DNA from: Phoronis australis
Lineage: Eukaryota; Animalia; Phoronida
Assembly: GCA_002633005.1 (NCBI GenBank)
Contig: NMRA01000045.1
Location: 861,552 to 925,551, forward strand
DNA: 64,000 nt
Direction of reading: 5' to 3'
Shown here: piece by piece, positions 1 to 64,000 of the stretch
Numbering within the stretch: the stretch's first letter is position 1
Layout of the letters: each line of letters opens with the position of its first letter
Position numbers and translations under genes: made by a program
Notes under the pieces: generated by a model
The model's database searches: none
Told to the model about the DNA's origin: nothing
The model's input: the letters and a program-made list of their open reading frames with translations, nothing else

Positions 1-1114
1 AATTTTGGGAACATTCAGTTCTTTGTATTTCGGGGTATATGCCAGGCGGTGAAACTCGGGTAAGTTATGAGAAGATGGCTTATGATTTTCTTGTAATCTG
101 TAGTTGATAAAGGAAAGCAATATTATAGTACTACTGCAACAAACAGCAGAAATAAAATTTTGTTTAACTAAATTTGCCAATAAAAATAAAGATTAAGAAA
201 AATATTAATAATAATTAACCTAAGACCTTGACATTTTCACTCAACCCAATTTAATTGGCTGTTACTCAGCTTCGGCAAATCGGCTGAATTTGAACTTAGG
301 AACACGAGTTCTTGAAAACGGCTCAGTGGATTTCGCTGAAACTTTCCAAACATAATATTTATTCATCAACCTCAAAAAACGCTGTGAGGATTTTCGATAT
401 AAAGAACTAGCACTTGCAAAGTGTAACAAAGACGAATAGGACTTCTAATTTTTACAAAAATTCCTTACATTTTGCGACTTGACTTATAGAATCCAAAAGA
501 AAGGACTAATCGAAAATTCCTAACAGTGTTTTTGAGGTAACTGGTGAAGTTTTCATCTAAGAAAGGTTTCATTAAAATCTACCAAGGGTTATTTTCCTAT
601 GAATGTACTTTTCTTATAAATGAAATTTTGATTTAAAAAAGGTGCTAACGTAACAATAATAATAACAATAATAATAATGGTACATGAATACAAAATATAT
701 TTTTATATTCCCTGATCTTTTTTTTCAGAAAATATATACTTTTACTACTTGACAAAGCTTAGTTTTTTGATGTACAAGTTAGAATGGAGGACATTAAATC
801 ATGTTTGAAATATGATCTTTAAAAAGAAAATTTCAATCTCCTTTTTCTCGCCAATAGAATAAAGAAAGAGAGCCTGCAAGTTTTATGCAAAAGTTTTTTG
901 TGGAATTTACGGTAATCTCCATGAAAATTTGAGTTTTTTTAGAAAAAATGTAGTCATGTGAATATAACCACATGGGCAATACAAGATTCTGTGATCAAGT
1001 ATTTTTAATATAAACAGTTCAATCTATGGCCCTACTATTATTACTTAAGAAAAGTTACTGACAAAATTTGATGCTTGCTAACGAAGTTAGCCTTTTACTT
1101 AAGTCAATATTTAC

Positions 1115-1333
1115 CTATTGTGTGAATCAATATGTCTAGATGAATCCCGTGTGGTTGTTGTGGATGGGTAGCCTTTAAGACTGTCTTGTGATTGGCCTGC
1201 ACTGTTCAAACGGATGGGTTTGAAAACAGTTTCTGATTGGCCAATAGTTGTCAAGTTGGTTTCCGATTGGCTGACTGTGCTGTCATAATCCTGATTATCC
1301 TCTAAATCTGCCTCCAGATCAGTCTGAGATGGG
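1115..1333 (-). CDS. PAWR: Par-4 internal exon (PSQTDLEADLEDNQDYDSTVSQSETNLT...DSHN)
   Basis: Acceptor tattgcag| and donor AATAG|GTAAAT bound a 219-nt phase 2-2 open frame with an acidic/Ser-Thr-rich peptide. Same strand as, and downstream of, the other PAWR exons. The C-terminal leucine-zipper exons are not in the window. Confidence 0.72.
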
Positions 1334-1925
1334 CTGCAATACATACATGGCAAGCATAAATAGGGTTTCCCTTGCGCCATTGATCACCAAATATGTCAGA
1401 GTTCTCCTTACATGAAATCAAACATGGCAATGCAACATGTTTGAAAAGATCTGCACCATGTTTGGGGAATCAGGTATAACCAACAGCCCGTGTGTGAATT
1501 CCGTACGTGTTTAAATTGGCAGGAGATAACCCATAAGAATGAAATGGTGAATATAAAGTACTCAGGCTTAAATAATACATGTTAAGAGGCATGCAATACC
1601 AGGATTAAAGATGTCACTTTGTGTTGAGAGTTTCCGCAACACAAAACTTACTGTGCCCAATGACCGTTAAGTCAGGCTAAATTGCCGCAGAGTGACCCAA
1701 ATAAGTGAGGGACAAAATATTATTACTACAAATAATTTTGGGTGTGCGAGATTAGGTGAGTGTGCGCAATAACGTGATGCACGAACTGGCACCATGTTTT
1801 GATTTTTGCAAACGGAGAACCCTGTATGCATACAGTTAAAATGTAGACAGGAGGGCTGCCTTTTGGGACGCACCACAGATGCTTGGATCACACAGCTGGG
1901 CTCTATGCATTGATCGCCTGATGAG

Positions 1926-2373
1926 AGCTATTTTTACACGGGGAAACAGTTGTCACAATGTGAGTTGTCACGGAGCAACTTGTTCTACTTAAGTCGCATT
2001 TACACGACATCAGATCAAAAGCTGAATCAGCACGTCATTTTTACATGAAGACTATCTGTCCATGCTCGCATAAACAATAGCAAAGGCGTAAACCCCGTAG
2101 AATGCCAGTTGATCACCTGTGTATATATGCTACTGCCAAACTTAAAAGAGATCATTCCTTCCTACTTGGCCCACTTTGTGTTAAGACATGTAGTTGACAC
2201 TGGAGCAATTGAATGAGTGCAACTTGCTCTACCTCTCAAACCAGAGTCAAAAGTGGCCGCCACAGTGTCAACTTGCTCCGTGTCAGTTGTGTTTACACAG
2301 TGACACATTTGCAACCGATCAGCTGTTCTGTGTAAGTTGCTCCGTAACAACTGTCTCCCATGTAAACACAACT
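1926..2373. mobile_element. Degenerate MITE with terminal inverted repeats
   Basis: Left end agctatttttacacggggaaacagttgtcac...cacggagcaact matches the reverse complement of the right end (agttgtgtttacatgggagacagttgttacggagcaact). Confidence 0.55.
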
Positions 2374-4688
2374 CATAGACTCATCGAGGACACCTCAGTG
2401 CACTGATCCTATTGGGTGGAATGTTTCAATCTGCCTGTTTTGCTCACAGACAGGAATTTGGAAAGACTACTCAACCCAATAATTTGGTGATTTCATCTAC
2501 AGGTTTGGGGAAACAAACATACGCTTAAAGGATGATTTACTGTGATTTCACGCAACAACAGAACATTAGAAATTTTTTGACTATTTCACTTAAAAATACG
2601 AATTCCCAGTGAGAAGTTAGGTTAAAATCATTTTTGACCCAAGAAATACTATATTAGCCAAAAGCGATGAAACTGAATTTGGTTTGTTTAATTACCAGAA
2701 CTTCAATTGGGATGATAGTGTTCTCCTTATTGTATTGACCATTAGTGATAAATATTTGGCGTGCAAGCTGCAATGACGGACAAAAGAAAGGGCGAACACT
2801 AAACAACACTGATATCTGGAGTTGGAAACCACTGTCGTCTGGAGTTGAAACTAAACAAGAGATATTTGTAATGAACTAGGAATCAGAAAAATGTATGTAT
2901 TTCTTCCTACGCATACTTGATGAATTACAGGACTAATCAATTAACAAAAGTAAACTCTGTTCACGAGAACAGTGTGAAGCAAGTTAGTTGAGGGAGATCT
3001 CAATACTACAACTCACGGGTACATGGAATTACTTTAACTTAGAGTCACACTTTTAATAAAAAATGTAGAGTAGTTATTGACCAAATGTGTCCAAATAATT
3101 CCACAGGCGTCCTCAGCTTCTGATCGTCCCCAATACACTATATATACTACAAGGTATGACACTCAGGACAAGGAATTCCACGGGTGCTTCACTTCTGCTG
3201 TCCATATCAAACACAAAACTCAATAAATTTACACAAAACAGGACTTCAACAAACCATTAGCAATTGTTCTTTCTTCTAATACCATTCACAGTGTCCTGCT
3301 CCAGCGAGTTTGCAAAAAAATTGCGGTCAAAGTACAAAATTGTTCCCAAAAAGCCCATGCGTACGTCCTCCTTCGACGGTTCAAGGTCAAGGACGGTACG
3401 GAATTATCCGAAGAGTTACAAATGGACGGCAATTGCTGGTTCATCACGGAAGGTTCCGAAATAGTCAGGCTAAGTGTGGAGTTACCGATGTCGTGACTTT
3501 CCGTAACTCATAAGATAATTAACTTAAGTTTAACATTTGTCTTGACTGAGTCAATTTTCTTGGAAAGGGTCCCTGATTGTTGTTGGGACATGGAGCACCA
3601 AAATAAATCTGAACAAAATATTATTGCTTAACACTTTGTGTTGGTTGTGGCCGAGAATTCCAAAGAGATCACGCAGCTACAAATCAACTTCTAATTCACC
3701 CTTAGTCATGACTCAGTGACAAACCTTTTATTTCTTGATCTTGAACCATATTGCTTCTTTAAGTTGTTCTGTAATAAATGTCAACATTGAAAATTAAGTC
3801 ATAGTAAAATATCATATTACACCTTGACAGTGTAATCACCCATTACAACTTTTTTAGTTTTAAAGGAGTGATCACAGTCATTCGCTGCCCAACTCATATT
3901 TCTCCCGAATTGTTGAAATATGGTATCATTATCTGATACTTCCATCCTCTGATTGGCTAAAATGTGGTATGATAACTTTCGCTAGGTGCTAGGCAATAAT
4001 GTCCAAAGCTAGCCATGGCATATCACTTTTCATTCAGGTCATCTGGACATCAGACGCCACTATTCACGAACTGACAAATGCGGCAGCTGAAACCAGAACC
4101 CCTGACAACAAAGCGTGCAGATGATGTCAGTAAAAAAAGTGCAGGTGGCCTGATGCCTTTTGCGGTAAATCAGGCGCGTTTAGGCCACAAGGCCGGGCCC
4201 ATTACACTAGTCACCTGATTATGTCAGTACATCAAAGCGCGTAAGAATAAGCTACTTTAATAAAAGACGAAATAATCAGAGGAAAAGCATCAGTGGGCGG
4301 CGTATAATGAAATAATATGGACCAATCCCCCGGGCATATCGGACCTTATGGACAATAGGAGAGCAATAGTCTCTGTTGGGGGTCCATGTGACCTGGTATC
4401 ACCTTCAGGTTTGGTCCATAGATGTATTATCTTTAATTATCATTATGTGACAGCTAATTTTCTCACAAACGTAAACTTATGGTATTTTTTGCAAATCCAA
4501 GCATTGTTGAAGGCAAGAACTTGTGTTATGACTCGTACGCAGAGACTGCTGTATTCGTTTTGTAAAAATTGTCCACAAATTTATCTTTTTTCATTTTCAT
4601 CATGTTACGAAATTAAATTCAGATGTGCTGTTCATTTCTGATCTAGTAAGGTAACATCTCACACAAGCTGGACGAAAATAATTGCAAA

Positions 4689-4918
4689 AATTGCAATACT
4701 GTATCATACTATAGGTGGCATTCAACTGTTGCAGAATTGCAATACTGTATCAAACTACAGGTGGCATTTAACTGTTGCAGAATTGCAATACTGTATCATA
4801 CTATAGGTGGCATTTAACTGTTGCAGAATTGCAATACTGTATCATACTATAGGTGGCATTTAACTGTTGCAGAATTGCAATACTGTATCATACTATAGGT
4901 GGTATTTAACTGTTGCAG
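4689..4918. repeat. Minisatellite, 46-bp unit x5
   Basis: Unit aattgcaatactgtatcatactataggtggcatttaactgttgcag repeated five times with few mismatches. Confidence 0.95.
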
Positions 4919-5961
4919 AATAAGAGAACAGAGGTGTCTGCAGTAGGATCGATGCAATCTGAGGTTTGTATGAGGTGATAAACAGTATGAATGCACGTTG
5001 AGTGAGCACCAAATGTCTACTTTATAACACCAGGTGGCAGAACACACACATCTCTGCACAGCTAATTACAGACTGCCTCAATTAATTATCATGTAACTAG
5101 ACATCCATGTGGTCTGCGCTAGAGAGGTCATTGCCTCAGACAACCTACTCTGTTCCTGACACACACACAGACACCAGTGAGATTTCAAGGATTGTGAATA
5201 TATTTATATACATTTTCTGAAGTAAAAGTGAAAATTGAACTCCATAAAGAAAACCATCATCATCAACTCTTACTGTTTAAATGAGGTATCGACATTTTCT
5301 GAAGGGCGCAATTTTATTAGAAATAAGTCAAGTATTTGATATATTATCACTCACAAGTAATCAGACGACAAAAAAGCGAATGATTGATTGCGGTAAAACC
5401 TCACCAATGTAGGACACAACATGGCCGACAAGTGAAATTTAATTTCCCTATTTTTCATGAAAGATACAGCCCACGCCAAAAGTTCTCCACCATGATGGCT
5501 GGGCGGAAGCTGAGTTCATGGTCAGAGTTGCCATCTATCGTAACTGAGAATAAAAGGGATTAACCGTTATCACAGGGAATGGTTTTTTGGTCTGAGTTTT
5601 GCCTTGTACTGTATGGAGCACTAAATTAATGGTTTTCCATGTTCAATTTTTGCACTATAGCTACAATGTGACAATGTTTAAGAAATTATGGACATTTGCA
5701 AAATCTAAAAAAGAGGGCAAATCCCATCATGCACACAGTGCCACCCATGTACAATCAATACAATCTTACCCCACGACCAAGAAGAGCTGGAGTGTGAAGT
5801 ACGACAATCGAAAGATTTCGACGGCCATGAAGACTGTAGCCTCGAGTTTTTCACTGTGCCTGATGTTCTCAACAACATGCATTCTTGTAGGTGAACCAAC
5901 CTTACTCATAGCTATTGTCATTTGTCAGTTCTAGAAAAATCCAAGTAAACTATGAACCTAC

Positions 5962-6063
5962 CTCTATGGGGTTCTGGGGACTGTCGTCATCCAATCCCGT
6001 TTCTGAATTTATTGACGTGTTCCTTTTGGTTTCCTCGTCCTCATCCAAGGAATCGCCAGTGCT
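5962..6063 (-). CDS. PAWR: Par-4 coding exon 2 (STGDSLDEDEETKRNTSINSETGLDDDSPQNPIE)
   Basis: Acceptor aattatttcag|, donor GAG|GTAGGT, 102 nt, phase 0-0. Joins exon 1 in frame and resembles the acidic segment that follows RRSTGVV in vertebrate Par-4 (CLDEYEDDE...QNTIQNE). Confidence 0.8.
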
Positions 6064-6347
6064 CTGAAATAATTATTAAAGATGTTATCAACTAGAGGTA
6101 CTTGTGAAGATGACTTTATTCAAATCACGCTATGATGAGTATCAATTACTGGCCACTCATAGGATACAACTATCCTGTTCCCTATATACCATAACACACA
6201 TCATAAACATGTTCATTTTTGTTGCTAAGCTCCTTTTGACTGAGGACTGGGGAACAGAGTTGACTGCAATGATAGCCCACCTGGCACTGTCACACCTTGC
6301 TTGAGCGAGTAATAAATAGCAAAATTAGTCTTAACAAACTCAATACA

Positions 6348-6582
6348 CCTGCCGCAAACTCCTGGGTCATGCCCATGCCCAGGTAACCGTCCATATCGAC
6401 TTTTTGTCAATTTTTGCTTTAAGCGCCCACTGCTTGGGTAATCACCCATCCCCTATTTTGTGCAAATTTCTACGTAAGCACCCACCTCTCGGGTAATAGC
6501 CCACCTCTCGGGTAATAGCCCACCCCTGTTTCAAGGTTTCCCAATTTAAGCACCCAAAGCGTTAACCCGGGAGTTTACAGTA
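6348..6582. mobile_element. Small MITE (possibly Tc1/mariner-like) with an internal tandem repeat
   Basis: Left ctgccgcaaactcctgggt versus right acccgggagtttacagta form a degenerate inverted repeat. Internal cccacctctcgggtaatag occurs about 2.5 times at 6481-6525. Confidence 0.5.
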
Positions 6583-9500
6583 AATAATTTGGAGATACTT
6601 GAATTCGTGGGTACCACTTGAAGAACCTGACATTAAAATGCTGGCCAGCTTAAAGCAACAGTTTCGGTATTCAGTGCCCAATATGGCCGACAATTGAAAT
6701 TCTAATTTGCTAAATTTTTTCTCAAAAATAAAGATTATTTTTTTAATCTATTATTAACATGTTTTGTACAATGTAAATTTCATAAAACGACATTTGATAA
6801 AGCTGCATTAGTTTTCAGCAATGTTATCAGCCTTTGAAGAACTAAAAAGTGACGATTTTAGCAATTATTTTTGTGTGCAAAATGAGTGTAGAACTACCAT
6901 TGATAGTACTAAGGGCGTCATGAGAAATTCACTCCAGCAAATGTGCCTACCTACAGCTCTCAGACTGCGGTATCTGTGGTAACTTCAGGGGTTAAAATTG
7001 ATTACTAAGCTTTATTAACACCTGAACTCAGATGCTGTGTGTCTAGTGCACCAGCTGATCCCAGACCATATGATATATATTTCCAGACCATAAAATTAAG
7101 TTGTTATAACGTAGCTATAAACCTGTTTTTATCAAAAAAGTAACTTAGACTGCTTACAGTTACCAAGTCAATATGAAATGGTTCCTCACTTAAGATAAGA
7201 GGTGATTTATGTATTTGGAAAAAACTGACGTCCATTGATTACTGCTTGAGTTCAGTTTGGACAAAAACACACGCGTACCAATAATTCAGAGTGCTGAGTG
7301 TAGTCGTTAAACAAGTAAAAATGAACAAGTTAGGTACTTGGCCTTATTTCAGGGAAGACATGCCAATCTATAAACACTTGAATAAAACTGATCACCAGGT
7401 GATGCAAATCAATTGAGTAATTAAATTTCTGAGCATTTAGTCCAATGCGTACAAAACTATAAAATTTCAGCTCAAGGAACTGCCCATAAGCAGCTCAGGT
7501 ATGCCTCAGGTGTAAAACTTTGTTTCTAACTGATTCTAAAGGATCTGAGATGCAAACTATTGACTAAGTGGCAATGACAGGCGCATAATGGCTGTCTAAG
7601 ACCAATTATGAAATGTAATCAAACCAAAATAAAGACAAATAATGTCCAGTTGTCAAATTGAGGTTTCTGTGCCCGGTTGCACGAAGCAATACCAAATAGG
7701 TACTTGGCTAACATCCCTAAATCTACTGCGTACTCGGTAGACTTGTGAAAACACTGGTTCTTCTTTCGTAAACTGTTTTAGTTTCATTGATCATAAAATT
7801 TTTGGCTTTGATACAAATGAAGAGGGAACTCTACGTTGAATTCTCAATATTATTGAAAATAAGTAGGGATCTTTTCATGCAACGCCTCTAATTTAAGGAC
7901 TAAGTCCACATTCATTTTCATTGAACTAAGGGGCTCAGTTTTTTGTTATATTTTCTAGAAAACGTCATTATGCAATGAGGAGCTCAGAATAAAGATCATA
8001 TACAATGACAGGAAAAGGTTAGATCTATGAGTAAAGAATGACACAAACACACGGAAGATTTAGGGAACTTAGCTGAGTCCCTATTTGGTAATGTTTCATG
8101 CAACCGGGCACTGATTTCTTGTCTTTCGTACGTAAGGAAGTAACGAAGCATAAAAGTGAACAGGCCCAGTGTTGAATCGTTCAGTTTAGACTCCATTGAT
8201 TACAACATGTGTAACCGACATAGCTTGATACCAAATGAATGAAGTATTATTTCACAGGATGGTCATGAATTTGTTTCCGTTAAAAAGTACACCTCTTCAG
8301 TTAGGTGTATCACACTTTGGCAATAAACATTTCACAATACACAAATGTCCCAATACTTTAAGTGGAAAGTAGACCACTTAGTAATGGTATGGGAGTTTGG
8401 GGCATTTCGGGAGCTAAAATTCACACGGGATGCACATGCGGATCATGAAGACCCAAGTGCTTTCAAGGAAGTCTAGATTACATAATTTGGGAATAGACAT
8501 GGATCATAAACATGCAAGGTGAGGGGAGGGGCAGGGGGAGAGATTGCCCCCCCCAAATTAAGGAAACTTCAGGTAAAAGAAGAACAAATTCGAGCAACAG
8601 AGCTTTATAAAAATACAGGAAAGACATACCCATAAGGGGAGGGGTAAAATTGGTGGTGATGGGTGGCAGGGTCACCATGACTACATTTGGGCAAAACTAT
8701 GTCCTCTAGCTGGATACGCCTCTGATACTGCATTAAAACTATGTAAGACTCTAAGAAGCAAAAAAACTTTATTTTATTTTCAAAAGAATCAAATCAGTAA
8801 GAACCTGACCGGGTCTAGTCTATACTAGAAACTCACTCCAGAATAGTGTAAGGATTGTGCAGTGGCTTCAAGTAAACATACCAACTAGAACTCAATCATG
8901 CAACAGAACTGATTAAGATTGAGTTTGGAGATTAGGCCCATGACCCAGATCAGACTGAATTACGAATCTAATTTAATTTTTGTATATGGCTTAGTTATCA
9001 AGATGAAAATTGGATTATATAGGATTACCAGAAGAATTACATACTCAAGCAACACACCAGGGGGTAAACAAAGTTTTTCCAAGCGGTGGAAAAAGACAAA
9101 ACAAATAAAAACATCAGGAAAATTGTATGTCTTAGGTCTTATCTAAACTGCAAAGCTGACATGTAGACAGAATGACATGGAGAAGATATTGCTACTGCTC
9201 TGATCATTTGTCTAGATACTGAACAGAAGGGCTTTGGCATAGCCTCAACAATGTCATACATCCCGTATGTACTGGGAAATTTGCACCCATCACAAACAAA
9301 ATAGGGAAATTGCTGAAAAAATTTTTAAACTCTAAAAACAAGAGCATCAGGGATCAGAAAGAGACAAACAACATCTTTACATCTGTCAAGTTTACTTTTC
9401 AACAAATTTTCCCACCTTGGTTGTCAACACTTCAGAGGTTTAATACACTCAGACAACAAAAGGATAAAAAAACTCAGGGAAAAAATAGGCAACATCATGA

Positions 9501-11254
9501 TATTAACATTATGTATAGTCCACTTCAAAACTGTGGCCTATTGAATGATTCACAATTTGATACCGTAACTGGAGCTAGGCAAAGGGGATTAAAGCTCACT
9601 AAGATCGCTGATGTTTGCCATACCAGGAATACCAGTCGGATTTTCATAAGAAAGCTAGTGGCCACTAAAAAGTTAATCCCAAGATGGCAATTTATATCGG
9701 AAATGCACTGTTGACAGGTGTGTGTATGATTTTAACAACTCACTTGTGTTCAGTCGTCTCATCTGACATTTAAAATTCAATCAATTATTAGAAAAGGTGA
9801 AAATAAAAAGGATTGGTGTATTTCTTTCTTCCAAAGCAATAATTATAATTTGAGCCATTTCTACGAGGCATTCACCCTAACCGTGACTGTTAAAGTAATG
9901 GCTGCTTACATGGGTAAAAGATTTTACGAAACCAATTTTGACGGCTGTTATTCATAGAAGAAAACCGGTTCACAAAATGAGGGACAAATGCGAGTGACTG
10001 TTACATGCTGGTATATCAAAGTTATTATCATCACCATACATTATTTTTACAGGACAATTTTGATTTTGTCCACCTATCATACTGCTAACAATTGACAAAA
10101 ATGGTTGAAGAAGTTTTACTTTATTTGGTCAAAATTTCTTCTCCAACCATTCAAAGAAGTAACTAACCACGTGAGTTCACTGATCTGATATGCTTGCTAA
10201 AATATATTCAAAATTCTAAGAGGATCTGAAAAGAGGTGACTGTAAAGGTGTAGAATTTCTATTTATATTTCATTGATTCGTTTATTTCCATGTACAATAT
10301 CCACTGGCAGTACTAAATAGTAATTACGTCACAAGAGTGTGAAAAGTTCTCATGATCCTAACACAGGACTATTTGTTCAACCTCAGTAAAAACTATTCAA
10401 AGCCTTTGATTGAGTTCTCGAAGACGACTGGCATTATTTTCTCAAAAAGCTTTCTCATTATTTACTGAAGAGATAGCCTGAAAGATGTAGTCATATAAAT
10501 CTATTTGTACATACATTCCTTGTGTAAATGTCACAAAGCAGTGGAGCGGTTAACAAACAGTGACAAGAAATTATTTTCTCATGGCTACAAAAAGATACAA
10601 ACCCTAATGTGAAGGGGGTATTGACCAGTGTGAATTCACTTTTGCTCAGATTGAATGGAATACAGAAGAAGTTGTACTGGTTAACTTTAACATAGAGTCA
10701 CTCAATCTTCACAATGCCCGAAAAACAAGTCATGTTTTTTATTTTGTTTAGCCACAGAACTCTAGCCCAGGAATTCCAACTTCTGCAGTAACCTAATGTA
10801 TTCTATTATTAGAGCTTGAGACCTCAAGACTAGCCACGAGAGTTTGCACTGAGAATTTCTGACTGCCTTTTCCAGTGAGTTTTGATCGACAGTTGTAGTT
10901 ATCAAATCAAGCCTAATTTTATTGCTTCATTTTCATTTTGTTATTATTGTTCATCAAGCAAGATTCTTGAGGTACGGTTTCATACAATCAGCCATTTCTC
11001 GGCAAAATTAGTCTACTAACACGACAATCAAACTAGTTAACCTTTAGTAAACCCCACCCTCTGTGGATGCCGGGAGCAGTTTAGCCTCCGATATCTTTTC
11101 AGCTTCAGTCATAAAACCACTTTCGACAACTTATTGTACAACTTACTACATGGCAACAGTTTTTCCACAAGACACTTTTGGGTGCTAAAATCATGTTACA
11201 GTATCTTATGGAAAGAAGTTAATTTTGGATAGGCTATAAAAACAGGTGTGTTTA

Positions 11255-11754
11255 GAGGCCTTTCATACTGACTTAACTCCGGTCTGAGCGGAGCCTCGAC
11301 GTAAACTGCCAAGTTAACTAAACTGTTCAGACTGACTTCGGTAGTTAACGGATATCGAAGTAAATGGCAGGTGATGCAATAAATGCAAGGTAGCGCTGCA
11401 TGCTAAGAATTTTTTAAATGTGACAATTTGGGATCATTTCCATGTGCTAATTGACATCAAACTTATTTTTAATTCGATTTGTGATTATTCAAGCAAAACA
11501 TAGAAACTATTAGTGACTAAACTATCCTTTAATTGTTGACAATAATAGTGGAACCTGGCGGCTGGCGATAACTTCAATGGTACCGAAGTTGACCATTCAT
11601 ACTGCACCGCAGCATCGATGCTCTGCTATTAAATTCACATGTTTAGTGCGAAGTTAAGTGGCACAGTTAACTTCGATCCAGAACCAAAGTTAATCATTCA
11701 TACTGACCGCAACTCCCCAAAGCATCAAGCATCAACGTTAATATGAAAGGCCCT
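11255..11754. mobile_element. PIF/Harbinger-like MITE, family B, copy 1
   Basis: Ends aggcctttcatact ... atatgaaaggccct. Internal sequence is shared with the copy at 29257-29745. Confidence 0.75.
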
Positions 11755-11797
11755 GATGTAACTGTCCAAAAATTACACATAATTGCTTAGCTAAGCA

Positions 11798-11835
11798 TGT
11801 GTGTGTGGGGGGGTGGGTGGGTGTGTGGGGGTGTG

Positions 11836-11867
<32 letters not shown>

Positions 11868-11868
11868 G
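11798..11868. repeat. Interrupted (TG)n microsatellite
   Basis: TG dinucleotide run with G-rich interruptions, read directly. Confidence 0.9.
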
Positions 11869-12290
11869 GTTATTTTCAATTGTTTCTATAATAATTCATT
11901 TGTGCAATGTTTACCTGTTGTCCATATGCCGTTTTTGTTAATTCGATTTCTGAGAAGTGGGTCTAGTGTTATCTGTGGTATTTATCTTTAAGTGAAATAC
12001 AATTGTACAAAATGAAAAGTTTAACTTGTAAAAGACCCAATCCAGTGCTTCGTGTTGCTGACAGCGTACAGTGTATTTGCCAATTGCTTCGCTCTTGGCG
12101 ATCAGTTCCACTTTTTTGATTTTTTCTGCATTCCAGGCCTAGAGTTCTATGCTTTAGCATTATAAACTGTGGTTACTTTCAACGGATGCTCACAGTTGTA
12201 CAATAAGACTACGGATGTCTCATCACCTGCGCGAGACAGGCTGGGCTAAAGCAACATTTTCAGGTCATACAATTACGCAATCCAAGTACT

Positions 12291-12754
12291 CAAGGTACCT
12301 AAACTACACAGTCAACGGACTCATAAACATGGGCACGGACGCATGAACACGACTCACTGAAGTGCAAACACTGTCCACTGACTCAAAAACACGGGAACGG
12401 ACTCACAAAACATGATCCACACACCCAAATACACGGACTAATATTCACGAGGAAACACAGTTAACGGACCACCAAACACGGGTCACGGACTCATCAGCTT
12501 TCTGGGTCAGCTGACATCTTCATTTTGTACGTAAACCGTGTTTGGCCGTCTGTAAACCGTGTTCGGCGGTTCGTTAACCATGTTTCCTCATGAATATGAG
12601 TCTGTGTCCCGTGTATTTGAGTGCGTGGATCGTGTTTTGTGAGTCCGTTCCTGTGTTTGTGAGTCAGTGGACGGTGTTTGCAGATCCATGAGTCGTGTTC
12701 ATGCATCCGTGCCCGTGTTTATGAGTCCGTTGACCGTGTAGTTTAGGTACCTTG
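12291..12754. mobile_element. Fold-back/palindromic non-autonomous element with ~190-bp inverted arms
   Basis: caaggtacctaaactacac... is inverted at ...gtgtagtttaggtaccttg. Arms are built of cacggactcacaaa-like subrepeats. A decayed relative lies at about 17720-18100. Confidence 0.88.
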
Positions 12755-14177
12755 GAACTGTAAGACAAGATTATAATGCTTCTAATCCCAGGTGTGACTT
12801 CAGCATTCTGCCACCAGATTGGCACATTAGCTCCTATGTGCTATGCTGCTAGCATTACAAACTACTGGAAGTGTTTTAGCAGTAGAATTTTTTAAATTAG
12901 ATTTACATCGAAAAGACCTTTTGATAAAAAACTGCATTGCTTACATGCATTTGAACCCTTCATACAAAACAGCTTGGGTTTGGGTATGATGGCGAGTTTC
13001 CCTTTGCAAAATACTACCATTCAGAAAGATCACTATGAACAAAGAAAAGCACTTTTTCATTGGACAGCTTGACATCAGACACCTTAAATCGTAGAAAATG
13101 AACTACTGGCTGACAGTGCAACTTCCCACAGCTTTCTCATTACAGCCATTACCAGTGAGGGGGTGGTACGATCAATGGGGCATAATTAATTCATGATGTG
13201 AGTCCGCCCACCTTCGATTACATGCTAAAAGGTAAAAAATGTGTAATCGCTACAAATGGTCGAAAGTAGACATGTGGAAACAGCTCTAAACTAAAATACA
13301 ACTGTGAAACGGTGGTTAAGTGATCTGCCAACTTTCCGTATTGAAAAATTCATACATTCTAGAGAAACTGTTACCTCAAATGTCAGCTCCATTCCTCTGT
13401 CAAAAATATCTAAAAATCACGCGAAGTTTTCATCAGGGCCAAAAATTCCCATTCGATAATCAAAAAATCTGCTCAAGTTTAGAATCACTTTTGTAAAACA
13501 TGGCTTGAAAGAGGGTCGTCGACTATGGTGGTGGAACTTGTGGTGACTGGAGAGGGAGGTTACCTTCAATCAAAAAATGGCACAGGCACCTTTCCCTTCA
13601 AGTGAGCGAGGGCCCAGACAAGTTGTTGCTAAAATTGTCTCTTGAAATGTTTCTAATATTTTTGTCAATGTCCCCAACTTTTTACATGTCATGTGGTGAT
13701 AGCATTGTTTGCTCAAGGATGAGTTTTTGCGTCACATGACATAATAATGCAAAAGAAGGTGTTTATTGAGTTTGCGAGTTCGTGACTGCGCACAGTGATC
13801 AGTATCTTTTCTTGGTAATTTTTCCGTAATTTCCATGGATAAAATGTACCATCAGATTCGTTCTTTTTTCCCATGTGTGACATCATACTTAATATTCTGT
13901 GTTATCGTAATTGATTTCTGAATCTCAAGAACTTGAAATGTACATCATTCTGAAAGGCGAGTCCACTGGACCACAGTGTTTGGAAGTGTAGAACGAACAC
14001 TGGTAGTTATAGCACAGAAATTGAATTTGTTAGCATGTTTATTTGGGGTCATTGATCAATTGTACTGGTGCCCAATGTTGATACCTAATCCAAATTTGAG
14101 AGATCAAAAGCAGCGTAATACACACCCAACCTACCATCAAATTCACTAACTTTTAGATCACTTGCTGTAGAAAATTT

Positions 14178-14251
14178 CCGTGTCTCCGGTGAGACTTGAA
14201 CCCAGGTTGCAAGAGCGATAGTCAAGCATCTAAACTATTCGCCCAAGAGGC
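14178..14251 (-). pseudogene. tRNA-derived SINE head or tRNA pseudogene
   Basis: Minus strand reads ttgggcgaatagtttagatgcttgact...cctgggttcaagtctcaccggagac, with A-box-like and B-box (GGTTCAAGTC) elements at tRNA spacing. No clean cloverleaf is visible. Confidence 0.4.
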
Positions 14252-17200
14252 AACTGACACTTGGCAAGGGGCTTAGAGAGGCTTTATCTGACTACGTGTG
14301 GTCACAACTGGAAGTCACGTTTCACAATATTGCCATTCATTACAACACTAATACTTGTTCTTCAGATCAGAAATGATTTTTGAACTGGCAAACAATTGGC
14401 AGCCAGATTTGAATGTAATCCGGAATGGCCCAATTGCAGTTACACATATTTTTATTCGTCAAATCCCGTATAGAAATATAAAAAACGCAGTAAAACGCAT
14501 AGATAAAATAGCAGCACATGAAATGCGCTGAAGATGACTAAGTGATTAAGTGTAGAAGAGATTTATTTACACGTGGACCCAAACACATAAGAACCCCTTC
14601 ATACATCTTCTAAACAAAAAATCCAATCTAGTCTGAATAGGGAACAAATTGATGCCAATCAAACTTAACGGTAACTGGTAATGGTTCAAATTCAAGTTGT
14701 ATTTTGTCAAGTTCATCTGGCAAAAAACAAAAATCAAAAGAGGCCAACCACAATAAATTTTGAAAGCGTTTTCTAGAGTCGTCGATGGTCTCAATGTTCT
14801 TGTTCATGGCCCACAGAATCCTATAAGGGTAAGGAATATAATGATATATTGTGAGGATAAAAGCCTCATTTGATGCTTGTGTTTTAGCCAGCAAAATGAG
14901 ACAAAATGCAGCTTTAAATACAAAAAAGTTACCGGTATTACACTTTCGTGACAGAATGCTTCAGAGGGCGTGGCTCAGACAGTAATATAGCATAGAACTA
15001 CAGAAGGCACCTGTACATTTAACAAATTGTTATGTACAACACCTGTTAACTAACTCAATCCACCATGATTTATCATACAAAGGAGATAGTAGGCTCTGAC
15101 ACTGACAGCAATAACCCTGGGGGCCACTCTTAGCATGTATGTTTACCTGTATTCCCAATTCGTGTATTCAGGCCAATGCATCTACCGTAATTATACATTT
15201 TTTTCAGAAATCTGTCTCAAGTGTGTTTCTGTAGTATAGAGACCCTGGTTTTCTGCAATAATGGAAAATGGATGAAATTCATGGAATTGGAATTCTAAAA
15301 TGGAATTTGAGGTTTTGAACAGAGTCCAAGTCGGTAGTAGATATTATAATTGTAATATTTCTTGCTTTAATTACAAAAACTTAAGAACAAAATTCAACAA
15401 ATTCGTCACCCAACAAACGGATTTCTTTATTTTTGAAAAAAGGAAATCAGGGCCTATAGCGTAAGCTTCAGTTCAAAATGATGTTTCCGGTGTCTTTTGA
15501 ATTCAGATCAACACCAATAGTTTTGTAATGGATAGGTTGAGCTTTACTCGTATTTTAAAAACTTATCCCTTGGTATTTCGTACATTTGCGGAAATTTGGT
15601 TATAGGAGCAGCTTCAGAGTACATACACAGACTTCAATACGTGCCTATATGGTAAGTGCAAACTCTGAAAATAGACCTTAATGCATTGTCTGGGGGAGGG
15701 AGGGATGTACATTGTTCCAAGAGGGTGCAAACACATTAGAACGGTTTATAGTTTTTTGAAAATGATATTCTTTATGCCAAAAACAGCAGCAAAATATACC
15801 CTAAATTATACACATTAAGGGAAAGCTTAACAATGCCTTGAAAATGCATGTTATGTTACTTTGGGTTGTGTGTCCCCCCAGGGCATACTGACTGAAACCT
15901 ACACCTCACCTTAAATGGAAGGTAGGGGAGCTAAAATATTATAAGTTGATTACTGATAATAAACTAATGAGGTGACTTGTTAAACCCGTCTAGACACGTC
16001 GTATCAGATAACCAAGGAATCCGAACACTACAGCAACAACTTGTATTTGAGGCGGACAGAAAAAATGTCAGCAGATTTAGGAGGTGAAAAAAACAAGCCT
16101 GCAAAGTTTAATTGAAATTCCTGAGTCCAAAGACATTGTGGGCTTACAAATAAGCGTGCTGCAACTAAGGCAAAGATTTTTCAGTATAGAACTGTAATGG
16201 TAGAGTAATATTATTTGTCAGCAAAAATGCAAAGACAGGCTTACTTCATACTTTCAGAGAGCAGCTGCCTGAGGCCAACAAGTGATAAATTTTTAGCACA
16301 TGCAAATACAAAGCAAATCCTTCAAAATGGCGATCTTCGCTATTATTTTACAAATATACGGTACTTAAGACAAATTACAGATTCTTTACTAACTTAACAC
16401 ACCTATGTACATATTTTTTGGCTTTTGGTTTAAATACGCAACAAACATTTTTCTCAATTCCTTTCAAAAATTGATAACTTAAATTTCTTAATGGTCCAAT
16501 GAATCAAATATTGCAAACCCGGGTTTTTCCCTTGATTTTGTCTCCATTATCAAGCAAGAACAGGCTACCAGGGGCGGATCCAGGCCTTCCAAATGGACGC
16601 CTAGCTTTAATCTGGAGGCCCTGACAAGGACACCCAATGCTTCATTTGGAGGCCCACTTTCAATCAGAATTTCTCCAGTTTGGACACCCACATTGTAAGA
16701 TCACTAGGACTCCCACTTAATGTAAGTTCCCTGATAGTTCAAGAGAGAAGTGGTAGCCTTTTCAACTCAGAAGGAAATATACAATGTATATAAAATGTTA
16801 CAATGCTCAAACTATTGAAAACACCTGTCAATCATTACTACATTATTTAGTTGCTAATGTATGTTCCACTGAACTCTGCGTTCAGCGGTCTCACCACCAA
16901 AAAAATCAGTACTTCATATAGGGCATGGACCTTTCTTAACTCCAAACTGGCATTTCAGAGCTGTAGTTCCATATTTTACATGCTTTTTAAAAACACCAGA
17001 AGTAAAATAAATGTCATTATTTTAATACTATATTGTGCCACAAGAATATGCCTATTTAAAATTTTTATTTTTGAGTTTGCACCTGACTCATGCTTTTCAA
17101 CGAGCGTTTTAATGTCTTAATATGGAGAAGCAGGAACACCTGTTGCCAAAATATAAACCACACATCATGCATGCATTATTCTTGTGTAGATTACTATAGC

Positions 17201-17597
17201 TCTAATGACTTATTGTACAGCATATCAACGCTAGCTAAAACGATATGATAAACTTTATAACAACAATTTGACTCGAGATTGCCAAAAACATAGTGCACTC
17301 AATGTTCAACCAATTTCTGTAATATTTGTTTGGTAAGCTATTTTGCTGTTTTCGTAAATTTAGATGTAGAAGTTTTGTTCCATGCACTGTTTTTAGTAAA
17401 AAAAGCTCACTACAGGGGGAGCTGTTTTGTAAACTTAGATGTAAAAGCCTTGGTTTACACATTTTTTGTAGAAACCTCACTGTGTGTGGAGGTTAATGGT
17501 GAAATGAGGGGGCAACGCGCCGTTGGAATCATGGACGCCTTGGAATATTGCGAACCCATTTTGGACACCATATTTACAAAATCCTGGATAAAGCCCT

Positions 17598-17721
17598 CAG
17601 GGCGGATCCAGGATTTTTTTTAAAGGGGGGTCAAAGTCAACAATTTCTGGATTTGATATGACTAAAATCAAGGGGAAACAGGGGGTCCAGGCCCCCTTGA
17701 CCAAGCCTGGATCTACCTATG
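17598..17721. mobile_element. Short hAT-like MITE (CAGGGCGGATCC-type ends)
   Basis: cagggcggatccagg ... cctggatctacctatg is an inverted repeat. Related ends occur at 16569 and 45285-45430. Confidence 0.55.
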
Positions 17722-20700
17722 ACTGTATGAACAACATGACTCATGCACCTATGAACACGGTTCACAAACATGTAAACTCAGTTCAAGACTCATTCACAAA
17801 CTCTCAAGCACTAAAAAAGCATGACTTGCACAAAAAGCACAACGCACAGACTCGTATCCACTAAGAACACAAACACGGCTTTAGCACCAATAATCATGGC
17901 TGCTCACGGCCTTTTCACTGCTCATCCGCATGTTTTAGTTGTCACTGGATGTGATTATACCAGCTGTGCTGTTTGTGTGCATATGGTAGTCACGCTTTAA
18001 GAGTACGGGCATGAGTTTGTGAGTGCACTGTACAAATCCGCGAGTCAAATTGGAATGTGAGAAACTATGACGTCGTGTGTCAGCCGTGTTGTTCGGGTAG
18101 CCTGAATATAATAGAATTCTACCATCACAACCCCTGGTGTAAATCTTTGGCCAAAAAGCACCACTTTCAGTCCTAGATGCAGACAAGAAACATTTTGAAA
18201 GTTTATGCTGCAGAGTCTAAGCATAAATCGTAATAGTAATAGTAGTCACTTACAGGGGTTCGGCATTTCGAGAACCAGTTTTCTCCACTTAATAACGGGC
18301 ATTGGTTCTCAAAATCAGGACCCATGCAAGGGACTATTACCACACAAACTATTATAGGGTCACCTCATTGACGCAAGGTTTACTGATTTAATAGCTTCAC
18401 AGAATTTTGGTAACTTACTCCTAGGTGCAAAACATGATAACAGGTGGGTTAAATACACAATAGATGGGTTAACAAATATTTAAATTTGTAAACCATGACA
18501 TCAGGATATGCATTGAAAATATGCATAGAACTATAGACTCTGTGTTCTGCTGTTATCTTCATGACGTAGATACTTTAATACCAAAGCCTGTACATAGATG
18601 CAAGCATAATAAAACACCTGTTAGGAATTTAGTATGATTCAATAACAACCTTTGTTTATAGCTTTGAGGTACAGCACATTTAAGTGATTTGTACTGAAGT
18701 CAGTGATAACAGCCTGACTCAAGCCAGCCAGCCAGCAAGGACAGGAAATGCTTGGAAGACATGCCATATTTCAAGAAATAGTTTGCTGACTTGTTCAGCC
18801 AACTTAACACAAGATTCTGATCTAAGTTAGTCACAATCATTTCAATGGCAACATATCTGTAAAATTTCATGATTATTTAGTACCTTTGGCTGATAGATAG
18901 GCCCACACTAAAATTAGATGCAAAAGCAAAAAAGATGGCCACCTAAGGGAGAGCAGAGTACGTTACATAAGGTCATCCAGGAATAAGAACCTGTCATCCT
19001 ACCCTTTAGTAGAAACCTATGAAGGAACTTGGTAAATATAAATATGCAAAGTAAAACAAAACGGCCCATAGAGGCTGCCACAACTGTCCAAAAACAAACA
19101 TCAGTGTGTCCATCTCAACAGGAATACGAAAAACAGATATAAAAATAGCAAAACCAATGGTCATTAATTGGCGCAAATTACGTAGAATCTGTCTGAAAAT
19201 GGGGAGATGCCGCCATCTCTATAGCAGAAAACTATTTGCTTAATTTCATGAAAATTTGGCAAAGCACTAAGTAGAAGTAGAATACAAGGAACAATAGAAC
19301 ATAGGGTGAATGTCCTAGATAAATGGTCACATCTCTGGTCTGCATTCACATCCATAGAGCAAACGCATTGTCCAGCTTCCTATTGAACCCAGTCTGTATG
19401 TCTATCGTTGTGTTTGTTCAATGGAAATGAACACAGAACCATGACCCAGGCCTCTTGATGGGTCCTTCAGTCATCACTTTCCATTGTTGGATGGACAGTA
19501 GGCACATGCCAAGGGAACAGAAAGTAACACAGACCATGAATCTCCAAGATGAAGTAAAAAGGCATACTGTTGTTAGTTATGGTCCATGACTCATTTTCAG
19601 ACCAGAGCACACCTACTAAAAATACCAACATGCATCAATCTCAGCCTAGGACTTCTGAAAAGTAAGGTTTCAAACGCCACCATAAGTAGAAAAATCCGAA
19701 TCAGTTTTTCAGATCTTATGTGGAATTTCTTTTTTTTTGAAAAGTGAACAATTAAAGAACTAACATTTTCAAAAAATAAACAGATACCAGAACCAACTAC
19801 GCTTTTTTGGCCTAACGGGGTATCTGCACTTTTACTTGAACTGGTAATATCCGTACCAAATATAGAGCTGCTTTGCACATGAAGAGAAGCCTACACAAAA
19901 TTACTAGCTCAATGGTGAGAAAATCAGCTCATTAGAGCCTGACTAGTCATTAAATGTTCATTTAAATCTGAGGCTCTTCTTTTTAGTAGAATTTGTGTTG
20001 ACTCCCTTAAAGAAGACTTAGTCGGTTGCTATGGTAACATGAGGACAGGAATGATACATCAATAAAGACAAGATAAGATAATGAGTAAATAATTGCATTC
20101 CCACAGTTTGATGGCAGTTGTGTCATAAAGTACTGTCATAAATATTAACGATTTTAAAAATGCCTAAAAATCCTGTTTCTAAAGATAAGGTGCAGGAAAG
20201 TTTTAATCTCATTCCAAATGACGCTGGATTAGACAAGTCAAGCTCAAATGACTAAAGCAAAAAGTATTCATTTGATAAAGACTTGCATTAAGGTTATGTA
20301 CATGAACCCCTTGAAAAATGATCAAATTTGGCTACATTCGGAACATCCTATCTCAGAAAAGGCTGACTGGATTCACATGAAACTTTCAGAGACCATGTTC
20401 TATTCACTGTTCTCCAAACCGCTGTTAGGAATTCTTCTTATCATGTTTCCACTTTCGCACAAAGGGTGAAAACTGTAGCAGTGTTGACATTTCAATTTAA
20501 TCATTCATCTCAAACAAATTGTTATTGATACCGGTGTTTTGCAATGGATGTATCATTCGTTTTTCCTTAAAAGACATGGTTACGTGATCCAAACAATACC
20601 AAATCGGTATAAAGTCAAAAATCAAATTCAACAGGCTTTCTACTTTCAGAAAATAAACATACTTTTAGTAAGTTAATATCATTATATATTTTTGGCTAGT

Positions 20701-21338
20701 TTTACAAAATATAAAAACTGTGACTCGGAGGTTCAGCACTGGTCAGATCTGACACAAAATTTATACAGCAAAATATCATCAGTTTTTGGACAAAAGAGAT
20801 TGTCAATATTGGTCATTTTCTTCATTTTCCAAAGGTTTTTATCACTATTGAGACTGTCCAGTTTCCCCCAAACCATTATCTCGTGGTATAGAACTTAAGA
20901 CAGATAAAGCTTATTTTGTCTGATAAAAAATTAATGTTTAGAAGATGATGCTTTGCTTGTCCTAAATGAGATCTTACAACACGAGTTATTTTTCCTTGAT
21001 GAAGACCCATCAGCTAGAATTCATTACTTTGATTGTTCAAGGGTTTTGAGAGATGAAGAAGGCATTACCGTAAGCTGAATGCCCACACAGAGATAACACC
21101 AGCGAACACCCATATCTTCTGTTGGTGCATGAATAGCGGTGACGTCGATTCTTCCACAAACCAAGTAAACACAAAGTGGAGAGAAATGCTTTCCCAGGCA
21201 AAAAATGCCTCAAATTTAATGAATGCCGCAATAAAAATTTAGACTGATGCTTACATCTTAAAGCAAAAATCTAGCAACCAATAGTTCTGCCATTGCACAA
21301 ATACTTTTAAAACATCGATGAAATATGTAGATCAAATC

Positions 21339-21502
21339 GTTCTTTTACATTACACATGGGTGAAACATCAATCTACTTCCTGGATTTGTCATGACATAAC
21401 TACTGTAAAATCTAACCACAAAATGTTCTTTTACATTACACATGGGTGAAACACCAATCTATTTCCTGGATTTGTCATGACATTACTATAAAATCTAACC
21501 AA
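21339..21502. repeat. Tandem duplication, ~86-bp period x2
   Basis: gttcttttacattacacatgggtgaaaca...aaaatctaacca occurs twice in tandem. Confidence 0.9.
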
Positions 21503-23454
21503 TTAAGAACACAATATGGCGGACAAACAAAGTTTTACTTTGTCGTTTTTCCATAAAAGATACCCATTGATCAAACTAGTGTCGTACCATGCTCAATTTC
21601 TGTATCACAGCTTCCGCCAGGCAGTTTCTTGAAAAACAGTCTAGGCATTCGCAACACATTAAGCATCCCTTGAAGAATGAAAAGTAGAATTTCGTAAATT
21701 GTTTATGTCCCAAATTAAAATTGGTGAGATCTTAGGCATGGCACATAGTTAAACTTGAGTTGTGGAATCCGAATTTTTTAAAACATTTATTAAACAAAAC
21801 AATGTCAAATACAAAACATAGAGGTAGCATGAGAACTGGGTTTTATTTATGTAGGCCCAAAACATTCACACCCATTCAGCCATTCACAAAACCATGTTAA
21901 CTCTATTTACAATTCATACCAGATACCTATACATAAACAAATCTGTTTACCCTAATAATAATTTCTACTCAGACCATCTCTTTTCAAATAAATCTAGGCT
22001 ATTGTTTTTGATATATCTTAGTTTTTCTAATCCAAAATATTGTTTTAATTCCTTTCTGAAAAGATAAGGAGAAGGGTTACACTGTATGAGTATATACATG
22101 TCTTTTAGCCAGAACAACAACCAAAGTCCGACTTACCTGAAGTGTCGAGTGCATGAAGAAGAACAATACCATGGAACTTTGTCCAAGTTGAGCGAAAATC
22201 CAACTAATGCTCGCCTGATTTATGCAAGCTTTACTATAATAGCTGATTTTCGAAATAGCCGCGCCATACTGAAATTCGCTAACCCACCAGATGGCGATAA
22301 GGTTTTTGGTGGAGAGGTACTCAGCGCCACCTACAGATCCCATGTAATGCGGACAGGAGGTTTCGATCGACTGGTATAAACAGCATTTTAGCACCTTTCC
22401 TGATATTACAATGACGGCAACATTCCGCTGCTGTACGGTGGGATGTGCCAATGCTTAAGGAAAAAGGCAAACCTTTTGAAATATAAATTGATGAGCAAGG
22501 ACATCATGTTGCATACATTTCCCACTGTGAAGATGTATCCAGCGACAAAGAGGCTGATTAAGCGGGAAAATTTCGATTTCACCCGGTGTAAAAAAATTTA
22601 AATAAAATAGTGAACTTAAACTTAGAATTTATTCCTCTACTTTTAAACTCATGAACCACTATGCAATGGTTGAATATCTGTCCAGCAAATCTGAGTCGGG
22701 ATCAATCGGAGCCGGATGTCACTTTTATGCTCTCATTACTCAAGAGCGCAGCAACGCGAAAGAGTTCCCTATTACTACACCACGTAGAAGTGTTTACGAT
22801 AATAGTTATGAAATCTGCATGGTAAAATATTAATTCCTGGTAAAATGAAAGATCTCATCTAACCCAGTATTACCATTATTGTGAAATTACAAGCTGCTGT
22901 TTTCTCATCTGACAAGAAAAAGGAACAAATAACCAGAAAACAATGGAACTGTTCATCAAAACTGAACAGAAAAATTAAAATATGGATCCACAGTAAAAAG
23001 GAAATTTGCTTTTTCTTCAGGGTCTTGAAGCAAGATGATCTGGGTAATGCTTTGGGTAGAGGCCTTTTTATGGTTTTTAATGCTAGGAGTCAGCATTCCT
23101 TTAAACACATGAAGAAACTATGGATCAAATGGAGTGCAGGGATTGTTAGATTAATCAGTAGTAACTTGATTTACTCCAGCTTGAAAGCTGACCTTTCAAC
23201 TTGACCTAATTAGTGCTATCGCAGTCTCTATGGATGCTATAAACTGTCTTCTGGAAAAAATCACTTACCGTACATTTACAAAACTGGTCTCAACACGTTG
23301 GTTACTTAAGGATCCGGAAATCTCATAATTTGTCACTGCACAGGACCAGGTTCAACAGGCTGAGTTATGATATGCCAGGAGAATGGTCTCCAGCAGTAAT
23401 GATCACACAGTTGTTCCAAACCCACATATATGTTCTAATATGAGTAACCGACAA

Positions 23455-23664
23455 AAAGAGACCAGCTTAATTATAAAGAGACCAGCTTAATTATAAAGAG
23501 ACCAGCTTAATTACAAAGAGACCAGTTTAATTACAAAAAGAGACCAACTTAATTACAAAAAGAAACCAGCTTAATTACAAAGAGACCAGTTTAATTACAA
23601 AGACACCAGCTTAATTACAAAAAGAGAACAACTTAATTACAAAAAGAGACCAGCTTAATTACAA
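23455..23664. repeat. Minisatellite, 20-22-bp unit x~10
   Basis: Unit aaagagaccagcttaattac with a variable A-run. Confidence 0.93.
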
Positions 23665-23978
23665 TAAGTGGCCCAGATTAATTGACCGAAGGTAGGTTGG
23701 AAGCAGCTTTAGTACTTTTTTGAAAAAAGTTCACAAAGAACTGTTGTAACCAATTTTCTGAGAATTACTTAATTATTACTTCTATCATTACTACTATTAA
23801 CGCTTTATAAAAACTGGAATGTTCTTAGTAAGATTATGGCAACCTTCAAAAGTTTGGAAAAAATTTGAAAACTTTGTTCAAAATCTTCTATACCACCAAC
23901 CATGACACACTTTAAGTGAGTTACACCTGTCCAAAACTGTGTGGAAAAGACCAACCACCAAGAATCACTATGATCTAT

Positions 23979-24394
23979 AGCACCTTCCACACACAGAGAC
24001 TTACCTTAGAACAAGTTACTCCTGGGAGAGTTGTCACTAGGTTTGTAGGCTGTGTGAACGCTATTTAAACTGCAGCTTACCTCACTTGTGACAACTTAGA
24101 CCACCTTATGGAGGTGGGGTAACTCGTTCTAGGGTAATTTGTGCCACTTTTAATTCTTATATGGCCACAAACCTGGGGCAAGGCCGAAGTAATTGTCAGC
24201 TGTGGTTACATGCAAATGGGTCTTCTTTTGGGCACCATATTAGCATTAACTGTTTACTGCAATGCACAGAGCGACAACTTCCGTCTTATGCTCCCTAGTT
24301 ATTGGATATGTGTGTGCGGGCGCTCCATTTAAAAGTGAGGTAAGATGCATAAGTTCAAGTTGTTCTAGCGTATCTTGTGTCTGGACGGGACTTA
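23979..24394. mobile_element. MITE family A, copy 1 (~410 bp)
   Basis: Ends caccttccacacacagagacttacc ... tgtgtctggacgggactta. Internally collinear with the copies at 27339 (opposite orientation) and 43613. Confidence 0.8.
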
Positions 24395-27058
24395 TGACAC
24401 AGTTAGCCAGTGCTTTTATTTTTGAATCTTAGTTTTATCACTCATATGAGACAAAAATTATGTATTAGCAGGGGAAAGTACAGAGACTGGTTGAAACTGT
24501 CAAATAACAGTTTAGCATCCTTTTAAGTAGTCAGTATCACAAGAATTCAGCGGTTCCACAATCGCTGTCAACATTAGGATAAGCTGAAAGAACAACTTAG
24601 TCCCATTCTGATCGGGAGAATACACACCAGAAGTCAGTTTGCTTATGAAATCCCCTTATGTTTGCCACAGTTTAATGCTAAAGTCAATGAACTTTTATAG
24701 TCAACACTGACCACTGGGGTACACCTTGAGATTACATAGATTGTGTAGCAAGAAAACAAACAGGGTGATTTGGCTCAGGTATCAAGGGTTACAATCTATG
24801 AGAGAATGAGTCTAACCAGGAACAACCCACTTCTGTGCTTAACAGTATGCCTGGGCTAAGGTATCAACCATTTAGATCAGTCTAAAAATCAGGAGAGCAA
24901 TAAACTAACTCAACCAACTCCCCAGGTGTTAACTTTAAAATGCAGCAGCTACACAGAAATAGATACTGTATTCCATGCGGTTACACCAATGTTTGACAAA
25001 ATGCCCAGCCACCAATTTAAAAAAATTTTAGCTTTAAACGTTTCCTTGCGTCCCTCGATTTTCTGTGTATAACTGTGTTGTATTTTACTGTAGTCTAGTG
25101 ATCAGTAACAGTCAGTCTTCAGCATTTCAGGGTTTAATTTCTGCGGGCTCAGTGAAACGACAACAAATAGTAAGTTTAGTAACGAAGGTAATTAGCCAAA
25201 AAACTCAATCTGATGGTAAACCCATTGGCTGAATGATGAAATATGCAGAGTCAAACTGAAAAATGGGGGTTGAAAAGTTAGCAAGGACACAATACGGACT
25301 ATAGCTTGGCTACAGTAAACAACAGGTATAGCAGTTATCAAGGCAGGTTATTCTCAGGTAAAATGTCATGCACACCTGAGTTCACCACGGCACAATCAGC
25401 GTAATAAATTAACATACAAAAAACTCTCAAGCCTCTTATCGCGTGACAACAAGCCCCCAAGAGCTTGCGATATAAAATGAAAAATTGATAATTCAAAGTC
25501 GGCTAATTACGACGCATTTCTACGTGACATTGTATCACCATGCTGGCAAGGATTTACACTCTGAAATGCAGATGACAGATTTGCCCGACAGAATTGACAG
25601 CTTTTGAAACCATACCCATGCGACTTTTTTGTGCTTGAAAACGCCGAAGCATCAAAGGACGTCCATTATTGCTTTCTGAATAATAAGCTTTTGTCCATGT
25701 GTCAATCACATTTAAAAGAAAAGAATGGAGATCGATGCATAAAAGTTTATATTACATACTCAACTTCCACTTTCGAAAAGGCATCAAGTTTGTGACTTTT
25801 GGGTCAAAAAATAAAAAAATTCTATGTTTTAATTTAAAACTAGATGGCAGGGAGAAATTTTGGTTAAAGTCACGCATAGTGCTAATTGGGACAAAGTAAG
25901 ATCATGCACTTCAAACTTGAATAAATATCAACTTGGCAGTAGCAGTGATGATTCATTCCATTGAAGTATTCAATGAACTTCATTCGGTCCATGGAATTAT
26001 AACATGCAATTAGGAATACTATATTAGCGTAATAACAACAAAACAAAGGTTCCATCCCAAATCAAGAACCGATGTTTAACAAACATCATAATGCATGAAG
26101 CTATAAGAGGCAAATTATAAGAAACCAAGTTAAAGTTGGGAGTCACTTTCCTAAGCATTATTAAATCATAAGAACCTAATTACACCTAACCAATAATTAT
26201 CTATGAACCATGTTAAACGTCTCAAAAGTCCCCCAAGACTCAAATGCCTTCCAACATATATTGTAACCTCATCACCTAGTGCAAAAAAGACAACGGAGAT
26301 ATCACATTAAATAACCACAGCTCTCTTTACCCACCAATTATGCCATAAAGTTTAGAAAAAACATGTTTGTTTAAGCATCAAACAATAGACTACAGAATGC
26401 TACTCAAGTGCATTGTAACCTCTGAGGTAGCTATTCCATGAATTGCTGCTTTAGGAGGACAAAAGGGATGACTCATCAACAGGAGACAGTGAGGCCACCT
26501 AAACACTGGCTCATGTCATAGGAGTATCCCTCTTTCAACCCACATTTTGTGTTGGTAACAAAAGATGTAGCTTCTGAAGTGTTTATGTTGTTCTGTAATG
26601 ATGTTGGCTATGGTACATTGTATATAGGCAGGATTAATTGATGACAAGAAAATTTGGGGAATTTACTCTCTATAAATCAGCAGGTCCAGACAGTGAAAAA
26701 CTCTCTTTATATGCTGTGACCTTAACAGAGCTAAACAGTGAATGATTACATAAAAACCTGCAAGTCAGTGACATACCAGTGTGAAATATCTAAATAACAT
26801 TTGACATGGCATCTCAGAGCAAAAGCATAATAGTAATATGAATTCATGAATAATCCAGAATTCACAAATGGACACAGGGTGATATGGGCATATTTATACA
26901 GACAAGGAGAATTGATTTTCAATACCGGTCTATAATCTGGCTCAAGTTCACTTGTACGATTTGTATAATTCATTACCTAGAATATAGTAATGTAAGTCCA
27001 CACTGGGATCTTCTAAGCAAGTGCATGGCTTGTTTGGAGAATTTGCCAGGATTTTTAT

Positions 27059-27278
27059 GAGTGTAGGGTAGGGTAATGTCAGGTAGATCAGATCAAGAGT
27101 GTAGAGTAGGGTAATGTCAGGTAGATCAGATCAAGAGTGTAGGGTAGGGTAATGTCAGGTAGATCAGATCAAGAGTGTAGAGTAGGGTAATGTCAGGTAG
27201 ATCAGATCAAGAGTGTAGGGTAGGGTAATGTCAGGTTGATCAGATCAAGAGTGTAGAGTAGGGTAATGTCAGGTATAT
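27059..27278. repeat. Minisatellite, 38-bp unit x~6 with a 76-bp higher-order period
   Basis: Unit gagtgtag(g/a)gtagggtaatgtcaggtagatcagatcaa. The g/a variant strictly alternates. Confidence 0.95.
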
Positions 27279-27338
27279 CGGTTAAATGTATTTAAGATTT
27301 ACTTGCTAACTCGCTGAGCTTGCATTAATAGGTGACTT

Positions 27339-27749
27339 AAGTCCCGTCCACACACAGACTTACCGAAGAACAACTTGCCCTAAGTGCAACTTGCCACACT
27401 TTAATTAAGTAGCTCTATCCGTGGCAATGAACAGCTGATGCGAATGTGGACGCAAAAGAAGACCTGTCTGAGACGGGTCTTGTCTTGCATGCCATATTCG
27501 CAACAGCCATCTGTATGTAACAACAGTTGATAATTACTTCTGCCTTGCCGCAGGTTTGCAGCCGTGCAGCGGTTAGAAGTGGCGCAAGTTACCTTGGAAA
27601 AAGTTACCCTACCTCGATAAGTTAGAATAAATTATCACAAGTGGACCTGTTGCGCTAGTTTAAATAGTGTCCAGACAGCCCCCAAACCTAGTGACAACTT
27701 GTTCTAGGAGTAACCTGTTCTAGGGTAAGTGTGTGTGTGGATGGCACTT
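27339..27749. mobile_element. MITE family A, copy 2
   Basis: TIR aagtcccgtccacacacagacttacc versus ggtaagtgtgtgtgtggatggcactt. Confidence 0.82.
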
Positions 27750-29256
27750 CAGCTCAAACAAGCGATCTCAGGTATGAGACCATCTGAACAGTTTTCAAAT
27801 CTACAAAATTTAAGACATTTAAAAAGAACTTAACACTGACTGGAAAATCCAAAGTTACAACAAAAGTGCATTATCTATCGATACAGTTACAATTTTGTGC
27901 ATGCTTTGCTTGGAGGCTCCCTTTTTAAAGTTCAGCGTCAGAGAGTTAGCAAGCAAATTTTTCATAGCCAAATTTGAACTCTGAACTTGTCTTAATGTTT
28001 GTTATGAACTCAGTGATGCGTAATATTCACAATAACACATCAGCCAAGAGGATGCAAACACATCAAAAATCCATAAAATATGACGTAAACTCCCTAATAA
28101 CACCAACAATGCCTGTGCGTTTGGTGATTATTAAGACACTCAACTAAGGCTTAACAATTTAGAAGACATAAAAATTGCAGCAGGCAAATTATAGCACTTG
28201 GCAATTTTCGGTAACTAAAGCCTGTTCGGCCCTTAGCTGTTCAAAAACTGTGTCAATCGGCCTTCCAGATAGACAGGTTGTCAGCTCGTGACATTTTCAA
28301 AACTGGTTTGTCCAGTATAAGGTATTAAAAGCTTTCAAAGCCAAACAAAAACGTCCAAGCAACTTTACAAATGCCCTGTTGCACATGAAATCGATGGTTG
28401 TGGAATAAGTTGCTGTACAAATAGGATACCTAAAATGTTACTCAAAACATCTCATATCCATTTATCAGCTAAACTGGTCAAGTCATAATAAATCTAGTTG
28501 AAATAAATTATGCAAATGAGCATTAGGAAGATATTTTTAAAAACGAAAAGGCAAAAACATTTTGAATCAATTCCTTACACAAACGGGTACACAAATTCCA
28601 GGGGTGAGTTCTCTAGACGCAACTGAGACACTAGTCTAAACGCAAATTCCCGCAGGACCACACAAAATCACACTTAGCAAAAAGGCATCCTATGAAGTGA
28701 CTGGTTGATGAGGCTTGAATGTTGAATTATGGGACAACACCATTGCTGCCATTCCATGACTGGAGTTTTGTTGCCACAAGTGCATGGTGAGTCTTGGGTG
28801 TAAGGAACGCACCTCTGTGACTCCTTTTACAGTACACGGCAAAATTTCAATTTCGGACAAAATTATTGTTAAAATTGGTTGCTTTTTTCATTTTTCAAAC
28901 GTTTTAATCAGTTTAGTGAATGCTCACAGTTGCCAAACACGCTGGTAGACAAGAGCTCTGGTACAGAACTTTAGAGGCATAAAGTCTTGTGTTTAATGAA
29001 AAATGAAAAAGTAAAATCTTACTCACATCAGATGTCGCATCATAGCTGAGATGGCAAGACACATTGCAGCTTTTTAACAATAGTCAAACATCACAAAAGA
29101 CATGAACATATTCCACATTCTCAATGTAATAAACAACAATCTTCAAAAACCTTGCATGCATGCAAAACTACAAAATACCACCATCTCAGCCGCGTCTAGA
29201 CTGTTCGATCTGAGAATTTGCCCTTCAAACAGGATCTTCAGAGGAGAGCCTCCTAA

Positions 29257-29745
29257 AGGCCCTTTCATACTTAACTCCAGTACGAGCACCGAGGTAAAAT
29301 GAAAAGTTAAATGAATCATTCAGATCAGCTTCGAAATCGAAGTAAACGGAAGATGACACGGTTGTCATCGAAGTAATCACAACTTGGCCCTGAATCCCCC
29401 TGATGCATCCAGTGCACGCTAAGATTTTTTTAAGTGACAATTTGACAACAATTATGTGTACTAATTGACATAACACTTGTTGAACTAATTCGACTGGTAA
29501 TTATTTGAGCAAAATAAGGAACTATTAGCGACAACACTGCCCTGTAATTGTTGATGATAGCGGGCCCTGGCGATAACTTTGAAGAGACCGAAGCTGACCG
29601 TTCATACTGCATCACAGCAGCGACACTCCACTGTTAAATCCACCTGCTTGCGTGCTGTTAACTTTGATCTACGACCGAAGTTAATGTTCATAATGACTAC
29701 AAGTCCCCAAAACATCGATGCATCGACATTAGTATGAAAGGGCCT
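29257..29745. mobile_element. PIF/Harbinger-like MITE, family B, copy 2 (best preserved)
   Basis: Perfect 15-bp TIR AGGCCCTTTCATACT / AGTATGAAAGGGCCT flanked by TAA on both sides. A 3-bp TWA TSD is typical of PIF/Harbinger. Confidence 0.85.
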
Positions 29746-31561
29746 TAAGTTATGAAACCCATTGATGACAGCAGGAACAGAAGCTCTCAAGGAAGGCAAA
29801 TTTAATTCTAATCGGCAAATAAATGGCCTGAACAGAATATAGCTTGACGTGATATCCAAAGCAAAATGCTGGTAGTTGGCAAGAAAAACGAAACAGAAAT
29901 GACAGTATTCATTATCACATAATGCTCTGTTCATCAAAGAAATCTGAAAATTTCTGACACACACACACACGCGCGCACACAGGTCATAACACCTAGCACT
30001 AATTTTATCAGCAGTGTTAAGATTCTCATTCAAATGTTAAAACAATAAGTGACATTTTCAAACTGACCCTTTTTGAAATACTGTAGCCCAACCCAAAACT
30101 TTGTCAAACACACAACACAGGCATCAGTTGTCAATTTGTAAGTTCAACCTTTCAAACCTTAGAATATTTTTGCATTATGGACAGAAGAAATTGACACCCT
30201 TGAGTAAACAGAGGAAGTCAATACAGGTAGAAAGAGGCAAGCCACATCATTGCTAAATAGGTAAACAAAGAGAATAACTTCAGAAGTCAAGGCAAATTTC
30301 TGTGCTGTTTGACTGCCAGACTATAAGACAACTCCCCTATTCCTATCTAAAATGCTACTATTTTCGCTAGTCCTTTCCGTTAACAGAGAAAAACAACTGC
30401 AATGGGAACGGACGCAAAGGTAATTTTCACAAACACTTTTGAAGCCAAATTGCCTGCTTCAATGGATCCGTACTCATTGTCTGAGGAAAGAACTCTATGT
30501 TAAATTGTGGCAACATGAGTTACTGCAGAGAGTGAAATGTCTAAGACTGAGATGAATGGTGAGAAACACACGGAGCTGCTTTTCCCATTCTATCACTGAA
30601 AATTTGCTAGTGTTTTTGCAACTCATGTGAACGTAGCATTAGTCAATGCTTGATTATGCTATATGTAATTTTATTACAGGGGCTGTTTTTGAAACTATTT
30701 CCCTCCATTCCATCTAATTCTAAACCCAGGTAAACTGATGGGTATTCTATCTAACATCCACTTCAAGATAAGATGTCTCCATATAAGGCCCAGTCTGGAA
30801 CTCAAGTTTTGACTTAGCCTGCAATTTTTATGTCACTGCACCCATATAAATGTCAGGCAGTAATTTATTGATCAATCAGTTCTATCTTGACTGACTGGGT
30901 ACACTAGTCAATAAAATTCCATCCATGGAAATGGAGAATCTATTTACAAAGCATGCAGGCAGTGTCCAAACAGAGTGATTTCAAAGTTGAATTTGGTTCA
31001 TTAAATGTTTACAATTCAACCATTTATATCTATCCAGGTGTGTAGTCTGTAGGCTGGTTGATATACACACAGTATGAGGTCTCTAAACAGATTGCAGTAC
31101 AAACAGTTATACACTGGACATATTTCTTTTGTACTAATGTGGAGACAGGATACCAAAGGTTTTCAGACTTTGAAGAATGTCTGATTGGAGCCAAATTCCC
31201 TGACACAAACATCAATGGTGACAAATATCAAAGTCAGTCTGAGATTGTATGACACCTCATAGTCCTTTCTTCACACCTAGGATAGGTGATAAGAATCTAA
31301 ATCTGGACTGTAAATGTTCTTAATTCAAAACATGTCTACTGACTGGCTGGATTCAAATGAAACTTTCAGTGATCCTCAAAACGCTGTTAGAAAATGATCC
31401 AATATCTTAAGAGGGACTACCAAACATTTAGTAGTTTTAACTAAAACTCAGAAGTTACATGAAATGAAGACAAAATGACAGTTTAGAAAAGTGTAAAAGT
31501 GCTTTTTCAGATTTAAGTTTTTGAACATTGAGCAAATGATATTTGGTCAAGTTATTGAAGC

Positions 31562-31562
<1 letters not shown>

Positions 31563-31601
<39 letters not shown>
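31563..31601. repeat. (ATT)n microsatellite
   Basis: About 13 perfect ATT units. Confidence 0.95.
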
Positions 31602-32119
31602 TTGCTATCAATGTGTAAATGTGCCATTCCTGAATTTTATTAAAAAGACATGGCCATCTGACACAATTAATGACAGATAGGTATAAAGTTAAAATATAAA
31701 GTTTATTATGCTTTCTCATTTCAGACAAAAATATAACTTTACTGAGTTAAATTGTATAGTTTTGAAGATATTTGTCTGAATGCATATAGACTGTCGCTAA
31801 GGTTATTTGAAACTAATGAGCTACACTGAGAGCTGCATCGGTAATATGGCTATTACCATGGGACATACTGTTTCACTTCAGTCGATGGTTATAGTGCCAA
31901 ATGTATTGATTAAGTGTATGACACGTCACAAAAAAATCGAGTTACAAAAATGATTAACACTACTTGTTTTCTAGGATTACAGCATACTGCAGTCAGAGTG
32001 GAGCTCACAAGTTTCTTTGTTTGCAAAATAAACCACTGCATTCTTAAATAATCTTCCTTTGAAGGTGGCCATTTTAGACACAAACCAGCAACTTTAATTA
32101 ACCTTGACACTTGTAAAGG

Positions 32120-32236
32120 CACTGGTCAGATATAGCAGTCCCTGATTTAAAGAACCAGGCAATCACTAAATAATGGGCCCGTTACTTAGTGAATGAAACT
32201 GGTTCTCTGAATGAGGACTACTATATCCGACCAGTG
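32120..32236. mobile_element. Short (~115 bp) MITE, family E
   Basis: TIR cactggtcagatatagcagtcc ... ggactactatatccgaccagtg. Relatives at 50693-50789, ~50800-50880, ~51490-51735, ~61365-61437 and ~18255-18325. Confidence 0.8.
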
Positions 32237-32638
32237 TCGTTGTCAACAAAATACAAGTAAACACCATTTTTCAGGGGGGGGGATGGAGGAACGGGCACNG
32301 GGACATGCCGCTGCTATACATTTGGGTTGCCATTCCACTATTTAAAAATAAATTTCGTATGGATGGGAGCTCACTATTTGCTTGGTCTGATGATACCATG
32401 CACTGGACAGGATAGAGTACAGTAATGTAATATTTTCCAGATGAGATATAAATGTGGGTCATGATTTAAGTCCCCTTTGAATAGGTATGGACATGAGACA
32501 TGGTTCTAACATTTATTTAGCCTAGCATAAATATTGCCTCAGGCCCCCCTCCTCCATCCTTCCCTTAGTTGAAATGACCGCCTCCCGGACCATTTTATAC
32601 ATGTCTTGTGTCGAAAATGAACCATACATGTTACTTAC

Positions 32639-32941
32639 CTCTGTCGATGGCATGTGTACGACACCAGTACTTCGCCTTTTCTCCCTCAGCTTCCGTCTAT
32701 CCTTGGCAGATTTCCCTTTGAGCAAGTGATTCGGCCGGGAGCGCTTGTCTTTTGACCGGTTCCCGACGGCCCGGGACGGCGACTCGCGATCATCGTCTCC
32801 TACTGTTCTGTCACTGTCACCCTCCCCAGAGTCTCTATTTGGCGTGACCCTCGCGCGAACACCTCTTGTCTGTATTCGCCTATCCGTACTGTCGAATTCA
32901 TCATGATCCAAACTCTCCTGGCTCAGTGAATCCGAAGCCAT
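32639..32941 (-). CDS. PAWR: PRKC apoptosis WT1 regulator (Par-4), first coding exon
   Basis: aaaATGG start (MASDSLSQES...). Encodes KDRRKLREKRRSTGVVHMPSTE, matching the Par-4 NLS2/SAC core KRKLREKRRSTGVVNIP. Donor GAG|GTAAGT, 303 nt, phase 0. Confidence 0.92.
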
Positions 32942-33380
32942 TTTGACTCTTAACTGATCCAGGCGAGCAGACGGGCACCTGATCGTTTGATCGCGTATGT
33001 ATAAATCAAAACGCACCCACCTTTAGAAGAACTTATCGGTATCTGTTGATTTTATATCTTGTATTTATCACGTGCACAGTTGTAAAGGATAAATGCGAAA
33101 GAGAACCACAAATACACCTTCCGTCTTCCAAGTCTATAATCGCCGTAACTGATGCCGTGTGCTCCGTCTACATTTGAAGTCGGTGTTTGCTTACATCCGG
33201 TCCAGGTCAAAGGTCACATTCCTCAAATACCTGTCTACCTGCGTCAGGCGTACATAGGCCGGGTGCTGGGGTATTGTTCTACATCGTTTGAATTAGCGTT
33301 TAAGCGCTTTCTTGATAAAACAGCAGTGATAAACGAGAAATCCTATTTGTAAAACATACCCGGAACAAGACTCTAAAGAT
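32942..33380 (-). promoter_or_regulatory. Probable PAWR 5'UTR/promoter region
   Basis: CpG-enriched segment immediately upstream of the PAWR ATG, with an ETS-like CCGGAA near 33360. The TSS cannot be determined. Confidence 0.4.
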
Positions 33381-33878
33381 TTTTATAATCAATAACATGC
33401 TTCTAAAGTATATGTTCATCCGACCATGGATTCAGTTGACTGGTTTCCTAATAATACACAAAGTTTAATATTCTATGAATAGCAAGCATGGTGTCATACC
33501 TTACATTTATTGTTTGTGTCAGTTGTATTCATAGGAGAGTATGTGTAAACCATGCTTTGGTTGTACAGTTGTCGATTTTTATCAATAATATTAGTGTGCT
33601 GCACGCATAAATTTTTCTGGTTGATTTCATCCGTTTGTCACATTTTTATAATTTAAAAATCAAAGAGTGACATTCAGTCACACAGTATAGTACAGGACAC
33701 TAATAATACAATAATTGATAACATCAAATTTTTAAATCTATTTTAACCATTTTTATGGAAGTAAAACCTCTCAGTCTCCGACAGTTTGCTGTAAAGTCGA
33801 CAACAAAGAAATAATTTTTACGATAATGAGCTCCAGAAGATCTAGCAGCCACCTCAAAACCTTAAAGGGGTCGATACA

Positions 33879-34032
33879 TAGTGCTGCAGTGGTAGATGTA
33901 AGTAGGTGCCCAAAGCCCACCGTAGCGCCATGAGCACTAAACCTAACTTAATTACTGTGCGTAGGCGCTACGTTCAAATCCCAAAAGGTGGTTGGCTGCG
34001 CCTACGTGCGCCTACGCCCCACTACAGCACTG
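33879..34032. mobile_element. hAT-like MITE, family C, copy 1
   Basis: TIR tagtgctgcagtgg ... ccactacagcactg, with a near-perfect 8-bp TSD tcgataca / tcgataga. Confidence 0.8.
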
Positions 34033-37000
34033 TCGATAGATACATTGATGCTTGGAGACAGCAGTTACTAAATTTTTAATTCTGTAAACGAAACAACGCG
34101 GACTCCTACATAAATATTAAAACATCTTTCATTATAATTCAAGGAGTGCCATCTTTAGGGAAAATAACCTAAGTCAGCCAATGAGAAATTGAGACGTTCC
34201 AGCAACACAACTGCTTGCCAAGATGCAGATTTAGGCCCGATGTATAGATGTCCCCAAAACCAAAATTAAAACTTGTCCACGATTTACCTCCACACAATTG
34301 GTCTTCAGGTTTTCTTTATTAAAACCGGTTATGCCAATGCGCCTTCCGTCACAAAAACAATTTCTAATTGTACCCGGCATTCGTTTTGAAATTGTCTCAA
34401 AAATTTCCATAGTAAAGGCGAGGTGAAATTTCTGGGGTAGGAAAGATCTGAGTAATTACAGAGTATATACGAGTTGACTTGTCATGGCGTGCTATTTGCA
34501 ACAAGCACGGCCTCGAGGAAAAAGGAGTCAATTAATTCTTTGCAAGACTCATTTTTCACATAAGTAAAAAAGGAGCAAGTTAATACAACTTTTATAGCAG
34601 TAAGTGGTCTAATTTAAAATTAGATTCTTCCACGGAACGCTGGTTTCTTCCTGCTTTTATTGGTGAAACTCCGCAGTCACGGGAAAAACGTTTTCATTAG
34701 TGACGAGATCTGAGTAAAGCTGAGAGGCATAGTGTCCCCACAACGAGCTTCAAAGCAGGTAATGGCAAATCGCAAAGCTCCATAACTTGAAGTTTCATCA
34801 CAGATAATGTGCGTTGCAATCCAGGCCGAAACCCACGCAATTGCAGGAAGTTCAAAGAGTTTAAAAAGCTAAATTAAAATATTTTTTGATTTCCTGCTTT
34901 CAAGTATCCTGCTGCGTTCAATAGGTCGAAATCGCGAACTTCAAACTGGAATTCGTCAAATTGACGGTCAGGTTGGGAATTTTCCCGATGAATAAATCGA
35001 GTGACTACTCCAATCCAAGGTGTGCGGAGCTTGCGATAGTAACGCCAACTGGCCGTATTAAACCACAAACGCGTAGAAAAATCATATTTTTTTAAACATG
35101 GCAGAGCATGAGGTTTCAAACAGTTGCAAAGGAAGTACAGCTTACATTGGCTTCATAATAAAACTGGTTTTAAAGTCACTCAAACCAAATAGATTACTGT
35201 TAAAAGTTGGACGTCGCTCTGTTACTGACTAAAAAACATAAATCAATTGAGTCCGCTACAGACTCTTACAAAATCGGTCACACAATACTCCTTACCGAGA
35301 TAGGATTGAATTTCCGTTACGGAAAAGAACATAGAAATCAAGCGTCCAGCCAAGAAAATGCTGGTTTTGGGCTAGGCAACCCAAAAGATGAAAATTCAAA
35401 AAAGGCACACTGGTATACGCATTGTCTGTGGCAATCGTTGGAGCCCTATCGTGGTAAGCGATATTACGATGGTATAATGACTAATTCGATTTTCGTTTTC
35501 TTAGTAGTCAGCTAAACAGGACAAAACACGGCGAGAATCCCATTGAGGCCGAGGCAATAGCAACAGTGCTACTGACCATGTTATTAATATGTTGTTTTCC
35601 TACCATAACACTGACTTGGCAACAAGGTTCCATATAATGTTAATGCAGGCTCTAAGGGTAAAAAATATGGTGGTGTAAAATTTTGATTTTGTCAAAACTC
35701 CCACCTTGACTGTCGTGGATTTCAACACCAGTTCGCCCTCCCCCCATCTCCCCTGGTTACCACAGAATTCAATATCTCTTCACATCCATGGTCACTGCCA
35801 ACTTTGCATCATTCCAGTCACCACCAAAGCACCACCCTCACACTGCTAATTATTGGGGGCCCATCCTATGCCTCTGGCTAGTCAAATTTGTCTGCCTACC
35901 CTCACAAAGTTTTACCTGCCCAGGGACCTGAACAAAGTAAAAAATCTTGGTAATTTTATGGGCGTATTAGAACAAAAACAGAATGTCAATAAACACTACT
36001 GTTCAACCGCGAAATCCCTGTTGGACGCTAGCAATGTGCAGAAAATAACAAGTTGGCAAGGTGAAAGGTACCTCTTATTGCATCTCTCTATCGACCATGC
36101 ATAATGTGTGCGACTCATAAACAATACTTCTTAATTAAAGATCTTTTTTCAAATTCTGCTAAGATAATACAATATTGTTTAAATGATATACTTTCAACCT
36201 TTATAGGCACCATTTTATAATAAAACATTTTACCTCCCCACCGACCCATCTCAGAAAAGTGAGGAGGTAACACCAAGGACAAACATTTTAAGAATATTTT
36301 AATCACTGAATAAAATGCAAACTAGATATAAATTTTATTTCATCCATGTGGCTTTGAGGCTAACACAACACTAAAAATTCAAAACCTGCAACCAGGTAGA
36401 ACTAGCTTATCTACTTCCATGACGTCAAATTTTACACAGACTACATTATCATATAATAAATTTCCTTGATCTAACATACTGATGGGGGTGATGTCTGTTG
36501 TATCTCATTGAATATGCAGGACCACATGAAAAATGACACTGTCTGTGTTATTCAACCAGAGCATCATTAATCAGGGCAACTTACTCACATGGCATAAAGA
36601 AAAAAGATGTCACTTTTATGTGCATCAGTCAAACATATATGCAGGCGAAAATTAATGCATTCCATGCCGGCATTTTAGCTTTTATTAATGAGCAGGTAAT
36701 AAGCACCTGTGTGACAAAATACACAATTTTCCATAAAATTTACCACCTGTAATACAAGAACCAATCCAACAAGAAACACATGACCTGTTCTGTTGCCATG
36801 TCCTACAACTTATTTTTTTATGCCCGTAAGGTAATGCTTCATGTGAAGTCTCATGCATAAGATCAAAAAACTGTAAAAAACAGGTGGTTACCTAAGATCT
36901 AGTAAGATTTCTGTAGAGCCCTAGACACAAACTAGGCCACTGTAGTTGGTAAATAAAAATTAATACTTATTGTTGATAGAAATTTTAAAAATGAATTTAA

Positions 37001-38073
37001 AAAATAATTTATAAGGACAATTCATTTTTATTATATTAGTAAACTTTCAAATGTTAGAGATACTGTCACAATGGTTAGCTAACAACAAAACAGAGAATGA
37101 CCATGACAACACAGCATGCTGAGCTCACAAGGCAGGTAACTGACAGCGTGCTCTAGTGACCTCTTTACCCGCAAGGTAAGAATTCCCATATCAGTAAGAT
37201 AATACAGGCTGGTATTGGCTTACAGAGTTAATGTAAGGCGTAATTACATCCTACAGCTTCCATGTCTATGCTTTCAGTAGTAGCTTTATATGTGTCTCAT
37301 GTGATATATTATATCATCTCCACGCACAAAACAATCTCTAATAACCAAGATTAGACTTGAATGGACATGCTTTCACGGCACTTTTCATAAAGAACCTTGT
37401 TTTCTGAAAATGGACAGAATACACGAAACTCGACTTCTTTAAAGGATGTAAAGGTTAAGGATGGAAATCACATCATGTCAGTAGTAGAGACCAGAATTTG
37501 AGCATTTAATAATTAAAATTATTGAAAATTTAAGCCATAATCAAATCTGTTGGTCAAGACCAATTCGGACACAGCTCTATCCATAATCACTTTTGCAGTG
37601 GACATGTTCATATAGATGTAGGCTACATTCTTTTTGAAGATGGCACTGTTCTTTTCCTCGTTTATACTAGTTGAGAAAATAGCCTGCAGCAAGTTATCGG
37701 TAAATCAGAGCCACAACATCAGTACAGTGGAAAAAATAACGCGAAAAAACAGAACGAACATCTTTTGCCAATGATTTATTATTTACTGCTTTGTTATAGT
37801 AAAACAGTATTTTCTAATTTACCAAATGCAAAAACAGGCTTCTTGAAATGGAAAAACGGAAAATCGGCATCCATGGAAGACAAATCCCACATCACCAGAG
37901 TAATTCCTTCATTTTTATTGTATTTGCCCCAAAAGAAGCCACAACCTCTTATCCTGAGGAGTTAAATCACACTTAACCAGAATAAAGGCTGATCCAGGGG
38001 AGGGTACAGACTTTCATTTTTAGCCAAAGCCTGAATAAAAACCACGGGCAAAATAGACGACTTTGATCTACTT

Positions 38074-38079
38074 TTTATT
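38074..38079 (-). terminator. Candidate MRPS35 poly(A) signal (AATAAA)
   Basis: First minus-strand AATAAA about 240 nt after the stop codon. Others lie at 37914 and ~36333; which one is used is unknown. Confidence 0.3.
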
Positions 38080-38312
38080 TCTACAGATCCCTGAGACTCC
38101 TGGGTGCACTAAGTTTCAATTTTCTATGAATTGTTCGTGATAAAGAATTCTCTTCAGAGACCTGTTGCTTTACTTGTACCTCCCCTTTCATAAAAGGCTG
38201 GATCTGCGTTCGCAGAACAACTCCTATGATCTCCAAAACACCCCTCCAGGTATTTGCAGCATCCTGTCATCTTCACAGCACAAGTCAAAATCTCCCACAG
38301 GTGGCACTGCTC

Positions 38313-38492
38313 CTATGACTTCAGAGCCCATATTTTCAAAACACTCTCCTTATATTTGTCAAGCGTATACTGATCCTCCCCTTCGTTGTGCAAGTCACTC
38401 ACAGCTTTACCATAGTTCTGTACAATGTCTGTGTTTAAGATATTTTCAGCAGTGGTCGTCTCCCCGTTCACTTCCGGTAATATCGCAGCCTT
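38313..38492 (-). CDS. MRPS35: Mitochondrial ribosomal protein S35, exon 9 (last)
   Basis: Acceptor ccatttgcag|. Encodes KAAILPE...YGKAVSDLHNEGEDQYTLDKYKESVLKIWALKS*, matching the MRPS35 C-terminus (YKKSVVSLKNE...YKESVK). Confidence 0.9.
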   Translation of the reverse strand, partial: KAAILPEVNGETTTAENILNTDIVQNYGKAVSDLHNEGEDQYTLDKYKESVLKIWALKS

Positions 38493-39972
38493 CTGCAAAT
38501 GGAGAGGAAAAATTAGTTACAAAATCCTAGTCACTACAAACTATGCTACGATAGAGAGTGTAGATATAGAGAAGTTATCAGTGAATGCTTTTCGCTTAAT
38601 CTGATTACCTGCGGTATCCAATGGAAATTATATATAGCATCAGCTGACAACAACAATTCTTTCTCATAGGTCCATTGCAACCAACTACATTTACAAAAAA
38701 CATATTTTACAGGTCAGTGAGCATTTTGCTTTGCCGTGTTTGGGTAGCAATAAATTGAGTTCAATGTTACCTAAGGTAGACAGCTGAGCCCATATCTCTC
38801 TGTCTGTAGTGGCCCTAAGAGCAAATCATCACAACTAACATACACGTGTACATATTACCACAGGTACAAGCACACTGAAACTTTAACAATTCAAGTAAAG
38901 GATAACGCGCTGATCTCTGATGTATACAAATTCAAGCACATACCTCCACTAGCCAAGATTTTAAAGCTATATAAGACCCAGAAAAACGTCCATGTTTGAT
39001 GAACTTTCACTTTTTGTATATATTTTCAACACTAAATCCACAGAATTCTTGATAAGGTCCCACAAAACCATAACAAAGTCAGCTTAATGTTCACTTTCAT
39101 CAAATCTGTTTTCATCAAAGACGTGGAAGAAAGTGCAATCGTTACAACTAATTTTGTAACCAACTATATTTCCATTTTTTGAACTGGAATATTAGGTGAT
39201 TTAAGTTTGCAAACTTAAAGGGGCATTTCGCTACTATTACCTGTCAAAGTTGAATTCTTAAAAAAGTTCTTTGAGGTTAAAAACATAGCAACACTCATGA
39301 CGTGATCTTGATTTGCATCTACAGAAGCTGGCAGCTCAAGTCGTAGGCAGTGCACACATGCGCAATTTCCAAAATTCGCAACTTCAGAGTTGGCCAACAA
39401 CGATAATTTCAAAATTTTTTGAGTCGCTGAAGATTTCGATTTTCTTGTTGGTAATGGAAATATAATCTCATTATGGTAAGGAATATCATGAGATGGTATA
39501 ATGAGAGCAAATAGCCTAATTTTCATTAATTAGCCAGCTTAACAGGATGAAGCACAGCTTAAAATAACCAATTCCATTTACTGTCAATGATGAAGTAGCT
39601 ATGAACCCTTCATTTGGACCACTTACTGTATTACTGAATTCAATTTGTTACAAACTGATCCTTTCTCACATTAAAGTCATTTCTGGGTTTGAAAAGGACT
39701 GACAATCTGTTATTGCTCGACACTGCGCTCGGCACATAAAATGACCAACCCGCTTGAAGAAAGTGGTTTCAAGCAATAACGAAATCTCTCTTCATCCTTA
39801 ACCCCAAAATCATTTTTTATTCAAATATGAAACAACTGAGACCAGTTTTATACTGGTAACCAGCATAAATCTTTTTTTTTTCAACTGAAGGCAGATTTAT
39901 AGGAAATTTGAAAGATTTTTAATTTGACACCATGTTTCAAGTTGCCTACACTGGCTATCTGCATCTATTTAC

Positions 39973-40092
39973 CTTTGCTAACTTCTTGGCTTGGCTAATC
40001 AGAGAGACAATGTTTTTGCATGACTGGCTTTTTTCCCAAAAATACTTCTCCCAGTCAGCTTCTTCCTTGCTTGCCTCCCATGGCTCGGTTTT
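39973..40092 (-). CDS. MRPS35: MRPS35 exon 8
   Basis: KTEPWEASKEEADWEKYFWEKSQSCKNIVSLISQAKKLAK, cag|...|GTAAAT, 120 nt. Confidence 0.92.
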
Positions 40093-41452
40093 CTGTAAAG
40101 AGACAGCTGTTGAAAGCTTATGGTACACTGCTCCGCTTTTGGTGCAGATAGTAGCGCTAGCATAAGAAAATTGGCAAGCTGAATTTAAGTCCTTGAATAC
40201 ACAGCAGAGCCTTTTTTCATTCCAGTTTCCATTGTAAAAACATGAACGATGGTGATGTCTGTACAAAATTGAGCAACCTTTGTTTTCTTACCTCTCAGAC
40301 TAAAAAGCGTGTGATCAGATTGATGTTACGTAGGTTGACGAGACCACCGTAGTTGGTGGCACTAAACACGAGAAGTTTGTTCATCAAATGGCAGTACAGT
40401 AATACTCCATTGATATCATACAAAAATAATTGCCAAAATGGTCATTTTTCCTTTTTTCAAAAGACCGAACTTTTTGCAAATAATGTGAGTAACAACAAAT
40501 GTTGTTTTATGATGTCTACACACGAAACTATGATTGTAAGAGACTAAAGTGTTTTTAATCTTTAGTTTTGTGGAGAAATTTAACAAAACAGAACTTCACT
40601 TGTTGGCCATATTGTACTCAAAATAAGTGAAGAACTATTGGAACTTAACTTGAATTGGCGCTCCAGTTTAAAATTCCAAAGTGGGCACATAAATGTGTTT
40701 TAAATTTGTGCAGAACAATAAAAACCGAAGAACAGTTTTAGGATAACTGAGGATGCACTTGCTCAGCCTGCATTTTCAAAAAGTTGATACGATGGAACAG
40801 CTTTGAAACTTTCACTCACTACAACTCGATGCGTATACAACATCTTAAGCACAACCAAGTCATCCTCACGACCTGCCAAGACAGCATAGTACGGTAAAAT
40901 CTTAATGATTTCAGACAAAAATAATTGCTAAAATTGTCCTCTTGTCATTTTTCTTAAAAGTTTCAAACATTGTCGAATATGCCCATAAATCTTCAAAATA
41001 TTGCATGATGTTAGCTGTGGCACGCAGCTTGGAAAAACATTCAGTTAGTGCTATATATCTCATGAAAAAACGAGAAAATGAAATTTCATTTGTCCACCAT
41101 ATTGTGACCTAACTTGGTGAGAATTCACTGCACTCTGTGTATGAAACAACATGAATTTATGCTCCGGTTTATTCCCTGTAGCTAGTCTAGAGTTGATAAA
41201 GCACTGACCAAGCAAGCCTCGGAATTCTCCATTTTGAAGATTACATGACTGGCCATATGGCAGATGTTCAGGACATGAGCAGTTAAAAAACACCTCCGAT
41301 GGGAAGTTTGAGGCTACATAAACACTACAAGTGTTCTGAATGCTGGGAGACAAATCAAGTTACACCGAAGACTCATCCATCAAAACTTGATCCCAAATAA
41401 ATTTGCTGAGGTTCAAAGAGATCTAGCCACAGGTATTTCAGTAAATACTTAC

Positions 41453-41522
41453 CCAAGATTCAAAATAACAAGCAGTCAGCAGATATTTGGCATAATCGTA
41501 GTTTTGCTTCTTTGTAGGACAC
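41453..41522 (-). CDS. MRPS35: MRPS35 exon 7
   Basis: (R)CPTKKQNYDYAKYLLTACYFESW, ttttcag|...|GTAAGT, 70 nt. Confidence 0.93.
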
Positions 41523-42549
41523 CTGAAAATTGTTGGTTTGTAAAGAGTAAAACTCGCAGTGCCAACAATAGCAACAACAGCCTTTTAAAGGTTGGTGAAA
41601 AAAACATTAACATTTGAAAAACATTCGCAAACTGTTTAAGCTTTACTTTAAACCTTGGCCTGGTTATATAACAACTATACGCTGGATAAAAAGTCACAGC
41701 ATACCACTGTGCGGCGAACATATTTGAGTGACGCATAACAATCAAAACTTATTTAGCTAATAAACAGGGTCTAGAGTTTTATTTAAACCAGTCCTGAGCC
41801 CAGGTATAGGCTCCGAATTCAGATTCAAAACGTAAACAATCACTTAAAACAGAAATTTCGTCTTGCGCTCCGCACAATTATTTATGAAAAATAATTAAAT
41901 CTCACTCAAAGTAAAATACAAAGTCTCTGAGCGTATATCCATAACTTCTAGTTACTGAGATAATGTGTATCGATTATTTCTAGGCTGAGATGTGCAAGTA
42001 ATTACATAGCTAAACTTTTATTCACTAATTGTGAAGTTGGAACACAAAACCAAATTTCAGTCATAAAGATATATTTTAATGCTTCTAACTATGCTAATGT
42101 ATAGCAAGAACTAAAAACAATGCTATTTTAACATAATCTATGCAGAACAAAAAGCAGCTGTATAAACAGCTGTATAAACAAAAAAATCTACAAATAGGTG
42201 ACCTTTGCATTAATGACGTACCTCGCGGGTTCACATAGACTGCCTGCATCATGCAGTGCTATTCCCCAGCACCACGTCATGATACTTACTGGACACGGTT
42301 CAGTCATTTGCGGCGGATCATTTTCGCCACATAACTCATTCATAAAAACATTTGGCAATTTTCAATCTACTTTATATTCACATCGTCGCTACATGTTGGG
42401 TTTCTAACTAATTTGTTGTGTTTCTAACTAATTTCCACAATCATTTCTAAACCAACTATAACAAAAAGGCACAAAAACCTTTTTGACAAAAAGAATTGGT
42501 TTACTGCACCTTTCAGAGCAAGCTAACATGTAAACAAACTCAAGCCTAC

Positions 42550-42659
42550 CTGTCAGTTACTATTGTTACAGTGTCTGTTTTCTTGTCATATTTGTCCCCA
42601 ACCAGTCGTAAGAACTTGTCTCGGGCATGGTAGTCCATCTCAAGGTCAGATAGTTTCAC
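42550..42659 (-). CDS. MRPS35: MRPS35 exon 6
   Basis: VKLSDLEMDYHARDKFLRLVGDKYDKKTDTVTIVTD(R), ctcag|...|GTAGGC, 110 nt. Confidence 0.93.
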
Positions 42660-42928
42660 CTGAGATCAAATCATATTTGGTCACAACTTATTACATCTGT
42701 CCCAACAATCCATACCAATTGCCATACACATCTCCAACCTCAAAAGGGACAGTGGTAGAGTCTACCAGCTGATACTCGCACGATGCCTGACGTCAGCAAT
42801 CAAAGTGAACAAGATGGCAGGTCATCATCGAAAGGCTCTCAGTAATGACCTTTAATTTTAGCAGTGAGTACGGATTAAACTGCATTTAAATGTCTGAACC
42901 ACATCAGCTCAACTTTCATAGTAACATA

Positions 42929-43084
42929 TAGTGCTGTAGTGGTAAAATAAGAGGTAAGTAGGAGCCCAAAGCCTGCCGTATCACCTTGAACACAGAACGT
43001 AACTTATTGTGCGTAGGCGCTACGTTCAAATGTCAAAAGGTGGTTGGCTGTGTCTATTTGCGCCTACGCCCCACTACAGCACTG
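42929..43084. mobile_element. hAT-like MITE, family C, copy 2
   Basis: tagtgctgtagtgg ... ccactacagcactg, with the same internal gcgtaggcgctacgttcaaa as the copy at 33879. Confidence 0.8.
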
Positions 43085-43267
43085 CATATACATGACCAAA
43101 CTTTAGGTTATTACCAAATGTTCATCTGACTGGACATGTAACAGTGCCATCTGGTGTTAGGTTTTGTGCAAACTTGCTGAAGCTCGAGGTACAGATGTCT
43201 ATAGTCCAGTGTACAAGCTACAACATAAACACCAGACATCACTTAAACAATGACAATACATACACAC

Positions 43268-43407
43268 CTCTAGCTTGACAACTCTTGCTCGCGCGTCTCG
43301 AATGTTCGATGCTGAGAAACAGTAGTCGATAGTGGTTACCTCTACTGGAAAGTGATGACGTATATCTTCGTCAGTCTCTAAGCCCTCAGGCCATTCGTTG
43401 CAGAACT
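43268..43407 (-). CDS. MRPS35: MRPS35 exon 5
   Basis: (E)FCNEWPEGLETDEDIRHHFPVEVTTIDYCFSASNIRDARARVVKLE, attcag|...|GTGTGT, 140 nt. Confidence 0.93.
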
Positions 43408-43612
43408 CTGAATATTAACCAAACAAATCATGTAACACGGAACATAATGTTTACAACTCCAGTTACAAAGGCAGAACTATGAATTTTGTGACAATGGTTT
43501 CACAGAACCCATGGCACTGCTTCTGTGTCCTAGTAGCATTTTTTGTCATGCCTTTCAACAGCTTCAAACTGACTGACTGCTTTCAAATCCGCCATAAAAT
43601 TATGAAAATATC

Positions 43613-44023
43613 CACTGTATGCACACACAATTAACTACTCTAGAACAAGTTACTCCTGGAACAAGTTGTCGCTAGGTTTGGAGGCCGTGTGGACACAATT
43701 TAAACTGGTGCAATTTTCCCCACTTCTGACTCCTTACTCCACATTACCGAGGATGGTTAACTTGTTCTAGGGTAATTTGTGCCACTTCTTCCCTATGTGG
43801 CTGCAAACCTGGAGTAAGGATGGAGTAATTATCAGCTGCGGTTACATACAGATGAGTTTTCTTTTGCACGCTGTACTTGCATTAGATGTACATTGTCTCA
43901 CACAAAGTGACCATTTCCGCCTTACCCTAATTGTGTGATGTGTGTGTGTGGACGCTCCACCTAAAAGTGGGGTAAATTGCACCAGTGCAAGTTGTTCTAG
44001 GGTAGGCTGTGTGTGGAGGGGAC
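43613..44023. mobile_element. MITE family A, copy 3
   Basis: tagaacaagttactcctgg...caagttgttctagggtaggctgtgtgtggagggga is collinear with 23979-24394. Confidence 0.78.
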
Positions 44024-44538
44024 TGTTGATAGAAGGTGAGTTTTCAGCAGCTTCAGTACAAAAGCTCATCAGTGGGTTATGGTGAATATTAAACCCCGTT
44101 TCAAAGGTGGTAACTGAACCCTAATGATGGGTTGCAAAATGCTCATCACAAGGCAGAACCCAGACAACACAAAGGTATCCTCAAAATCACATGTCATTTT
44201 GTGTTCTATGTTGGTGACATTTTACTGCACTCAGATTGAAACATATTTCTGAGCTTGAGAAGAACAGACACTTTGTCATAACTTGAGACCGGGCTGAATC
44301 AGCGATCTTGATCCGATTGTCATTTGATGCTGCAACCAAGGCTTCGAACGATATGGATTTGTCACGTTCTCCCAAGCCTGGTGATCACTTTCTGAGTACT
44401 GAACATGTTGTGTCCAGTTTTACAACCCTGAGTGGTTTAAATCAAAAGCAAATCTAATTTCATTGGTACAAGCAGCTTTAAACTTGAAAAGTGAGAAGGA
44501 GGGTATTAACATCAACTGCAACAGGAAGGCAGCCTCAC

Positions 44539-44659
44539 CTTTGATGGCCGCACAGTGTTTCTTCACGTGGGCGGGGGTAAGGTGCAGGAAATTGGGTATC
44601 TTCATCAGCTCAGCATTGGCGTACTTTGAAGGTATAACGCCGTCGTTTTCACCTTGGTT
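44539..44659 (-). CDS. MRPS35: MRPS35 exon 4
   Basis: [40 protein letters not shown] contains the MRPS35 hallmark [10 protein letters not shown]. ttgcag|...|GTGAGG, 121 nt. Confidence 0.95.
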
Positions 44660-45284
44660 CTGCAATAGAGTATGGTAAATCTTCACTTATTTAGCACGCG
44701 ATATGGCTCAATTTTCACTCAGTTTTGTCAAATTTCTCCACAAAAATAAACATTACGGACATTTTAGGTTATTACAAGCATAGTCTGCAATGTGCACATG
44801 TCACAAAACAACATTTGCCAAAGTCCCCAATGTTTGCAAAGATTTAATCAGCCATTGAAAAATGATGATTTTGGCAAATTACTTTTAGGTGAAATAAATG
44901 GACAATTTACCAACTAATAAGAGCAACTGAATATACATTACACAGTACACATCAAAAGTAATCAGACAAAATACCGTTTCCTCATCATGACCTGTGATGA
45001 CTCATCATGTCAGGTCATTAAAAGTACTTTTATTAAGAATTCTGCTCGTGCTCAGCAAACATGACGGGGAATTATGGATCATTTTGTCTGACTATTTTTG
45101 GCGCATAATGTGCTGCAGCCCAAGTAATTACTGTCATAAAGTGAAACAACATAACCAGGTCAGCATTTAAGTGACCTTGTCCTGCCTGTGCAGCGACACC
45201 AATTGGCCGTCTAAGGAATTAAACATCAGAAGTATTGCAAAAAACGTACTCATCAACTCATTTGAAATGTCCAACAGTAGCACA

Positions 45285-45430
45285 CAGTGGCGGATTGAAG
45301 GGGGGCCAAGAGGGTCATGCCCCCCACCCTATATTCCATTTGGCACTTTGGGGGTGCAAATGACTGACGGGCAAAATCCTAGCTAATGCTCTGTCCTGGC
45401 ACCCCAACTCAAAATCCTAGATCCACCCTG
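45285..45430. mobile_element. hAT-like MITE with a 5-bp TSD
   Basis: cagtggcggatt ... agatccaccctg, flanked by GCACA on both sides. Confidence 0.65.
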
Positions 45431-46108
45431 GCACACAATGATGTAAATTTATTGTGACGGGTGCAAAGATCACAATCTCCATTAACTCACCAAGTGCATA
45501 ACATTGTAATCACTCTTATGTAAGCCGTTCAGCTCTGGCAAGCAGAAAAACGATCTTCTGCATCAGAAACTGCTGGGCTTGAATAGTTGACTGTTATTTA
45601 ATGATGAAATGGTGCATTTTTCAGCTCTTACTGTGACGCGGGTTGTCACATGTTAACTGAAACACGTACACTTTCCAGTCCTGTAGGGACCACCATAAAA
45701 CGTTTTTTCAACCAAATTTACACTCCGATGATGGGTTAATTTATATCATCTGTGGTGTATGCATTCCAGTCTACAGCAGGGCAAAACTTCTTCAGATAAG
45801 GGTCCAACATGATGGAAAAGTGGGATTTTGTCACAGTCAAATGTCTCACCAAAATAGCTTGAAAACATTTTCTTCTTTGGCATCACAGCAGCAAATAGCT
45901 GTCACAAATTAACAAAAAAAAAGAAAACACCAATTTTGGCTATCACTTTAGTTTGAAATTCAAGAAATTTTACAGTAGCAGATGGTCTTTCAGTAAACCA
46001 CATAAAGAGACATTTTAGCTCAGTTACTTCAACTTTTACTTCAATACAATGTAGATAATCTCATGAGCACGCTTGAACGAGTGCGTCAACCCACCCATTG
46101 GATCTTAC

Positions 46109-46228
46109 CCTGATATAGCCTTGTCGGACAGGAAATGGAACTGCAGAGTACTTGAATGAGTGGGCAGCCGGCCACACGTTGGTCCAGTCCTGGTCAGTCT
46201 TCATCTTAATGGTACGTGGGGGCGGTAC
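46109..46228 (-). CDS. MRPS35: MRPS35 exon 3
   Basis: [40 protein letters not shown], cctcag|...|GTAAGA, 120 nt. Confidence 0.94.
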
Positions 46229-48442
46229 CTGAGGATGAGATCAGAATGGTCTGCGTGAACAATACCAATGCATGGTGCCCACACATATCGTGTTTTCACT
46301 CGCCATGAGTTTTTCAAAGTATAATATCTACTTCCCTCAAGTTAATTTTCAAACACAAAAAACCACACAGTACTTTCTGCAAAGGACAGTTGCGAAAAGT
46401 AATTCGATCAGTTGACGAACTTGAGATATAACCCACAAAATGTTTTTGATCTTATCCGACAAAGAGTGTTTACTTTTTCAATTGCCACCATTTTTCCAAG
46501 CACTGGAGATATTTGTATGCAATTCTAGGTTTCTCAGGTCTTGCATGAGCAAGAAATAAGCAGTGCAATATCAAGATTTTGTCTACTAATGGGTTGCATG
46601 CATATGGCAAAATTTTGCAAAAAGTAAATGTCAGTTCTACACACAGAAACTGATGTTAAATGATTACATTTTACTAGTATCTTAACATTGCAGTTGCATA
46701 CTCGTACAGTGCTGAGATTTAGAATCAGCTGTAAAATAATTCTGCAGCAAACATGTCAAATTCCACTTTTTATATAGGTCATGTTATTGGCTGAGGTTGC
46801 TGGAACGAGCAAGAAATTTCACGAGGCTGAAGACCTATATAAAATGTGAGTAATTTAACATATTTTGATCATATATTAAAATATTTAACCCACATTTCAT
46901 CGCCAACTCCATTTTGTCTGATGCAATAACAGTGTCACGTGATTTCACAATAACATTTTGGGCTACTGCACAGTCATGTGACATCGTTATTGCACAGGCA
47001 TATCAAGACCTATGTGGTATAAATACTATAATGTAACCTATACTAACCAAAAAAATACCAGTGGGTTAAGGTCTCCATTTTATGTGAAAATCAAGTCAGT
47101 GGTTTGGTGTTTTTTTAATTGCTCATGCTCACTTTTTCAAAAACAAAAATCGATGAGTGACTACCAAAAATAATGCAGGATTGTTTTACTCATCACTTGG
47201 TATTTCAAACCTTGCTTACATGAGCATCTTCCCCAAAACACAAGACTTAGGCTGAACTTGATGTGGGCAGGTACTTTTCTTTTTATTCAGTGAGTGCTGG
47301 TCTCAAAATGAGACGGGGTACAGACCAGAACCAACTTTGTTTTTTAGGCCTAATATGAACATTGACGTGAGAACAGGCGACCTTGACCTTAATGATGAAC
47401 ATGACGAGAACAAGACCCACATGATGTAGTTTCCTTTCCCAGAACTTTGCAATAATACTGAATGAGGAAGATTTGCATGGAACAATTATGAATCATTTTT
47501 TAAAAAATAATGTTCAGTAAGTACACGCCGCTAAGATTATCATCACTATTGTTAGGTTTTTGACCGTTTTGGGCACAAAGTCACTAAACAAGTAGTTACC
47601 CTGCAAATGTCTCTATGAAGGAGTGCGATCAAGGTTAACTAAACTTTCTTAAATTATGACTTAAAAAGCACATGATGGACAACTGCCTCAAACCAAAGTT
47701 CAATAAATAAACAACCAAATAAAGTTGGGCCACAAGGCATCAAGATAGGACAACATTGAATAATCCATGTATGTTGATACAATACGGATTGTCTGCAGCT
47801 TAGTCTGTGCCTGATAACTACACCTTGTCTGAAATCAACATACTGAAGTAACGACTGGGATGTGCTTTTGATCCCAGAATAAGTTGTTTACATTTAAAGG
47901 TTTATAGCCTGGGTCTATGCTTTTAAAAGGACATACTCGGTTTCAAGGCTGCAAAACACATTTTTGGAATTAACGTTGGATGGGATAGACTTCTTGAAGT
48001 TGTCAGCTTTGACCAGAGATACAAAACAACAAAATCCCTTGTGTTTGTGATTTTATTACAAATCGACAATTTTTGTCGTTGTCTACCAGCCATTCGCAGA
48101 AATCAAGGCTGAAGATTTAACCAAAACAGATTTTCTAATACATAAAATAATTTTTCGGATTCAGCCAAGTTTTCAAGTATGAAGTCGGTCACAGTTTATG
48201 TTTTTCAGTTAGAAATTCATGTTCAAAGCAAAAATGTCAAATTTCACAGGAAAAATGGCAGTCACATAATTACTAACAATTGTATAGCATTGTAAGGCAT
48301 AAAGAGAGGTGTTTCAGTTGATGATTAAAAATACTTGCTTTTATAGGTTGAGAATGGGTAGGTAAAAAGTTACTTGATGAAACATGAAAGGACTTCATGA
48401 AGGTTGGCAACTGGTAAAATGGAATCCAGTCCGACCACGTAC

Positions 48443-48522
48443 CTCCCTTAAACGTCTCTTTTGTCTCTTAGCTCGAGTCACGGCTTGGGATCCAGGAATT
48501 TCAAACACTCTGAATTCTTCAT
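48443..48522 (-). CDS. MRPS35: MRPS35 exon 2
   Basis: (D)EEFRVFEIPGSQAVTRAKRQKRRLRE, atgtttag|...|GTACGT, phase 1 to 0, which fits both neighbouring exons. Confidence 0.82.
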
Positions 48523-50088
48523 CTAAACATGAATAAAACATATTGTATACATTACAGAACAAAAATGTTAATTCAGTGGTTCCAGAATACTCTTAAAATT
48601 AAGCACATCGATAAAAATTTTGGAAAGTTCAATAGAAAAATTGTAGGTCTAACCTCGGGTTCATCCAAGAGTTTCCCAAAAATGCATAATTGCCTTTTTA
48701 TGTCCCCAAGTCAAATTGTTATTATAGTGAGGTATGGTACAGTGGAGAAATTTGTCTGAATTTACATTTTATTATTTCTTACATCATAACTCATTTGTTA
48801 TCCTCGACAGTCCAATGATCCCCCACAGCACCTGTTAGCATGCTATGTGAAGGCTTGGTTGTTGCTTTACACATATTGAAAATTCAACATAACGTTATGC
48901 TCCCAGTAGGACGACTTTCCCCGATTTCGCTGATCAGGAACTCGGGTTACAGTCGCATTATCAGTTTGACAGTGATAACAAGGGGAGAAAATTGGTAAAC
49001 TACTGTTTACAAAGTCCAGCTCTCTCATTGTCTGCGTTTATTTGATAAGCTCACGTAGTCCAGCAATTAATTTTTTAACAGTGCGCCTGACGCTAACCGA
49101 TGTTTAAAAAATATTATTTCCAAACAACGTCCAACAAATGTCGTGAAGATGTCTTTTTTATGAAATACTATCACCAAAAAATTTCAAATGGAGAGAAACG
49201 GTTGTCTTTCAGAGAAATTAGACTTGACTTTCAACTTCTGATTCCTTTGTGTTACTGTCAGCTCTGACCCCCTTACTACCACAGCATTGTGTACCAACCG
49301 TTTGTTTGTCAAGTTTTATCAAACGTGATCAAATCGTTTCCTTGGAAATTTCTTGTTCTGAACAGTCCAGGGAATGATATGCAACGACTTATGTATGGGA
49401 ATTAAGACGACTTTGGCCAAGAATTCCAACTCTGCTTTTTGGTCACCATTGGCATTAACTTTTTCACTGTGTGCATTATCCAGAAATATGTTACGTTAGG
49501 CAAGGACAAGCGCGATATAATTGACTAGTATAGAACCAAAAAGGATTCATGAAAGTAAATGTTTTTTAAGTAACAATTTTAATTGTAAAATGTATTTTTG
49601 ACAAGATGAAAACCTCTTACTCGGTGAGCGGATTTGGCCTATTGGCCATTTAAAATACAGAGGATAAAATTAACACACAAATCCATGGCTTGGCATGGCC
49701 AAGGGGAGCGGGGATTGTTGTAGGCCCCTGCCCTGGCATAGCCAGCCAGCCAGCCAGCCAGCCGAGTGTCTTGAATAGATGTCCTAATGCCAAAAATGGC
49801 CTACGATGTTGACTAGTTACCCACCCTGCCCCAGCGTGCAGGATTGGTGGACCAGCTAGTTTCACAAGTGCCGCAAGATGTTCCGTACGTTGAAAGCCGG
49901 TAAATGTAAACTTTGACACAGTCGACAAAGTTTCAAAGTCAACAAAATTCAGTCAAAGTCACTCAAAGAAATTGTCAAACTTTGACTCAAAGTCAAAGTG
50001 ACCCGCGATTGTCAAGTTGCTTGGCATTTAATTTGTAATCTCAAAATTTTCAGTTCTGAATAAAACACAAATCCCAGTGACAACCAAC

Positions 50089-50209
50089 CATCGTTTAAAT
50101 TTAGTCCACCGTCTGTAACTTTCGACAAAGACCGAGAACATTTGATGTTGCTGCCTCGAAGGAAAGGGTGCCGAAAACGAGCTAAACACTTCGCAATGGG
50201 CATCGCCAT
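50089..50209 (-). CDS. MRPS35: MRPS35 exon 1 (mitochondrial targeting peptide)
   Basis: aacATGG start. MAMPIAKCLARFRHPFLRGSNIKCSRSLSKVTD is Arg/Ser-rich and acid-poor, like a presequence. Phase-1 donor G|GTTGGT (an alternative phase-1 donor lies at 50110). Confidence 0.75.
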
Positions 50210-50278
50210 GTTTGATTGCTAACTCTCGCTGTCGCTCGCGAGATTGATTTGCATATCGAGTGTCAGTGTTGCAGGGAA
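50210..50278. promoter_or_regulatory. 69-bp spacer between head-to-head MRPS35 and PPP1R12 start codons (bidirectional promoter core)
   Basis: CpG-rich. Contains a CTCGCGAG palindrome (TCTCGCGAGA-like), an octamer ATTTGCAT, and YY1-like ATGGCG at both start codons. Confidence 0.6.
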
Positions 50279-50524
50279 ATGGCGGACGAAAAACAGAAAA
50301 GTGCCTGTCTTAGACGGCACGATCAAATAAAACGGTGGGACGACTCAGACACATCGAAACAACCCACAGTGTTGAACAAAACGCAAACGAAAGTGAAATT
50401 TCATGATGGTTGCATATTTCTTGCGGCTTGTTCCTGTGGGGATGTTGAAGAAGTGACGACTCTTTTGAAAAGGGGTGCGGATATCAACACTGCAAATGTT
50501 GATGGGCTGACAGCGTTGCATCAG
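50279..50524 (+). CDS. PPP1R12A: Protein phosphatase 1 regulatory subunit 12 (MYPT1-like), canonical first coding exon
   Basis: MADEKQK...RHDQIKRW (MyPhoNE motif), KVKF (RVxF motif), then FLAACSCGDVEEVTTLLKRGADINTANVDGLTALHQ|GTACAG (ankyrin start), matching the MYPT1 N-terminus. The next exon is not in the window. The A/B/C paralog name is nominal for an invertebrate. Confidence 0.95.
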
Positions 50525-50692
50525 GTACAGTTCAAAAGTGGCTTTTATCTTGATCTTTGATTGCATTCTTGAACTACGCATTGGTTGATGCTCTAACATA
50601 CTTGCTTTTGCATTGAAATGAGCACTCGGTAACTTACTGTATTGTTCATTACCAGAAGAATTAGGCCGATGGTCGGACTACGGAGGACACCG

Positions 50693-50789
50693 TACTGGTC
50701 GGATATAGCGGTCCCTAATTTGGAGAACATGGCAATCACTGAATAATGGGCCTGTTCTCAAAAGCAGGGACCGCTTTATCCGACCAGTG
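50693..50789. mobile_element. Short MITE, family E
   Basis: actggtcggatatagcggtccc ... gggaccgctttatccgaccagt inverted repeat. Confidence 0.8.
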
Positions 50790-53700
50790 TTGGACGACAC
50801 ACTGCGGTCCCTGGTTTTAAGAACTAGACAGTCATTGAATATGGGGGTCCATTATTCAGTGGATCTCACAGGTTCTCTCTGACTATGTCAATGATCGCAG
50901 TCATTTGTAATGTTCTGTGATTTTTGACTACTGCAGATAAATTTAATCCTACTGCAAGTGCAATTTATTTGGCCACATGTTAAATCATCCCCTTGTCAGC
51001 CACACTTTCTTACAGTCAAGGTCAGAGCTTTTTGTTGGCCAGGTAACCTGTAATTTGTATATTTACTGTAAAAATTGAAACGAGATCATTGCAATTTTGG
51101 TGGTGTATTTACATTCTATTGTTCACAGATAATTGTTCCCATACATATCGCTTAGTATGCTTTATTCTAAGAATCAAAAAGTATATCGGTTGATCAGCTC
51201 CATTACAGTGCCATGGCCTATATGTCTATGACAGTATCATAGTATGACACCCACACCTGATGTATTGTATTGATCTGATCTAGAGCAGAATTTCTGCAGT
51301 CATAGCTTTTCTAAATTAACTGGATTACCACCTTACAAGCAATCACCCATTAATACCTGAGCGCTAATTCTACAAATGTTTTGTCAAAAAGCTGTGAAAC
51401 TGAGTGTTGATGCTCATTTTGAACGGAGCTGAATGTGGACTGGCTGAACTGTGTCAATTCAGTAATTAACATGTGATATTTTGTGGTCTGATTTTGAGAA
51501 CCAATTTCATTCACTGATTAGCAGGCATTATTCAACGAATGCCTGGTTTTCAAAATCAGGAACCACTGAAAGTCACTAATGCAACAGTCAACATATACAC
51601 AGGAGTCTACCTCAGTAAAAATCAGTTAATAGGACTCTTGATTAGTAGTCCCTGATTCTGAATATTATCAGTTTTATTAACCATTAATTACGGGCAGTAT
51701 TCAGGGATTTGCTAGTTTTCAAAATCAAGGACCAGTGAAAGTAACCGCTTCCAATGAAATTAGACTGACTGTGCATGTATTGATGAGTAGATACTGTAAT
51801 TGGATGGCTGGTAAATCAAGCTGAGGTTCAGATGGCCTGTCCAGACCTCCAGTTTGTCACTGTTGCAGGACTGCAATTTAGAGGAATTATCGCAGATCTG
51901 ACCTTAATGTTTGTCTGTTGCACGATATCATGATATTGAATCTACATCTCATTGTATGCGAAGCTTTATTATTTGCTGATCCTCTGGTTCTCAAAGTCAG
52001 TATTACTGTTGGCCCTCTGGTATAATCATCTGTGTGAATGCTCGAGATGTTGGATCACGGCTCAATCATAATTATTCTTTTGTGCAATAATAGAAACATA
52101 AGGCACGTGAAGCACTTGTTCTTATGTTCTGAAGGCTGGAGAACTTTGTGTGATTAGAGTTTGTAAGCTTTCTGTATGTGCCACGAGAAATTGATAACTC
52201 TATCCAAATCTGTACTGGCCTAGATTTATGAATGAAGAAATTGTACACTATTTAAACATGACTGTGAAGACAAATACACATTGTCATATTGCTGTCAAAT
52301 TTTACTCAGTTTAAACAGGATATTAGTAGGTCATAGTCGACTTCAAGTTTTATATCAGTCTCCTTGAGCTCTATGTACTTATTATTAGATTTATTCTTCA
52401 ATTGATTGTTGTCTTTAAGTTCTTTACTTTCTACCTCTTGAGTTATTATCGTGTGAACTTGATATTTTTGTCTTGGACATTGATGTACTTGTGAGCAATC
52501 GACCACTTCCTTGCTTGAGAGGTCAACTGATTTATTTAAAAAAAAAAATAGCCACATGATTGACTAATCAGATGGTATTGACTAATGAAATTGTGATGCC
52601 TGTCAAAAGTTTAGCTGAAAGAAAGTAGCCATTTCGAGATGATGTCAGACTTGGAAACCCATCTGATTTGGTGCGTGTTGCTGATGTTACAGATATTCGG
52701 TACAGCTTGCTGCAACTGAATTGTTTGATCGAGATAGTCTGCATCTATTAGCTGTAGGAATTCAACCGAATGTCTAGAAAATGAATACCATCCATCATTT
52801 TCGCAGTCTGCACTGTTACCTTTGCACATCAAAACAACTGTTAGTTCTTTACACGCCAGTTCAGTTTGCTAGTGGTTGAATGGCTCCCCTTCGAGTGTCC
52901 TAGTTTCACAGAACATTTTGTTGAGAAAGAATTATATATTTGAAAATGGTCGCTCTTGGGTCGTACAAGTAGTCATTTACCCTATTGGTTAGATCTAGAT
53001 GGAACCAGGTATTCTGTGTCAAGCACCAAGTTTATTTAATATGGAAATTCAGCGCGAAAATTGCTTCAACTCGACATATTCAGTTCCCAATCTATACAAG
53101 CTCTCCGTGCCAACGTGTTTTTGCTGGGTGCATGTGTTGGCGAGTGTTCACTATGCCTTGACATTTGTTCTGACCATCTCCCAACATTCCACTCCGTTCT
53201 TATCTAATATAATAACTAGCCGGAGCACACTGTAACACACTGCTTTACCTTATAAGTAGGCAGCGTTGGTAACAGGCCATCCAGCATGTATTCTGTACTA
53301 GGCGCTGTTTCCAGTTAGGAAGAACTGATCAAATTAATGGCAGTGACAGCAAAGGGATAGCTGATTTGACCTGGAAACAAGGTTCTGTGATGGGATTTCA
53401 GTTGAGAGGGACTTATCAATGGGTACTGATCTAGAGAAAATAGGATGGTTTTATCTTAGGCATTGAGTTTTGAATTGGGAAGAAATGATTGACTTTAGGA
53501 TAGGGTTAATAAATGGTAATAAAAGGGCAGATTTGACTTGAAAAGATTTGTTGAGTTTTGAGCTGGGAGAGGTGGTTGAATTAAAGGTAATGTCAGCAAA
53601 AATAAAATACAAGTTATGTTGGGTTTGGTTACGAATAGTTATAGACTGAACGTTTGACTGTCCTGTGGAGTATGATGCATATGAGTGTGTTTGAGTGTAT

Positions 53701-54815
53701 GAGTCAGTTATCATAAGGTTGTGCATTGACCTGACCTCTTGAACCTTTCCTAGTGCTGCATGGACACTGTTTTTGTTTGCAAATGTGCACTCAATGATGC
53801 TGGTGGATTGACTTCCTCAGACTGGTGTTGATGACTGCAGTACTCCACCTACGTGACTGGCTTGATATGTTCCTACTTATTACGTGTGGCAAATTAATGA
53901 TTTTAGGAGCATGCCCCCACGTCAATTACCCAGAAATAATTTCAGTGGTGCATTGTGATTGCTAAAGACGGGCTATCGGGCCCATTAAAATTGGAAGTGA
54001 AAAAGGAAAAAAAACAACAAACATGTCCCATAGGTCCTGCAAATTGACCCTTAGACTGAGGCCATGTGAGTCAATCCACTTTTTCTCTTGTTTTTCGAAT
54101 GGTCCCTGGTCGTGATGTAAACACTTCAATTGTAACACTCAACATGGCGAACAAAGTAAATTTGATGTTGAATTTTCTTGAAAAATAGTCTTCAAGAACA
54201 TGTTTCTTCAGTAGCATGTTCACTCTGTACACATTTGCAGCATTCCGACTTAGTTACTGTGTCGGCCTTTGTAGTAGTTAAAATTTGCCATTTCAGCAAT
54301 TTTTCAATTGTTAATGACTGTCTTGATGAGCTCCCTGCACACAGTGCACAGAATGTTCATATGATTTATGGACATTTTGATCGGGGTCATATTTCCTGTA
54401 TTTCTACCACAGATTTGTTTATTCTTTCCATTAAAATCAGTGTCAGTTTTATCTATCGGGTTGCATGAGTGACCGCTCGTTTCGTCATGTTCTACACTGG
54501 AGTAACTGCTCTATTAATGCTGTCATTTTAGCCTTTTTGTTTTGTGTTTTGTGGCATGCACAGCACATAGTCCCTTAGGTACAAGTCAGATGAACGGGAA
54601 GCTTTATCATGGAACCTCCGTACAAGTGCGTCCCCTTTTTATCTAATTCACTCTCAAAAGAGTTGGTATTCTAATTTTGTTGCCGCATCACAAGTTTATA
54701 GAGTTGAGTCTCTCTCTCTCTCTCTCCACTAAGGGCATACGATTCACGTGATATCTTTTACTCACAAGTATTTTTTCATGTAGCTCTACAGGTGTCGTCT
54801 TCCTCAAAGCTTTAA

Positions 54816-55484
54816 AGGCTCTTTCTTATACAGTTAACTCCGATATTTTCAAAGCTTCGATGCTAAATGTGGTTAACTGCGAAGTTCAGCATTTTGTATT
54901 TTCATCAGTTTCGAGCTTTGGAGTTAGTCAGATAGATAACTGGTTCAGCGACGTTATTGCAAGGAGGCACTAATATGACGGTTTGTGATGTGCCTTGGTG
55001 TTTTTGTCCTTGTCATTAAAAATTACAAGGACCTATCCCTCTTCGCAAATGGAAACTGGAATGTCAACTTCATATGGCGGTCACCGCTTGCCACATTGGA
55101 CGATGACGTACTGAAAAAATGACTCTTGAGTAGACTAACAGCTGATCTGAACAAAGGCGCATTGGTGGACCTCATTTTGCGTATACCTTCCATTTAGTGA
55201 TTTTTAAATGTAACAAATATACAGGTAATACCGTGGATAAACTGATACAGAATGTTTATACTGCCAAATTGATAAATATTATAAAACAATGTTAACAAAT
55301 ATTAACCAGTCACTCCCCAGTGTTGGCAAACCGCTGTCGATAATTCCGATGGCGTCAAAGTTAATGTTCCCATTGTAGCAAAAGCGCAAATCAACATCTA
55401 CTCTGTAGTTAACTTGGGCTGCTAACTTTGATTCAAGATCAAAGATAAGTGTTCTCATTGACCAGGAGCCTGTGGGAAGGCCTT
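54816..55484. mobile_element. Degenerate family B MITE, copy 3
   Basis: Ends aggctctttcttatacagttaactcc ... gggaaggcct. Internal aagttaatgttc and gttaact motifs are shared with family B. Confidence 0.5.
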
Positions 55485-58400
55485 TAATCATGAGAACCTG
55501 TTATGTTGTCATGGATGACTGAAATTTTAGAATTGCAATAGTCTCATACTGTTGCTGGCATTTGGCTGATGGTTATTTTTAGACATGTTGCATAACGGGA
55601 TCTGAACCCAATAAATCATCCCCTGTGTAGGTTTTATTTGCTTAACTTCCTGGGAGATGTTATCCTTACTTCTGATTGTGCAAATTTCACACTCTAGTCC
55701 AACATAAAGTCCAGGGCTGACACATGCCAAGTATATTCCTGGATGTTGTTGCCTTGGGCAATCCTCACTTACAGGGGTCCAGAAGTTTGAGCTGGTTCTC
55801 CAAATGCAGGACCCTTGTAACTGACAATTACCTTGTCGTGAGCACATGGGTGGCTCTTGTTCTTTGCCTCCTGTGTTTTGTTTAACTTTCAAAGTCTCTA
55901 TTTGCCATAAACAATACAGTGCGATGATGGAGACGTCCTTGAAATCACCTGTGCCCTTGTGAATACAGTATATTGCAAATTTTAGTTCTCAAAAATACAC
56001 AACTTGCTAAGCCTTTCAGTGCCACCTGGCAAAAATACCCATAGTATCCTACTTGGTTTGTGTTTGCTAGAATCAGTTGCCTGTGTTAATACCTACCCTA
56101 GTACCCTCTACCCCTTTCTGGCTGCTCAAAAATTTATTTTGTCAATGCCATTCCTTGGCTTAATGCCCAACCCTGCTTTTTTATTTCCTAGTTAAATACG
56201 CCCTGGACATTAGCCCAAATGAATACCGTGAATTCTAGGTAAGGAAATCTGAAAAATATAATAAGCTAGAAAATTAGTCATCAGCCTTGAAGTAAATGAA
56301 AACTCAAGACGACAAACATTTGTGTTTGTTTTTGTTTTTCTCTATGATTGGGAAACACTGTTGTACTAGTGCATCATTGCGGAATCAGGGATTTCTATTT
56401 TATTCTATTATCTTGAACTTTCTTTGCATCATACGGTAGTTTCTGTAATGTTGAATTGTTCATTTCATAGGTAGTGTTCTATCTAGCAGTTCTGAATGCT
56501 TTAGAGTTGGCGATTCCACTGGTGTTGTCAACCAGAGAATTTTCAGTTAGAAATCCTATTTTCAGAATACTGTCCTCATTGCCATTCTTGTTTCAGTCAC
56601 CTGTCATTTTTCCTTCTCTGCCATATTCCTCGTTGGGTTTCACCAGTGCTTGCTTACGCATTGCTTTCGTTTGATTGTAATCTTTGGTGATTTAGAGGTG
56701 AAAACAGTTTCTAAACCTAAGCTGTTTCAACCTGTGCTAATGTTCTCACAGCAGTGATGGGCCTTTATCCCACACCCATGAATGCTAGTGCAACAAAACA
56801 CAACATTCCCCCCCTATTGTCTGTTCTGTTTTCATTGCCGCAATCTGGAAGCATGTCGGTGGCCTGTTACCCATTTCATTGATCACGAGTGCTTCTTTAT
56901 CCTAGCTGCAACTATCGTTACCTACCGACTATAGCCTTGCTGCACTTGTTGTGATTTCTAAAACGGTGCGCATTCTCTTGTTTATTTTGGCCCATACCTG
57001 TGCAGGTTATTAACGTTGGCAATCTGGGTCAGTTCCTGTATGTTGTAACAGGAGACTTGTCGGAAGATGCATTACCCATGTTCCATTTGTCTTACATCGC
57101 ATAATTTCTTTTAGAAACTGGGCCTAGTTAAGTCTCTTGTTTCATGCACTGTACGCTGCTGCTTTGAATTTATCTAATATGTTAACCTATGCAGATGTAT
57201 CAGATGTGTCTTGTCTTGTTTAAAAAAAAAGAAAAAATTTGTATCGAGTTCCCGTTGCGCTTGATCTGTTTTTTTAAATTGTTCGTAACTGTTTAACTTG
57301 TAGTTACATTTCTAAGCTCCTTTTATTCATTGGCTAAAGTCACCTCGCTGTCAAAACTTGTTCGCAAGTTACAATAAAATCTCATCATAGGACACAATAT
57401 AACAGACAGGTGTAGTTTTTTCTCATTTTTCCATAAATGTTTTTAGTACCAGAATGATGCTTTACCATATGATATTATAGGTAATCATTTCAATTCCAAA
57501 AACCATAATCCATAAGATCTTTCTGTTCAAATAATAGAGAAACTCCAATATCCCAGTACCCCTCACAGACTCAAAAGAACAAAAATTTTGGATTTATAAA
57601 TAAGCTTAACACACTTGAACCTAATTTCAGTGATCCATTTTTGTTGTTGTATTAACGTATATTTATTCTACTTTTCGACAAACAAGCGTATCGTTTAGCG
57701 GATCTGGATCGCCTCTTTTACTTTCAGATTTATTTTCTACGTTATTTTCCAAAATTGGAATTCAAACATTCCAGTCACTGCAGTTAGTCACTCGCCACCA
57801 ATGTCTGCAACGTTTTGATACACCAGCTCTGTCTAATTCATTTGAACCCCTTTCTAGTGTTTCGTTCAGGTACAAGCTTTTCAATTTGTTTTTCAAACTC
57901 AATTCCCTGTAAGCAGTCAATTTCCGTGTATATCGCAGTGTATCAAGCTCTTGAAACGAGAGGTGAATCATCCTTCGAAGAATGAAGTGTCTTCCATAAA
58001 TAGCTGGTCTTCAGTAAACACTGTTTTGTTTGAAACTAGTAAAATTAAACAGGGCTCAGTTTCACTGTTTGGGGCTCTAGCTTGAAGACTGAGAGAATCA
58101 CCCAGGTTTTCAAGTGCTCTCAACAGTAGTTTTGGTTCCTGTTAAATTGATAATGGGCCAATTATTTGAAAAGAATATTTACCTGGGGTGTTGATGGTGA
58201 TAGTTATGCAATCATGTCTATAGGAAATGTAACCCATTTTGTAAAGATTTGGTTGGAAGCTCTTCATGTGAATAAAGGTGGGCAATAATAAAGTGCTATT
58301 GAGTTGATGTTATAAAACCCATTGATCTCCCTAGTTTCAGGTGCCTGTGCTATAAATTATCAGAAAGGCCCTTTTCCTCTAACATTAAAGCCTCTGTTTT

Positions 58401-59975
58401 AGGGTAGTGTCCGTCAGTGGCAAACCTGTTTTCCGTCTGCAAAAATGTAGATTTGTACGGAAATTTGGCTTGTAGTTTGCAAGTACGTAAAACCAGTTAA
58501 AAATATGCAAATTCGAAGCAGATTGTTTACCTAGTTGTTTCTCACTTAGTAATAAGCTAATGGTAGAAACGGAAGATTTTTAAATTAGAAATTAAAAAAT
58601 TATATATTCATACTATTTTAGTTAAAAAACGGGAGTTCCGAAGTCGGAAACTTGCTCTGATTCATTTGAAGTATTGCAAGAGAATTGACGAAGCGCACGG
58701 CTTCTATCGATATTCGTCATCACCGACCTAAACGCCTTGTTTTCTTGCGCACGTGGTGTCCTCACACTGTTCGTGACATGGCGAGACATTGGCAACAGTC
58801 GAGGTTTTTTGGCAGGCTGTACGGTACTTTTGTGAATAATTAAGAACATGTCATCTAGTGTAAAACATTGTTAAGTAAGGTCTTAAGCACTTTCTGCAGA
58901 AATGTTTTTGGTTTAAGAAATGAACATAACTTTAGACTTATCACTATTCATTGTAGAGACTGCAGTTGAGCATTCCTACAGTCGCGTTACTATTAATTGT
59001 GAAGTAAACTTGAGCTGTTAAACATCGACATTATTGGGAAACGCCTTTTTGAACACTATGCCTTTAGACACAGTTGTAGTTTGGTGATGCTAATAAAGCA
59101 ATATACCCCAGTTCAAAGTCAAGGCACCCACAGACATCTGTGTTGTTGCCTTTTCTGGTGGAATGGCTTTACAACCATACCAGCCATGTGGTCAGATGAC
59201 TGACCAGCTACAAGACGGGATGTCACTGACCTATTCATTATAGGGCTGTGATCTGCAGGAAGTCTTTAAAGTCCAGGTGTGTGTAGAAACACTCTTGAAT
59301 CTGTTAGTCTCCAGCTGCTGATAGAAAGTTCTCATTTACTTTGCTGAGGGATGCTTTTAGTGAATTGCCCATGTACTGGCTCAGTAAACTGAATAGCTAT
59401 TGCTAAAATGACATGGGCTGTTGAACAGTTTAACAGAAGGTACTAGAATGTTTTGAGTGCATTTTTGAAAGACTGTATGGTTCAGTGACAGTGGACCAAT
59501 GTAGTAATCCTGTTGCATCAGCCTGAAACTTGCTACAATGCTTAGTCTGTTCCCTTTTGGTATTCACTGTGAATTGCTGTGGTATAACTGAGTTCTTACG
59601 ATTGTCGGCTCTTGTTCATAATAGCACAATTTGGCTCGAAAGTCTGTAGATCTGTCAGTGTTCCCTGATGCAATGATCAGTGTTTTCCACAACCTGTTTT
59701 GACTCGTCGCAGTAACGATTTTACTTCAGCCTTGACGAGTTAGGCTTACCTGTGTCGTTTGAAAACCTTATTCAACATACTTGAACTTATGAGGTTTTAG
59801 TTATTCATACTCTTCGTACAAATTCGCACTTTTTTGACTTTCGGCACCTCTTCAGTGCATTTATTCCAAGACTTTACAAACAGTCCACCTACGGTAGTGA
59901 TACAAATTTCTGACGGTGTTTGTGGATTTTATAATTCTGGTGGAGTTAAAATTTTCTGAACGATTGGGTCCATGT

Positions 59976-60220
59976 CAGGGCTCGACATAACGAGCTGCAG
60001 GTCGCATTTGCGACCTGAAATTTGGAAATGCGAGCTGAGATTTTTGTCAGCTCGTATCAAGTCGCAAAATGCGACCTGGAATTTCCAACGAATGCGAGCT
60101 GAGTTTTTACACTTCTCAACAGATACCTGGCAAATACAAAGCAGCTCTTGTTAATCCGACCGTTATTTGGTCGCTGCCAAATCCAAGTTCAAAACAACAC
60201 TANAATAACGTCGAGCCCTG
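59976..60220. mobile_element. hAT-like MITE with an 11-bp TIR and 5-bp TSD
   Basis: CAGGGCTCGAC ... GTCGAGCCCTG flanked by CATGT on both sides, with internal tgcgacctg and tgcgagctgag subrepeats. Confidence 0.85.
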
Positions 60221-62773
60221 CATGTGTTGCCAAACTTTATACATTGTTGCTTTTACCACAAACAGCTGTTCCTTCATTGTATCTTGAAGTTACTCTCTGT
60301 TCTAACTAAATTAGTCAAATTGAGTTGCATTGTTTTCAAACTCTCCTTCTGTTCGGTTAATGGGCATTCCTGTCTTTAATTAGGGGAAAGTCTTACATCT
60401 CCAGCCAGACCTCCTTGCCCTACACTGGGAAGTTGCACCTGGGAAGTTGCACCCTAGTACACCCAAACGCATGTGGTGCTGGTTGGATGTCGTTAAGAAG
60501 GTTTGACGTCAGCCCTGCTGACCATTACTGCTCGTTGGCTGACATTCTCGCCTTAATAACTTCATTAACTCTACACCTAGCAATACTATGTTAACATTGG
60601 CTCGTTATGCAACCTGCACTGGGCGACTTGTTAAGAATTTAGGTATGGTTAAGTAATTAATACTACCAGGCGTCTTTTTGGAGTTACTTCCCCTGTTTCT
60701 AAGTTCCTATCTCTCACCGGTTTCTCTTGAAAACAAGAAAACTTGTATGTTTCGCAATGTTGCCCAGTGGCAACATGTAAAGTTGTGGTTTGTCGCTGGG
60801 TCAGTTATGGTAATGATGAATGACAGTTCTTGGGTTAAAGTAAGCTCCACAGAGGGCATTCATCCACTTTCGACAGGTGAAGGTTTTGTTTATAAGCCTC
60901 AACAGGAGACTTATGATGTCATCCATATTTTTGCTTCTAACCTTTTTCTTATTAAAAGTTCATGAGATGAGAGCCTTTCATCCCGGTCTTAATTTATCAG
61001 TCTCAGGTCATTGGGCACTATTGTCACCAGATATTTATGAATGCCCTGCTAATGTGTCATTGGTAATATGTAATGAATTACAGGTAGTTGATTATTATTT
61101 ATATCCCTTGACTGAATGGAGCATGCATTGCTTGACGTCTCATTAGTGGCATTCCCATCTGTTTTGAAATCATTGATGAAATATTTCAGGAAAAACATAC
61201 GTGGGATTAATTCTACAAACGGTCATGTCATGAATACCGGAAAGTTATATCTCCCCTGTTGGCAGACAGTAACACTACACACTTGTACACAATCAGTGCA
61301 GCACCAGGCATGTGTCAGCTGCAGTGATTTTGTGGCAAAAATCGGGCATAACGTGCCCACATTTTTAGAACCAGTTTAATGCCCCGTTATTCAGTAGAGA
61401 AACCTGGTTCTCGAAATGCAGGCATGCTATATCCGACTATTACCGATTTTGTTATATAGATAATGATCAGAATTTTAATTGCATCGACAAACTATGAAGG
61501 TCGTGAGTAATTCTCCCCGTATTAATCCATCGAAATTTGGTGAACACTCAGAAACCTGGCAAATTTGTGTCCCAATGCAAATATTTTCTCATTATAAGTC
61601 TTCATTGGATTGTTTTCACATTGGAACAACATCAATATGTAGTTTTGTTAATAACTATCAAAAGTGTCCCAAACTGGTGGTTTTATGAGTTAAGTATTGA
61701 TGTCTATGTCAAAACTCCTTGAAGGTAATGCAACAGATGTATACGGGCATAGGATACAGATTGTAAGTGAATAGGCATATATATTCATATTCATATATCA
61801 GTCTCTTCTAATATGAAATATCATTGGGTGTACTCATCCTGGCTTTACCCCCAGGGTGTTGGTATTGAGAAACTCAAATATCATGGTGTTGGTGGAGCGC
61901 GGTATGTGAAAATGAAATTTTTGAAAAGGCAGGTTACGTGTTTACTCGAATTGCCAATTTTAGGAGGTTGCATTTCTGTTGATCGCGTGCAATAAGCATG
62001 TAAAACCAGCTGAATATTCATAGTGTTCCGTTTATTTGCCCCCTGATATGTAATATCGTGCTTAGAGCTGAAAATAATTTCAAAGTGATGTACCTAGATA
62101 CTAATAAAAATGAACTAAAATACGGAATGTATAACTTTGGGGTGGACATTTAGCAGACGGACTATGGTATGAAAAATCAAGACAAAAACTGACAATAGGA
62201 TATGACAATGTTTCTTGATAAATGGCCCCATTGTGGCATTAATGCTTTTGATAACAGTGGTGGCAATTGTGTTATTCCTTCTGCTTAGGGATAGGGTGCC
62301 AGATGATCTCTGACCATGGTCAGATATAGTCCCACTGGGCCACTAAAGGGATTATCATTCCTTGTCAACTGGCAACATCAAGTTTAATGCGATTATCCTG
62401 GGGCAGTGGATTGGAGAAGTGTATTTTGTATACAATTATCCAGTGGTTGTCACTGTCTGACTGAACTGTCTGACTGGTTCTTGTTTACTGCTGCCACTGC
62501 AGAAACTGGAGCCCTGCAATTGCTCCTCGTTTTGCTGTGTTATAATATAGCATTACAGTCATTTTACTTGATCTAGGAGGGTTGATACAACATAGCTGAC
62601 TGATGAGTGGTTTCCTTTGTTTAATTCTATTGTGAATGGGTCGTTGCTGATGACTTCTGTCTACAACACAGACAGTGTAGTTGGCTAATCCTGTGTGCTT
62701 GACTGTGGATCACTGCAGAAAGATCCGGACTTGGAGATAGGATTTTTCAGCCTGTTAAGTCTACCTGTCGAAA

Positions 62774-63937
62774 ATGGGGTGTACTTGTTCAAAGCAATCA
62801 ACTCGTAGGAGTACAAGTAAACAGGAAAAGGTGTCTGGAGAAAATGTCTCTGAAGTCGTTTCTATTGAGGAGGCGGCATGTGATAAGAGGATGGGTGACA
62901 AGCTGGAACGCTTGGAGACTGATATATGTGGAAATAAGATGAGAAATGAGGCGAAGGATGGCTTAGGCAACAAGGAGATTTCACTGAATGTGGACGATGT
63001 TAGGGCAGTCTATGTCAAATGTTTGCCAGACACAGATGTGAGTCCTGAGATAGAATGCTGTGGGAGTACACTGTCGAATAGCTTGGAGACAGTGTGCCTT
63101 TTGAATGACAACTGTGAGGGTAGTCAGCATGAACTAAATGAGTTGTCTTCACAGAATGATATTTGCTACGCCAGTGTTCATCAATGTCCCAATATTTCAA
63201 CTGAAGAGTCGTGCAGTTCAGGTCATAATGGACAATATATGCCCCCATTTGCAGCCTGTGAGATATCAGAACAGAGTGCTAAGTTCACGGTGCCCCCGTC
63301 AATAACGTTCTCTCTGGTTGGCTACGAGAGCGGGAACGGCAACCTTGTGGCGACTGCCAGTGTCAACCCAGTTGTGTATGCGTCTCTACCAGTAGTCATT
63401 ACCGTCTCTACCAACAGTACTGATAAAGATGAAGATGAAAAAGGAGAAATGGTTGGCCAGTGCCAAGCACCCCAGAATAATGGAGTTGATATTACTACTG
63501 ATAACAACGAGGAAATCGGAGACAATAACCCGATGGATTACAAACTGAATTCACTAACATGGGATGTTTCTGCTGATGATGTTACCAGCACAACCTATGT
63601 AATCACGGAAACTGACTTGAGCTTTAATGTTGATTTGCACAATTTTGATGCTCCGCCAATACAGGGCATTTTGAAAACTAGGGCTCAGTCATCAAATTTT
63701 GCAAGACCAAAGAAGCGTGTTAGTTTCCCCGATGTTTTGGAAGATGTCGTCTGTATCGATACCCTCTCTGTGGGATCGATGTACGAAGAGGAGGATATTG
63801 GTGGTGTCATGGCCAATGGCAGCCATATTTGTGGCAGCCATGTTGATTGGAAAGATGCGTTAAGGTATTGGCAGTTAGACGGTTGTCCAGATCTGGATCG
63901 TGGGGTTGGTGACAGTTACCTGTGTCCTCGTCATCAG
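62774..63937 (+). CDS. 388-codon exon, probable alternative first coding exon of PPP1R12/MYPT (acylation signal, SILK and RVxF motifs, degenerate ankyrin segment)
   Basis: Uninterrupted frame from AAAATGG, with an in-frame TAA upstream at 62756. MGCTCSK N-terminus, GILK at 63665-63676, KKRVSF at 63710-63727, ending CAT CAG|GTAGTG. Probably absent from the ORF track because no stop occurs before the window end. Confidence 0.75.
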
Positions 63938-64000
63938 GTAGTGTTTGATGATCTTGTTTCTGCTCTTGTTCTAAGTGTGTGTTCTATAACTAGGTGTTGT

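Follow-up and report, generated by a model that had tools for sequence, protein, structure and literature searches.

The window, a stretch of 64,000 nt of the Phoronis australis genome, contains the first coding exon of an MYPT gene, the adjoining part of its first intron and, inside that intron, a long stop-free reading frame on the same strand. The features of the host gene and of the frame are as follows:

50279–50524, plus strand: canonical MYPT (PPP1R12A/B-type) coding exon 1, 82 codons
50315–50338, plus strand: MyPhoNE motif RHDQIKRW of exon 1, recognized by sequence
50390–50401, plus strand: RVxF motif KVKF of exon 1, recognized by sequence
50525–64000, plus strand: MYPT intron 1, continuing beyond the window end, with exon 2 outside the window
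62740–62773, plus strand: leader, with acceptor-like TTTTTCAG ending at 62750, a TAA and the Kozak context GAAAATGG
62774–63937, plus strand: candidate alternative first exon, 388 codons, proposed from the stop-free frame and its motifs

Bioinformatics analysis revealed that exon 1 (50279–50524) encodes MyPhoNE, KVKF, ankyrin repeat 1 and the beginning of repeat 2. MyPhoNE was placed by its position in human MYPT1, as given in the accessible part of the source (PMC9367544). The exon matches the MYPT1 structure 1s70_B (phmmer E-value, 2 × 10−32) and, among the best 120 of 1149 matches, is 66–73% identical to mollusc and annelid PPP1R12. It ends in the phase-0 donor CAT CAG/GTACAG, and its junction with exon 2, which reads ACIDDNLDMV, is present in RNA (20 reads in run X1 and 25 in run X2). 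MyPhoNE, the RVxF motif, the ankyrin repeat and the splice to the ACIDDN exon together identify the host as an MYPT/PPP1R12 gene, and, judged by its sequence, it is a lophotrochozoan-type MYPT. In a tree of 33 exon-1 peptides, exon 1 of the window lies on a long branch and is weakly grouped with the annelid Owenia (86/77), in line with a lophotrochozoan-type animal that lacks close relatives in the databases. The letters of the RNA reads differ from the window at a high share at 50158, 50305, 53354 and 55134, of which 50305 lies within exon 1; these differences are probably alleles.

The phase-0 intron after TALHQ (CAY CAG/GT) is found at the identical place in all 31 animal MYPT exon-1 loci recovered from metagenome contigs (L001–L031). 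Intron 1 is longer than 13 kb here, as compared with 0.8–7.9 kb in four complete metagenome loci. A search of both strands with a read-derived 14-mer found no exon 2 within the window, and tblastn with six full-length homologues returned exon 1 as the sole match. Exon 2 thus lies outside the window, which places the frame within intron 1 in sense orientation, and an exon must end in phase 0 to be joined to exon 2.

On the minus strand, the first coding exon of PAWR/Par-4, LREKRRSTGVVHMPS, was located at 32941–32639, with the donor GAG/GTAAGT, so that PAWR and MYPT stand head-to-head, 17 kb apart. Human PAWR and PPP1R12A are neighbours as well, arranged in tandem, so that the two genes may have been linked since ancient times. 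In PMC7005721, LREKRRSTGVVHLPS is the sequence of a honeybee peptide annotated as PRKC apoptosis WT1 regulator. Farther along the minus strand, at about 1330–1114, an acidic Ser/Thr-rich exon-like stretch with the acceptor TTGCAG and the donor AG/GTAAAT is possibly the next PAWR exon.

The frame starts with ATG at 62774, 12.25 kb downstream of exon 1 and on the same strand, in good agreement with the sequence-only reading, which had placed it about 12 kb after exon 1 on the PPP1R12 strand. The 1164-nt stop-free frame described there, with 388 codons up to 63937 and MGCTCSK at its beginning, was found as described. The frame does not close at 63937, however: it continues without a stop for 409 codons, up to where the window ends, and the '388-codon exon' is thus an interpretation. 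At the base composition of the frame, about 2 × 10−8 frames of such length are expected by chance in 64 kb, and the next longest stop-free stretch in 50531–62700 has 153 codons. The DNA had been described as AT-rich; its GC content is 37–40% around the frame and 45% within it. The N-terminal motifs are separated from the PP1-docking motifs by an acidic low-complexity spacer of about 290 residues. Within this spacer, residues 191–213 (63344–63412) form a hydrophobic Val/Pro-rich patch (hydropathy 1.7), where PVVIT loosely resembles the calcineurin docking consensus PxIxIT, one residue short. A single-sequence fold of residues 308–409 was uninformative (mean pLDDT 33.5).

The candidate exon, which lies between exons 1 and 2 in sense orientation, combines a start codon, preceded by an in-frame stop, with a GT donor whose phase matches that of exon 2. 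The upstream in-frame stop and strong Kozak context that had been claimed are both present: a TAA occupies 62756–62758, and the ATG at 62774 stands in the context GAAAATGG, with A at −3 and G at +4. Exon 1 spliced into 62751 would be out of frame, so that a separate start or a non-coding leader exon is required. A cassette exon spliced from exon 1 was rejected for the whole frame, since the ATG has an in-frame stop before it and the closest acceptors would shift the frame. No CpG-rich promoter was found ahead of the frame (observed/expected ratio of 0.26–0.66 vs. 1.17 at exon 1), and no pile-up of beginnings or ends of RNA reads at the frame was seen among the matches listed.

Two groups of short motifs were identified in the predicted protein:

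62774–62794, plus strand: MGCTCSK, with predicted N-myristoylation (Gly2, Ser6, Lys7) and predicted palmitoylation of Cys3/Cys5, from sequence
63665–63751, plus strand: predicted PP1-docking cassette, with GILK at 63665–63676, KKRVSF at 63710–63727 and VV at 63746–63751

MGxxxS/K is the N-myristoylation consensus, and both this consensus and nearby Cys residues stand at the very start of the frame, as would be expected of an acylated protein. In codon shuffles, where the patterns of all tests, both for and against, were picked after the sequence was seen, a start of the MG..C..S type appeared in 765 of 683,240 and an MGxxxS[KR] start in 393 of 683,240. Gly2, Ser6, Lys7, Cys3 and Cys5, together with the net charge of +4 of residues 1–20, fit a predicted dual acylation, which is known at Gly2/Cys3 in Fyn, according to the available part of the report (PMC2132482).

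The docking motifs occupy residues 298–301 (GILK), 313–318 (KKRVSF) and 325–326 (VV), and the sequence-only reading had been accurate on all of them as well as on MGCTCSK, giving VV as shortly after RVSF. The distance between GILK and RVSF fits the SILK-RVxF spacings typical for PP1 regulators. Here, [SG]ILK is N-terminal to RVxF, and the flanks are basic before and acidic after it, which is the arrangement of SILK+RVxF regulators as outlined in the accessible text of two sources (PMC3792071, PMC4999541). Among the shuffles, SILK followed by RVxF was found in 194 of 683,240, and in 73 of 683,240 with the hydrophobic pair added. PP1 docking by GILK, RVSF and VV, predicted from these motifs, fits the sequence. 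Both motif sets, MGCTCSK and GILK..RVSF..VV, are rare in shuffles; neither the motif set nor the exon end at 63937 is likely to have arisen by chance. The presence of a PP1-docking cassette inside a PP1-regulator gene is a coincidence for which an alternative first exon of MYPT would account.

The end of the candidate exon is defined by two adjoining features:

63932–63943, plus strand: candidate donor CAT CAG/GTAGTG, phase 0, assigned from the CATCAGGT match and T change points
63938–64000, plus strand: 21 further stop-free codons (VVFDDLVSALVLSVCSITRCC), the start of an intron if the donor is used, or coding if the frame reads through

On the plus strand of the window, CATCAGGT occurs only at 50519, at the end of exon 1, and at 63932, which bears out the claim that CAT CAG/GTA at 63937 has the codons and phase 0 of the end of exon 1. 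An in-frame CAT CAG GTA was obtained in 21 of 20,000 codon shuffles; HQ/GT was found anywhere in 15,480 of 683,240 shuffles, and 20–100 residues after RVxF in 363 of 683,240. With an approximate weight matrix, the donor at 63937 scores 2.01 and the read-proven donor of exon 1 scores 1.92, the two being equally weak, and 22 of 850 GT sites of the intron score as high. The donor GTAGTG has no G at +5 and ranks second among the 100 GT sites of the frame, the best being GAT/GTGAGT at 63037, in phase 0.

In another reading, the alternative first exon would mostly end at one of two phase-0 donors farther upstream, at 63037 (following residue 88) or 62830 (following residue 19), and would yield an anchored MYPT without a docking motif, PP1-free or competing. 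In addition to the rank of the 63037 site, this is consistent with the few frame-region reads, which fall in 62568–63535, and with a human MYPT1 form without the PP1-binding N-terminus, described in the accessible part of PMC9367544. It would, however, leave unexplained why the frame stays free of stops for 300 more codons and carries an ordered docking cassette in them, and the reads of run X2 reach beyond 63037. An earlier donor is therefore regarded as very improbable.

The composition of the DNA changes at the proposed exon end. T content rises from 26.5% before 63937 to 49% (31 of 63) after it (p = 1 × 10−4), no 63-nt window of the frame contains more than 24 T, and the eight best T change points in 63600–64000 all lie at 63937–63944; the four-letter change point is at 63714, away from the donor. 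With coding models of order 0 and order 1, the scores of the last 63 nt are lower than those of any window of the frame and fall inside the intron range, and the order-2 model is ambiguous; the 75 nt before the donor are also poor as coding (0.0, −2.2 and −9.0). The read-through peptide is hydrophobic, so that the rise in T could have that cause.

If the frame reads through 63937, it would be a nested same-strand gene for an N-acylated PP1 regulator, possibly a very diverged intron-less or partial MYPT duplicate. Since the read-through HQ-VVFDD is in register with HQ-ACIDD of the spliced message, an unspliced MYPT-derived gene is a live rival. Over five residues, the likeness of VVFDD to exon-2 starts is equalled by only 2 of 841 windows of the intron and 3 of 367 of the frame, and HQxxxDD was found in 1,176 of 683,240 shuffles. 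The openness of the frame to the window end, the T-rich third positions (15 of 21 in the read-through), the ambiguous order-2 score and the weakly ankyrin-like tail described below point in the same direction. On the other hand, the likeness to exon 2 has faded by residue 21 (score −3.4), a chance GCA to GTA change is required to create the donor, and 21 stop-free codons are common by chance. The order-0 and order-1 models place 63938–64000 in the intron, the frame has no ankyrin match in Pfam or PDB, and a processed copy landing in its own intron would presumably be rare a priori. Taken together, a nested gene is considered unlikely.

The part of the frame between the docking cassette and the donor resembles exon 1:

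63764–63862, plus strand: 33 residues in gap-free alignment to ankyrin repeat 1 of exon 1, with 9 identities, a possible decayed copy

In this comparison, RVSF aligns with KVKF, and the peptide after RVSF with the exon 1 sequence after KVKF. The score of the tail against ankyrin repeat 1 was reached by 4–12 of 600 shuffles in each of 12 settings (p = 0.01–0.03) and by no upstream window of the frame. Comparison of the tail with exon 1 by hhalign gave P 0.077 and a probability of 0.7%; an exon-1 HMM was not significant on the tail (136 of 1000 shuffles), nor was homology of the frame to exon 1 at the DNA level (80 of 500 shuffles), and no ankyrin match for the frame was found in Pfam or PDB sequences. 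The alignment is thus a hint that the candidate exon is an old exon-1 duplicate. The sequence-only reading had not included the encoding of ankyrin repeat 1 by exon 1, the similarity of the tail to a decayed copy or the resemblance of the read-through to exon 2.

RNA runs were matched by species label, their tissues not being given, and 18–19% of each raw-read run was read. Mean depth over the frame in runs X1, X2 and X3 was 0.26, 0.45 and 0 on the sense strand, as compared with an intron background of 0.14, 0.24 and 0.01 (21 of 30 bins, leaving out three promoter/exon-1, three repeat and three frame bins) and with about 14, 21 and 2 over exon 1. The depth of the frame is close to the intron background; thus, in these samples, it reaches no more than about 2% of exon 1 and resembles unspliced intron. 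In 63536–64000, depth was zero in all four runs. The earlier proposal that the frame is spliced to exon 2 came with a call for a junction from 63937 to the ACIDxN exon in RNA-seq data. Its premises, namely the host gene, the phase-0 ACIDDN junction and the position in intron 1, hold, but the only reads of the frame are at intron level, and no junction from 63937 to exon 2 was present among the matches listed in three RNA runs. Within the same intron, a dispersed repeat at 59975–60202 is covered about 25–55-fold by RNA reads of both strands, which have many mismatched letters and loose ends, and smaller repeats with similar RNA reads lie near 57470–57748 and 61348–61383.

By analogy, restricted expression of the candidate exon is plausible, because the intron-1 start of human PPP1R12A is rare overall and accounts for a quarter of transcripts in testis, according to the part of the source available (PMC9367544). 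Alternatively, the frame may be an exon or gene that was functional in the past and has since fallen silent, or it may be a relic of recent origin, unexpressed and open by chance, which would agree with expression no higher than the intron background, with the want of a CpG-rich promoter and with the absence of a detected homologue. Such a relic would nevertheless have kept 409 codons without a stop or frameshift, despite having drifted to about 27% identity with its likely source, and the motifs at both ends are intact; we consider it improbable.

Searches for homologues of the frame gave no confirmed match. None of 5234 candidates among proteins of 680–2000 residues matched the whole frame, and none of 64 matched its last 134 residues; Pfam, Rfam and PDB sequences yielded no family or match, and the best score of an Atlas search was 0.77, below the useful level. 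Of the pattern matches in metagenome and viral contigs, 0 of 53 and 0 of 1, respectively, were confirmed. A transposon or endogenous-virus frame inserted in the intron would be intronic and orphan, as this one is. However, the frame is single-copy in the window and has no repeats around it, it belongs to no Pfam family and has no match in viral or metagenome contigs, and it does not gather many diverged RNA reads on both strands as the intron repeats do. An origin of this kind is highly improbable, the least probable of the readings considered.

Conservation of the exon in intron 1 of relatives had been proposed as a check. The metagenome set comprised 44 loci, 31 of them with MYPT exon 1 and four (L006, L010, L015 and L022) spanning a complete intron 1; none of these four, all from distant relatives, contains a sense ATG frame of more than 94 codons or an HQ/GT site in the intron, and none has such an exon. 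All compared relatives are distant, with exon 1 at most 73% identical. In addition, the X1 isoforms of all 10 mollusc species examined begin with the normal exon 1. The same beginning is seen in all 207 proteins that have an ACID-type junction, a set that was collected using exon 1 and is hence biased. The results for the four introns and the 10 mollusc isoforms indicate that the exon is not general to lophotrochozoans, and it appears lineage-restricted.

Based on these data, the frame is best read as an alternative first exon of MYPT that joins exon 2 in phase 0 and would give an N-acylated, membrane-tethered MYPT, to which we assign a probability of about 0.6. The exon is probably lineage-restricted, likely tissue-restricted as well and likely an old duplicate of exon 1, and its product would be devoid of MyPhoNE and of an intact ankyrin repeat 1. 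The earlier interpretation is thereby supported in part: the host gene, position, phase and motifs stand, but the joining transcript was not seen and none of the relatives examined was found to have the exon.

As a working mechanism, transcription would begin within intron 1, from a promoter of its own or with a non-coding leader, in an unsampled tissue or stage, and the donor at 63937 would join exon 2, so that CPRHQ takes the place of TALHQ and completes ankyrin repeat 2. Myristate on Gly2, palmitate on Cys3/Cys5 and basic residues would anchor the N-terminus, and the acidic spacer of roughly 290 residues would keep the docking cassette off the membrane. KVKF, MyPhoNE and ankyrin repeat 1 are the three PP1 contacts of MYPT listed in the accessible part of PMC9367544. 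Loss of exon 1 removes all of them; the candidate would restore docking by other motifs, PP1 being bound by SILK, RVxF and the hydrophobic pair in place of MyPhoNE, KVKF and ankyrin repeat 1. The changed docking would loosen the preference for myosin light chain, and the serine within RVSF (Ser317) could let a basophilic kinase switch docking. The product would be a PP1 adaptor tethered to the membrane and built on the MYPT body, probably with a weaker bias towards myosin light chain. In evolutionary terms, an old tandem duplication of exon 1 may have kept RVxF, a decayed ankyrin repeat and the HQ/GT end, the N-terminus being newly gained. The whole picture, in which a single MYPT gene gives rise to two PP1 holoenzymes depending on the promoter used, and an exon-1 duplicate with an acyl anchor, an acidic tether and a kinase-switchable SILK-RVSF cassette turns the shared ankyrin and coiled-coil body into a phosphatase bound to membranes, probably in germ cells or another restricted tissue, is put forward tentatively.

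MYPT determines the place and the substrates of PP1 in actomyosin control. If the proposed exon is real, it would provide a natural test of the extent to which substrate choice depends on MyPhoNE and ankyrin repeat 1, as well as a clear example of a docking surface rebuilt from short motifs after exon duplication; as the exon appears lineage-restricted, the reach of such findings is limited. Acylation that depends on the choice of first exon is already known, and so are MYPT transcripts that start in intron 1. An N-acylated MYPT isoform, or its combination with a replaced PP1-docking cassette, was not found in the accessible portions of the open-access literature.

The closest known system is MYPT1/PPP1R12A (1s70), as the candidate belongs to the same gene, would share exon 2 onward with ankyrin repeats 2 onward, and keeps RVxF and the HQ end. 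In contrast to MYPT1, it has neither MyPhoNE nor an intact ankyrin repeat 1, and it adds SILK, the hydrophobic pair, a serine within RVxF and a predicted N-terminal acylation signal. The distance from RVxF to HQ is 68 residues, compared with 39 in the canonical exon 1, and the candidate first exon has 388 codons, compared with 81–86 in homologues. Human MYPT1 delta-N (promoter P2, exon E1+) likewise starts in intron 1 and is spliced to exon 2, being rare overall and testis-restricted, as the accessible part of the source describes (PMC9367544). Exon E1+ is non-coding there and removes PP1 binding, whereas the candidate is coding and would bring its own docking cassette and membrane anchor (PMC9367544, same part).

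The known membrane-bound relatives of MYPT are separate genes, and the human intron-1 start merely deletes PP1 binding. In MYPT3 and TIMAP, the prenylation site is C-terminal. MYPT3/PPP1R16A and TIMAP/PPP1R16B resemble the candidate as MYPT-family PP1 regulators with a lipid anchor, being prenylatable according to the accessible text of PMC5087845. Unlike these separately encoded proteins, the candidate would acquire N-terminal fatty acylation through exon choice.

Further PP1 regulators of the SILK+RVSF type are inhibitor-2 and RIF1. Their homology to the candidate, like that of KNL1/Spc105, is limited to the motifs, and none of them is an ankyrin-repeat MYPT. In KNL1/Spc105, as in the candidate, [S/G]ILK precedes RVSF in a disordered region, and phosphorylation of the RVSF serine can switch PP1 binding off; the same motif pair of KNL1 binds PP1 via RVSF, and phospho-mimics cut binding by more than 70%, as stated in the part of PMC2845083 at hand.

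The proposed change of address also has parallels in signalling proteins that gain a fatty-acid anchor, and with it a new location, through the promoter or first exon that is used. The isoforms c-Abl 1b and AKAP18 alpha are acylated through an alternative N-terminus. The third parallel is BTK-C, an isoform with an alternative N-terminus, whose palmitoylation is named in the title of a work cited in PMC13082882. In comparison with these three, the swap of first exons in the candidate would replace the enzyme-docking surface as well as the address.

Follow-up and report, generated by a model that had tools for sequence, protein, structure and literature searches.

The MYPT locus and its canonical first exon

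The window analysed here is a 64,000-nt stretch of Phoronis australis contig NMRA01000045.1, and all positions below are given in window coordinates. The coding part of a normal MYPT (PPP1R12) exon 1 is located at 50279–50524 on the + strand and encodes 82 amino acids. These comprise the MyPhoNE motif RHDQIKRW (50315–50338, +; found by a pattern scan), the RVxF motif KVKF (50390–50401, +), ankyrin repeat 1, and the start of repeat 2 (LHQ), after which the exon ends on a phase-0 donor, CAG/GTACAG. The translation of 50390–50524, from KVKF through LHQ, has 45 residues. The exon 1 peptide shows its best identities (66–73%) to mollusc and annelid MYPT, its PDB match is chicken MYPT1 (1s70_B, E = 2e-32), and a Pfam search returned 5 Ank families.

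Exon 1 is covered at a depth of 25–33 in two RNA runs (stranded, of the same species label, mostly 99% alike). Its donor is used, as 20 and 25 reads join it to sequence translating to ACIDDNLDMV, the usual MYPT exon 2. Exon 2 (ACIDD) is absent from the 64,000-nt window and none of the RNA joints from exon 1 land within 49800–64000, so that 50525–64000 can be assigned to intron 1. In run X4, one contig joins 50509 back to 50265, off splice sites; the raw reads do not contain this joint, which probably arose during library construction or assembly.

A mitochondrial ribosomal protein S35 gene (50089–50210, 48493–48520, and 44420–44686, all on the − strand; PDB E = 5e-9) lies head to head with MYPT. 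The reads of S35 (from about 50210) and of MYPT (from about 50265) begin no more than about 60 bases apart in a CpG-rich stretch, which indicates that MYPT exon 1 is placed on a compact bidirectional promoter. A separate promoter in intron 1 would release MYPT from the promoter shared with S35. Elsewhere in the window, an exon at 32522–33022 (−) carries RRKLREKRRSTGVV, and a similar RRSTG motif is present in a MYPT protein. This exon had no Pfam or PDB match; we take its product to be PAWR/Par-4-like. PAWR adjoins PPP1R12A in vertebrates, and a PAWR-like exon near MYPT would, if true, represent old synteny.

A 388-codon open reading frame in intron 1

Intron 1 holds an open frame of 414 codons (62759–64000), the longest of the window, the second longest having 166 codons. 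From its first ATG to a CATCAG/GT sequence, it forms an ORF of 388 codons (62774–63937, +) with coding-like base use, which we infer to be an alternative first coding exon. At the stop frequency of the intron, a frame of this length is expected 6e-7 times per window. The base use by codon position is like that of exon 1, and the remaining five frames across the ORF contain 13–42 stops each. The ORF is not a chance frame. The CpG observed/expected ratio is 0.58 in the ORF, 0.53 in the intron, and 1.0 in exon 1.

The encoded protein starts with MGCTCSK and continues with approximately 290 acidic residues, followed by GILK (residues 298–301) and KKRVSF (residues 313–318). About 310 of the 388 residues lack an equivalent in exon 1. 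The ORF was assigned to no Pfam family at all, transposon families included. The possibility that the ORF is an in-frame cassette following exon 1 was rejected, the most pyrimidine-rich acceptor nearby, at 62750, being out of frame. The in-frame AGs at 62671, 62680, and 62740 cannot carry the frame through because an in-frame stop follows just before 62759.

The ORF lies on the same strand as exon 1 and upstream of exon 2 (beyond 64000), and both donors are in phase 0. At its end, CATCAG/GTAGTG (63932–63943, +) encodes His-Gln followed by a predicted phase-0 donor, with 9 letters identical to the exon 1 junction. CATCAG/GTA stands at both exon ends, which are 2 exact places among 5 pattern matches on the + strand, and 0.49% of codon shuffles contain an in-frame CAY CAG GTR at any place in the frame (pattern chosen post hoc). 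The 63 nt past 63937 contain 31 T, against at most 24 T in any 63-nt window of the ORF; this sharp, T-rich, intron-like shift supports an exon end at 63937. The ORF donor is weak: it agrees with the consensus at 6 of 9 positions, and the frame contains 11 further GT sites that reach 6 or 7. The used donor of exon 1, CAG/GTACAG, shares its first six letters with that of the ORF.

Predicted acylation and PP1-docking motifs

The first ATG of the frame opens MGCTCSK (62774–62794, +), a predicted signal for N-myristoylation (Gly2, Ser6) and palmitoylation (Cys3, Cys5). It conforms to the N-myristoylation consensus MGXXXS/T, as given in PMC4736023. Such an acylation start appeared in 0.19% of 20000 shuffles, the pattern having been picked after the sequence was seen.

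Toward the other end of the ORF, GILK (63665–63676, +; residues 298–301) is a predicted secondary PP1-docking motif of the SILK type, and KKRVSF (63710–63727, +) contains a strict RVxF motif with Ser at the x position in a basic context. PMC5874294 names S/GILK as a PP1-docking motif and gives the RVxF pattern as [KR][KR][VI]{P}[FW], which KRVSF (residues 314–318) fits. Strict RVxF motifs were present in 0.8% of 20000 shuffles, and SILK followed by RVxF in 0.01% of 20000, both patterns being chosen post hoc; GILK precedes RVSF by 14 residues. The pattern scan found MyPhoNE in exon 1 and not in the ORF. Since GILK precedes RVSF and MyPhoNE is lost, the docking module of the ORF appears to be KNL1/RIF1-like and not MYPT-like.

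The initial annotation had pointed to a phosphorylatable Ser within a basic RVSF, and KKRVSF indeed reads so at 63710–63727; that annotation names neither GILK nor the loss of MyPhoNE. Phosphorylation of the RVSF Ser by Aurora B blocks PP1 binding in KNL1 and RIF1, according to PMC5874294 and PMC13691376. In exon 1, Thr directly precedes KVKF in 4 of 30 exon-1 sequences, that of P. australis among them. The Thr just before KVKF in vertebrate MYPT1 is presumably a PKC site, of which literature searches gave no confirmation; if real, it would weaken the idea of RVSF as the sole switchable motif.

Relationship between the ORF tail and exon 1

The same annotation had proposed, from a by-eye alignment, that the 3′ end of the ORF is a diverged duplicate of exon 1. 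The translation of 63710–63937 comprises 76 residues, from KKRVSF through PRHQ. The six identities that it listed (G, I, V, D, A, and L) are found in register in a gap-free 19-mer (exon 1 residues 62–80; ORF residues 345–363), and the HQ/GT that it placed after an insertion of about 20 residues follows the block after 23 residues. The RVxF motif, said to lie a similar distance upstream, is 6 residues further away in the ORF, with 31 residues from its Phe to the Gly of the block compared with 25 in exon 1. The gap-free block can be extended to 33 residues (63764–63862, +; ORF residues 331–363), of which 9 are identical to exon 1 residues 48–80; this candidate for a decayed ankyrin repeat 1 has p = 0.04–0.25 when considered alone. 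The global alignment assigns no exon 1 counterpart to the following 23 residues (63863–63931, +).

Against shuffled sequences, the end-to-end collinearity of the two peptides rose modestly above chance, whereas the 19-mer stayed within the background, at least 6 identities being reached in 24.7% of 1500 shuffles. Global alignments were made from RVxF to the exon end with 3 scoring schemes and 3000 shuffles each. They gave p = 0.0003 unanchored, 0.002–0.005 with KRVSF fixed, 0.006–0.021 with KRVSF and Q fixed, and 0.028–0.095 with KRVSF and HQ fixed. We consider the null with KRVSF and Q fixed the fairest, because the region was picked by its RVxF and CAG is donor consensus. Averaged over 30 exon-1 sequences, fixing KRVSF and Q gave p = 0.002, and fixing KRVSF and HQ gave 0.018. 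When these 30 sequences were built into an HMM, the tail scored 3.0 bits (p = 0.006 free, 0.019 anchored), and the ankyrin part of this HMM alone gave p = 0.12. Local alignment of the tail with exon 1 yielded a BLOSUM62 score of 30 (p = 0.042), and comparison at the DNA level p = 0.37. The 33-residue block shares 6–10 of 33 identities with each of the 30 exon-1 sequences, keeps 4 of 17 invariant MYPT columns, and has Gly-Gly at the position expected for helix 2. Its 33 codons agree with those of exon 1 at the first position in 14 cases, at the second in 19, and at the third in 8. The third positions match at chance level; therefore, any duplication would be old enough for silent sites to be saturated.

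The ankyrin ancestry suggested for the tail gained nothing from the profile methods, Pfam, HMM, and hhalign all being without signal. Even with E values up to 10, Pfam assigned no Ank family to the ORF. With a generic HMM built from 114 non-MYPT ankyrin repeats, exon 1 scored 35.7 bits and the tail had no reportable score, and hhalign returned a probability of 0.34% (E = 0.18). A PDB sequence search with the tail gave 0 matches. Single-sequence AlphaFold2 placed strands in the block of the tail (pLDDT 42); the exon 1 control, a model of equally low confidence at pLDDT 42, was helical at 56–64. By eye, VMANGSHI of the tail resembles LMANGADV of a designed ankyrin in the same register. A second by-eye register, GCPDLD...LCPRHQ versus GADIN...LTALHQ, was discarded, as no aligner or profile picked it. 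As judged by every profile test applied, the ORF tail is not an ankyrin repeat. The proposed tandem duplication with ankyrin decay is compatible with the weak yet consistent collinearity from end to end and with the identical 9-nt junction; the 19-mer is at background, and an ankyrin signal is lacking. From these comparisons, descent of the tail from exon 1 is likely but marginal.

RNA coverage of the ORF

The RNA survey covered 18–19% of each raw run, and some reads were filtered out. The sense depth over three bins of the ORF was 0.64, 0, and 0 in run X1, 0.42, 0.7, and 0 in X2, and 0 in X3 and X4, which is within the range of unique intron bins (0–1.9). No read crossed the ORF donor in the 4 runs, and the last bin (63546–64000) had a depth of 0 in all 4, compared with 45 junction reads for exon 1. 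In the RNA sampled, an ORF isoform would therefore not exceed a few percent of the main isoform. The best reading is that use of the ORF as a first exon is rare or tissue-specific.

Intron 1 also contains a family of short inverted repeats (MITE-like) at 50694–50788, 51526–51583, 51693–51752, 55792–55837, and 61384–61444. It includes a 43-base hairpin with a 9-base loop, and reads of other copies pile on some members. The repeats at 57384–57857 and 59754–60227 have high depth on both strands with many mismatches, probably from transcribed copies elsewhere in the genome. Unlike these nearby repeats, the ORF bears no repeat-derived read pile.

Search for relatives of the ORF

A word-indexed search of proteins of 680–2000 aa yielded an orthologue of the ORF in 0 of 98 candidates, and phmmer against 1.84 billion cluster representatives gave 1 match and no orthologue. 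This sole match was rejected as a homologue, since it has internal repeats and matches only ORF residues 146–177. DUF294 matches (E 0.16–0.25) and atlas matches (scores at most 0.77) were likewise rejected as noise.

Of 388 proteins collected, 261 carry the start of exon 2; most of them were retrieved by searching with exon 1 or because they share a cluster with a match so obtained. Among these 261, none has a non-canonical sequence before exon 2, and none has SILK in place of MyPhoNE. RefSeq isoforms labelled X1, usually the longest, are among the 261 canonical ones, so a long alternative N-terminus seems to be unannotated in the surveyed molluscs and crustaceans. A search for long MYPT isoforms gave 11 MYPT-like proteins among the 120 matches listed, a list dominated by unrelated ankyrin proteins, and the 9 new ones inspected all have the canonical exon-1 end. 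One of these carries a carboxylesterase fusion that probably reflects an error in the gene model. A Diaphorina citri MYPT model repeats exon 1 several times in nearly identical form, which has the look of an assembly artefact and not of a natural duplication. Targeted full-text searches of a library with few subscription journals found no acylated alternative MYPT N-terminus, and a membrane-anchored MYPT isoform is apparently undescribed.

Origin of the ORF

Splicing of the ORF to MYPT exon 2 is fairly probable in our judgement. The explanation we prefer, with a rough probability of 45%, is that MYPT has in the ORF an alternative first coding exon, probably an old tandem copy of exon 1; spliced to exon 2 at CAG/GT, it would give a predicted membrane-anchored isoform. 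If splicing to exon 2 is granted, duplication is somewhat favoured over convergence, because the collinear RVxF, block, and His are more simply inherited than separately gained; convergence is kept alive by SILK, the loss of MyPhoNE, and the absent ankyrin signal. Under convergence, a first exon with the same predicted function would have arisen independently, from coding sequence that was new or recruited. Selection for PP1 docking and for completion of repeat 2 would have brought in RVSF, SILK, and the terminal His, Gln would derive from the donor consensus, and the likeness of the middle would be due to chance. The p values of the 19-mer (0.25), of the DNA (0.37), and of the ankyrin-only profile (0.12), the empty generic ankyrin search, and the hhalign probability of 0.34% all agree with such an origin, as do docking of the SILK-RVSF and not the MyPhoNE-KVKF type and the roughly 310 of 388 residues without exon 1 counterpart. 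However, even with KRVSF and HQ fixed, 4 of 5 global and profile tests gave p = 0.018–0.04 (0.095 in the fifth), and the matches, with 6–10 of 33 identities to all 30 exon-1 sequences, include VD and AL, which are positions of the MYPT repeat. We regard an independent origin as rather unlikely.

The ORF might also belong to a separate nested gene on the same strand, whose product, a small PP1-targeting protein with a lipid anchor and SILK-RVSF, would have no joint to exon 2, in which case HQ/GT would be coincidental or the frame would run to its own stop past the window. The frame is open to base 64000, no read crosses the junction, and none of the 261 MYPT proteins has such an N-terminus; moreover, an acylation signal with SILK-RVSF would be a complete targeting subunit alone. 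We hold this unlikely; against it stands the in-frame CAY CAG GTR, found in 0.49% of codon shuffles and here placed exactly at the composition shift and in the phase needed by exon 2. A disused exon or a mobile-element-derived frame in decay is very improbable: RNA at intron level, the lack of a homologue in the protein searches, and an intron-like CpG ratio of 0.58 would suit it, but 414 codons are open, the start signal, motifs, and donor are intact, and neither a Pfam transposon family nor a repeat-derived read pile was detected.

Proposed function of the putative alternative first exon

If the ORF is an alternative MYPT first exon derived from exon 1, its transcript would start at an intron 1 promoter that had little or no activity in the RNA sampled. 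Translation from MGCTCSK would give a myristoylated and palmitoylated N-terminus, and about 290 acidic, probably disordered residues would serve as a spacer. GILK and KKRVSF would dock PP1 in place of MyPhoNE and KVKF, which may relax the bias toward PP1-beta and myosin, and a basophilic kinase could phosphorylate the RVSF Ser and so release PP1. Ankyrin repeat 1 would have decayed, whereas repeat 2 would be completed by the retained His-Gln, leaving the later repeats and the C-terminus intact. Changes in the choice of PP1 isoform and in substrate shaping would be expected, because the preference for PP1-beta comes from MyPhoNE and PP1 is contacted by ankyrin repeats 1, 5, 6, and 8 (PMC13545437). 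In its fullest and more tentative form, the proposal is that an old duplicate of exon 1 was rebuilt as a second N-terminus, making a lipid-anchored, kinase-switchable PP1 adaptor with repeat 1 dissolved down to the His-Gln that repeat 2 requires.

The MYPT N-terminus sets which PP1 isoform is bound and which substrates are met. A natural isoform in which SILK-RVSF and a membrane anchor replace this module, with the later ankyrin repeats and the ROCK/PKG-regulated tail unchanged, would offer a direct way to study how docking motifs retarget one scaffold. If true, the ORF would also exemplify a duplicated exon that lost its fold yet kept short motifs and splice-phase residues. Its importance would be modest for an exon confined to one lineage and seldom used, which is what the empty searches suggest.

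Comparison with known systems

In human PPP1R12A, a rare promoter in intron 1, P2, drives an exon that is spliced onto exon 2 to give a delta-N transcript, according to PMC9367544. The ORF resembles it as a rare first exon in intron 1, joined to exon 2 (a predicted joint in the ORF), with removal of MyPhoNE, KVKF, and ankyrin repeat 1. The human exon is described there as non-coding, with PP1 binding expected to be lost, whereas the ORF is long and would bring RVxF and SILK motifs of its own together with a predicted lipid anchor. Tandem exon duplication accounts for 39 human N-terminal substitutions in a catalogue whose MYPT-family event, in PPP1R12B, is C-terminal (PMC8373072). As in those cases, the ORF would be an additional first exon that agrees in phase and in its terminal residues and is used through an alternative promoter. 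The catalogued pairs have clear homology and are mostly conserved across species, whereas the homology of the ORF is marginal and no orthologue was found in the protein collections.

KNL1 and RIF1 have the same order of S/GILK and a basic RVSF with Ser as an Aurora-B-type site, as described in PMC5874294 and PMC13691376. They are kinetochore and chromatin proteins with no sequence relation found to the ORF, whose docking is predicted from motifs. Further background came from PMC6377682, PMC5170614, and PMC13755552. For the lipid anchor, sperm hexokinase HK1S offers a parallel: a tissue-specific first-exon swap adds Gly2 myristoylation and Cys palmitoylation and directs the protein to the plasma membrane (PMC4736023). 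HK1S is an unrelated protein and, as presented there, has no Ser6, which the ORF has.

The anchor of the ORF, predicted as an N-terminal acylation supplied by an alternative exon, differs from that of MYPT3 and TIMAP, which is a C-terminal prenylation. MYPT3 and TIMAP (PPP1R16A/B) are MYPT-family PP1 subunits that are lipid-tethered to membranes; they are encoded by separate genes, carry a C-terminal prenylation signal, and keep MyPhoNE. If the fuller and more tentative proposal given above is true, one gene would encode both MYPT1-like and TIMAP-like subunits.
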